From Micrococcus luteus NCTC 2665 (GTDB taxonomy: Bacteria > Actinomycetota > Actinomycetes > Actinomycetales > Micrococcaceae): 32,000 nucleotides of DNA. The stretch is from the NCBI RefSeq assembly GCF_000023205.1, contig NC_012803.1:90001-122000 (forward strand). Direction: 5' to 3'. The notes under the pieces were generated by a model, which did not search any database, had not been told where the DNA came from, and saw nothing but the letters and a program-made list of their open reading frames with translations. Made by a program: the position numbers and the translations under genes. Position 1 is the stretch's first letter, and every line of letters begins with the position of its first letter. This document shows positions 1 through 32,000 of the stretch, in pieces.

Positions 1-1
1 C

Positions 2-253
2 CTGTTCCACTCGGACTTCGGCGCGCTGGCCTGGTGCTTCCTCGGCTTCCTCGCGTTCGCCGTCCTGCTGCCCTGGCTGGGGTGGATCCTCGCCGGGGCG
101 CTGCTGTTCTGGTGCGTCACCCGCGCGTTCGGCGCCCCGCACCCCGTGTTCGACATCCTCGTCGCCCTGTTCGTCTCCTCGCTGGCCTACCTCGGCTTCG
201 CGGTGGCCCTGGGCCTGACCCTGCCCTCGGGCATCCTGGGAGGTGGCTTCTGA
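2..253 (+). CDS. tctB: TctB-family small membrane subunit of a tripartite tricarboxylate transporter (5' end outside window)
   Basis: The frame is open from the window edge to TGA 251-253. The product is hydrophobic and Trp/Leu/Phe-rich (..LPWLGWILAGALLFWCV..LAYLGFAVALGLTL..). It ends 1 nt before the tctA start, matching the usual tctB-tctA order. It is not in the ORF track because it is truncated. Confidence 0.5.
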   Translation: MFHSDFGALAWCFLGFLAFAVLLPWLGWILAGALLFWCVTRAFGAPHPVFDILVALFVSSLAYLGFAVALGLTLPSGILGGGF

Positions 254-254
254 C

Positions 255-1760
255 ATGGAGACCCTCGGACTCCTCATGGAGGGCTTCGCCGGAGCCCTCA
301 CCCCCATGAACCTGCTCTGGGTGGTGCTGGGCTGTCTGCTCGGCACCGCGGTCGGCGTGATGCCTGGACTGGGCTCCTCGATGGCCGTGGCCCTGCTGCT
401 GCCCATGACCTTCGCCCTCGAGCCCACCGCCGCGTTCATCATGTTCTCCGGCGTGTACTTCGGCGGCCTCTTCGGCGACTCCACCATGGCCATCCTCATG
501 AACACCCCCGGCCAGGCCTCGGCCATCGCCTCCACGTTCGAGGGCCACCGCATGGCCCAGGACGGCCGGGCGGCCCAGGCCCTGGCGACGGCGGCGCTCG
601 GCGCCTTCATCGGCGGCATGGTGGCCTCGGTGTGCGTCGTGTTCCTCGCCCCCGTCCTGGCGGAGTTCTCCACGAGCTTCGGGCCCGCGGAGTACTTCGC
701 GCTCGCGCTCTTCGCGTTCGTGGCCACCTCCTCGGTGGTCGCGGACTCGGTGCTGCGCGGCCTGGCCTCCCTGGTGCTGGGACTGGGCATCGCCGTCGTC
801 GGGATCGATGCGGTGACCGGCGCCGAGCGCTTCACGATGGGCTCCCCGCAGCTGTTCGACGGCATCCCGCTCGTGACCGTCACGGTGGCGATCCTCGCGC
901 TCGGCGAGGTGTTCCACGTGGCCTCCCGGGTGCGCCGCGAGCACGAGGACCTGCGCATCCGCCGCACCGGCCGGCCGTGGCTCTCGGGCGCCGAGTTCCG
1001 CGAGGCCGCCCCTGCGTGGCTGCGCGGCACGGCGATCGGCCTGCCGTTCGGCATCGTGCCGGTGGGTGGCTCCGAGGTGCCGACGTTCCTGGCGTACTCG
1101 GTCGAGCGGCGCCTGGACCGGCGCCGGGCGCATCCGCAGTTCGGCCGGGGCGCGATCCGCGGGCTGGCGGCCCCCGAGGCGGCGGGCAACTCGACCACCG
1201 GCATGGCGATGGGCGCCCTGCTCACGCTCGGCCTGCCCGTCTCCGCGACGGCGGCCATCATGCTGGCGGCGTTCCGCCAGTACGGGCTGCAGCCCGGCCC
1301 GCTGCTGTTCGACCGCAGCCCGGACCTCGTGTGGGCGCTGCTGGCGAGCTTCTTCATCGCGATGATCGTGCTGCTGGCGATCAACCTGCCGTTCGCGCAG
1401 CTGTGGGCCAAGCTCCTGCTCATCCCGAAGCACTACCTCTACGCGGGGATCACGCTGTTCTGCGGGCTGGGCATCTACGCCACCACGGGCGCGGTGTTCG
1501 ACCTGCTGATGCTCCTGGGGATCGGCGTGCTGGGCTTCCTGATGCGGCGGTACGGCTACCCGCTGGCGCCGCTGATGATCGGCATGGTGCTCGGCCCGCT
1601 GGCGGAGACCAGCCTGCGCGACGCCCTGCTCAGCTCGGTGGGCGACCCGGCCGTGCTCGTCTCCACCCCCATCACGTGGGTGATCTACGGGATCCTGGCG
1701 ATCGTGCTGGCGTTCTCGGTGCGGGCCGCCGTCGTGAGCCGGACGCGCCAGGACGTGTGA
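255..1760 (+). CDS. tctA: Tripartite tricarboxylate transporter large permease TctA
   Basis: Taken from ORF track 243..1760. I prefer ATG 255 (METLGLLMEGFAGALTPMNLLWV..), a typical TctA N-terminus, over GTG 243. The product is a ~500-aa polytopic membrane protein with Gly/Ala-rich helices throughout. Confidence 0.85.
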   Translation: METLGLLMEGFAGALTPMNLLWVVLGCLLGTAVGVMPGLGSSMAVALLLPMTFALEPTAAFIMFSGVYFGGLFGDSTMAILMNTPGQASAIASTFEGHRMAQDGRAAQALATAALGAFIGGMVASVCVVFLAPVLAEFSTSFGPAEYFALALFAFVATSSVVADSVLRGLASLVLGLGIAVVGIDAVTGAERFTMGSPQLFDGIPLVTVTVAILALGEVFHVASRVRREHEDLRIRRTGRPWLSGAEFREAAPAWLRGTAIGLPFGIVPVGGSEVPTFLAYSVERRLDRRRAHPQFGRGAIRGLAAPEAAGNSTTGMAMGALLTLGLPVSATAAIMLAAFRQYGLQPGPLLFDRSPDLVWALLASFFIAMIVLLAINLPFAQLWAKLLLIPKHYLYAGITLFCGLGIYATTGAVFDLLMLLGIGVLGFLMRRYGYPLAPLMIGMVLGPLAETSLRDALLSSVGDPAVLVSTPITWVIYGILAIVLAFSVRAAVVSRTRQDV

Positions 1761-1793
1761 GCGGAGGCGGGATCCGCGCCCCCCCGAGGCGAC

Positions 1794-1848
1794 GCGGGTT
1801 GAGTTGTCACCGGTGTGCGGCCTCCGCACCCGTGACAACTCAACCCGC
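1794..1848. terminator. 55-nt near-perfect palindrome between convergent tctA and the citE-like gene (candidate bidirectional terminator or REP-like element)
   Basis: GCGGGTTGAGTTGTCAC (1794-1810) pairs perfectly with GTGACAACTCAACCCGC (1832-1848). An inner GTGCGG/CCGCAC pairing extends the stem. The element sits between two stop codons (1760 and 1873). Confidence 0.6.
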
Positions 1849-1872
1849 GTTTCTGGTGGGCGGCGGCCCCGC

Positions 1873-2838
1873 TCAGTAGTGGTACGTGTCCGACGGCGCC
1901 GTGATCGCGTTGTCCTGGTCCGGGTACCGCGTGGAGTGCACGCCGAACGCGGTGGCCAGCCCGAGGATCTTCTCCGCGCGCGCCTTGCGGGGCAGGTCGG
2001 AGCCGTTGCGGATCTCGCCGCCGTCGGCCTCGAAGTCCGCGAGGAACTCGTGGGCCCACGCCAGCTCCTCCTGGGACGGGCTGAGTCCTTCGTTCACGGC
2101 CGCGCACTGCTCCGGCGCGAGGCACAGCTTGCCGGTCATGCCGAACTCCGCGGTCACCGCCGTCGCCTCGGCGAGCTTCACGCCGGTGGAGCCCACGGTG
2201 GGCCCGTCGATCGCGCCCGGCAGCCCCGTGGCCTTCGCCGCGATCGTGAACTGGGACCGCGTGTACGCCAGCGCCTGCGGCGACTCGCCCAGGCCGGTGT
2301 CGCGGCGGAAGTCGCCGATCCCGAAGGCCAGCCGGAACGTGCCCTTCGCGGCGGCGATCGAGTCGATCCGCTGCAGCCCGCGCGCCGTCTCCACGAGCGC
2401 CACGACGGGCACCCCGGGCAGCCGTCGGGCGGTCTCGTTCACGTGGTCCGTGGACTCCACCATCGCCAGCACGACGCCGGCCAGGCCGCCCTCGGCGACC
2501 GGCCCGCCCAGGTGCGCGGGCAGGGCCGCGGCGAGCGCCTCGACGTCCTGCTCCCACCACCGTGAGCCGTAGCCGTTGAGCCGCACCCAGCCGGTGTGCC
2601 CGGAGGTCAGCCAGGCGACGGCGTCCGCGCGGGCCTGGTCCTTGTCCTTGGGGGCCACGGCGTCCTCGATGTCGAGGATGACGATGTCCGCGGCCGAGTC
2701 CTCGGCGGGCTGGAACCGTTCGGGCTGGGCGGCGTTGACCAGCAGCCAGGAGCGGGCGAGCTCCGGGTCGATGCGCTGGCCGGGCACGGGCTGGAACGCG
2801 GGGGAGGGGGTGATCGCGGCGGGCAGGGTCACGGTCAT
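1873..2838 (-). CDS. HpcH/HpaI aldolase / citrate lyase beta-subunit-like (CitE family) protein
   Basis: ORF 1873..3183 is trimmed to ATG 2838 (MTVTLPAAI..), which is preceded by AAGGAG (complement of 2845-2850) at 6-nt spacing. The motif DIVILDIEDAV and the overall ~320-aa layout are typical of CitE/HpcH enzymes. The upstream 115 codons are Arg/Pro-rich and lack an RBS. Confidence 0.8.
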   Translation of the reverse strand: MTVTLPAAITPSPAFQPVPGQRIDPELARSWLLVNAAQPERFQPAEDSAADIVILDIEDAVAPKDKDQARADAVAWLTSGHTGWVRLNGYGSRWWEQDVEALAAALPAHLGGPVAEGGLAGVVLAMVESTDHVNETARRLPGVPVVALVETARGLQRIDSIAAAKGTFRLAFGIGDFRRDTGLGESPQALAYTRSQFTIAAKATGLPGAIDGPTVGSTGVKLAEATAVTAEFGMTGKLCLAPEQCAAVNEGLSPSQEELAWAHEFLADFEADGGEIRNGSDLPRKARAEKILGLATAFGVHSTRYPDQDNAITAPSDTYHY

Positions 2839-3182
2839 GAGGGGCTCCTTCACGGGGCTGGGGCGTCGGGCCGAGGTCGCGGGCGGGGTGCCTTGCGCGG
2901 CGGACGGCCGGGGGACGGACCAGGTGGGCCCTGAGCGAGCGGCGTCGGTTCGACGCCGAAGGGCGCCGCGGGTGTGCGGCGCGTCCACAGCACAGTACAC
3001 GCCGCTGTGTCCGACGTCACCCGGGTGGGCGTGGATCTCGGCTGAGAAGGGGTGACGGGTGCGGGGGGAGCGCGTAGCGTTCATCGGGGTCCGGACGACG
3101 TCGGCCGCGCAATGGGGCGCGGCCCTCCGCGCGTCGGTCGGGCCGCGACACACCCCTGCCCACCGGACCACGAGGACGCTCA

Positions 3183-4463
<1,281 letters not shown>

Positions 4464-4536
4464 CGGGGGGGCGGCCCCGCCGCCTGACCCCGTCCGGCCG
4501 CCCGAGCGCGGCCCCGCTGCCCGACCGCGGGCCGGC

Positions 4537-4564
4537 GGCCCGGAACCCCCGGAGGTTCCGGGCC
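4537..4564 (+). terminator. GC-rich hairpin downstream of gdh
   Basis: GGCCCGGAACC (4537-4547) pairs with GGTTCCGGGCC (4554-4564) around a 6-nt loop. It lies 74 nt after the gdh stop. There is no U-tract, which is common in high-GC actinobacteria. Confidence 0.5.
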
Positions 4565-4621
4565 GTCGTCCTGGGTGGGCTCGGCCTGATGTGCCCCCAC
4601 GGACCGTGACGTCCGTCTCTA

Positions 4622-4679
4622 TTTCGAATTTTGACGATCGGGCCTGGACAGCGCGCCCGGATGATGTTTGAATTTGAAA
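4622..4679. repeat. AT-rich island with an imperfect dyad; possibly a degenerate member of the TTTCGAAC repeat family and/or the yceI promoter-operator
   Basis: TTTCGAATTTTGA (4622-4634) matches the reverse complement of TTTGAATTTGAAA (4667-4679) at 9 of 13 positions. The adjacent GATCGGGCC resembles GATCGGCCC in the loop region of the 8593-8663 repeat. This is the only clearly AT-rich stretch in the window. Confidence 0.35.
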
Positions 4680-4760
4680 CAAGTTCGGAGGCTGAGGAGC
4701 CGCCCGCCGCGGCGGCCCACCCCGGACACACCAGACAGACCCGCTGAGAAGGAGCACCCC

Positions 4761-5312
4761 ATGCACGCCATCACCCCCGGAACCTGGAACCTGGACCCCG
4801 CGCACTCGGACGTCGACTTCGTCGTCCGCCACGCCGGCATCTCCAAGGTCCGCGGCACCTTCCACGCCGTGGAGGGCCAGCTCGTCATCGCCGAGGAGTT
4901 CACCCAGTCCTCCGTCGAAGTGACCGTCGACGTCGCCTCCATCAGCACCAAGAACGAGGGCCGCGACGCCCACCTGCGCTCCGCCGATTTCTTCGACGTG
5001 GAGCAGTTCCCCACCATGACCTTCCGCTCCACCGAGGTCCGCGGCGAGCCCGAGGAGTTCACCCTGGTCGGCGAGCTGACGCTGCACGGCGTCACCCAGA
5101 CCGTGGAGCTCGAGGCTGAGTTCGGCGGCCAGGACAAGGATCCCTTCGGCGTGACCCGCGTGGGCTTCGAGGCCACGGGCGAGATCTCCCGCAAGGACTT
5201 CGGCCTGACCTGGAACGCGGCCACCGAGGCCGGCGGCCTCCTGGTCTCGGACAAGGTGAAGCTCGAGATCGGCGCCGCCTTCGTGCTGCCCGAGGCCGAC
5301 GCCCAGGCCTGA
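4761..5312 (+). CDS. YceI-like polyisoprenoid/lipid-binding protein
   Basis: ORF 4668..5312 is trimmed to ATG 4761, which is preceded by GAGAAGGAG. The N-terminus TWNLDPAHSDVDFVVRHAGISKVRGTF and the C-terminal ISRKDFGLTWN block are characteristic of YceI. Confidence 0.85.
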   Translation: MHAITPGTWNLDPAHSDVDFVVRHAGISKVRGTFHAVEGQLVIAEEFTQSSVEVTVDVASISTKNEGRDAHLRSADFFDVEQFPTMTFRSTEVRGEPEEFTLVGELTLHGVTQTVELEAEFGGQDKDPFGVTRVGFEATGEISRKDFGLTWNAATEAGGLLVSDKVKLEIGAAFVLPEADAQA

Positions 5313-5336
5313 GCCTGAGTCGACCTCGCGCGTCGA

Positions 5337-5365
5337 GACCGGGTCCCTCGATGAGGGGCCCGGTC
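5337..5365 (+). terminator. Hairpin downstream of the yceI-like gene
   Basis: GACCGGGTCCCTC (5337-5349) pairs with GAGGGGCCCGGTC (5353-5365). This is a 13-bp stem with one mismatch and a 3-nt loop. It starts 25 nt after the stop codon. Confidence 0.5.
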
Positions 5366-5384
5366 TGCTCGTAGGGTGGGGCCC

Positions 5385-6110
5385 ATGATGGCTTCGAAGA
5401 CCCCGCACCAGAACGTCACGTTCGACCTGCCCACGAAGGACGCCGGCCAGGACGGCGACCGGACGGGTCACGGCTACCTCGCACTGCCCCCCTCCGGGAA
5501 GGGCCCCGGCGTGATCGTGATCCAGGAGTGGTGGGGCCTGGTGGACCACATCAGGGATGTGTGCGACCGCCTCGCCGACCTCGGCTTCGTCGCGCTCGCC
5601 CCCGACCTCTACGGCGGCTGGATCGCCCACGACGGCGACGAGGCCCTCGAGATGATGCAGAACCTGCCCGCCGAGGAGGGCGCCCGCCAGCTCGCCGGCG
5701 CCGTCGACTGGCTCCTCGCGCGGGACGAGGTGACCTCGCAGACCGTGGGGGCGATCGGCTTCTGCATGGGCGGCGGCTTCGTGCTCGCCCTCGCGGCCCA
5801 GCAGGGGGACAGGGTCTCCGCCGCCGTGCCCTTCTACGGCGTGGGCCAGGGCGTGCCCGGCGACTTCTCCGGCGTCACCGCCGCCGTCCAGGGCCACTAC
5901 GCCGAGCAGGACGATTCCTTCCCCGTCGAGGACGCGCGGAGGCAGGAGCAGCAGATCCGCGAGGAGTCCGGGGCCGACGTCGAGTACTTCTACTACGACG
6001 CCCCGCATGCCTTCCACAACGACGAGAACCCCCAGGGCAACTACCGCCCCGAGGCCGCGGCCCTCGCCTGGGACCGCGCCGTCTCCTTCCTGAAGGAGAA
6101 GGTCCGCTGA
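5385..6110 (+). CDS. Dienelactone hydrolase family protein
   Basis: GVIVIQEWWGL, APDLYGG and the nucleophile-elbow-like GFCMGGG are typical of the DLH family. I prefer ATG 5385 because a TAGGGT -10-like hexamer (5372-5377) lies 7 nt upstream, consistent with a leaderless mRNA. Confidence 0.85.
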   Translation: MMASKTPHQNVTFDLPTKDAGQDGDRTGHGYLALPPSGKGPGVIVIQEWWGLVDHIRDVCDRLADLGFVALAPDLYGGWIAHDGDEALEMMQNLPAEEGARQLAGAVDWLLARDEVTSQTVGAIGFCMGGGFVLALAAQQGDRVSAAVPFYGVGQGVPGDFSGVTAAVQGHYAEQDDSFPVEDARRQEQQIREESGADVEYFYYDAPHAFHNDENPQGNYRPEAAALAWDRAVSFLKEKVR

Positions 6111-6196
6111 GCGGCTCCCGTGGCGGCCGGGGCGGGAAGTCCCGCGCGAGCAGGGGCGGCCCCGCCCGGTCCACCCGCTCCGGCGGCGGGCGCGGC

Positions 6197-7102
6197 GTGG
6201 CCAAGGGCGTGAAGCCCGCGGGCCGTGCCGGGGGTGAGGGCCGGCGTCGTCCCGCGCCCGCGCCACCGGCCGACCTGCCCGTCCCGCCCGAGACCCTCTT
6301 TCTGGCCACCATCCCCGGGGCCACGCCGTCCACGTGGGTGGAGCGGTTCACCACGCGCCAGCGCACGGTGCAGCTCGTCAACCACGACGACGCCGCCCAG
6401 CTGGCCCACCTCGCCCACGACGACGCCGGTCAGCCCCGCCACTTCCTGCCGCAGCTGGGCTACGTGCGGCGCCGACGCGACGTGTCCGTCGAGGAGTTGC
6501 TGCGCGCCGGCGGCGTCGACCCGCGGCACGTGCACCTCGTGGGCGTGTACTCCGAGCTGCCGGTGGTGTGCGTGGGCAGGGACCACCTGCTTGCCGCGTG
6601 GGACGTGGACGCGGACGGCCCCGTGCCGCCCGCGGAGCTCGACCCGGACGAGGAGCTGGATCCCGCCCGCTTCGCCCCGGCCCCCAGCGCGGAGCCGATG
6701 GACGCCGCCGAGCTGCCCGGCGCGGGCGAGCGGATGGCCCTGGAGATCGCCGCGTCCGGCGCCGGCCACGTCGTGCTGCCGATGTCCGTGGCCCGCATGT
6801 TCGGCCGCAAGGACGTGATCGTGCTGCCGCTGGCCTCCACCCTCGACGACACCGTGGGCCTGTCCCGCGCCGACCGCGAGGCCGCCGCCACGCGGTCCGC
6901 GCTCGCGGACGAGCAGGCGCGGGCCGAGGCGGAGGCGGGCGCCGCCGTCGTCGACGGGGCGGATTCCGCGGGTCAGGGCGACGACGACGCCCGCCACCCC
7001 GGCTGGGACGTCGCCCTGGCCTGGCTCAAGGCGGCCGACTCGGAGCTCGTGCAGGCGTTCGTGGGGGTGGCGCGCGGGCGAAGGGGCGCCAGCTCGCGCT
7101 GA
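6197..7102 (+). CDS. LysR-substrate-binding-domain-like protein with no recognisable HTH (start uncertain)
   Basis: This is the C-terminal part of the frame 5528..7102. LFLATIPGATPSTWVERFTTRQ..VQLV resembles actinobacterial LysR_substrate-only proteins. The first canonical start after the DLH stop is GTG 6197, with an alternative GTG at 6209. An in-frame RGG-rich segment extends upstream to a CTG at 6107. Confidence 0.5.
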   Translation: MAKGVKPAGRAGGEGRRRPAPAPPADLPVPPETLFLATIPGATPSTWVERFTTRQRTVQLVNHDDAAQLAHLAHDDAGQPRHFLPQLGYVRRRRDVSVEELLRAGGVDPRHVHLVGVYSELPVVCVGRDHLLAAWDVDADGPVPPAELDPDEELDPARFAPAPSAEPMDAAELPGAGERMALEIAASGAGHVVLPMSVARMFGRKDVIVLPLASTLDDTVGLSRADREAAATRSALADEQARAEAEAGAAVVDGADSAGQGDDDARHPGWDVALAWLKAADSELVQAFVGVARGRRGASSR

Positions 7103-7154
7103 GGGCGGGCCCGCCTATGCTCGGAATGACCCGCATCACACTCAAGGAGGGCGC

Positions 7155-8546
7155 ATGTCCGAGCATCAGCAGCACGTCGGCCGCCGGGACCCCCGGATCA
7201 GCGACGAGGCCATCGAGCGGGGCCGCCGCGCCCACGAGCTCGACCGCGCGCACGTGTTCCACTCGTGGAGCGCGCAGCGCGATCTGAATCCGATGACCAT
7301 CCTCGACGCCGAGGGGTCGTGGGTGTGGGACGGTGAGGGTCGGCCCATGGTCGACTTCAGCGGGCAGCTCGTCTTCACGAACGTCGGCCACCGCCACCCG
7401 AAGATCGTGGCCGCGATCCGCGAACAGGCCGAGACGCTCGCCACCGTGGCCCCGCAGCACGTCAACGACGCCCGGTCCGAGGCAGCCCGGCTGATCACCG
7501 AGCGGCTGCCGGAGTCCATCAACCACGTGTTCTTCACGAACGCGGGCGCGGAGGCCAACGAGCACGCGGTGCGGATGGCACGCCTGCACACGGGTCGGCA
7601 CAAGGTGCTCTCCGCGTACCTCTCGTACCACGGCGCCACGCGCCTGACCGCGAACCTGACCGGCTCCCTGCGACGCGTGGGCTCGGACTCGGCGTCCGAC
7701 GGCGTCGTGCACTTCCAGCCCGCGTACACGTACCGCTCCGCGTTCGGCTCGGAGAGCGATGAGCAGGAGGCCGAGCGCGCGCTGGCCCACCTGCGCGACG
7801 TGATCGAGCTCGAGGGTCCCTCCACCGTGGCCGCCGTGGTCCTCGAGGCCGTCCCCGGCACCGCGGGCATCTTCCTGCCGCCGCCGGGCTACATGGCCGG
7901 CGTCGGGGAGCTGTGCCGCGAGCACGGGATCCTGCTGATCATCGACGAGGTCATGGTCGGCTTCGGCCGCGTGGGCGAGTGGTTCGGCCACCAGCTCACG
8001 GGCGTCACCCCGGACATCGTCACGTTCGCCAAGGGGGTCAACTCCGGGTACGTGCCGTTGGGCGGCGTCGCCATGAGCGACGACGTCTACGAGAGCTTCG
8101 CGACCACGCCCTACCCCGGCGGCCTGACCTACTCGGGCCACCCCCTCGCGTGCGCGGCCGCCGTCGCCGCGATCACCGCGATGGAGGAGGAGGGCATGGT
8201 GGCCCATGCGAAGCGCATCGGCGAGGAGGTCATCGGGCCGCGCCTGGCCGAGATCGCCGTGGCCCATCCGAGCGTGGGCGACGTGCGCGGCGCCGGCGCG
8301 TTCTGGGCCGTCGAGCTGGTGAAGGACCGGCAGACCCGGGAGCGGTTGGCCCCGCTCGGCCAGGTGGCGCCCGTGATGGGGCGGATGATGGCCGAGGCCA
8401 AGGACCGCGGGCTGCTGCTGTTCATGGCCGAGAACCGGTTCCACCTGTGCCCGCCGCTGAACATCTCGGACGAGGACCTGCGCTTCGGCCTCGACGTGCT
8501 CGACCGGGTCCTCACCCTCGCCGACGAGGAGGTCGCGGCCAGCTGA
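7155..8546 (+). CDS. Class-III (omega) PLP-dependent aminotransferase
   Basis: The SD AAGGAGG lies upstream of ATG 7155. Motifs FTNAGAEANE, IIDEVMVGFGRVG and TFAKGVNSG (PLP-lysine region) are present. The length is ~460 aa. Confidence 0.9.
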   Translation: MSEHQQHVGRRDPRISDEAIERGRRAHELDRAHVFHSWSAQRDLNPMTILDAEGSWVWDGEGRPMVDFSGQLVFTNVGHRHPKIVAAIREQAETLATVAPQHVNDARSEAARLITERLPESINHVFFTNAGAEANEHAVRMARLHTGRHKVLSAYLSYHGATRLTANLTGSLRRVGSDSASDGVVHFQPAYTYRSAFGSESDEQEAERALAHLRDVIELEGPSTVAAVVLEAVPGTAGIFLPPPGYMAGVGELCREHGILLIIDEVMVGFGRVGEWFGHQLTGVTPDIVTFAKGVNSGYVPLGGVAMSDDVYESFATTPYPGGLTYSGHPLACAAAVAAITAMEEEGMVAHAKRIGEEVIGPRLAEIAVAHPSVGDVRGAGAFWAVELVKDRQTRERLAPLGQVAPVMGRMMAEAKDRGLLLFMAENRFHLCPPLNISDEDLRFGLDVLDRVLTLADEEVAAS

Positions 8547-8592
8547 CGGGGCCCGCCCCCAGCCCCGCCTCGCCCTGCCCGCCCCCGCCCAG

Positions 8593-8663
8593 CGTTTTCG
8601 AACGTGAAATGGGGGTTCTCAGCGCTTTCGGTCGTGGGATCGGCCCTATCTCACGACCGAAAG
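8593..8663. repeat. Structured intergenic repeat, copy A (two direct units plus one inverted unit)
   Basis: u1 is CGTTTTCGAACGTGAAAT (8593-8610). u2 is CTTTCGGTCGTGGGAT (8625-8640). u3 is ATCTCACGACCGAAAG (8648-8663), which is the reverse complement of u2 with one mismatch. The copy lies between the convergent aminotransferase and permease genes. Confidence 0.6.
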
Positions 8664-8685
8664 TGCGCGTGGCGCGGGATCGGGG

Positions 8686-10023
8686 TCAGCCGAGCCGGCC
8701 GGCCTCCGAGGCCTCGAACTGCTCCTCGTCCTCGGGCACCGGCTCGGTGCCGCGGGCGCGGGCGATCGCCGTCATGAGGTGGTACACCACCAGGGCGGCG
8801 ACCGTGCCGAGCGTGATGCCACCGAACACGAGCCCGCCCACCACGAGCTGGGGGTCGGCGATCGCGATGATCAGCCCCGCACCCGCCGCCATGAGGTTCA
8901 CGGTGTTGGAGAAGTCCACACGGTTCTGCACCCAGATGCGCACGCCCATCATGCCGATCATCCCGTAGAGGATGATGCCCGCGCCGCCGGCCACCCCGGC
9001 CGGGATGGTGGCGACGGCGGCCCCGAACTTCGGCAGGAACGCGAGGGCGATCGCGGTGAGGCCGGCTACCCAGTACGCCGCTGTCGAGTAGACCCGCGAG
9101 CTGGCCATCACGCCGATGTTCTCCGCATACGTGGTGGTGCCGACGCCGCCGCCCGCGCCGGAGAGCATGGTGGACAGGCCGTCCGCGATCAGGGCACGGC
9201 CGGTGAGCGGGTCCAGGTCGCGCTTGGTCATCAGCCCGACGGTCCTGACATGGCCGATGTTCTCCGCGACCAGCACGAGCACCACGGGCAGGAACAGGGG
9301 CAGCAGGTCCCAGCGAAGCTCCGGGCCGTGGAAGGGCGGCAGCCCGATCCAGGCGGCCTCCCGGACGGCGGCGAAGTCCACCTGGCCCTGCGCGAGGGCC
9401 AGCACGTAGCCCACCACGATGCCCACGAGGATGGACAGGCGGCCCAGGAGCCCCCGGAACGCCACCGCCGTGAGCACCACCGCCAGGGCCGTGCCGAACG
9501 TGGTGACGGGCACCTCCTGCATGGCCGTCGTCGTGGCGCCGGCGAGGTTGAGGCCGATCAGGGCCACGATCGTGCCCATCACCGCCGGTGGCATGAGCGC
9601 GTGGATCCAGCCGGTGCCGGCGCGGTGCACGATCACGCCGATCACCGTGAGCAGCAGGCCCGTCACGAGGATGCCGCCGAGCGCGGCCCCCGTGCCGCCG
9701 ATCGTGGTGGCTGCAGTCAGCGGTGCGATGAACGCGAACGAGCTGCCCAGGTACGAGGGCAGACGATTGCCCGTGATGACCAGGAAGAGCAGGGTGCCGA
9801 GGCCGGAGAAGAGCAGCGCCGTCGTCGCGGGCATGCCGGTCAGGGCGGGCACGAGCACGGTGGCGCCGAACATGGCCATCACGTGCTGCACGCCGATGCC
9901 CACGGTCCGCGGCCAGCTCAGCCGCTCGTCCGGGGCGACGACGGTGCCCGGGGTGATGGTGCGGCCGTCGCCGTGGAGGCGCCAGCCGGGGCCGCGTGAG
10001 GGCCGGGTGGGGGTGGGGGACAT
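8686..10023 (-). CDS. NCS2-family nucleobase (uracil/xanthine) permease
   Basis: GVQHVMAMFGATVLVPALTG and AENIGVMA..RV are hallmark motifs of uracil/xanthine permeases. The product is a ~445-aa polytopic membrane protein. Confidence 0.85.
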   Translation of the reverse strand: MSPTPTRPSRGPGWRLHGDGRTITPGTVVAPDERLSWPRTVGIGVQHVMAMFGATVLVPALTGMPATTALLFSGLGTLLFLVITGNRLPSYLGSSFAFIAPLTAATTIGGTGAALGGILVTGLLLTVIGVIVHRAGTGWIHALMPPAVMGTIVALIGLNLAGATTTAMQEVPVTTFGTALAVVLTAVAFRGLLGRLSILVGIVVGYVLALAQGQVDFAAVREAAWIGLPPFHGPELRWDLLPLFLPVVLVLVAENIGHVRTVGLMTKRDLDPLTGRALIADGLSTMLSGAGGGVGTTTYAENIGVMASSRVYSTAAYWVAGLTAIALAFLPKFGAAVATIPAGVAGGAGIILYGMIGMMGVRIWVQNRVDFSNTVNLMAAGAGLIIAIADPQLVVGGLVFGGITLGTVAALVVYHLMTAIARARGTEPVPEDEEQFEASEAGRLG

Positions 10024-10123
10024 GGCCGCCTGCCGAGGGGTCGGGGATGGGGGGTGTCGGGCGTTTCTCGGGGGCCTGGAAGCCTGCGCACAGCCCCGGT
10101 TCCGCGCCGGTGATTAGGGTACC

Positions 10124-11071
10124 GTGGGGCGTGTGGCTCAGTACTGTGGTGTGATCGGAGAGGCGCTCGTCGACGTCGTGGTCTCGGACACCGCGACCCC
10201 CCGCGTGCACGTCGGTGGCAGCCCCCTGAACGTGGCCGTGGGCCTGAGCCGACTGGAGCGGCCCGTCCTGTTCGCCGGCCGCCTCGGCCGCGATGCGCAC
10301 GGGGACATGATCGCCTCGCACCTACGGGAGAACGGCGTGCGCTGCCTGCTCGAGCCGGATGCCGCCGCCACCTCCGTGGCCACCGCCCGCCTGGATCCCA
10401 CGGGCGCCGCCAGCTACGAGTTCGAGCTGGACTGGACGCTGCCGCCCGCCGCCGCGCTCGCCCGGGACTTCGACGACGCCGCCGGCGGCCCGCTGCACCA
10501 CATGCATGCCGGCTCCATCGCCACCATGCTCGCCCCCGGCGACGCCGAGGTGATGGCCCTGCTCGAGCGGATCTCCGCGGTCACGACCATCAGCTACGAC
10601 CCCAACGTGCGGCCCACGATCGTGCCGGACCGGGCGTTCGCCCGCGCCCGCGCGGAGGAGTCCGTGCGGCTGGCGGACGTGGTGCACGCCTCGGACGAGG
10701 ACATCGCGTGGCTGTACCCGGACCGCCCGCTGCGCGAGTCGCTGCAGGCGTGGCAGCAGATGGGCCCGGCGTTCGTGGTGATGACCCGCGGCGCCGAGGA
10801 CATCGTGGCCGTCACCGCGCATGGCGTGGTGGAGCGCCCGATCGTGCCCGTGGACGTCGCGGACACCGTGGGCGCCGGCGACTCGTTCACCGCCGCCCTG
10901 CTCGCCGCCCTCGACGACCGCTCCCTGCTCGGCGCCGCGAACCGCGGCCGCCTGCACGCGATGGACCCGGCCGACGTCGAGTCGGTGCTGATCTACGCCT
11001 CCCGCGCGTCGGCGATCACGGCCTCCCGCCCGGGGGCGGACCCGCCCACGCGGGCCGAGCTGGCGGACTGA
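10124..11071 (+). CDS. PfkB-family carbohydrate kinase (fructokinase-like)
   Basis: The N-terminal VIGEALVDVV..GGSPLNVAVGLSRLG-type motif is present. So is the C-terminal PfkB signature VDVADTVGAGDSF. An alternative start is GTG 10151 (VIGEALVD..). Confidence 0.8.
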   Translation: MGRVAQYCGVIGEALVDVVVSDTATPRVHVGGSPLNVAVGLSRLERPVLFAGRLGRDAHGDMIASHLRENGVRCLLEPDAAATSVATARLDPTGAASYEFELDWTLPPAAALARDFDDAAGGPLHHMHAGSIATMLAPGDAEVMALLERISAVTTISYDPNVRPTIVPDRAFARARAEESVRLADVVHASDEDIAWLYPDRPLRESLQAWQQMGPAFVVMTRGAEDIVAVTAHGVVERPIVPVDVADTVGAGDSFTAALLAALDDRSLLGAANRGRLHAMDPADVESVLIYASRASAITASRPGADPPTRAELAD

Positions 11072-11110
11072 CCCCACGCCCTCCCGTCCCCGCACGAATC
11101 TGTTGCGCAG

Positions 11111-11150
11111 CTGACCCTTCCGGCGGGCGGGGACGCCCCAGAAGGGTCAG
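11111..11150. terminator. Hairpin between the convergent PfkB kinase and mdh genes
   Basis: CTGACCCTTC (11111-11120) pairs with GAAGGGTCAG (11141-11150) around a 20-nt GC-rich loop. It sits between two stop codons (11071 and 11174). Confidence 0.4.
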
Positions 11151-11173
11151 TCACGCAGCCGATCCCGGCCGCC

Positions 11174-12259
11174 TCAGAGCAGGCCCAGCCCTCGCACGGC
11201 GTCGCGCTCGGCCTCCAGCTCGGCGACGGTCGCGGCCAGCCGCCCGCCCTCACCCGGCAGCACGGACTCGTCCGGCTCCAGCCCCGGCACGATCCGCCAC
11301 GCGGTGCCGCCGTCGGAGGTCACGGGGAACGAGCTGATCAGCCCCTCCGGCACCCCGTAGGAGCCGTCCGAGACCACCGCGGCCGACGTCCGGCGCGGCG
11401 CACCGTCCGCGTCCACACCGGTGCCGAGGGTCCAGTCGCGCAGGTGATCGATCGCCGCGGACGCCGCCGAGGCCGCCGAGCTCGCCCCGCGCACCTCGAT
11501 GATCTCCGCGCCCCGCCTCGCCACGCGCGGCACGAACTCCTCGCCCGCCCACACCGGGTCCACCACCTCGAGCGCCGGCCGCCACGTCCCGTCCACCCGC
11601 ACGCGGGCGTGGGTGAGGTCCGGGAACTGGGTGGCGGAGTGGTTGCCCCAGATCGTCACGCCGGCCACGTCCGTCACCGCGACGCCGGCCCGGGCCGCCA
11701 GCTGCGCCACGGCCCGGTTGTGGTCCAGCCGGGTCAGCGCCGTGAAGCGCTCGGCCGGCACGTCCGGGGCGTGCGCGGCGGCGATCAGGGCGTTGGTGTT
11801 GGCCGGGTTCCCGACGACGACGACCCGCACGTCCTGCGCCGCGTGGTCGTTGATCGCGCGGCCCTGCGGCCCGAAGATCCCGCCGTTCGCCTCGAGCAGG
11901 TCGCTGCGCTCCATGCCCTTCGTGCGCGGCCGCGCGCCGACGAGCAGGGCGTGCTGGACGCCGTCGAAGGCGCGGGCCGGTTCGTCCGTGACCTCCACGT
12001 CGGCCAGCAGCGGGAAGGCCGCGTCGGCGAGCTCCATGGCGGTGCCCTCCGCGGCGCCCAAGGCGGCCGGGATCTCGAGCAGGCGCAGCCGGACCGAGGT
12101 GTCCGGGCCGAGCATCCCGCCGGCGGCGATGCGGAAGAGCAGCGCGTAGCCGATGTTGCCGGCGGCGCCGGTGACGGTGACCGTGCGGGGCGTCGTCGAC
12201 GCGGGGTCCTGGGCGGTGTCCTGTGCGGTGGTCTGCTGTGCGGTGTCCACGCCCCCCAT
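11174..12259 (-). CDS. mdh: Malate dehydrogenase (LDH2/cytosolic-type) with a Q/T/D-rich N-terminal extension
   Basis: [38 protein letters not shown] and [14 protein letters not shown] are canonical MDH motifs. No start codon exists closer to the Rossmann motif than V4/M1. Confidence 0.9.
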
Positions 12260-12324
12260 CGTGCCCCCGCTCGCCCGCGGAGGACACCCCGGCCCGCCGC
12301 ACTGCCCCGGCCTAGACTGGGCGC

Positions 12325-13173
12325 ATGCCCGCCCTGCCCCTGCCCTCGCGCCGTCCGCGGATGATCGCGACGGACCTGGACGGCACCATCATCGGGTACC
12401 GGCACACGCGGTCGGGGCGTCTGAGCCCGCGCACCATCGTGGCGCTGCGGGACGCCCGCGACGCCGGCGTCGAGGTGGTGTTCGTGACCGGCCGTCCCCT
12501 CCGCTGGCTCGGCCCGCTGAGCGCGCAGCTCGGTCCCGTCGGACCGGTGATCTGCTCCAACGGCGCCGTCCTCGTGGACACCGCCACGGACGACGTCCTG
12601 ATCGCCCACCCCATGCCCGTCGAGGCCGTGTGGACAGCCACGGACCGGCTGCGCGCCCTGGACCGCACCGTGTCCTTCGGCGCCGAGACCCTCGAGGGCT
12701 TCTTCTGGGAGCACGCGTTCTCCGAGCGCGCCGAGTTCCGGGCCGAGGTCCACGCGGCGGCCACGCTCGAGGCCGCGCTGCCGGGTCGGCTGGGCGTGGT
12801 GAAGCTGCTGGCCCGCTCGGACACCCTGGCCCCGGACGCCTTCCTCGCCGCGGCCCGCGCCGAGCTGGACGAGCTCGTGAGTGCCACGCACTCCGCGCCC
12901 GGCATCGCGCTCGTGGAGATGTCCGCCCCGGGCGTGCACAAGGCCGCGACCCTCGCCGAGTTCGCCGCGAGCCGGGGGGTCGCGCCGGTCGACGTCGTCG
13001 CGTTCGGGGACATGCCCAACGACCTGGAGATGCTCCAGTGGGCTGGTCTCGGCCTGGCCGTGGCCTCGGGGCACCCGTCGCTGCTGGCCGCGGCGGACGG
13101 CGTGGTCGGGGCGTGCGACGACGACGGGGTGGCCGCCACCGTCGAACGCCTGCTGGAGCTGCCCACGGACTGA
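12325..13173 (+). CDS. Cof-type HAD-IIB family hydrolase (sugar-phosphate phosphatase-like)
   Basis: Motif I is [15 protein letters not shown] is present. Motif IV is [18 protein letters not shown] (12313-12318) lies 6 nt before ATG 12325, suggesting a leaderless start. An alternative start is ATG 12361. Confidence 0.8.
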
Positions 13174-13195
13174 GCCGCGGGCCACCCCCGGCGGG

Positions 13196-13744
13196 TCAGA
13201 GGAACTCGTACGGGTCGAACGCCTCGACGTCGATCACGCGCAGGCGCGGCAGGGACGAGTCGAACGCGCCCACCGCGTGCTCCAGGTCGAAGAACTCGAC
13301 CCCGGGGATGCGGCGCAGCTCGTGGGAGAGGAACTCCTCGAAGCCCATGATCCCGGTGCGTCGGCCCGGCGTGGCCGCGAGGTCGGTGAGCTGGGGGGCG
13401 AAGTCGGCGTCGTGGCTGACGAGGACGACGTCGTCCTCCCGGCCCAGCAGCGCCTCCGCGGTGCGCTGGATGCCGATGTCCACGACCTTGCCCTCGCCCC
13501 GCAGCATGATCGGCTGGAAGCCGAGGGCGGTGAGCGCCTGGACGAACGGGATGGGGATCTCACCGTCGATGGCGAGGAAGAACAGGCCCTTGACCGGCTG
13601 GTCCCAGCGGTCCTCGAGGTAGCCGAGCAGGCGCTTCCAGCGTGGCCGCTCGTCGGGCTGGGGGCGCCGCTGCAGGATGGACGTGCCGAGGGTGGCGTCG
13701 ATGTTCTCGCCGTCGATCAGCAGGTAGGTGGTTCGCTCGCTCAC
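13196..13744 (-). CDS. NYN/LabA-like domain protein (predicted RNase fold)
   Basis: YLLIDGENID at the N-terminus and VVLVSHDADF are typical of NYN (LabA-like PIN) domains. The GTG start at 13744 has TAGCCT (complement of 13752-13757) 7 nt upstream. Confidence 0.65.
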   Translation of the reverse strand: MSERTTYLLIDGENIDATLGTSILQRRPQPDERPRWKRLLGYLEDRWDQPVKGLFFLAIDGEIPIPFVQALTALGFQPIMLRGEGKVVDIGIQRTAEALLGREDDVVLVSHDADFAPQLTDLAATPGRRTGIMGFEEFLSHELRRIPGVEFFDLEHAVGAFDSSLPRLRVIDVEAFDPYEFL

Positions 13745-13777
13745 GCTCTCGAGGCTACCCGCTGGGGTGGACGTCGG

Positions 13778-14869
13778 TCAGCGCGCGCGGTCGAACGGGG
13801 CCGTCAGCAGGCGGACGACGCCCTCCAGCGGCCCCGCGCGGAACGGGCCGATACGCACGACGGCCCGCCACAGCAGCGGCAGCAGCAGCGCGCCGGCCAC
13901 CAGCACGGCCAGGTTGAACCACGTGTCGTCCGTGCCCGTGGCGCTGCGCCACGGCCCGGGTCCGAGCCCCCGCACCCAGCCGAGGTACCACAGGTGCGCC
14001 ACGTACACGGACAGCGTCATCGCGCCGGGCACGGCCAGCAGCCCGGCCCACCGCGGCGCCAGGGCCGCGCACCCGCCGAGCACGGTCAGCACGAGGCCCG
14101 TGTCCAGCAGGGCCTCCGCGGGGGTCGCCGTGTAGGGCACGGGGGCGGCGCCGGTCTGCGTCCGGGACAGGGCGAGCACGACGCCGGCCAGCGCGATCCC
14201 CCCGGCCGCCCAGGCGAGCCCCGTGAGCCGTGCGCGCCGGGCCGGGGCCGCCGTCGTCGTGCCGTGGACGGTGGCGACCAGCACCGCCCCCAGCAGCGCC
14301 CACGCGAGGAACAGGGGGAGACGGTACGGGCCGTCCGTGAGGAACGCGGAGACCCACGGGGTCAGCGTCGCGCGGCTCAGCCCGAGCGCCTGCGCGGCGG
14401 GGAGGAGCCGGTCGACGACGTCGGCCGTCGGTGTGGCGGCGAGCAGGAGGCCGCCTCCGCCGGCCAGGACGGCGAGCACGAGGTGCGCGGCGAGGGGGAG
14501 GGCGGCCAGCAGCGCCATGATCACTGTGAGCACAGCCAGGTGCGCCAGCACGTTCACGACGGCCGCCCCGAAGAGCCCGGTCAGCCACGCCGCCCCGCAC
14601 AGGGCGGCCGCCCGCACAAGCGCGCGGGGCACGGCCCGGCCACGGCCCAGCCACTCCGCCTCGAGGCGCGCGCCCACGCCCACGAGCGCCGCGAACAGGG
14701 GCGCGGTGAGGTGCTCGGAGAGGTGGAGCACCCCACCCGGGCCGCCGGCGGGCGCCGTGTGGGCGACCATCATCGCGACCAGGGCCAGGCCGCGCGCGAC
14801 GTCCACCCAGACCAGGCGGCCCCGGGCGGTGTGGGTGGCGGCGGGAGCGTGGGAGGAGGGGGCGGGCAC
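13778..14869 (-). CDS. Polytopic membrane protein, acyltransferase-3 / DUF1624-like
   Basis: RLVWVDVARGLALVAMMVAH is the characteristic N-terminal motif of heparan-alpha-glucosaminide N-acetyltransferase-like and acyltransferase-3 membrane proteins. About 9-10 hydrophobic helices are predicted by eye. The GTG start has a GGAGG SD 5 nt upstream (complement of 14875-14879). Confidence 0.55.
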   Translation of the reverse strand: MPAPSSHAPAATHTARGRLVWVDVARGLALVAMMVAHTAPAGGPGGVLHLSEHLTAPLFAALVGVGARLEAEWLGRGRAVPRALVRAAALCGAAWLTGLFGAAVVNVLAHLAVLTVIMALLAALPLAAHLVLAVLAGGGGLLLAATPTADVVDRLLPAAQALGLSRATLTPWVSAFLTDGPYRLPLFLAWALLGAVLVATVHGTTTAAPARRARLTGLAWAAGGIALAGVVLALSRTQTGAAPVPYTATPAEALLDTGLVLTVLGGCAALAPRWAGLLAVPGAMTLSVYVAHLWYLGWVRGLGPGPWRSATGTDDTWFNLAVLVAGALLLPLLWRAVVRIGPFRAGPLEGVVRLLTAPFDRAR

Positions 14870-14891
14870 GGCGACCTCCGAGGTGGGGGAC

Positions 14892-16394
14892 TCAGTCCAG
14901 GACGCGGGTGAGGTCGGCGTCCTCGTAGCGGACCGGCTTCGAGCCGGTGACGAGCTTGTGGCCGAGCCACAGCGCGAGGAACAGGGGCAGGCCGATGTAC
15001 GCGCTGGCCACGGCCACGAGGTCCACGTCGCCCATGAACGCCTGGTAGTTCTGGCCGAGGATCACGACGGCGCACATGACCAGCGCGACGATCGGGCCCA
15101 GGGGGAACAGGAAGGCGCGGTAGGGCAGGTCCTTCGGATCGTGGCCCTGCGCGACGTAAGCCCGCCGGAACCGGTAGTGGCTCCAGGCGATGCCCATCCA
15201 CACGATGAACCCGGCCAGGCCCGAGGCGGAGACGAGCCACACGTAGGCGGCGCCGTCCCCGATGAACGTGGTCAGGAAGCACGCCGCGCCCACCGCGGTG
15301 GTGGCGTAGAGGGCGTTCATGGGCACGCCGCGCCGGTTCACCTTCGCCAGGAAGCGCGGGGCCTTCCCGGAGTCGGCCAGGGCCCAGAGCATGCGGGTGG
15401 AGGCGTACAGGCCCGAGTTGCCCGCGGAGAGGATGGCCGTGAGGATCACGGCGTTCATCACGGAGGCGGCGGCGAGCACGCCCGCGTTCTCGAAGACGAG
15501 CGTGAACGGGGAGATCGAGATGTCCTCGACGTCGCTGCCCAGCAGGTGGGGGCTGGTGTAGGGGATGAGGAAGCCGACGACGGTGATCGCGCCGACGTAG
15601 AAGAGCAGGATGCGCACGAACACGGTGCGGATCGCCTTGGGCACGTTCTTCTCCGGGTCCTCGGCCTCGCCCGCGGCCACGCCGACCAGCTCGGTGCCCT
15701 GGAAGGAGAAGCCGGCCACCATGAAGATCGCCAGGATGCCGGCGCCGCCGCCCACGAAGGGGGCCTCGCCGTCCGTCCAGTTGTGGAAGCCGGGGGAGGA
15801 GCCGCCGAGGATGCCGACGATCATCAGGACGCCGAGCACCAGGAAGATCACCACCGTGGCGACCTTGATGAGCGAGAACCAGAACTCGCTCTCGCCGTAG
15901 GCGCGCGTGGAGAGGGCGTTGAGGCCGAAGAGCAGCGCGAGGAAGATCGCGGACCAGATCCACGAGGGCACGTCCGGGAGCCAGTACCGCATGATCAGGG
16001 CCGCCGCGACGAGCTCGGCGGCCACCGTGATCGCCCAGTTGTACCAGTAGTTCCAGCCGATGGCGAAGCCGAACGAGGGGCTCACGAAGCGGGTCGAGTA
16101 CTCCTCGAACGCGCCGGAGACCGGCAGGTACGTGGACATCTCACCGAGCGACTGCATCAGCAGGAACACCATGAAGCCGATGGCCACGTAGGCCGCAAGG
16201 GCGCCACCGGGGCCGGCGGTCGCGATGGTGTTGCCCGAGGCCACGAACAGGCCCGTGCCGATGGCGCCGCCCATCGCGATCATCGTCAGGTGCCGGGATT
16301 TGAGGGTGCGCCGCAGGGAGCCGCCCTCGGGGGTGATGTGGGCGGCGGAGGCGGGCGGCGTCGACGGGGACGTCCGGGGTGCGCTGGTGTCCAC
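14892..16394 (-). CDS. APC-superfamily amino-acid permease (LysP/AAT-like)
   Basis: ORF 14892..17171 is trimmed to GTG 16394, which is preceded by GAAAGG. Motifs LKSRHLTMIAMGGAIGTGLFVASG, GPGGALAAY and GWNYWYNWA are present. The 259 codons upstream overlap ltaE and are Pro/Arg/Ser-rich. Confidence 0.85.
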   Translation of the reverse strand: MDTSAPRTSPSTPPASAAHITPEGGSLRRTLKSRHLTMIAMGGAIGTGLFVASGNTIATAGPGGALAAYVAIGFMVFLLMQSLGEMSTYLPVSGAFEEYSTRFVSPSFGFAIGWNYWYNWAITVAAELVAAALIMRYWLPDVPSWIWSAIFLALLFGLNALSTRAYGESEFWFSLIKVATVVIFLVLGVLMIVGILGGSSPGFHNWTDGEAPFVGGGAGILAIFMVAGFSFQGTELVGVAAGEAEDPEKNVPKAIRTVFVRILLFYVGAITVVGFLIPYTSPHLLGSDVEDISISPFTLVFENAGVLAAASVMNAVILTAILSAGNSGLYASTRMLWALADSGKAPRFLAKVNRRGVPMNALYATTAVGAACFLTTFIGDGAAYVWLVSASGLAGFIVWMGIAWSHYRFRRAYVAQGHDPKDLPYRAFLFPLGPIVALVMCAVVILGQNYQAFMGDVDLVAVASAYIGLPLFLALWLGHKLVTGSKPVRYEDADLTRVLD

Positions 16395-16494
16395 GGTGGC
16401 CTTTCGGTGGAGGAGCGGTCGGACGCGCGTCGAACGCCGCGGCGTCCCACCCTGCTGCACGGTGGTAGAAGGGTATCCCGGCCGGGCGCGTCCG

Positions 16495-17568
16495 TCAGAC
16501 GGCGGGGACGAGTTCGGCGCGCAGCGCCGCCGTGAACGCGTCCACGTCCTCCTCGGTCGTGTCGAAGCCGCACACCCAGCGCACCTCGCGGCGCGCCGCG
16601 TCCCAGTCGTAGAACCGGAAGCGGGCGCGCAGCCGGTCGGCCACGCCCTCGGGCAGGACGGCGAACACGGCGTTGGCGTCCGTGGCCTGTGTGAACTCGA
16701 CGCCGGCCAGCGAGCCGTCGGCGACCCCCGCCTCGATGCCGGCGCGCAGCCGGGCGGCCATGGCGTTGGCGTGGCGGGCGGAGCGCAGGTACAGGTCGCC
16801 GTCGAACAGCGCGAGCAGCTGCGCCGAGACGAAGCGCATCTTCGAGGCCAGCTGCATCTGGTTCTTGCGCAGGTACACGAGGCCGTCCGCGGCGTCCGGG
16901 TCGAGCACGACGACGGCCTCGGCCAGCAGCGCCCCGTTCTTGGTGCCGCCGAGGGAGAGCACGTCCACGCCGACGTCGGTGGTGAAGGCGCGCAGCGGCA
17001 GGCCCAGGGAGGCCGCGGCATTGGCGATGCGGGCGCCGTCCAGGTAGACGCGCATCCCGTGCTCGTGGGCGTAGTCCGTGATGGCCTTGACCTCGTCCGG
17101 GGTGTAGACCGTGCCGAGCTCGGTGGACTGGGTGAGGTAGACGACCAGGGGCTGGGCGCGGTGCTCGTCACCCCAGCCCCACGCCTCGGCGGCGATCAGC
17201 TCGGGGGTGAGCTTGCCGTCGTCGGTGGCCACGGGCAGCAGCTTGATGCCGGCGGACTTCTCCGGCGCGCCGCCCTCGTCCACATGGATGTGCGCGGTGT
17301 CCGCGCAGATCACCGCGCCCCAGCGGGGCAGCATGGCCTGGAGCCCGACGACGTTCGCCCCGGTGCCGTTGAACATCGGCCACACGGTGGCGTCCTCGCC
17401 GAAGTGCTGGGCCACGACCTCCTGGAGGCGGGCCGTGTACACGTCCTCGCCGTAGGCGACCTGGTGGCCCCCGTTGGCCTCGGCGATCGCCGCGAGCACC
17501 TCCGGGTGGACGCCGGAGTAGTTGTCCGAGGCGAAGCCCCGCTCCTGCGGATCGTGGATCCTCTGCAT
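16495..17568 (-). CDS. ltaE: Low-specificity L-threonine aldolase (PLP-dependent)
   Basis: GFASDNYSGVHPEVLAAI at the N-terminus and the PLP-lysine motif LSLGGTKNG are typical of threonine aldolases. The length is ~357 aa. Confidence 0.85.
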   Translation of the reverse strand: MQRIHDPQERGFASDNYSGVHPEVLAAIAEANGGHQVAYGEDVYTARLQEVVAQHFGEDATVWPMFNGTGANVVGLQAMLPRWGAVICADTAHIHVDEGGAPEKSAGIKLLPVATDDGKLTPELIAAEAWGWGDEHRAQPLVVYLTQSTELGTVYTPDEVKAITDYAHEHGMRVYLDGARIANAAASLGLPLRAFTTDVGVDVLSLGGTKNGALLAEAVVVLDPDAADGLVYLRKNQMQLASKMRFVSAQLLALFDGDLYLRSARHANAMAARLRAGIEAGVADGSLAGVEFTQATDANAVFAVLPEGVADRLRARFRFYDWDAARREVRWVCGFDTTEEDVDAFTAALRAELVPAV

Positions 17569-17573
17569 GTCAG

Positions 17574-18248
17574 TTACGTTCCCTTCTCCTGGAGCGTGAG
17601 GACGGCGTCGTTCAGCGCGCCCGCCTCAGCCTCCCACAGTCGCGCGTACTCCTCGGCCAGCCGTTCCTCGAGCCCGGCGAGGGACTTCAGACGGAACACG
17701 ACGGCCGCCGAGCGCAGCGGGGTCTCTGCGTCCCGGGCGGCCTTGGCCCAGCCCTGCGCCACCGCGCGGGTCCATGCCTCGCTCGCCGCCTTCACCGCGG
17801 CGTAGTTCGCGCCGCCGGCGAGCGGCCGGGCCACCGCCGTGGACGAGGCGATCGCGAGGCGACCGGCGGACGAGTCCCGCAGGTCGTCGTCGAGGGCCCG
17901 GCTCACGTGCCGCAGCGCCGTGAACGAGGCCTCCAGGGCGCGGTAGTCCGCCTCGGTCTGACCGGCGAGGCCCCCGCCGCCGCGCCAGCCGCCCACCAGG
18001 TGGAGCAGGCCGTCGATCCGGGTGCCGCGGGCGTGCAGGTCCTCCACGAGGCCGCGGACGGCGGACTCCTCCGTGAGGTCCAGGGTCGCGGTCTCGGCGC
18101 CGAGGCCGGCGAGGGGGGCGAGCTTCGCGGCGTCGCGCCCGGTCGCGACGACGTGCGCGCCGGCGTCGAGGAGCGTGCGGGCGGCGGCCCGGCCCGAGTC
18201 GCTCGTGGCGCCCGCGATCAGGACGGCGCGGTCGGTCAGGGCGGCCAC
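17574..18248 (-). CDS. Short-chain dehydrogenase/reductase (SDR)
   Basis: The glycine-rich cofactor motif IAGATSDSG is present. So is the catalytic YAAVKAA (YxxxK). Only 5 nt separate its stop codon from the ltaE start. Confidence 0.8.
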   Translation of the reverse strand: MAALTDRAVLIAGATSDSGRAAARTLLDAGAHVVATGRDAAKLAPLAGLGAETATLDLTEESAVRGLVEDLHARGTRIDGLLHLVGGWRGGGGLAGQTEADYRALEASFTALRHVSRALDDDLRDSSAGRLAIASSTAVARPLAGGANYAAVKAASEAWTRAVAQGWAKAARDAETPLRSAAVVFRLKSLAGLEERLAEEYARLWEAEAGALNDAVLTLQEKGT

Positions 18249-18251
18249 GGG

Positions 18252-19682
18252 TCAGGCGTCCGTGCCGCGGATCCCGGCGGTGGACTCGATGACGCCGCGC
18301 ATCTTCTTCTCGAGGGCCTCGAAGAACATGGACAGCGGGAACTCGTCGTCGAGCACGAGGTCGGTGTAGCCCTTGGGCGGGCCGGCGAGGACCTCACGGG
18401 GCAGGCCCTGCGCCCACACGGAGGCGGGGTGCGGGGTGACCACGGAGGCGACGAGCTCGTAGGCCTTGAGCCAGTGCACGGTCTTGGGGCGGTCGATGGA
18501 CTCCCAGTAGAGCGTGTCGATGGCGTCGCCCAGCTCGACGACGGCGTCGGCGAGCCGGTCCCAGTCCACGCTGAGCTCGACGTCGCGCCACTGGATCACG
18601 TCCTTGCGGTGCAGCCAGGCGAAGAGCAGCTGGCCGCCGAGGCCGTCGTAGTTGCGGACGCGGGAGCCGGTGAGGGCGAAGCGGAAGACGCGGTCGAAGA
18701 GGACGGCGTGCTGCACGAGCCCGGCGTGGCGGCGGGTCTGCTCCTCGAGCCCGGTGAGCTGCTCGCCGGCGGCGGCGCGCGCCGTGAGGCGGCGCTCGAT
18801 CGCCACGCACTCGCGGAAGGCGGTCATGTCGCAGCGCATCTCCTCGAGCGTGTAGAGGAAGAAGGGCATGCGCTGCTTGATCATGAACGGGTCGAAGGGC
18901 AGGTCGCCGCGCATGTGCGTGCGGTCGTGGATGAGGTCCCACATCACGAAGGTGCCCTCGGCGAGCTCCTGGCTGGAGAGCAGTTCGGCGAGCTCGGCCG
19001 GGAGCTCGAGCTGGGTGACCTCGGCGGCGGCGGTGACGACCCGGCGGAAGCGGGCGGCCTCGCGGTCCTGGAAGATGGCGCCCCACGTGAAGGTGGGGAT
19101 CTCGCGCATGGCCACGGTCTCGGGGAAGAGGACGGCCGAGTTCGTGTCGTAGCCGGGGGTGAAATCGATCAGGCGCAGGGAGACGAAGAGGCGGTTGCCG
19201 TAGTCGCCGGCCTCGAGCTCGGCGATGAACTCGGGCCAGATGGTCTCGACGACGAGGGCCTCCACGTGCCGGTCCGGGGAGCCGTTCTGCGTGTACATCG
19301 GGAAGACCACGAGGTGCCGGACGCCGTCGACGCGGTGCTCCTGCGGCTGGAAGGCGACGAGGGAGTCCAGGAAGTCGGGCTCGGCGAAGCCGCCGTCGGC
19401 CCAGCGGGCGAAGTCGCGGGGCAGGGCGGCGAGGTAGGCGGCGTCGTGCGGGAAGAGCGGGGCGAGCTCCTCGACGGCGGCGACGATGGTCTCCACGTGC
19501 TCGCGCGCGGCGGCGTGGTCCGCCGGGTCCGGGATGGAGCCGTCCTTGACCTGCAGAGGCTGCAGGGCGGTGGCGGCGGCCTTGAGGCGGAGCCAGGCCG
19601 GGTGGGTCTCGACGGTGCGCGCGTCGGCCGGGGCCTCCGAGGCAACGCCGTCGGTCCGGGCGGGCTGCAGAGTGGTGGACAT
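18252..19682 (-). CDS. Conserved hypothetical protein, 476 aa, function unknown (HDxxH...EE motif)
   Basis: ORF 18252..19751 is trimmed to ATG 19682, which is preceded by AGGAAGG. Codon usage matches the neighbouring genes, and no TM segment or signal peptide is evident. Its stop lies 3 nt from the SDR start. I cannot place it in a named enzyme family from sequence alone. Confidence 0.7.
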   Translation of the reverse strand: MSTTLQPARTDGVASEAPADARTVETHPAWLRLKAAATALQPLQVKDGSIPDPADHAAAREHVETIVAAVEELAPLFPHDAAYLAALPRDFARWADGGFAEPDFLDSLVAFQPQEHRVDGVRHLVVFPMYTQNGSPDRHVEALVVETIWPEFIAELEAGDYGNRLFVSLRLIDFTPGYDTNSAVLFPETVAMREIPTFTWGAIFQDREAARFRRVVTAAAEVTQLELPAELAELLSSQELAEGTFVMWDLIHDRTHMRGDLPFDPFMIKQRMPFFLYTLEEMRCDMTAFRECVAIERRLTARAAAGEQLTGLEEQTRRHAGLVQHAVLFDRVFRFALTGSRVRNYDGLGGQLLFAWLHRKDVIQWRDVELSVDWDRLADAVVELGDAIDTLYWESIDRPKTVHWLKAYELVASVVTPHPASVWAQGLPREVLAGPPKGYTDLVLDDEFPLSMFFEALEKKMRGVIESTAGIRGTDA

Positions 19683-19752
19683 GGAACCTTCCTGAGGTCG
19701 AAGCGCCGGAAAATATCCGGTGAGGCGGATCACTGGCCGGAAGGTTTCCATG
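19680..19752. promoter_or_regulatory. Nested dyad in the Lrp / unknown-operon divergent intergenic region (candidate operator or RBS-sequestering structure)
   Basis: The outer arms are CATGGAACCTTCC (19680-19692) and GGAAGGTTTCCATG (19739-19752). The central palindrome is CCGGAAAATATCCGG (19706-19720). On the minus strand the centre contains TATTTT, a possible -10 element. Confidence 0.4.
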
Positions 19753-19805
19753 AGCGCACGGGGCTGTCAACCCGGCGGCCGGGGCCGGCTGATAGCGTGC
19801 GGCGC

Positions 19806-20264
19806 ATGGACGACCCTGTCGACGCGCGGCTCGCGGCCGCCGTCTCCCATGACCCGCGCGCCACGCTCGCCCAGCTCTCCGAGCGGGTCGGCCTCTCGAC
19901 CTCCGCGGTGCAGGCGCGCCTGCGCCGGCTCGAGAGCACGGGCGTGATCACGGGCTACCGTGCGCTGCTCGACCCCGAGGCCGTGGGCAGGCCGCTCTCC
20001 GCGTTCATCGAGATCAGCCCGCTGGACCCGCGCCAGCCCGACGACGCCCCCGAGCTCCTCGAGTCCATCGCGGCGATCGAGGCATGCCACTCCGTGGCCG
20101 GCGACGCCGCGTACATGCTCTTCGTGCGCGTGGGCTCGCCGCGCGAGCTCGAGGCCCTCGTGACGGAGATCCGCCAGACGGCGTCGGTGGCCACCCGGAC
20201 CACCGTGGTGCTGCAGACCTTCTACGAGCACCGCCCCATGCTGGAGCTGCCGGCGGAGGACTGA
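19806..20264 (+). CDS. Lrp/AsnC-family transcriptional regulator
   Basis: The N-terminal HTH ATLAQLSERVGLSTSAVQARLRRLESTGVITGY is followed by an RAM/AsnC_trans_reg-type C-terminal half. TAGCGT (19793-19798) lies 7 nt before ATG 19806, suggesting a leaderless mRNA. Confidence 0.85.
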   Translation: MDDPVDARLAAAVSHDPRATLAQLSERVGLSTSAVQARLRRLESTGVITGYRALLDPEAVGRPLSAFIEISPLDPRQPDDAPELLESIAAIEACHSVAGDAAYMLFVRVGSPRELEALVTEIRQTASVATRTTVVLQTFYEHRPMLELPAED

Positions 20265-20290
20265 GGGCGGGCGCTTCGGCCCCTCCTGTC

Positions 20291-20343
20291 ACGCGAGCGG
20301 TCGGAATGAGGGCCGATCTGACGCTCATTCCGACCTCTCGCGT
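20291..20343. repeat. 20-bp-arm inverted repeat downstream of lrp and upstream of the GDPD gene
   Basis: ACGCGAGCGGTCGGAATGAG (20291-20310) pairs with CTCATTCCGACCTCTCGCGT (20324-20343) with one mismatch. The 13-nt loop is GGCCGATCTGACG. The architecture and the GGCC-containing loop resemble the other intergenic repeats. Confidence 0.45.
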
Positions 20344-20395
20344 TCCCGGCTGCGGCAGCGGGCACCCCACCGCCCGTCCCCGCTACGGTGATCCC

Positions 20396-21235
20396 GTGCG
20401 TCCGACCTCGCCCCGTCCTGCCCCCGCCTACCTCACCGACTCCGTTCCCGCCCGTCGCGGCCACCCGCTGGGGTTCGCGCACCGGGGCGCCGCCGTCGAT
20501 CGGGAGAACTCGCTGGCCGCGTTCGTGGACGCCCACGCCGCCGGGTTCACCTACCTCGAGCTGGACGTGCGCACCACGGCGGACGGCGAGCTCCTCGTCT
20601 TCCACGACGACACCCTGGACCGCGTCAGCACCGGCCGCGGCCGGCTGCGCGACCACACGTGGGAGCGACTGGCGGACGTCACGGTCGGCGGGGAGCCGCT
20701 GCTGCGCTTCACGGAACTGCTCACGGCGCTCCCCGAAGCCCGCCTGAACGTGGACCTCAAGGACCGCGCGTCGGCCCCGGCCCTGGCCCGCATCCTCGCC
20801 GAGCACGGCGCCTGGGACCGCGTGCTCGTCGCCTCGTTCCATGACTCGCGGCGCCGCCTCTTCCGGCGCGCCCTCGCCCGCCTCGGCCACCCCGAGCGGG
20901 CGTACGGGCCGGAGCGGGTGGCGACGTCGGGCGGGGCGGCCGCCATCGCGGCCCTCGTGACGCTGGGGCCGCTGGGACTGACCCGCTGGCTGCGCCGGTA
21001 CGCCCTCGACGTCGACTGCGTGCAGGTGCCCGTCCGGCACGGCCGCGTGCCCGTGGCCACCGCCGACTTCGTGCGCCGCTGCCACGCGGCGGGCCTGCCG
21101 GTGCACGTGTGGGTCGTCGACGAGCCCGCGGAGATCGAACGCCTGCTCGACCTCGGCGTCGACGGCGTCATGACCGACCGTGCCGACGTCCTCGCCGAGG
21201 TCTACGCCCGCCGCGGCTTCTGGCCGCAGCGCTGA
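20396..21235 (+). CDS. Glycerophosphodiester phosphodiesterase (GDPD family)
   Basis: GFAHRGA..ENS and YLELDVRTTADGELLVFHDDTLDR are canonical GDPD motifs. GTG 20396 is the first start downstream of the hairpin at 20291-20343. Confidence 0.8.
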   Translation: MRPTSPRPAPAYLTDSVPARRGHPLGFAHRGAAVDRENSLAAFVDAHAAGFTYLELDVRTTADGELLVFHDDTLDRVSTGRGRLRDHTWERLADVTVGGEPLLRFTELLTALPEARLNVDLKDRASAPALARILAEHGAWDRVLVASFHDSRRRLFRRALARLGHPERAYGPERVATSGGAAAIAALVTLGPLGLTRWLRRYALDVDCVQVPVRHGRVPVATADFVRRCHAAGLPVHVWVVDEPAEIERLLDLGVDGVMTDRADVLAEVYARRGFWPQR

Positions 21236-21277
21236 CCCCCGCCCGCCCCCGGCCCGCGGCTCGCGGCCCGCGGCCGA

Positions 21278-21349
21278 CTTTCGAGCGTGAAATCGGGGCT
21301 ATGGGCGCTTTCGAACGTGAGTTAGGCCCCATGTCACGTTCGAAAGCGC
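21278..21349. repeat. Structured intergenic repeat, copy B (two direct units plus one inverted unit)
   Basis: u1 is CTTTCGAGCGTGAAAT (21278-21293). u2 is GCGCTTTCGAACGTGA (21305-21320). u3 is TCACGTTCGAAAGCGC (21334-21349), a perfect 16-bp complement of u2 across a 13-nt loop. The copy lies between the convergent GDPD and ALDH genes. Confidence 0.6.
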
Positions 21350-21390
21350 GGGCCCAGCCGGGCCCGGCCAGCCCCGCCCCCACCCACCCC

Positions 21391-22905
21391 TCAGAGCATC
21401 TTCGGCAGCAGCGCCCGCTTCATCCGCCCGTACGGCGGGTACGCGGTCTTGAGCGTGTCCACCTGGTCCGACTTCGTGATGGACGGGCGCAGGTGGGAGA
21501 ACGTCTCGAAGCCGTGGATGCCGTGGTACGCGCCCATCCCGGACGCGCCGATCCCGCCGAACGGCAGCGTCGCGATGCCGGCGTGCAGCAGGCCGACGTC
21601 GTAGCCGAGGCCGCCGGCCTGCACCTGGTCGTCGAACGCGCGGTGGTAGCTCGGCCGGTCCGTGAACAGGTACGCGGCCAGCGGGTGCGGGCGCTCCGCG
21701 ATGAAGTCCAGGGCGTCCTGGAAGGTGTCCACGGTCAGCACGGGCAGGATCGGGCCGAACAGCTCCTCCTGCATGAGCGCGCCGTCCGGCTTGACGCCCG
21801 TCACCACGGTCGGCGCCATGTACCGCCCCGCCACGTCCACGTCGCCGCCGACGAGCAGCTCGGCGCCGGCGTCGAGGTCCGCCTGAAGCATCTCCCGCAG
21901 CCGCTCCGCGTGCTCGGCGGAGATGAGGCGGCCGTAGTCCTTCGACGCGCGGGGGTCGTCGCCGTAGAACTCGCGCAGGGCTGCGGGGAGCTCGGCGGTC
22001 ACCTGACGCAGCGCGGCCTCGCCGACGGCCAGCACGTAGTCCGGGGCCACGCACGTCTGACCCGCGTTGGTGAACTTCGCCCACGCGATCCGGCGGGCCA
22101 TCGCGCCCGTGTTCCGGGACGGCGTCACCACCGCCGGCGACTTGCCGCCCAGCTCGAGCGTCACGGGGGAGAGGGTCTTCGCCGCCGCCTCGTAGACGAT
22201 CCGGCCCACGCGCTCCCCGCCGGTGTAGAGGATGTGGTCCCACGGCTCCGCCAGCAGCGCGGTGTTGCACTCCTTGCCGCCCGCCACCACGGAGACCAGT
22301 GCGGAGTCCAGGTACTGCGGCACCAGCTCCCGCAGCGCCGCCGCCGTGGCCGGGGCCTTCTCCGACGGGCTGAGCACCACCGTGTTGCCGGCCGCCAGCG
22401 CGCCCACGACCGGGGCGAGCGCGAGCTGCACCGGATAGTTCCACGCGCCGATGACCAGCACGAGACCCTTGGGTCGCGGCCGGACCTCCGCGCTCGCGGG
22501 CCGCAGGGCCAGCGGCAGCTTCACGGGCCGCGGCTCCATCCAGTCGGTCAGGTGCAGCAGCGCGTGGTCCACCTCGGAGCGCACCGAGACGATCTCCGTG
22601 ATCAGCGCCTCGGTGGCCGGCTTGCCCAGGTCCGTGCCGAGCGCCGCGACGAACCGGTCCGCGTGCTCCGTCAGCATCCGCTTCAGGCCCTTGAGCTGGC
22701 GCACCCGCACCGCGCGCGGGTGGGCGGCGCGGGAGCGGGCGGCGGCGCGCAGACGCTCGACGGCGGCCCGCGGCTCCTCGGGTCGGGGCCCGGCCGGCGC
22801 GATCGGCAGGGCCTCGGTGGGCAACGGCTCGCGAACCGGATCGTCGTCGGGGGTGTCGGGGGCGTCGGTGGTCAGACCGGGGGGCTGCGTGCTCATGTCG
22901 GCCAC
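21391..22905 (-). CDS. NAD(P)-dependent aldehyde dehydrogenase (ALDH3-like)
   Basis: LELGGKSP and the catalytic-cysteine motif FTNAGQTCVAPDY are present. The ~500-aa length fits the ALDH family. Confidence 0.9.
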   Translation of the reverse strand: MADMSTQPPGLTTDAPDTPDDDPVREPLPTEALPIAPAGPRPEEPRAAVERLRAAARSRAAHPRAVRVRQLKGLKRMLTEHADRFVAALGTDLGKPATEALITEIVSVRSEVDHALLHLTDWMEPRPVKLPLALRPASAEVRPRPKGLVLVIGAWNYPVQLALAPVVGALAAGNTVVLSPSEKAPATAAALRELVPQYLDSALVSVVAGGKECNTALLAEPWDHILYTGGERVGRIVYEAAAKTLSPVTLELGGKSPAVVTPSRNTGAMARRIAWAKFTNAGQTCVAPDYVLAVGEAALRQVTAELPAALREFYGDDPRASKDYGRLISAEHAERLREMLQADLDAGAELLVGGDVDVAGRYMAPTVVTGVKPDGALMQEELFGPILPVLTVDTFQDALDFIAERPHPLAAYLFTDRPSYHRAFDDQVQAGGLGYDVGLLHAGIATLPFGGIGASGMGAYHGIHGFETFSHLRPSITKSDQVDTLKTAYPPYGRMKRALLPKML

Positions 22906-22971
22906 GCTACCGAGCCGCCCTGTGCGACGGCAGGGCGGGGCGCCGTCGTCGTCCCCCGCGCGACCCGCGCA

Positions 22972-23087
22972 CTTTCGTTCGGAAGAGGGCGCCCCCAGGG
23001 TCTTTTCGTTCGGGAAACGGCGCGCGCGCCCGGCCGTTTCCCGAACGAAAGCGGTGCGACACGCCGCCGTTTCCCGAACGAAAGCGG
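22972..23087. repeat. Variant structured repeat, copy C (two direct plus two inverted units; nested double hairpin)
   Basis: TTTCGTTCGGGAAACGG (23004-23020) is perfectly complementary to CCGTTTCCCGAACGAAA (23034-23050). The 21-mer CCGTTTCCCGAACGAAAGCGG occurs twice (23034-23054 and 23067-23087). CTTTCGTTCGG at 22972-22982 can pair with the distal copy. The element lies between the pgm stop and the ALDH start. Confidence 0.6.
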
Positions 23088-23100
23088 ACGGGGGCGGGTG

Positions 23101-24819
<1,719 letters not shown>

Positions 24820-24886
24820 GTGCCACACCTTGGCACGGGCGGGCGAACGGGGGAAGACGCGTGGCCCAGCGGGACGACGCCGGCGG

Positions 24887-25315
24887 TCACTTCCGGCAGC
24901 CGGCGCACAGCCCCCAGTAGTAGACCTCGGCCTCGTCGACCGCGAAGCCGTGGTCCTCGGGGGCGTCGAGGCACGGTGCGGAGCCGGTGCGGCACGGCAC
25001 GTCCACGACCGTGCCGCAGCCGCGGCACACGAGGTGGTGGTGGTTGTCGCCCGTGCAGATCTCGTAGCGGGCCGGGGAGCCGGCGGGCTGCAGGGAGCGC
25101 ACGAGCCCGGCCTCGGTGAGCGCGTGGAGGCAGTCGTAGACGGCCTGGTGCGAGGTGCCGGGCAGGGCCCGACGGACGGCGGCCAGCACGGTGGACGCGT
25201 CCGCGTGGGGGTGGTCGGCGAGGGCGGTCAGCACCGCGAGGCGGGGCCGGGTCACGCGCAGGCCGACGCCGCGCAGCAGCGTGCGCTCGTCCTCGTCCCG
25301 CGTCGTGGTCTCCAT
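24887..25315 (-). CDS. Fur-family metalloregulator (FurA/PerR-like)
   Basis: The winged-helix N-terminal half is [14 protein letters not shown]. The metal-site region [10 protein letters not shown] and the C-terminal CAGC form CxxC...CxxC. From memory, the C-terminal [11 protein letters not shown] resembles mycobacterial FurA. I prefer ATG 25315 over 25330 because of the promoter geometry. Confidence 0.85.
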
Positions 25316-25323
25316 GCCAGTCG

Positions 25324-25352
25324 ATCCCATCCGGTTCTCTGGAACATGTCAA
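25324..25352 (-). promoter_or_regulatory. Candidate fur promoter (leaderless) within a relatively AT-rich patch
   Basis: On the minus strand, a perfect TTGACA (complement of 25347-25352) is followed by a 17-nt spacer and TGGGAT (complement of 25324-25329). ATG 25315 lies 8 nt further downstream. Confidence 0.35.
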
Positions 25353-25476
25353 GAAAGAGCGGGCCGCTTCGCCCCCGGCGCACCGGCCATTCCCCGCCGT
25401 CCCCGTGCTGACTACGGTGAATCCTCGACCCCGGGGCGCACCGGCCCGGGCGCCGTCGATGAGGAGGTCCCCACCC

Positions 25477-26595
25477 ATGGCCCAGCCCGAGCCCGTCCGT
25501 CTCGTCCCGGGTGGAGCCGTGGACCGCCCGGCCGAGCAGGCCCTCCTCGCGGCCGCCGCGGCCTGCGGCGGCGACGTCGACGCGATGGTCGAGCTGCTCC
25601 GTGCGGCTTCCGGCGCCGCGTCCGGCGAGGCCGCCGCCCCGCTCGACCTGCCGCTGACCGGCGCGGGGCGCACCCGCGAGCAGTGGGAGCTGCTCGCCTC
25701 CGTCGCCGCGCAGGACCTCTCGGCCGCCCGCGTGCTCGAGCCCCATCTGGACGCGCTCTCGATCCTGTCCCAGGCAGGCGTCCCCGCCCCGGCCGGGCTG
25801 CTCGGCGTCTACGCCTCCGAGTCCGGCGGCCGCACCCCCGCCCTGCGCCCCGTCCCGGACGGCCCCGACACCGCCTGGCTGCTCGACGGCGAGAAGCCGT
25901 GGTGTTCGCTCGCGGACCGGTGCGCGGCCGCCGTCGTGACCGGCCGGGAGGCGGACGGCACCCGCCGCGCCGTGCTCGTGGACCTGTCCCACCCCGGCGT
26001 GGCCGAGACCGACTCGGCCTGGCCCGCGCTCGGCCTCGCCCCGATCCGCACGGTGGGCCTGGCCTTCGACGCCGTCCCCGGCAACGCCGTCGGCGGCGCC
26101 GAGTGGTACCTGCGCCGGCCCGGCTTCGCGTGGGGCGGCATCGGCGTGGCGGCGGTGTGGTTCGGCGGCGCCGTCGGCATCGCCCGCACCCTGCGGAACG
26201 CCACCGCCGCCCGCGCGGCCGCCGAGGCCGAGGGCCGCGGACCGGGCCCGGACCAGATCGGCCAGGCCGCGCTCGGCCGCGTCGACCGGCTGCTCCACGC
26301 GATGGCCGCCCTGCTCGCCCGTGCCGCCGACGACGTGGACGCCGGCCGCCTGGACCACGGCCGCGGCATGGTCGAGGCCGACCGGATCCGCGGCACCGTG
26401 GCGCAGCTGTGCACCGAGGTGATGGACGTCGTCGGGCAGGCCACCGGCCCCGGCCCGCTCACCGGCAGCGCCGCGCACGCCCGCGCCGTCGCCGACCTGC
26501 AGGTCTACCTGCGCCAGCACCACGGACACCGCGACGACGCCCGGCTGGGCGCCGCGCTCCTGACCGGCGAGACCGACGGCGGCTGGACGTGGTGA
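25477..26595 (+). CDS. Acyl-CoA dehydrogenase-fold flavoprotein (type-2 / group-D monooxygenase-like)
   Basis: GAGGAGG (25461-25467) lies 9 nt upstream of ATG 25477. The blocks LSAARVLEPHLDALSIL, LLDGEKPWCSLADRC and a C-terminal helical domain are consistent with the ACAD superfamily. The stop TGA 26593-26595 overlaps the next gene's GTG. Confidence 0.7.
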   Translation: MAQPEPVRLVPGGAVDRPAEQALLAAAAACGGDVDAMVELLRAASGAASGEAAAPLDLPLTGAGRTREQWELLASVAAQDLSAARVLEPHLDALSILSQAGVPAPAGLLGVYASESGGRTPALRPVPDGPDTAWLLDGEKPWCSLADRCAAAVVTGREADGTRRAVLVDLSHPGVAETDSAWPALGLAPIRTVGLAFDAVPGNAVGGAEWYLRRPGFAWGGIGVAAVWFGGAVGIARTLRNATAARAAAEAEGRGPGPDQIGQAALGRVDRLLHAMAALLARAADDVDAGRLDHGRGMVEADRIRGTVAQLCTEVMDVVGQATGPGPLTGSAAHARAVADLQVYLRQHHGHRDDARLGAALLTGETDGGWTW

Positions 26596-28715
26596 GCTTC
26601 TCCCACACCGACGACGGCACGTCCGAGGCGGCCTGGGCCGAGGGCGGCGTCGACGAGCTGCCGGAGCTGCGCCTGCCCGTCTGGGACGCGCAGACGCTGC
26701 TGCTCGTGGCCGTGGCGCACCCGGATGACGAGACCCTCGCCGCCACCGGCCTGATCCGCTCCGCCCTGCGCGGCGGGGCACGCGTGCACGTGCTGGTCGC
26801 CACCGCCGGCGAGGCCTCCCACCCGCACTCGCCCACGCACACGCCCGAGGACCTGGTCCGGCTGCGCCGGGACGAGATGGAGCACGCCCTCGACGCCCTC
26901 GCCGCCGGCCTGCCCGCCTCCGCGGGCCCCGGCTCCCCGGCGCGGGACCGGCTGACCTGGGCGTCCCTGGCCCTGCCCGACTCCGGCGTGGCCGAGCACG
27001 AGGACGCCGTGCGCGACGCCGTCGCCGCGGCCCTCGACGCCCACCCCGGCCCCGCCGTGCTCGCCTCCCACGACCCGGGCGACGGCCACGCGGACCACGA
27101 GGCCGTGGGCCGGGCCGTCGGCGCGGTCGCGGGCGAGTGCGACCTGCCGCTCTACGCCTTCCCCATCTGGTTCTGGCACTGGGCCGACCCGGCCGACCTG
27201 CCCGCCCGCCGCTACCGACGGCTGCCGCTCACCGACGACGACCGTGCCGCCCGCCGTGCCGCCCTCGACGCGCACGCCTCCCAGGTCCGGCCCCTCTCCG
27301 CCGCGCCCGGCGACGAGGCGATCCTCGGCCCCGCCGTGCTCGCCCACCACGAGCGCCCGTTCGAGGCCCACCGCGTCTCCGGCCCCGACGACGCCGACGC
27401 CCACCGGGCCGCCGCCGTCTTCGACCGGCTCTACCGGGCCCAGGAGGACCCGTGGCGCTACCTCAGCTCGTCCTACGAGGCCCGCAAGCGGGCGCTCACC
27501 CTCGCCGCCCTGCCCCGGCCCCGCTACGGGACCGTGGTCGAGGCGGGCGCGTCCATCGGCGTGCTCACCGCGGACGTGGCCGCGCGCGCGGACCGCGTGG
27601 TCGGCCTCGAGGCGTCCCCCACCGCCGTCGAGCGCGCCGCCGCCCGGCTGGCCGGCGCGCCGCACGCCGAGGTGCGCCGTGCCGTGCTGCCCGCGGACTG
27701 GCCGGCCGACGTCGCCGGCGCGGACCTCGTGATCGCCTCCGAGATCGGCTACTTCCTGCAGCCCGAGGAGCTCGACGCGCTGATCGACGACGCCGACGCC
27801 GCGCTCGCCCCCGGTGGCGAGCTGCTGCTGTGCCACTGGCGCCACCCCATCGAGGGCTGGCCGCTGGACGGGGACGCCGTGCACGCGCGCGTCGCCGCGG
27901 ACCCGCGCTGGCGGCTGCGCACCGAGCTCGTGGAGGACGACTTCCGGCTCAGCCTCCACGTGCGGGCCGCCGCCGCGACCCACGCCGTCGTCGTGGTGCC
28001 CGCCAAGGACGAACAGGAGCGGCTGCCGGCCGCGCTCGCGGCCCTCGCCGCCGCCCTGGACCGCTGGGAGGAGCACCACGCGCAGGGCACGGCCGCGGTC
28101 GTGGTCGCCGCGGACCGCTGCGACGACGCCACGGTGGCCGCCGCCCTCGAGGCCCGCGCCGCCGACCCGCGCATCCACGTCCTCGAACTGGCGGAGCCGA
28201 CCGCCGGGCAGGCCGGCGTCGGGCGGGCCCGCGTGGAGGGCGCCCGCCGGGCCCGCGCGCTGTTCCCCGACGTGCCCGCCGAGCGCCTCTGGCTCGCCTC
28301 CACCGACGCGGACAGCCGCGTCCCCGCCGACTGGCTGCTGGCGCAGACCGTGGCCGCCGGCCGCGACGAGGCGCTCGTGCTGGGCACGGTGGACGTGCGC
28401 CAGGGGCCGCTGCGGCAGGCCTGGCTCCGCGGCTACCGGCACGAGGAGGGGCACGCGCACGTGCACGGGGCGAACCTGGGGCTGCCGTGGTCGCTGTATG
28501 AGGCCGTGGGCGGGTTCCCGCCGGTGGCCGAGCACGAGGACGTCGGTCTGGCCGAGGCCGTGCGGGCCCTGGCGGGGGAGCGCGACGGCGGTGACGGCCG
28601 CCGGGTGCGCGTGATCGCCACCGACACCACCCGCGTGCTCACCTCGTCCCGCCTGGAGGGGCGGACCCCCGGCGGGTTCTCCGGGTACCTCAAGGCGGTG
28701 GGCCGGCCCGGGTGA
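26592..28715 (+). CDS. Trifunctional fusion protein: PIG-L (LmbE-like) deacetylase + NodS-like SAM methyltransferase + family-2 glycosyltransferase (707 aa)
   Basis: One uninterrupted frame runs from GTG 26592, which overlaps the upstream stop as GTGA. Roughly aa 35-262 carry the PIG-L motifs VAHPDDETL and GHADHEAVG. Roughly aa 272-458 carry EDPWRYLSSSYEARKRAL, VVEAGASIGVLT and GGELLLCHW. Roughly aa 463-700 carry VVVVPAKDEQERL, TDADSRVPADW and VAEHEDVGL. Confidence 0.75.
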   Translation: MSFSHTDDGTSEAAWAEGGVDELPELRLPVWDAQTLLLVAVAHPDDETLAATGLIRSALRGGARVHVLVATAGEASHPHSPTHTPEDLVRLRRDEMEHALDALAAGLPASAGPGSPARDRLTWASLALPDSGVAEHEDAVRDAVAAALDAHPGPAVLASHDPGDGHADHEAVGRAVGAVAGECDLPLYAFPIWFWHWADPADLPARRYRRLPLTDDDRAARRAALDAHASQVRPLSAAPGDEAILGPAVLAHHERPFEAHRVSGPDDADAHRAAAVFDRLYRAQEDPWRYLSSSYEARKRALTLAALPRPRYGTVVEAGASIGVLTADVAARADRVVGLEASPTAVERAAARLAGAPHAEVRRAVLPADWPADVAGADLVIASEIGYFLQPEELDALIDDADAALAPGGELLLCHWRHPIEGWPLDGDAVHARVAADPRWRLRTELVEDDFRLSLHVRAAAATHAVVVVPAKDEQERLPAALAALAAALDRWEEHHAQGTAAVVVAADRCDDATVAAALEARAADPRIHVLELAEPTAGQAGVGRARVEGARRARALFPDVPAERLWLASTDADSRVPADWLLAQTVAAGRDEALVLGTVDVRQGPLRQAWLRGYRHEEGHAHVHGANLGLPWSLYEAVGGFPPVAEHEDVGLAEAVRALAGERDGGDGRRVRVIATDTTRVLTSSRLEGRTPGGFSGYLKAVGRPG

Positions 28716-28813
28716 GGCCGGCCGGGGAGCAGGGGCGCAGGGCCGGGCCGGGTCCGGGGGGCACCGCCTAGACTCGGCACCGGACCGCGACGCCCCGAAC
28801 CGGAAGGACCGTC

Positions 28814-29383
28814 ATGACCGACCCCCACGCCTCCCACGACCCGCGCCGTGAGGCCGCCCGGCCGAGCTGGTACGGGTCCGAGGCCGGTGCGGGCTCCTCC
28901 GGCACCGGCTCCTCCGCCGCCGGCTGGCCCGACGCCCCGGCCGGCGACGCCGACCGCGCCGCCTGGGACCGGGCCCCCTCGTACGCCGAGCAGGAGGGGC
29001 AGACCCGCCCCGCCTACGGGCAGCCGTACGGCTACGGCCAGGACGCGAACACCGTCCCCGCCTACGGCTACGGGCAGGGCACGCCCGGCCACGGCTTCGG
29101 AGCCCCGCTGCAGCCCGGCCAGACCGACGGCGTCGGCCGCTCGGTGGCGTCCATGATCCTCGGCATCATCTCCGTGGTGGGCGGGTTCACGTTCCTCCTC
29201 CCGCCGATCGTGGGCGTGGTCCTCGGCCACATCGGCCTCAAGCGCGAGCCCCACGGCCGCGGCATGGCGATCGCCGGCCTCGTGATGAACTACGTGTCCC
29301 TCGCCCTGCTGCTGCTCGCCGTCGTGTTCCTCGTGATCCTGGTGATCGCCGGGATCTCCCTGGGCGACTACACCTCGACCTGA
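28814..29383 (+). CDS. DUF4190-type small membrane protein with a Pro/Gly/Tyr-rich N-terminal region
   Basis: The SD GGAAGGA lies upstream of ATG 28814, and a TAGACT -10-like hexamer lies at 28769-28774. The C-terminal half SMILGIISVVGG..GVVLGHIGL..GLVMNYVSLALLLL is typical of DUF4190 proteins with two TM segments. Confidence 0.7.
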   Translation: MTDPHASHDPRREAARPSWYGSEAGAGSSGTGSSAAGWPDAPAGDADRAAWDRAPSYAEQEGQTRPAYGQPYGYGQDANTVPAYGYGQGTPGHGFGAPLQPGQTDGVGRSVASMILGIISVVGGFTFLLPPIVGVVLGHIGLKREPHGRGMAIAGLVMNYVSLALLLLAVVFLVILVIAGISLGDYTST

Positions 29384-29392
29384 CCGGCCGGC

Positions 29393-30934
29393 TCAGCCGG
29401 CCAGCAGCAGCTCGAGGTGCGCGGCCAGGGCGAGCAGGGGCGCGGACGTGCCGGGCCGGCCGATGAGCTGGACGGACCAGTTCAGGCCCCGCTCGTCCCG
29501 GAGCACGGGCACCGCGACCGCGGGCAGGCCGAGCACGTTGACCATCGAGGTGTAGGGCGTGAACGCGCACTGCGCCTCGTAGTTGGCCTCGGGCTCCATC
29601 GCCAGGAAGTGGCCGACCGGCGGGGGCGCGGTGGCCAGCACCGGGGTCATCACCACGTCGACGGCGGCGAACTGCGCCCGCACCCCGCGCGCCCACTCCT
29701 CGAGCCGGTGGGCGGCGTCGTCGAGCTCGGCGCGCCCTGCGGCCCGGGCCGTGCGCAGGAAGTGCGCGGCCACCGCGCCCACGTGGGCCTCGGCGTCCTC
29801 CGGCAGCGGCGCCCGGAGCAGCCCGGCGGTCCACACCGTGCGGAAGTCCCGGTGGTAGTCCTCGCCGTAGTAGGGGGAGAGGTCCTCGACCGCCTGGCCG
29901 CCCGCGTCCAGGGCGGCGGCGGCCTTCGTCAGGGCGGTGACGGCGGGCCGGGCCAGGGAGATCTCGAGGTTGGAGGCGAAGGGCGAGGCCGTGGTGACGC
30001 CGATCCGGCGGGCGTCGACGGCGCCCCCGGCCCGGGCGGTCTCCACGGTGCGGCGCAGGTCCGGCAGCACCCGGCCGGGCAGACCCTCGGGGGAGAGCAG
30101 CACGTCGTAGAGCAGGGCGGCGTCCTCGACCGTGTGGGCCAGCGGGCCCGACACCGTGAGGTTGCGGACCGTGTCCGCGTGCTCGTCCATCGGCAGCTCC
30201 CCGCGGCCGGGCTTGAGGCCCACGAGCCCGCACGCGGCGGCGGGGATGCGGATGGACCCGCCCCCGTCCGAGCCCGGGGCGAACGGCAGGATCCCCGCGG
30301 CGACGGCGGCCGCGGCCCCGCCCGAGGAGCCACCCGCGGTGCGGGCGGGGTCCAGGGGGTTGCGGGCCGGCGCCGTGACGAGGTTCTCCGAGTAGGAGTC
30401 CAGGCCGAACTCGGGCACGGTCGTCTTGCCGAGGGTGACCGTGCCGGCCGCGCGCAGGCGGAGCGCGAGCGGGTCGTCCTGCGCGGCCGGCGGCGCATCG
30501 GCCAGCAGGGCGGAGCCGAACCGCGTGGGCATCCCGCGCACGTCGATCAGGTCCTTGTACGCCAGCGGAAGGCCGTGCAGGGAGGCGGGGGCGCCGTCGT
30601 CGTCCGGGGCGGGGGAGGTGTGCGGACCGGGCACGGCCCGGGGTGCGACGCGCGGGTGGGCCGCGTCCAGCTCGGCCGCACGGGTCCGGGCGCCCTCGGC
30701 GTCGAGGAGGGCGAACGCGCCGAGGTCCGCGTGGGCCTGGGCCGCGGCGAGGGCCGCCTCCGTGACCTCCCGGGCGCTCAGCGCCCCGGCGGCGAGGTCC
30801 TCCCGCAGGCGCACGGCCGAGCGGTCCAGGAGCCGGGCCGGGCCGGGGGCGGAGGGGGTGCGGTCGTCGTCGGCGGCGGGTGCGGCGTCGGAGGTCTGCA
30901 TGCGGCCGAGCCTAACGGGCGTGGGCCGGGTCAT
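29393..30934 (-). CDS. Amidase-signature family enzyme
   Basis: The amidase signature TAGGSSGGAAAAVAAG and GSDGGGSIRIPAA is present. An alternative start is ATG 30901 (MQTSD..). Confidence 0.85.
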   Translation of the reverse strand: MTRPTPVRLGRMQTSDAAPAADDDRTPSAPGPARLLDRSAVRLREDLAAGALSAREVTEAALAAAQAHADLGAFALLDAEGARTRAAELDAAHPRVAPRAVPGPHTSPAPDDDGAPASLHGLPLAYKDLIDVRGMPTRFGSALLADAPPAAQDDPLALRLRAAGTVTLGKTTVPEFGLDSYSENLVTAPARNPLDPARTAGGSSGGAAAAVAAGILPFAPGSDGGGSIRIPAAACGLVGLKPGRGELPMDEHADTVRNLTVSGPLAHTVEDAALLYDVLLSPEGLPGRVLPDLRRTVETARAGGAVDARRIGVTTASPFASNLEISLARPAVTALTKAAAALDAGGQAVEDLSPYYGEDYHRDFRTVWTAGLLRAPLPEDAEAHVGAVAAHFLRTARAAGRAELDDAAHRLEEWARGVRAQFAAVDVVMTPVLATAPPPVGHFLAMEPEANYEAQCAFTPYTSMVNVLGLPAVAVPVLRDERGLNWSVQLIGRPGTSAPLLALAAHLELLLAG

Positions 30935-30984
30935 GGACGGCGGGGCCTTCCTGGGACGTCCGGGCGGGTGGCTACGCTGAAGCC

Positions 30985-31311
30985 ATGAGCGCCTTCGAGA
31001 CCGTCGATGTGAACGAGATCCCCGCCGATGCGGCCATCCTGGACGTCCGCGAGGACGACGAGTGGGCCCTGGGCCGCGCCGCCGGTGCCCAGCACATCCC
31101 GCTGGGCCAGCTGCCGGACCGGCTCGAGGAGTTGGACCCGGACACGGACTACTACCTGATCTGCCGCACCGGCGGCCGCTCCGCTCGCGCCGCCGAGTTC
31201 ATGACCGGCCGCGGCTACTCGGCCATCAACGTGGCCGGCGGCTCCGGCGCGTGGCTCGAGGCCGGCAAGCCGATGGAGGCCGACGGCGACGCCGAGCCCA
31301 CCGTCAAGTGA
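30985..31311 (+). CDS. Single-domain rhodanese-like sulfurtransferase
   Basis: The active-site loop is YLICRTGGRSARAA. The product is 108 aa. TACGCT (30973-30978) lies 6 nt before ATG 30985, suggesting a leaderless mRNA. Confidence 0.85.
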   Translation: MSAFETVDVNEIPADAAILDVREDDEWALGRAAGAQHIPLGQLPDRLEELDPDTDYYLICRTGGRSARAAEFMTGRGYSAINVAGGSGAWLEAGKPMEADGDAEPTVK

Positions 31312-32000
31312 CGGGGACGGGCTCCGCTGACGCGACGCCGTCGCGCCTGCGCTACGCCTTCCTCGGCCCGGCCGGCACCTTCACCGAGGCCGCCCTGCGG
31401 AAGGTGGCGGACCCGGCCGAGGCCGAGTTCGTGTCTGCGGGCTCCGTGCTGAGCGCCGTGGCGGCGCTGCGCAGGGGGGAGGTGGACCGCGCCGTCGTCC
31501 CCATCGAGAACTCGGTGGAGGGCGGCGTCTCCGCCACCGTGGACGAGATCGCCCTCGGGGAGACGCTGCAGATCCTCGCGGAGGTGCACGTGCCCATCAG
31601 CTTCGTGCTCGTGGGCCGGCCCGGCGTTGCGATCGAGGACGTGCGGCGCGTGACTACGCACCCCCACGCCTGGGCGCAGGTGCGCGGCTGGGCCGAGACG
31701 GCGCTGCCGGGTGTGGATTTCACGCCCGCCCCGTCGACGGCGGCCGGGGCCGGCCTCGTGGCCCAGGGCGACTTCGACGCCGCCGTGTGCGCCCCGCTCG
31801 TGGCCGAGCAGACCGGGTTGCCGGTGCTCGCCGAGCGGATCGAGGACGTGCCGGGCGCCGTGACGCGCTTCGTGCTGCTCTCCCGGCCGACGGCCCTGCC
31901 CGCGCCCACGGGAGCGGACAAGACCACGCTGGTGGTGCCGCTGCCGGAGGACCGGCCCGGCGCCCTCGGGCAGATCCTGGCCGAGTTCACCACGCGCGGG
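31308..32000 (+). CDS. pheA: Prephenate dehydratase (3' end outside window)
   Basis: GTG 31308 overlaps the rhodanese stop as GTGA. Motifs YAFLGPAGTFTEAA, VVPIENSVEGGV, THPHAWAQ and AVTRFVLL are present, as is the start of the ACT domain (KTTLVVPLPEDRPGAL). It is not in the ORF track because it runs off the window. Confidence 0.85.
   Translation, partial: MTGTGSADATPSRLRYAFLGPAGTFTEAALRKVADPAEAEFVSAGSVLSAVAALRRGEVDRAVVPIENSVEGGVSATVDEIALGETLQILAEVHVPISFVLVGRPGVAIEDVRRVTTHPHAWAQVRGWAETALPGVDFTPAPSTAAGAGLVAQGDFDAAVCAPLVAEQTGLPVLAERIEDVPGAVTRFVLLSRPTALPAPTGADKTTLVVPLPEDRPGALGQILAEFTTRG

Follow-up and report, generated by a model that had tools for sequence, protein, structure and literature searches.

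The locus was analysed in a 32,000-nucleotide stretch of the Micrococcus luteus NCTC 2665 genome (NC_012803.1:90001-122000), hereafter the window, from whose first letter all positions are counted. It consisted of two overlapping genes on the forward strand, ORF A and ORF B, which together carried the four enzyme domains of the cassette described below. The features were as follows.

25461..25467, + strand: Shine-Dalgarno sequence GAGGAGG, read directly from the sequence, 9 nt before the ORF A start codon
25477..26595, + strand: ORF A, first gene of the cassette, ACAD-fold flavoenzyme-like protein of 372 aa, ATG start, stop at 26595
25888-25908, + strand: GEKPWCS motif of the ACAD flavin-site type in ORF A, coordinates verified
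26512-26523, + strand: RQHH in ORF A, where classical ACADs have YEGT (ungapped motif alignment)
26592..26595, + strand: GTGA start/stop overlap of the ORF A TGA with the ORF B GTG (sequence reading)
26592..28715, + strand: ORF B, fused PIG-L, NodS-family methyltransferase, and GT2 (Pfam), 707 aa, GTG start
26592..27401, + strand: PIG-L/LmbE zinc deacetylase domain of ORF B (Pfam match at residues 38-178)
26715-26735, + strand: PIG-L motif AHPDDET, the HxDD(E) zinc-binding/catalytic motif, intact
27087-27107, + strand: PIG-L motif HADHEAV, the HxDH motif, intact
27402..27971, + strand: NodS-family class I SAM methyltransferase domain of ORF B (Pfam NodS, Methyltransf_25)
27447-27455, + strand: methyltransferase DPW motif, coordinates verified
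27534-27569, + strand: SAM motif I VVEAGASIGVLT of the methyltransferase domain, coordinates verified
27972..28712, + strand: small soluble GT-A / GT2 glycosyltransferase domain of ORF B (Pfam, AF2, Foldseek)
27987-28025, + strand: GT2 motif VVVVPAKDEQERL, coordinates verified
28302-28313, + strand: DxD motif TDAD of the GT2 domain, coordinates verified
28530-28541, + strand: EHED motif of the GT2 domain, coordinates verified

The original prediction of a 372-aa ACAD-fold coding sequence followed by an overlapping 707-aa reading frame was confirmed, and both models agreed with independently called public proteins: P0121 for ORF A (372 aa, 99% identity, 526 members) and P0001 for ORF B (708 aa, 98% identity, 1106 members). 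All of the ORF B motifs it had quoted were present, and its strong GAGGAGG Shine-Dalgarno sequence was also found, one base off the position implied. No stop codon occurred between the domains of ORF B. The GTGA overlap suggests that the two genes are translationally coupled, and equivalent overlaps of 4-7 nt were found between the cassette genes of relatives. As part of the explanation preferred below, ORF A and ORF B are tentatively taken as a single operon.

Domains of ORF B

The PIG-L, methyltransferase, and GT2 domains were all recovered above their Pfam cut-offs, as had been expected, and their catalytic residues were invariant across phyla. The PIG-L match (PF02585, residues 38-178) scored 80.6 bits against a cut-off of 28.2, and residues H43, D45, D46, E47, D164, H166, D168, and H169 were the same in all 24 sequences compared, which came from four phyla. 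The nearest solved relatives of this domain were TT1542, diacetylchitobiose deacetylase, BshB1, and MshB; de-N-acetylation of GlcNAc glycosides is the activity of all the closest ones. In Rubrobacter, a NodB-type polysaccharide deacetylase replaced PIG-L within the same cassette, and this non-orthologous swap supports a conserved sugar-deacetylation step.

A glycosyltransferase paired with a PIG-L/LmbE zinc de-N-acetylase is likewise seen in the early steps of mycothiol and bacillithiol synthesis (MshA/MshB, BshA/BshB) and in the GPI pair PIG-A/PIG-L, and the cassette shares with the two thiol pathways its relationship to BshB1 and MshB, with HxDD and HxDH intact. However, the cassette glycosyltransferase is an inverting GT-A/GT2 enzyme, whereas those of the three systems are retaining GT4 enzymes. 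Compared with the thiol pathways, the cassette has neither a cysteine ligase (MshC/BshC) nor an acetyltransferase and carries a methyltransferase and a flavoenzyme instead; it also occurs in phyla without mycothiol synthesis.

The methyltransferase domain matched Methyltransf_25 (35.5 bits, cut-off 27) and Pfam NodS (26.8 bits, cut-off 24), and the A. baumannii orthologue reached 58.5 bits with the latter. The NodS-type assignment proposed earlier was therefore upheld by Pfam but did not extend to orthology, since the score against the NodS equivalog NF041650 (NCBIfam) was 32.8 bits with a cut-off of 300, which marks the domain as a NodS-family member and not a NodS orthologue. The N-terminal DPW motif is also common to NodS and the cassette methyltransferase. 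Residues D16, P17, W18, Y25, E26, E47, G53, S113, E114, and Y117 were invariant; G49 and C50 were nearly invariant among relatives, and the Micrococcus luteus window has A49 and S50. The 164-aa structure PDB 4ISC matched residues 295-455 of ORF B with an E-value of 3e-40, so that this very subfamily of methyltransferases has a solved member, while the NodS structure 3OFJ matched at 4e-7. The 4ISC entry was deposited as 'Methyltransferase' with no function named, and no paper citing it was found in the literature searched. The characterised NodS-family member N-methylates deacetylated GlcN, and the cassette methyltransferase may do the same, but its score far under the equivalog cut-off speaks against assuming N-methylation over O- or C-methylation.

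The third domain matched Glycos_transf_2 (36.3 bits, cut-off 23.3). E14, D52, D112-A-D114, G166-A-x-L169, and E189-D190 were invariant, and N168 was nearly so. The AF2 model of this domain had a mean pLDDT of 76 and its Foldseek matches were all GT-A, the best solved relatives being generic GT-A enzymes with a TM of about 0.5. Neither the sequence profile nor Foldseek revealed a specific relative among solved structures, and consequently the GT2 domain points to neither a HexNAc donor nor a given acceptor.

The relatives found by sequence profile included the polyprenyl-phosphate transferases ArnC, GtrB (sll0501), and DPMS, and Foldseek also returned GtrB and ArnC. These matches bring in an envelope route over a lipid carrier, following the logic of ArnC/ArnD, LgmA/LgmC, and FlmF2/NaxD. 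In such a route, undecaprenyl phosphate would receive HexNAc from the GT2 at the membrane face. The lipid-linked sugar would then be deacetylated by PIG-L and tailored by the methyltransferase and the flavoenzyme, and an unlinked flippase and GT-C would finally join it to a polymer of the wall or outer membrane. The founding PIG-L enzyme does use a lipid-linked GlcNAc (GlcNAc-PI), which agrees with this route. However, no transmembrane segment was detected in the cassette proteins tested, the GT2-bearing proteins had no strongly hydrophobic segment (maximum 19-residue Kyte-Doolittle mean <= 1.34), and the ArnC match covered profile positions 1-134 only, which is the generic nucleotide-binding half; on these grounds the domain was not placed in the ArnC, GtrB, and DPMS subfamily. 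Furthermore, ORF B joins the GT2 to soluble enzymes, the cassette is unchanged in monoderm and diderm bacteria alike, and no flippase or GT-C recurred among about 90 loci, nor did a transporter recur in the neighbourhood. The lipid-carrier route is thus considered unlikely.

The ACAD-fold protein ORF A

ORF A remained under the cut-off of every ACAD Pfam model: it scored 24.8 bits with Acyl-CoA_dh_M (cut-off 33.3) and 19.4 bits with the C-terminal Acyl-CoA_dh_1 (cut-off 22.4), and the ACAD N-terminal domain gave no match (models PF02771, PF02770, and PF00441 tried). Despite these scores, the three-domain ACAD fold expected from the original prediction was confirmed at the level of the predicted structure and the family profile. 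The AlphaFold2 model had a mean pLDDT of 90.7 and received 300 PDB matches at E <= 0.001 in Foldseek (top E-values about 1e-11), of which the best 50 were all ACAD-fold with TM <= 0.71, and the family profile matched ACAD-fold PDB chains at 7e-15. The G138/K140/P141/W142/C143/S144 block of the GEKPWCS motif was invariant in 26 homologues.

The best Foldseek matches were the nitrososynthases ORF36, KijD3, and DnmZ together with DszC, that is, group D flavin monooxygenases, with E-values of 4e-12 to 5e-11, TM of 0.63-0.71, and a sequence identity of only 15-21%; TdsC, KijD3, and DszC were also matched by the family profile. The N-terminal domain of ORF A is shortened relative to these oxygenases. 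True acyl-CoA dehydrogenases gave TM values of 0.68-0.70, which overlap those of the oxygenases, although the oxygenases came first by E-value. The top matches support the earlier logic of a DszC- or nitrososynthase-like enzyme, while true dehydrogenases fit equally well; closer membership was not found, as Acyl-CoA_dh_2 (PF08028) gave no match and the SfnB model (TIGR04022) scored 18.2 bits against a cut-off of 430.9. The canonical YEGT catalytic-Glu motif appears to be replaced by RQHH, a reading that concerns the YEGT position only and not the helix-G glutamate; the HMM alignment to the ACAD 2DVL stops at the conserved ...RD, and RQHH at the YEGT position is an ungapped extension beyond it. 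If YEGT is indeed lacking, ORF A would have this in common with the group D flavin monooxygenases. No flavin reductase was conserved in the cassette outside Rubrobacter, where a Pyr_redox_2 gene of the NAD(P)H-flavin reductase type is inserted inside it, a hint that reduced flavin and O2 may be used with a partner reductase.

The solved acyl-ACP/acyl-CoA dehydrogenases TcsD, FkbI, and ColB1 were among the good structural and profile matches of ORF A, and some copies are named 'acyl-CoA/acyl-ACP dehydrogenase' by NCBI. These matches could also fit a lipo-amino-sugar pathway resembling that of Nod factors, in which ORF A would be a true acyl-CoA/acyl-ACP dehydrogenase preparing an unsaturated acyl chain, to be joined to the deacetylated and N-methylated glucosamine that the remaining three enzymes produce. 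The order of GT2, sugar deacetylase, and NodS-family SAM methyltransferase indeed mirrors NodC, NodB, and NodS. However, NodC is a membrane chitin-oligosaccharide synthase, whereas the cassette GT2 is short (about 215-275 aa) and soluble; the deacetylase has a different fold from NodB in most cassette lineages; and the cassette has an added ACAD-fold protein. No NodA-, NodB-, or NodC-type gene was present in the cassette loci examined except for the Rubrobacter NodB-type deacetylase, and an acyltransferase, NodA-like or other, and an ACP were absent from the cassette in all of them. Together with the apparent loss of the catalytic Glu motif, these differences make a Nod-factor-like pathway very unlikely.

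Spread and fusion of the cassette

The four domains, with intact catalytic motifs, co-occurred in many genomes outside Micrococcus luteus and were variably fused. A genome scan that started from the ACAD-like protein profile alone gave 80 actinobacterial loci; all four domains were present in 73, and in 69 they were collinear, lay within 4 kb, and shared a strand. Complete four-gene cassettes were likewise present in Acinetobacter, Streptomyces, and Legionella; in Acinetobacter they occur on plasmids and also chromosomally, immediately upstream of blsA, which encodes a blue-light sensor. The GT2 is on the opposite strand in Bradyrhizobium and Deinococcus radiophilus, the cassette is split with no GT2 nearby in D. 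radiodurans, and Pandoraea and Roseomonas have ACAD, PIG-L, and methyltransferase with no annotated GT2. Altogether, more than 562 genome matches in hundreds of species and 201 protein clusters (50% identity) with E < 1e-30 were obtained from Actinomycetota, Pseudomonadota, and Deinococcota, and probably from Cyanobacteria as well; plasmid locations are frequent. PIG-L and methyltransferase are fused in most Actinomycetota, ACAD, PIG-L, and methyltransferase in Clavibacter, and PIG-L, methyltransferase, and GT2 in 28 clusters, the named ones being Micrococcus or Citricoccus. The domains, their co-occurrence, and the deacetylation logic of the original interpretation were retained, and each of the outcomes it had named as refuting was checked and did not occur. 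Its view of a single-genome feature was not retained: the cassette is widespread and mobile, with the triple fusion as its sole lineage-specific trait.

The literature and databases searched contained no function-assigning name, curated model (NCBIfam equivalog), or paper for the cassette, nor any homologue with a pathway-specific name, in line with the earlier expectation, and they yielded no experimental results on it. The annotated names were generic throughout ('acyl-CoA dehydrogenase family protein', 'PIG-L family deacetylase', 'SAM-dependent methyltransferase', and 'glycosyltransferase').

The plasmid copies of Acinetobacter and Pandoraea adjoin IS elements and toxin-antitoxin genes, and the PIG-L profile also matched the teicoplanin and Dbv21 deacetylases and LnmX, with a weak Mca match in NCBIfam. 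Such observations would suit a cassette that processes or detoxifies an existing or imported GlcNAc compound, whether an antibiotic, a thiol conjugate, or a fragment of the cell wall, with PIG-L acting as a deacetylase/amidase like Mca or the teicoplanin deacetylases and with GT2 and methyltransferase inactivating or tagging the compound. This role is judged quite unlikely, as the chromosomal position is stable and syntenic across Micrococcus and Citricoccus, its proteins fall into clusters with hundreds of members, the cassette is not accompanied by a conserved efflux or regulator gene, and four tightly coupled enzymes in fixed order resemble a pathway more than a resistance gene.

Gene neighbours and the proposed pathway

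The cassette neighbours often belonged to general-stress families, in a qualitative tally made without a background control in which many loci came from closely related Arthrobacter species. Dps was directly upstream in 13 loci, and a YdaD-like SDR, a YqjD/YqjE-like pair, and BrkB/YihY were further neighbours of this type. In Pandoraea the neighbours included CsbD and YqjD, in Legionella otsB together with a GH65 gene, and in Acinetobacter otsA; Bradyrhizobium had Ku and LigD, Deinococcus had genes for BON-domain and MscS proteins, and Rubrobacter had a PRC+DUF2382 protein. A SigB/SigF-type promoter pattern occurred upstream in 9 of 86 cases against a 4% background, which is not a clear enrichment. 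No NDP-sugar pathway genes were found near ORF A.

Since the four enzymes travel together in several phyla and in hundreds of bacteria, they very probably make one modified amino-sugar compound. Our preferred reading, to which we give a probability of roughly 40%, is that ORF A and ORF B form a self-contained, soluble four-enzyme cassette acting on one substrate line in four steps. The GT2 would move an N-acetyl-hexosamine from a nucleotide sugar onto a small cytoplasmic acceptor, the PIG-L domain would remove the N-acetyl group, and the methyltransferase would methylate the freed amine. The flavoenzyme would then oxidise the product at the amine, in a nitrososynthase/DszC-like reaction with reduced flavin and O2, or elsewhere, giving a low-molecular-weight modified amino-sugar glycoside. 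In this scheme we infer which sugar and acceptor are used, the order in which the steps run, the kind of flavin chemistry, and a role in stress. The gene neighbours suggest that the product is made in stationary-phase, desiccation, or oxidative-stress physiology. A more specific proposal, which we regard as rather doubtful, is that an N-methylated, flavin-oxidised glucosamine glycoside serves as a protectant or redox metabolite in stationary phase, desiccation, or light/oxidative stress and has been acquired and retained in at least four phyla, with a possible connection to the blue-light response of BlsA in Acinetobacter.

The locus belongs to one of the more clearly delimited orphan cassettes, with four enzymes, a fixed order, three fusion types, and generic names everywhere, and its hosts include the tractable and medically relevant species Micrococcus luteus, Acinetobacter baumannii, and Deinococcus radiodurans. 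If the proposal is true, the product would represent a new class of stress metabolite beside trehalose, mycothiol, and bacillithiol, and if the stress link holds, it would add a new metabolite to the biology of bacterial desiccation and persistence.

Gene layout and domain content of ORF A and ORF B

The G+C content of the window was approximately 70–80%. Its proteins matched large public sequence clusters at 98–99% identity, and the named relatives were Micrococcus species (M. endophyticus, 82–86%). All of the motifs quoted in the original prediction were found, and their coordinates could be verified. The features of the two ORFs were as follows.

25461–25467 (+), GAGGAGG ahead of ORF A
25477–26595 (+), ORF A, 372 aa, from the ATG at 25477 to the stop at 26595
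26592–28715 (+), ORF B, 707 aa, from the GTG at 26592, which overlaps the stop of ORF A as GTGA, to 28715
ORF B residues 38–178 (+), PIG-L domain, Pfam 80.6 bits (cut-off 28.2)
ORF B residues 283–417 (+), class I methyltransferase (MT) domain, also passing the NodS model, Pfam NodS 26.8 bits (cut-off 24)
ORF B residues 467–613 (+), Glycos_transf_2 (GT2) domain, Pfam 36.3 bits (cut-off 23.3)

The start of ORF B at GTG 26592 was supported by its N-terminus (MSFSHTDDGT...), which aligned with the N-termini of its homologues. Scanning of 25200–28900 for sigma-70 promoters and intrinsic terminators returned none, as is usual for DNA of 77–80% G+C, and the sole inverted repeat in the leader of the cassette (the ACAD-like, PIG-L, MT and GT2 enzymes encoded together) was a 9-nt GC-rich pair. 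Two very long stop-free ORFs, at 21109–25119 (+; 1336 aa) and 26505–28535 (−; 676 aa), overlapped real genes in another frame or on the other strand and are spurious, a product of the high G+C content. Elsewhere in the window, a 341-aa ORF at 13778–14806 (−) showed good codon-position G+C bias and had no Pfam match. At 16495–19751 (−) lay a gene for a DUF6421 protein (799 bits over almost its whole length) and behind it, in the same orientation, genes for a short-chain dehydrogenase and a member of the beta-eliminating lyase family. An amino-acid permease was encoded further downstream and an AsnC/Lrp regulator divergently; this region may represent a small catabolic cluster.

Against Pfam, ORF A scored below the cut-off with the acyl-CoA dehydrogenase (ACAD) middle and C-terminal models and did not match the N-terminal model. 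For its AlphaFold2 model, built from 26 homologues (mean pLDDT 90.7, pTM 0.92), all listed Foldseek matches in the PDB were ACAD-fold proteins, and a 54-sequence family profile matched ACAD-fold chains down to 7e-15. The predicted ACAD fold was thus confirmed despite the sub-cut-off Pfam scores. As the PIG-L, NodS-type MT and GT2 domains predicted for ORF B were all recovered above their Pfam cut-offs, the observation behind the original prediction was confirmed for both proteins. A GxKPWCS block, which resembles the ACAD flavin-site motif, was invariant in the ORF A family. The alignment of this family to a true ACAD ended at a conserved ...RD; if continued ungapped, RQHH would occupy the place of the YEGT that contains the catalytic glutamate. 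The Foldseek list was headed by amino-sugar nitrososynthases and DszC, with overlapping TM-scores for true dehydrogenases, and the modelled fold alone is compatible with either an oxygenase or a dehydrogenase.

In ORF B, the HxDD(E) and HxDH metal/catalytic residues of PIG-L were invariant in the alignment from Micrococcus to Acinetobacter and Legionella, and the nearest solved relatives were TT1542, diacetylchitobiose deacetylase, BshB1 and MshB. The SAM motif of the MT domain and its N-terminal DPW...YE motif, which is common to NodS, were likewise invariant, and a close homologue has been solved (PDB 4ISC, 3e-40) with no function named in the deposition. NCBIfam provided an equivalog for no cassette domain (NodS 32.8 vs 300, HpnB 24.8 vs 379, MshB 22 vs 224 bits). 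Judged by sequence, the MT domain is a NodS-family member and not a NodS orthologue.

The GT2 domain conserved the DxD and ED motifs together with a family-specific HGANLG and TSxR...GR signature. Its AlphaFold2 model (pLDDT 76) had a GT-A fold, and the best Foldseek matches reached a TM-score of only about 0.5 with unrelated specificities; the structure search was therefore rejected as a pointer to the acceptor class, the matches being generic GT-A only. Polyprenyl-phosphate transferases were among the GT2 sequence matches, via the generic N-terminal half only, and no hydrophobic segment could be detected in any cassette protein tested. A rival explanation, in which the cassette modifies the envelope through a lipid carrier, is opposed by the conserved gene set, from which transmembrane helices with a flippase and a GT-C enzyme were missing.

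Conservation and variants of the cassette

A diverse ACAD-like profile was built from a library-wide search (1346 representatives at E ≤ 0.001, 201 at ≤ 1e-30). When one genome per species was scanned with this profile alone, relatives were found in more than 562 stretches. The best 80 of these, all from Actinomycetota, were analysed by mapping the domains of the window with tblastn. All four domains were present in 73 of the best 80 loci, and in 69 of the 80 they were collinear on one strand within 4 kb; among the remainder, two were cut by contig ends, four were rearranged and five were without some detectable part. The PIG-L+MT+GT2 triple fusion occurred in 28 clusters, the named ones being Micrococcus or Citricoccus. 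Arthrobacter and Kocuria carried three overlapping genes (ACAD, PIG-L+MT, GT2), and Clavibacter encoded one 871-aa ACAD+PIG-L+MT protein followed by GT2. In Clavibacter sp. CT19 (locus L002), a gene with a Pfam NodA match (18541–18616) started at the end of the locus, downstream of the cassette by approximately 7 kb; this may be coincidence, though it deserves mention given the NodS-family MT.

Co-occurrence of the four domains beyond this genome, on which the original prediction depended, was found in the 73 actinobacterial loci as well as in Acinetobacter, Streptomyces and Legionella. When the plasmid collection was searched at the protein level, 44 records, representing at least 14 genera, contained PIG-L/MT pairs. 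Acinetobacter plasmids and Streptomyces rimosus carried the four genes unfused and in unchanged order. A Legionella lytica plasmid (L089, 1633–8487) had PIG-L, MT, GT2 and, last, a divergent ACAD-like gene whose product is annotated as hypothetical. ACAD, PIG-L and MT were annotated together in Pandoraea and Roseomonas, with GT2 not annotated, and GT2 lay on the opposite strand in Bradyrhizobium. The Deinococcus ACAD-like proteins (L087, L005) were 749–779 aa long and were extended at the N-terminus by about 400 aa; this extension had no Pfam match and is not another copy of the ACAD. In D. radiodurans (L087, 178–6582), the cassette was interrupted by an oppositely oriented DEAD/DEAH helicase gene, and no GT2 was found nearby.

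A Rubrobacter indicoceani plasmid (L096, 4945–9596) encoded a NodB-type polysaccharide deacetylase, an ACAD-like protein, a NodS-family MT, a Pyr_redox_2 flavoprotein reductase and a GT-A enzyme. Here the NodB-type deacetylase stood in place of PIG-L and the Pyr_redox_2 gene was inserted; a PRC+DUF2382 stress protein was encoded upstream and a 546-aa protein without a Pfam match downstream. Of the steps in the predicted pathway, deacetylation of an acetylated sugar is the best supported, by this swap together with the invariant catalytic residues and nearest solved relatives of PIG-L. Fusions that differ between lineages, and the use of a non-orthologous enzyme for one step, are classically seen among proteins that share a pathway, and it is nearly certain that the cassette is one functional unit.

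Genomic neighbours and regulation

The cassette site was syntenic in Micrococcus and Citricoccus, with phosphoglucomutase before the cassette and DUF4190, amidase, rhodanese and pheA after it. In the window, the cassette was divergent from a Fur-family gene.

24887–25330 (−), orphan furA, directly followed here by the phosphoglucomutase gene

Just upstream of furA lies the AT-richer TTCTCTGGAACATGTCAAGAAAGAG (25335–25359), which we take to resemble the mycobacterial FurA box. Regulation of the cassette by the Fur-family gene was rejected, since in M. flavus (L090) the orthologous position is occupied by a furA-katG pair, and in Citricoccus and M. terreus the Fur-family gene does not accompany the cassette. 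A SigB/SigF-type pattern (GnTT-N13-19-GGGnA) was present upstream of the ACAD gene in 9 of 86 loci, not clearly enriched over the background of 4%; in many loci the ACAD gene was not the first of its operon.

Outside Micrococcus and Citricoccus the neighbours varied, yet repeatedly belonged to general-stress families. In 13 loci Dps was the immediate upstream neighbour and had the same orientation, and Arthrobacter-type loci also carried a YdaD-like SDR, a DUF3618/holin-like pair and BrkB/YihY, the last seen again in Roseomonas. Pandoraea carried CsbD, YqjD and a holin-family gene nearby, Bradyrhizobium carried Ku and LigD, D. radiophilus had genes for BON-domain and MscS proteins, and Paraburkholderia had a catalase. 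In L. lytica (L089), otsB (trehalose-phosphatase) and a GH65 glycoside hydrolase/phosphorylase gene were directly upstream of PIG-L on the same strand, and otsA was near the cassette on Acinetobacter plasmids (L004); these genes may point to a disaccharide as the acceptor, or to common control in an osmotic/desiccation regulon. On the A. baumannii chromosome (NZ_CP104448.1; L093, 3952–8248), the cassette was immediately followed, in the same orientation, by a BOF/YgiW stress-protein gene and the gene for a BLUF blue-light photoreceptor (BlsA orthologue), and co-regulation with light sensing is possible in this species. The four genes are drawn as blsA neighbours in PMC9020721, although they are not its subject. 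The link to stress possibly holds, as guilt by association with no background control. Anti-phage defence was rejected, the PADLOC match being only that of the generic methyltransferase to mad2.

Proposed pathway and relation to known systems

The pairing of a glycosyltransferase with PIG-L is common to the cassette and to mycothiol, bacillithiol and GPI synthesis, and the order of GT2, deacetylase and NodS is common to Nod-factor tailoring; the cassette belongs to none of these pathways. A Nod-factor-like route to a lipo-amino-sugar would share that order, but the acyltransferase was missing from the conserved gene set. A processing or detoxification role is a further rival, against which stands the missing resistance context in the same gene set. 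No functional study of the cassette genes was found in open-access full texts searched by domain names, annotations, PDB codes and A1S tags, and source names, curated models and open-access literature offered no function. The original prediction of a candidate hexosamine-tailoring pathway withstood each of the refuting tests named for it: domains and fold were recovered, the four domains co-occurred, and no homologue carried a pathway-specific name.

The cassette is thus an orphan with a wide distribution. For its chemistry, the best-supported reading, proposed tentatively (probability about 0.4), is a four-step pathway of soluble enzymes that would yield a modified amino-sugar glycoside. GT2 would form a HexNAc glycoside, PIG-L would deacetylate it, the NodS-type enzyme would N-methylate the amine, and the flavoenzyme would oxidise the product. 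Such a four-step pathway is possibly part of stress physiology.

Follow-up and report, generated by a model that had tools for sequence, protein, structure and literature searches.

The PIG-L, MshB and BshB enzymes de-N-acetylate a GlcNAc glycoside directly after the glycosyltransferases of their pathways have acted. Three pairs of enzymes thereby follow the same order: PIG-A and PIG-L in GPI-anchor biosynthesis, MshA and MshB in mycothiol biosynthesis, and BshA and BshB in bacillithiol biosynthesis. To our knowledge, none of these pathways methylates the sugar amine and none relies on a fusion protein. In the Nod-factor pathway, the GT2 enzyme NodC builds the GlcNAc glycoside, NodB deacetylates it, and NodS then N-methylates it.

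Here, we describe a locus of Micrococcus luteus NCTC 2665, contained in a window of 32,000 nucleotides (positions 90,001 to 122,000 of NC_012803.1), in which a PIG-L/LmbE-type de-N-acetylase, a NodS-like methyltransferase and a GT2 glycosyltransferase are joined in one chain behind an ACAD-like (acyl-CoA-dehydrogenase-fold) gene. The logic proposed for this module is the same as that of Nod-factor tailoring, and its methyltransferase domain matches both Pfam NodS and the NodS structure 3OFK. However, the deacetylase has the PIG-L/LmbE fold rather than the CE4 fold of NodB, the glycosyltransferase is a small soluble domain unlike the processive membrane chitin-oligomer synthase NodC, and the module lacks a NodA-type acyltransferase. 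Likewise, PIG-A, MshA and BshA belong to family GT4, whereas the domain described here belongs to GT2. In the literature, we found no published function for the module and no published biochemical or genetic data on any of its members. By itself, a fusion of this sort is evolutionarily commonplace; its value lies in the evidence it provides and in the orphan pathway to which it points.

Architecture of the fused reading frame

The fusion is encoded by a single frame that runs uninterrupted from 26592 to the TGA at 28713-28715 and contains three Pfam domains (Table 1). Third-position GC amounts to 0.98-1.0 in each segment scored, with linker 1 included and linker 2 counted within larger segments; therefore, the frame is coding throughout and is not a chance frame of the 74% GC genome. 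The start lies at 26592 or at a second in-frame GTG at 26589, which is the start of many database copies (708 aa), and the upstream stop is overlapped in both cases. The resulting GTGGTGA, also present in Arthrobacter and Kocuria, is a predicted translational-coupling junction. The initial annotation had reported one unbroken frame across the three modules and a GTGA overlap with the upstream gene, and both are found in the sequence (GTG 26592-26594, TGA 26593-26595). As a separate observation, chance open frames exist in this genome, and the frame of the fusion is formally open already from 25155.

TABLE 1. Features of the M. luteus module. Nucleotide positions are those of the window; residues are numbered along the fusion protein.
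Feature	Residues	Nucleotides	Strand	Basis or remark
ACAD-like (acyl-CoA-dehydrogenase-fold) gene		25405..26595	+	ORF, weak Pfam matches; first cistron of the module
Start/stop overlap GTGGTGA		26589..26595	+	candidate GTG starts 26589 and 26592; ACAD-like TGA 26593-26595
Fusion ORF		26592..28715	+	707 aa, 75.0 kDa, pI 5.3; no transmembrane-type hydrophobic segment
PIG-L/LmbE-type de-N-acetylase domain	1-263	26592..27380	+	Pfam PF02585
AHPDDE	42-47	26715-26732	+	PIG-L motif
HADH	166-169	27087-27098	+	PIG-L motif
Linker 1 (GPDDAD), PIG-L to methyltransferase	264-269	27381..27398	+	model secondary structure
NodS-like class I SAM-dependent methyltransferase domain	270-458	27399..27965	+	Pfam NodS, Methyltransf_25
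Methyltransferase motifs	DPWRY 286-290, EAGASIG 317-323, SEIGYFL 383-389, CHWRHP 414-419		+	
Linker 2 (AAAAT), methyltransferase to GT2	459-463	27966..27980	+	lineage-specific join
GT2 (GT-A fold) domain	464-707	27981..28712	+	Pfam PF00535
GT2 motifs	VVPAKDE 468-474, ADRCDD 507-512, HGANLG 625-630, TSSRLEGRTPGGF 684-696		+	
DxD motif STDADS	570-575	28299-28316	+	GT2 domain

The N-terminal domain scores 80.6 bits with PF02585 (cut-off 28.2; E 1.8e-22) over aa 38-178, covering profile positions 1-127 of 129. As known from MshB and BshB structures, the metal-binding and general-base motif of the PIG-L family combines an AHPDD close to the N-terminus with an HxDH further along the chain. This motif is intact in the fusion, with H43, D45, D46, H166, D168 and H169 invariant across 18 homologues, and Foldseek matched the domain to the teicoplanin pseudoaglycone deacetylase Orf2 (3DFF). 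Orthology to MshB, Mca, BshB1 and BshB2 was ruled out by scores of 17.8-22 bits against NCBIfam equivalog cut-offs of 182-277.

The central domain scores 26.8 bits with Pfam NodS (PF05401; cut-off 24) and also matches Methyltransf_25, both at aa 283-417. Among the homologues aligned, the glycine-rich SAM-binding motif I is invariant at E317-x-G319-x-S321-x-G323, and the acidic residue after strand 2 (in GLEAS, aa 338-342) is E or D. The sole solved structure found for the subfamily is 4ISC (E 7e-39, 47% identity, TM-score 0.93), a Pseudomonas syringae protein that is standalone, at 164 residues, rather than fused and that its entry names only ‘putative methyltransferase’. The NodS structure 3OFK matches with an E of 2.4e-6 by sequence and a TM-score of 0.77-0.80 by fold. 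A true NodS was ruled out (32.8 bits against the NF041650 equivalog cut-off of 300), and the domain is NodS-like.

The C-terminal domain matches PF00535 (Glycos_transf_2) at aa 467-613, scoring 36.3 bits (cut-off 23.3). T-D-A-D (aa 571-574) together with P, E and other residues is invariant in 28 orthologues, and VPAxDE and DxxxD are conserved.

An AlphaFold2 model of the whole chain (mean pLDDT 83, pTM 0.78; low confidence in the C-terminal half of the glycosyltransferase domain, i.e., the last 110 residues) defines the borders between the domains. Here, the last PIG-L strand (aa 257-263) is followed by the first methyltransferase helix (aa 270-283), and the last methyltransferase strand (aa 451-458) by the first GT2 strand (aa 464-471). 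The two linkers placed between these secondary-structure edges nearly coincide with the module boundaries proposed initially (27380-27405 and 27965-27978), and their 5-6 residues agree with the short linkers of about 5-10 aa described at that stage. Linker 1 varies in length among homologues. By contrast, linker 2 has an identical length, without indels, in 11 of 11 aligned Micrococcus and Citricoccus fusions; Arthrobacter, Kocuria and Clavibacter have at this site a stop, a start and 10-30 additional residues.

The upstream gene gives weak Pfam matches to Acyl-CoA_dh_M and Acyl-CoA_dh_1, and a profile of 29 orthologues lies about equally close to true ACADs (CarC, 6e-11) and to DszC-type flavin monooxygenases (1e-8). 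It directly precedes the PIG-L gene in at least 80 loci. Its N-terminal start is uncertain, as the alignment of homologues begins only at about residue 30-80.

Distribution and origin of the fusion

The triple fusion occurs in Micrococcus and Citricoccus (M. luteus, M. endophyticus, M. flavus, M. terreus and Citricoccus spp.), where it comprises 28 protein clusters and approximately 1,380 sequences of 687-772 aa, with a query coverage of 97-100% and identities of 48-98%. The M. luteus cluster holds 1,106 members, nearly all of 707-708 aa among those read, and fused orthologues come from five or more further species or genera, with contigs reaching 3.1 Mb. Synteny around the fusion is conserved, the order being phosphoglucomutase or Fur, ACAD-like, fusion, amidase and rhodanese, with DUF4190 in most cases. 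Furthermore, no catalytic-type motif in any of the three domains varies across the 18-28 homologues compared. This is an authentic three-domain protein on which selection acts, and it is virtually certain that the fusion is real, conserved and specific to this lineage.

In the wider family, 79 of the 83 loci sampled, largely from Micrococcales and Propionibacteriales, show the order ACAD, fused PIG-L/methyltransferase and glycosyltransferase; the NCBI-source name of the two-domain proteins is ‘bifunctional PIG-L family deacetylase/class I SAM-dependent methyltransferase’. The full module was located in Polaromonas as well as numerous actinobacterial genera, and adjacency is conserved at over 85 loci. 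Plantactinospora, Polaromonas, Rhodococcus and a metagenome contig (L087) keep the four genes apart and thus encode four polypeptides in place of the fused chain; in such unfused modules, the genes are adjacent and overlapping, in the order ACAD, PIG-L, methyltransferase and glycosyltransferase or in the cyclic order glycosyltransferase, ACAD, PIG-L and methyltransferase. Other fusions join ACAD, PIG-L and methyltransferase (Clavibacter; P0165), a methyltransferase and two GT2 domains (P0250), or two methyltransferases. A standalone methyltransferase of this subfamily has 1,853 related clusters at E <= 1e-10, and most among the 120 listed have about 200 aa. By annotation only, a similar four-gene operon, ACICU_02432-02435, adjoins blsA in Acinetobacter baumannii (PMC5660220, PMC6240043, PMC9020721).

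Because the gene order is conserved and at least three different fusions arose independently, the four families appear to form one functional unit. The same gene order and repeated independent fusions support the prediction of a common substrate for the three domains. The initial annotation had described a genuine fusion of three normally separate enzymes and had suggested comparing orthologous loci; its central claim stands, with approximately 1,380 sequences fused in Micrococcus and Citricoccus and separate adjacent genes in other bacteria. The word ‘separate’, however, applies in this lineage to the glycosyltransferase and not to the PIG-L and methyltransferase domains, which already share one protein in 79 of the 83 loci. 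Therefore, the Rosetta-stone reading holds, but what sets Micrococcus and Citricoccus apart on the sequences sampled is the glycosyltransferase join alone.

A probable origin of this join emerges from comparison with the two-domain proteins of Arthrobacter, Kocuria, Pseudarthrobacter and relatives (approximately 450 aa). These proteins are collinear with aa 1-455 of the fusion (43-52% identity), carry the same motifs and occupy the same place in the operon, with an ACAD-like gene before, a GT2 gene after, and GTGA-type overlaps. They stop after the methyltransferase and leave the GT2 as a separate overlapping cistron, whereas the fusion carries it covalently and lacks the methyltransferase tail and glycosyltransferase head encoded by the relatives’ genes. 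At the junctions inspected in Arthrobacter, Kocuria and Clavibacter, neighboring genes share 4 nt (ATGA or GTGA). As the overlapping genes lie in different frames and the tail and head are missing, the join did not arise by simple loss of a stop codon. The fusion derives from the widespread operon of ACAD-like, PIG-L, methyltransferase and GT2 genes, with cistrons overlapping by a few bases and with PIG-L and methyltransferase fused beforehand, as in most sampled actinobacterial loci. A short deletion across the 4-nt overlap would have taken out both stop and start, along with the tail of the methyltransferase and the head of the glycosyltransferase, while restoring the frame, leaving a tight 5-residue linker; we infer that such a deletion is the likely fusion event. 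A single event in an ancestor shared by Micrococcus and Citricoccus would fit the data: when only aa 1-455 served as the query, 28 of 28 triple fusions ranked above every two-domain protein. This reading draws on the ranking and the linker length, not on a rooted phylogeny.

Proposed chemistry and competing readings

From knowledge of the families, a mechanism can be proposed in which the GT2 domain would move GlcNAc from UDP-GlcNAc onto an acceptor, the PIG-L domain would strip the N-acetyl group, and the NodS-like domain would N-methylate the freed sugar amine. The upstream ACAD-fold flavoprotein may contribute some redox or tailoring step. The fusion would fix the three activities at 1:1:1 and may hand intermediates between sites. 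That all three domains are active in one pathway is quite probable, and the combination of fusion, parent operon and proposed mechanism is, in our judgement, a likely overall explanation. The specific route from GlcNAc via GlcN to N-methyl-GlcN is plausible, with somewhat less than an even chance of being correct. In its favor, the methyltransferase resembles NodS in both sequence and fold, the PIG-L domain retains the metal-binding and base motif of its family, and the PIG-L and methyltransferase domains, which would catalyze consecutive steps, are the pair fused most often. Against it, the order in the chain (deacetylase, methyltransferase, glycosyltransferase) differs from the proposed reaction order, the nearest solved relatives of the GT2 domain are membrane-anchored polyprenyl-phosphate enzymes although this domain has no hydrophobic segment, and methyltransferase motif I deviates, reading GASIG in the fusion instead of GCSIG as in relatives.

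Tentatively, the module may make an undescribed N-methyl-glucosaminyl metabolite or glycoconjugate. If so, one candidate product is a new low-molecular-weight cofactor resembling mycothiol or bacillithiol, another an amino-sugar modification of the envelope, and the pathway would extend across many Actinomycetota and into some Proteobacteria; the strongly regulated A. baumannii operon adjoining blsA may belong to it as well. The Micrococcus fusion would then serve as a single-protein reagent to reconstitute three of the four steps. Because this 75-kDa protein unites three predicted activities in one soluble chain, it offers a practical in vitro entry point to the pathway.

A first alternative, which we consider unlikely, holds that the fusion is real but neutral, i.e., a ratchet-like merger of coupled neighbors in a compact high-GC genome without channelling or mechanistic significance; as the deviating motif I could suggest, one of the domains may even have decayed into a pseudo-enzyme. 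The ancestral genes were already overlapping and co-translated, and fusing them would therefore alter expression little. Moreover, the sporadic fusions elsewhere in the family (ACAD-PIGL-MT, MT-GT-GT and MT-MT) suggest that such joins form easily and are not strongly selected. The invariance of the catalytic-type motifs in 18-28 homologues nevertheless argues against neutrality. In addition, the linker between methyltransferase and glycosyltransferase keeps its length down to approximately 50% identity, which suggests a constrained interface, and the pTM of 0.78 for the three-domain chain suggests a defined mutual arrangement of the domains. These points fall short of proving channelling.

A second alternative keeps the fusion but assumes a different, lipid-linked chemistry, modelled on ArnC/ArnD, in which the GT2 domain would load a sugar onto polyprenyl phosphate, as ArnC, GtrB and DPMS do, and the PIG-L and methyltransferase domains would tailor the lipid-linked amino sugar for the envelope; the product would then not be a soluble small molecule. 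The nearest solved relatives of the GT2 profile are compatible with this scheme, which we regard as improbable: they are ArnC (2.3e-8), 6YV7 (‘Glycosyl transferase, family 2’), dolichol-phosphate mannose synthase (DPMS) and GtrB/sll0501. However, these PDB matches span chiefly the generic nucleotide-binding half of the fold. Polyprenyl-phosphate GT2 enzymes of the ArnC, GtrB and DPMS type are anchored in the membrane via C-terminal transmembrane or interface helices. A hydropathy search for such an anchor found none in the fusion: no stretch is of transmembrane type or strongly hydrophobic, and Kyte-Doolittle values over 19 residues peak at 1.34, within a linker. No conserved flippase or GT-C transferase stands beside the module in the loci read. 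A link to the envelope is further suggested by ACICU_02432-02435, which falls 31- to 62-fold in lpxC-disrupted, colistin-dependent A. baumannii mutants (PMC5660220), but the likeness of this operon to the module is one of annotation only.

Finally, the initial annotation had raised the alternative that two stop codons were lost in sequencing or assembly, so that three adjacent genes were read as one, and although a single indel could in principle merge the methyltransferase and glycosyltransferase genes, which are separate and overlap by just 4 nt in close relatives, and although a 74% GC genome yields long chance open frames, such an artefact is extremely improbable in view of the independently sequenced fused proteins from several species (the 707-708 aa product in many M. 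luteus assemblies and orthologues at down to 48% identity on the long contigs noted above), the clean junction of constant length from which the ancestral tails are gone, and a third-position GC of at least 0.98 in each segment scored. Public databases already hold the fusion protein, under-annotated as ‘PIG-L family deacetylase’.

A conserved three-domain fusion

A search of 5.8 billion proteins with the fusion as query returned 28 clusters of 687–772 aa, covering 97–100% of the query at 48–98% identity. Of the 1,106 members of the top cluster, those read belong to M. luteus or Micrococcus sp., are nearly all 707–708 aa long, and carry simply the NCBI name 'PIG-L family deacetylase'. Other fused orthologues come from M. 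endophyticus (86% identity), M. flavus (65%), M. terreus (51%) and Citricoccus spp. (48–52%). Micrococcus and Citricoccus loci were obtained by exact-protein look-up, and the fused gene lies on large contigs in Citricoccus muralis (3.13 Mb), M. flavus (2.51 Mb) and M. terreus. There, the neighbourhood is much like that in the window: a phosphoglucomutase or Fur-family gene, a gene with an acyl-CoA-dehydrogenase fold (ACAD-like), the fusion, an amidase and a rhodanese, with DUF4190 in most. The initial annotation had proposed either a genuine fusion or the loss of two stop codons during assembly. The 28 clusters and the shared neighbourhood point to M. luteus or a near relative as the source of the window and make the fusion a fixed feature of a clade; the stops are not uniquely missing here, as orthologous loci in Micrococcus and Citricoccus are also fused, and assembly loss is thus excluded.

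As first read from the sequence, the three modules share one uninterrupted frame, in which Pfam places PIG-L, NodS/Methyltransf_25 and Glycos_transf_2. On the + strand this frame is formally open over 25155–28715 (1,186 aa), which means little alone because chance ORFs of more than 1,000 codons occur on both strands at the window's GC content of 74.4%. Other spurious, very long ORFs span 21109–25119 (+, 1,336 aa) and 26505–28535 (−, 676 aa). Such ORFs, in non-coding frames or antisense, result from the 74% GC content, so length by itself is no evidence for a gene in the window. Conversely, third-position GC is 0.98–1.0 in all three domains and in linker 1, between the PIG-L and methyltransferase (MT) domains, and the fusion frame is thus coding throughout.

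The product (75.0 kDa, pI 5.3) has no transmembrane-type hydrophobic segment in its 707 residues. Its AlphaFold2 model, built from an alignment of 18 sequences, has a mean pLDDT of 83 and a pTM of 0.78, and the linkers that it delimits (Table) agree in essence with the module boundaries (27380–27405 and 27965–27978) and linker lengths first estimated. The reported GTGA overlap is likewise present, GTG 26592–26594 overlapping TGA 26593–26595 of the upstream ORF. At this site (26589–26595), both in-frame GTGs overlap the upstream TGA. Some database copies of the fusion have 707 aa and others 708, which leaves the start codon ambiguous. Scans of 24800–29500 for promoter and terminator consensus sequences gave no matches, as expected for a 74% GC actinobacterium.

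Table. Coordinates of the fusion gene, the domains and linkers of its product, and the upstream gene
Feature	Residues (aa)	Position (nt)	Strand	Basis
ACAD-like ORF	396 aa as listed	25405–26595	+	GTG at 25405
Fusion gene		start GTG 26592 or in-frame GTG 26589; stop TGA 28713–28715	+	
PIG-L domain	38–178			Pfam, E 1.8e-22, 80.6 bits (cut-off 28.2)
NodS/Methyltransf_25 domain	283–417			Pfam
Glycos_transf_2 domain	467–613			Pfam, 36.3 bits (cut-off 23.3)
Linker 1	264–269	27381–27398	+	Secondary structure of AlphaFold2 model
Linker 2	459–463 (AAAAT)	27966–27980	+	Secondary structure of AlphaFold2 model

Module architectures and the origin of the GT2 join

Architectures are written below with a slash between separate genes and a hyphen between fused domains. 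Scanning a single genome from each GTDB species for PIG-L-domain patterns yielded at least 80 loci. Of these, 80, with Micrococcus not among them, were classed together with three loci from protein look-up by whether the four domain matches fell in one stop-to-stop frame. Among the matches listed, 79 of the 83 loci have the architecture ACAD/PIGL-MT/GT, including those of Arthrobacter, Pseudarthrobacter, Kocuria, Sinomonas, Tersicoccus, Microbacterium, Cryobacterium, Cellulomonas, Sanguibacter, Intrasporangium, Nocardioides and others. In the Arthrobacter (L001) and Kocuria (L002) loci, which share this layout, adjoining genes overlap by 4–7 nt, with GTGGTGA as the first junction and ATGA or GTGA as the second. 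One locus, from Clavibacter sp. CT19 (L003 5001–7616), has ACAD-PIGL-MT/GT with a product of 871 aa; one, from Rhodococcus (L082 3968–7040), has the four separate genes GT/ACAD/PIGL/MT; and in two MAGs the module is incomplete, one reaching its contig end. Set against the 83 loci among the matches listed, ACAD/PIGL-MT-GT was found in the window only. In Nocardioides pini STR2 (L038 5332–6009), an in-frame stop lies inside the tblastn match to the GT2 domain, which could reflect a pseudogene or a sequencing error.

Searched exhaustively by HMMER, the MT domain alone matched 148 representative clusters at E ≤ 1e-30. These comprise standalone MTs of ~190–215 aa and PIGL-MT proteins of ~430–530 aa, together with ACAD-PIGL-MT (876 aa), MT-GT2, MT-GT2-GT2 and MT-MT; the triple fusion accounts for only two 50%-identity clusters. 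A standalone MT used as seed matched 1,853 clusters (E ≤ 1e-10); of the 120 listed, most are ~200 aa long. In the gene contexts read, four separate, overlapping genes occur as ACAD/PIGL/MT/GT on a metagenome contig and in Plantactinospora, and as GT/ACAD-like/PIGL/MT in Polaromonas (L089 1484–4606). Thus, the initial expectation that these activities are usually encoded by separate adjacent genes applies to the family at large but fails in most Micrococcales and Propionibacteriales sampled, in which PIG-L and MT are already one protein.

Several variants were observed besides. The cyclically permuted order, with GT first, is found in a betaproteobacterium (Polaromonas) and a Rhodococcus; for the ACAD-like protein of Polaromonas, no Pfam match is on record. 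An independent alternative fusion of ACAD-like, PIG-L and MT (871–876 aa), with a separate GT2 gene, is represented by Clavibacter and the database protein P0165. Further architectures of the family are found at L088 4001–6265 (MAG DASTHS010000037) and in the homologous proteins P0250, P0124 and P0135; the family includes an MT-GT2-GT2 protein (754 aa) encoded behind a PIG-L gene of its own, an MT-GT2 protein (381 aa) that may not be complete, and a 365-aa protein with two MT domains in tandem.

Only the GT join is specific to the Micrococcus and Citricoccus lineage, and the fusion is a new architecture of an already named bifunctional protein. Eleven triple fusions were aligned with virtual concatenations of gene pairs from Arthrobacter, Kocuria and Clavibacter. 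The fused proteins lack about 5–14 C-terminal MT residues and 5–30 N-terminal GT residues, and five residues (AAAAT; aa 455–470 read …LHVRAAAATHAVVVVPAK…) connect the final MT strand (…FRLSLHVR) to the first strand of GT (HAVVVVPAKDE…). The length of this linker is identical in all eleven aligned Micrococcus and Citricoccus sequences. Simple stop-codon read-through was rejected as an explanation of the join: the MT and GT frames of relatives differ, with a 4-nt overlap, so a stop mutation alone could not have joined them. The simplest fusing event would be a 3n+2-base deletion spanning the MT/GT boundary. With residues 1–455 alone as query, all 28 triple fusions outrank every two-domain homologue, a sequence-based ranking consistent with the fusion having arisen once, in the Micrococcus and Citricoccus lineage. 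Overall, the fusion first noticed is confirmed and its interpretation supported, with two corrections: the GT join alone is lineage-specific, and a boundary deletion is inferred in place of stop-codon loss.

Domain families and a proposed pathway

The PIG-L domain carries AHPDDE (aa 42–47) and HADH (aa 166–169), both invariant in 18 homologues; they match the metal and base motif of the PIG-L family seen in the MshB and BshB structures. In the MT domain, homologues share invariant DPW-Y, E-x-G-x-S-x-G, SE-GY and CHW motifs. This domain is closest to PDB 4ISC (47% identity, E 7e-39, TM-score 0.93), a solved standalone protein from Pseudomonas syringae labelled just 'putative methyltransferase', and then to the N-methyltransferase NodS (3OFK; TM-score 0.77–0.80). 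In the GT2 domain, VPAxDE, DxxxD and T-D-A-D are conserved or invariant across 28 orthologues, which also share the family-specific motifs HGANLG, GGF…EDV and TS-R--GR-P-GF. In Foldseek, the complete three-domain model matched methyltransferases almost exclusively, which added nothing for GT2. None of the curated NCBIfam models claims any of the three domains, and membership in the MshB, BshB, Mca and NodS equivalogs was rejected, with scores far under the cut-offs.

For the GPI anchor, mycothiol and bacillithiol, a PIG-L-family enzyme de-N-acetylates a GlcNAc glycoside made by the preceding glycosyltransferase, and NodS methylates the amine freed by NodB on a GlcNAc residue. By analogy with this logic, the GT2 domain would transfer GlcNAc to an acceptor X, the PIG-L domain would convert GlcNAc-X to GlcN-X, and the NodS-like domain would make N-methyl-GlcN-X. 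PIG-L and MT are by far the commonest fused pair among the 83 loci listed, which accords with their consecutive steps in this proposal. A lipid-linked route in the style of ArnC/ArnD is a live alternative: the GT2 profile is nearest to polyprenyl-phosphate glycosyltransferases (ArnC, 2.3e-8; 6YV7; DPMS; GtrB), but the domain lacks the membrane anchors of the ArnC, DPMS and GtrB type.

A full-text literature search on the module or its locus tags found no account of the fusion or of a function for the module; two P. aeruginosa matches are unrelated and concern DnpA/PA5002 in an LPS-core cluster. An Acinetobacter operon beside the blue-light sensor gene blsA is annotated as acyl-CoA dehydrogenase, GlcNAc-PI de-N-acetylase (LmbE), methyltransferase and glycosyltransferase (PMC6240043, PMC9020721, PMC9948694). 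In the numbering of strain ACICU, these genes (ACICU_02432–02435) show a 31- to 62-fold drop in colistin-dependent mutants with a disrupted lpxC (PMC5660220). The operon is likened to the Micrococcus module by identical annotation and gene order only.

Gene fusions within operons are common, so this one will not surprise a specialist; its interest beyond the routine comes from the orphan four-gene module behind it, which is widely distributed. Given the fusion pattern, that module can with good reason be treated as one pathway, on which the Micrococcus fusion protein offers a convenient handle.

The upstream ACAD-like gene

The N-terminus of the ACAD-like ORF is Arg/Pro-rich, and orthologues align only from about residue 30–80; the true start may therefore lie further downstream. 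Two identities were weighed for the protein, a true acyl-CoA dehydrogenase and a flavin monooxygenase of the DszC or nitrososynthase type. A single-sequence search gave almost no matches, and a 29-sequence profile matched both classes at similar E-values (true ACADs: CarC, 6e-11; DszC-type monooxygenases: 1e-8), in an alignment that, as shown, ended before the C-terminal region. An invariant C-terminal motif particular to the family (Q371, H373, R376, D377) lies beyond the reach of the one PDB alignment shown. A divergently transcribed 147-aa ORF (24887–25330, −) lies ~75 bp upstream of the ACAD-like gene (gap 25331–25404), occupying the place of the M. flavus Fur-family gene, which there adjoins a catalase-peroxidase gene.
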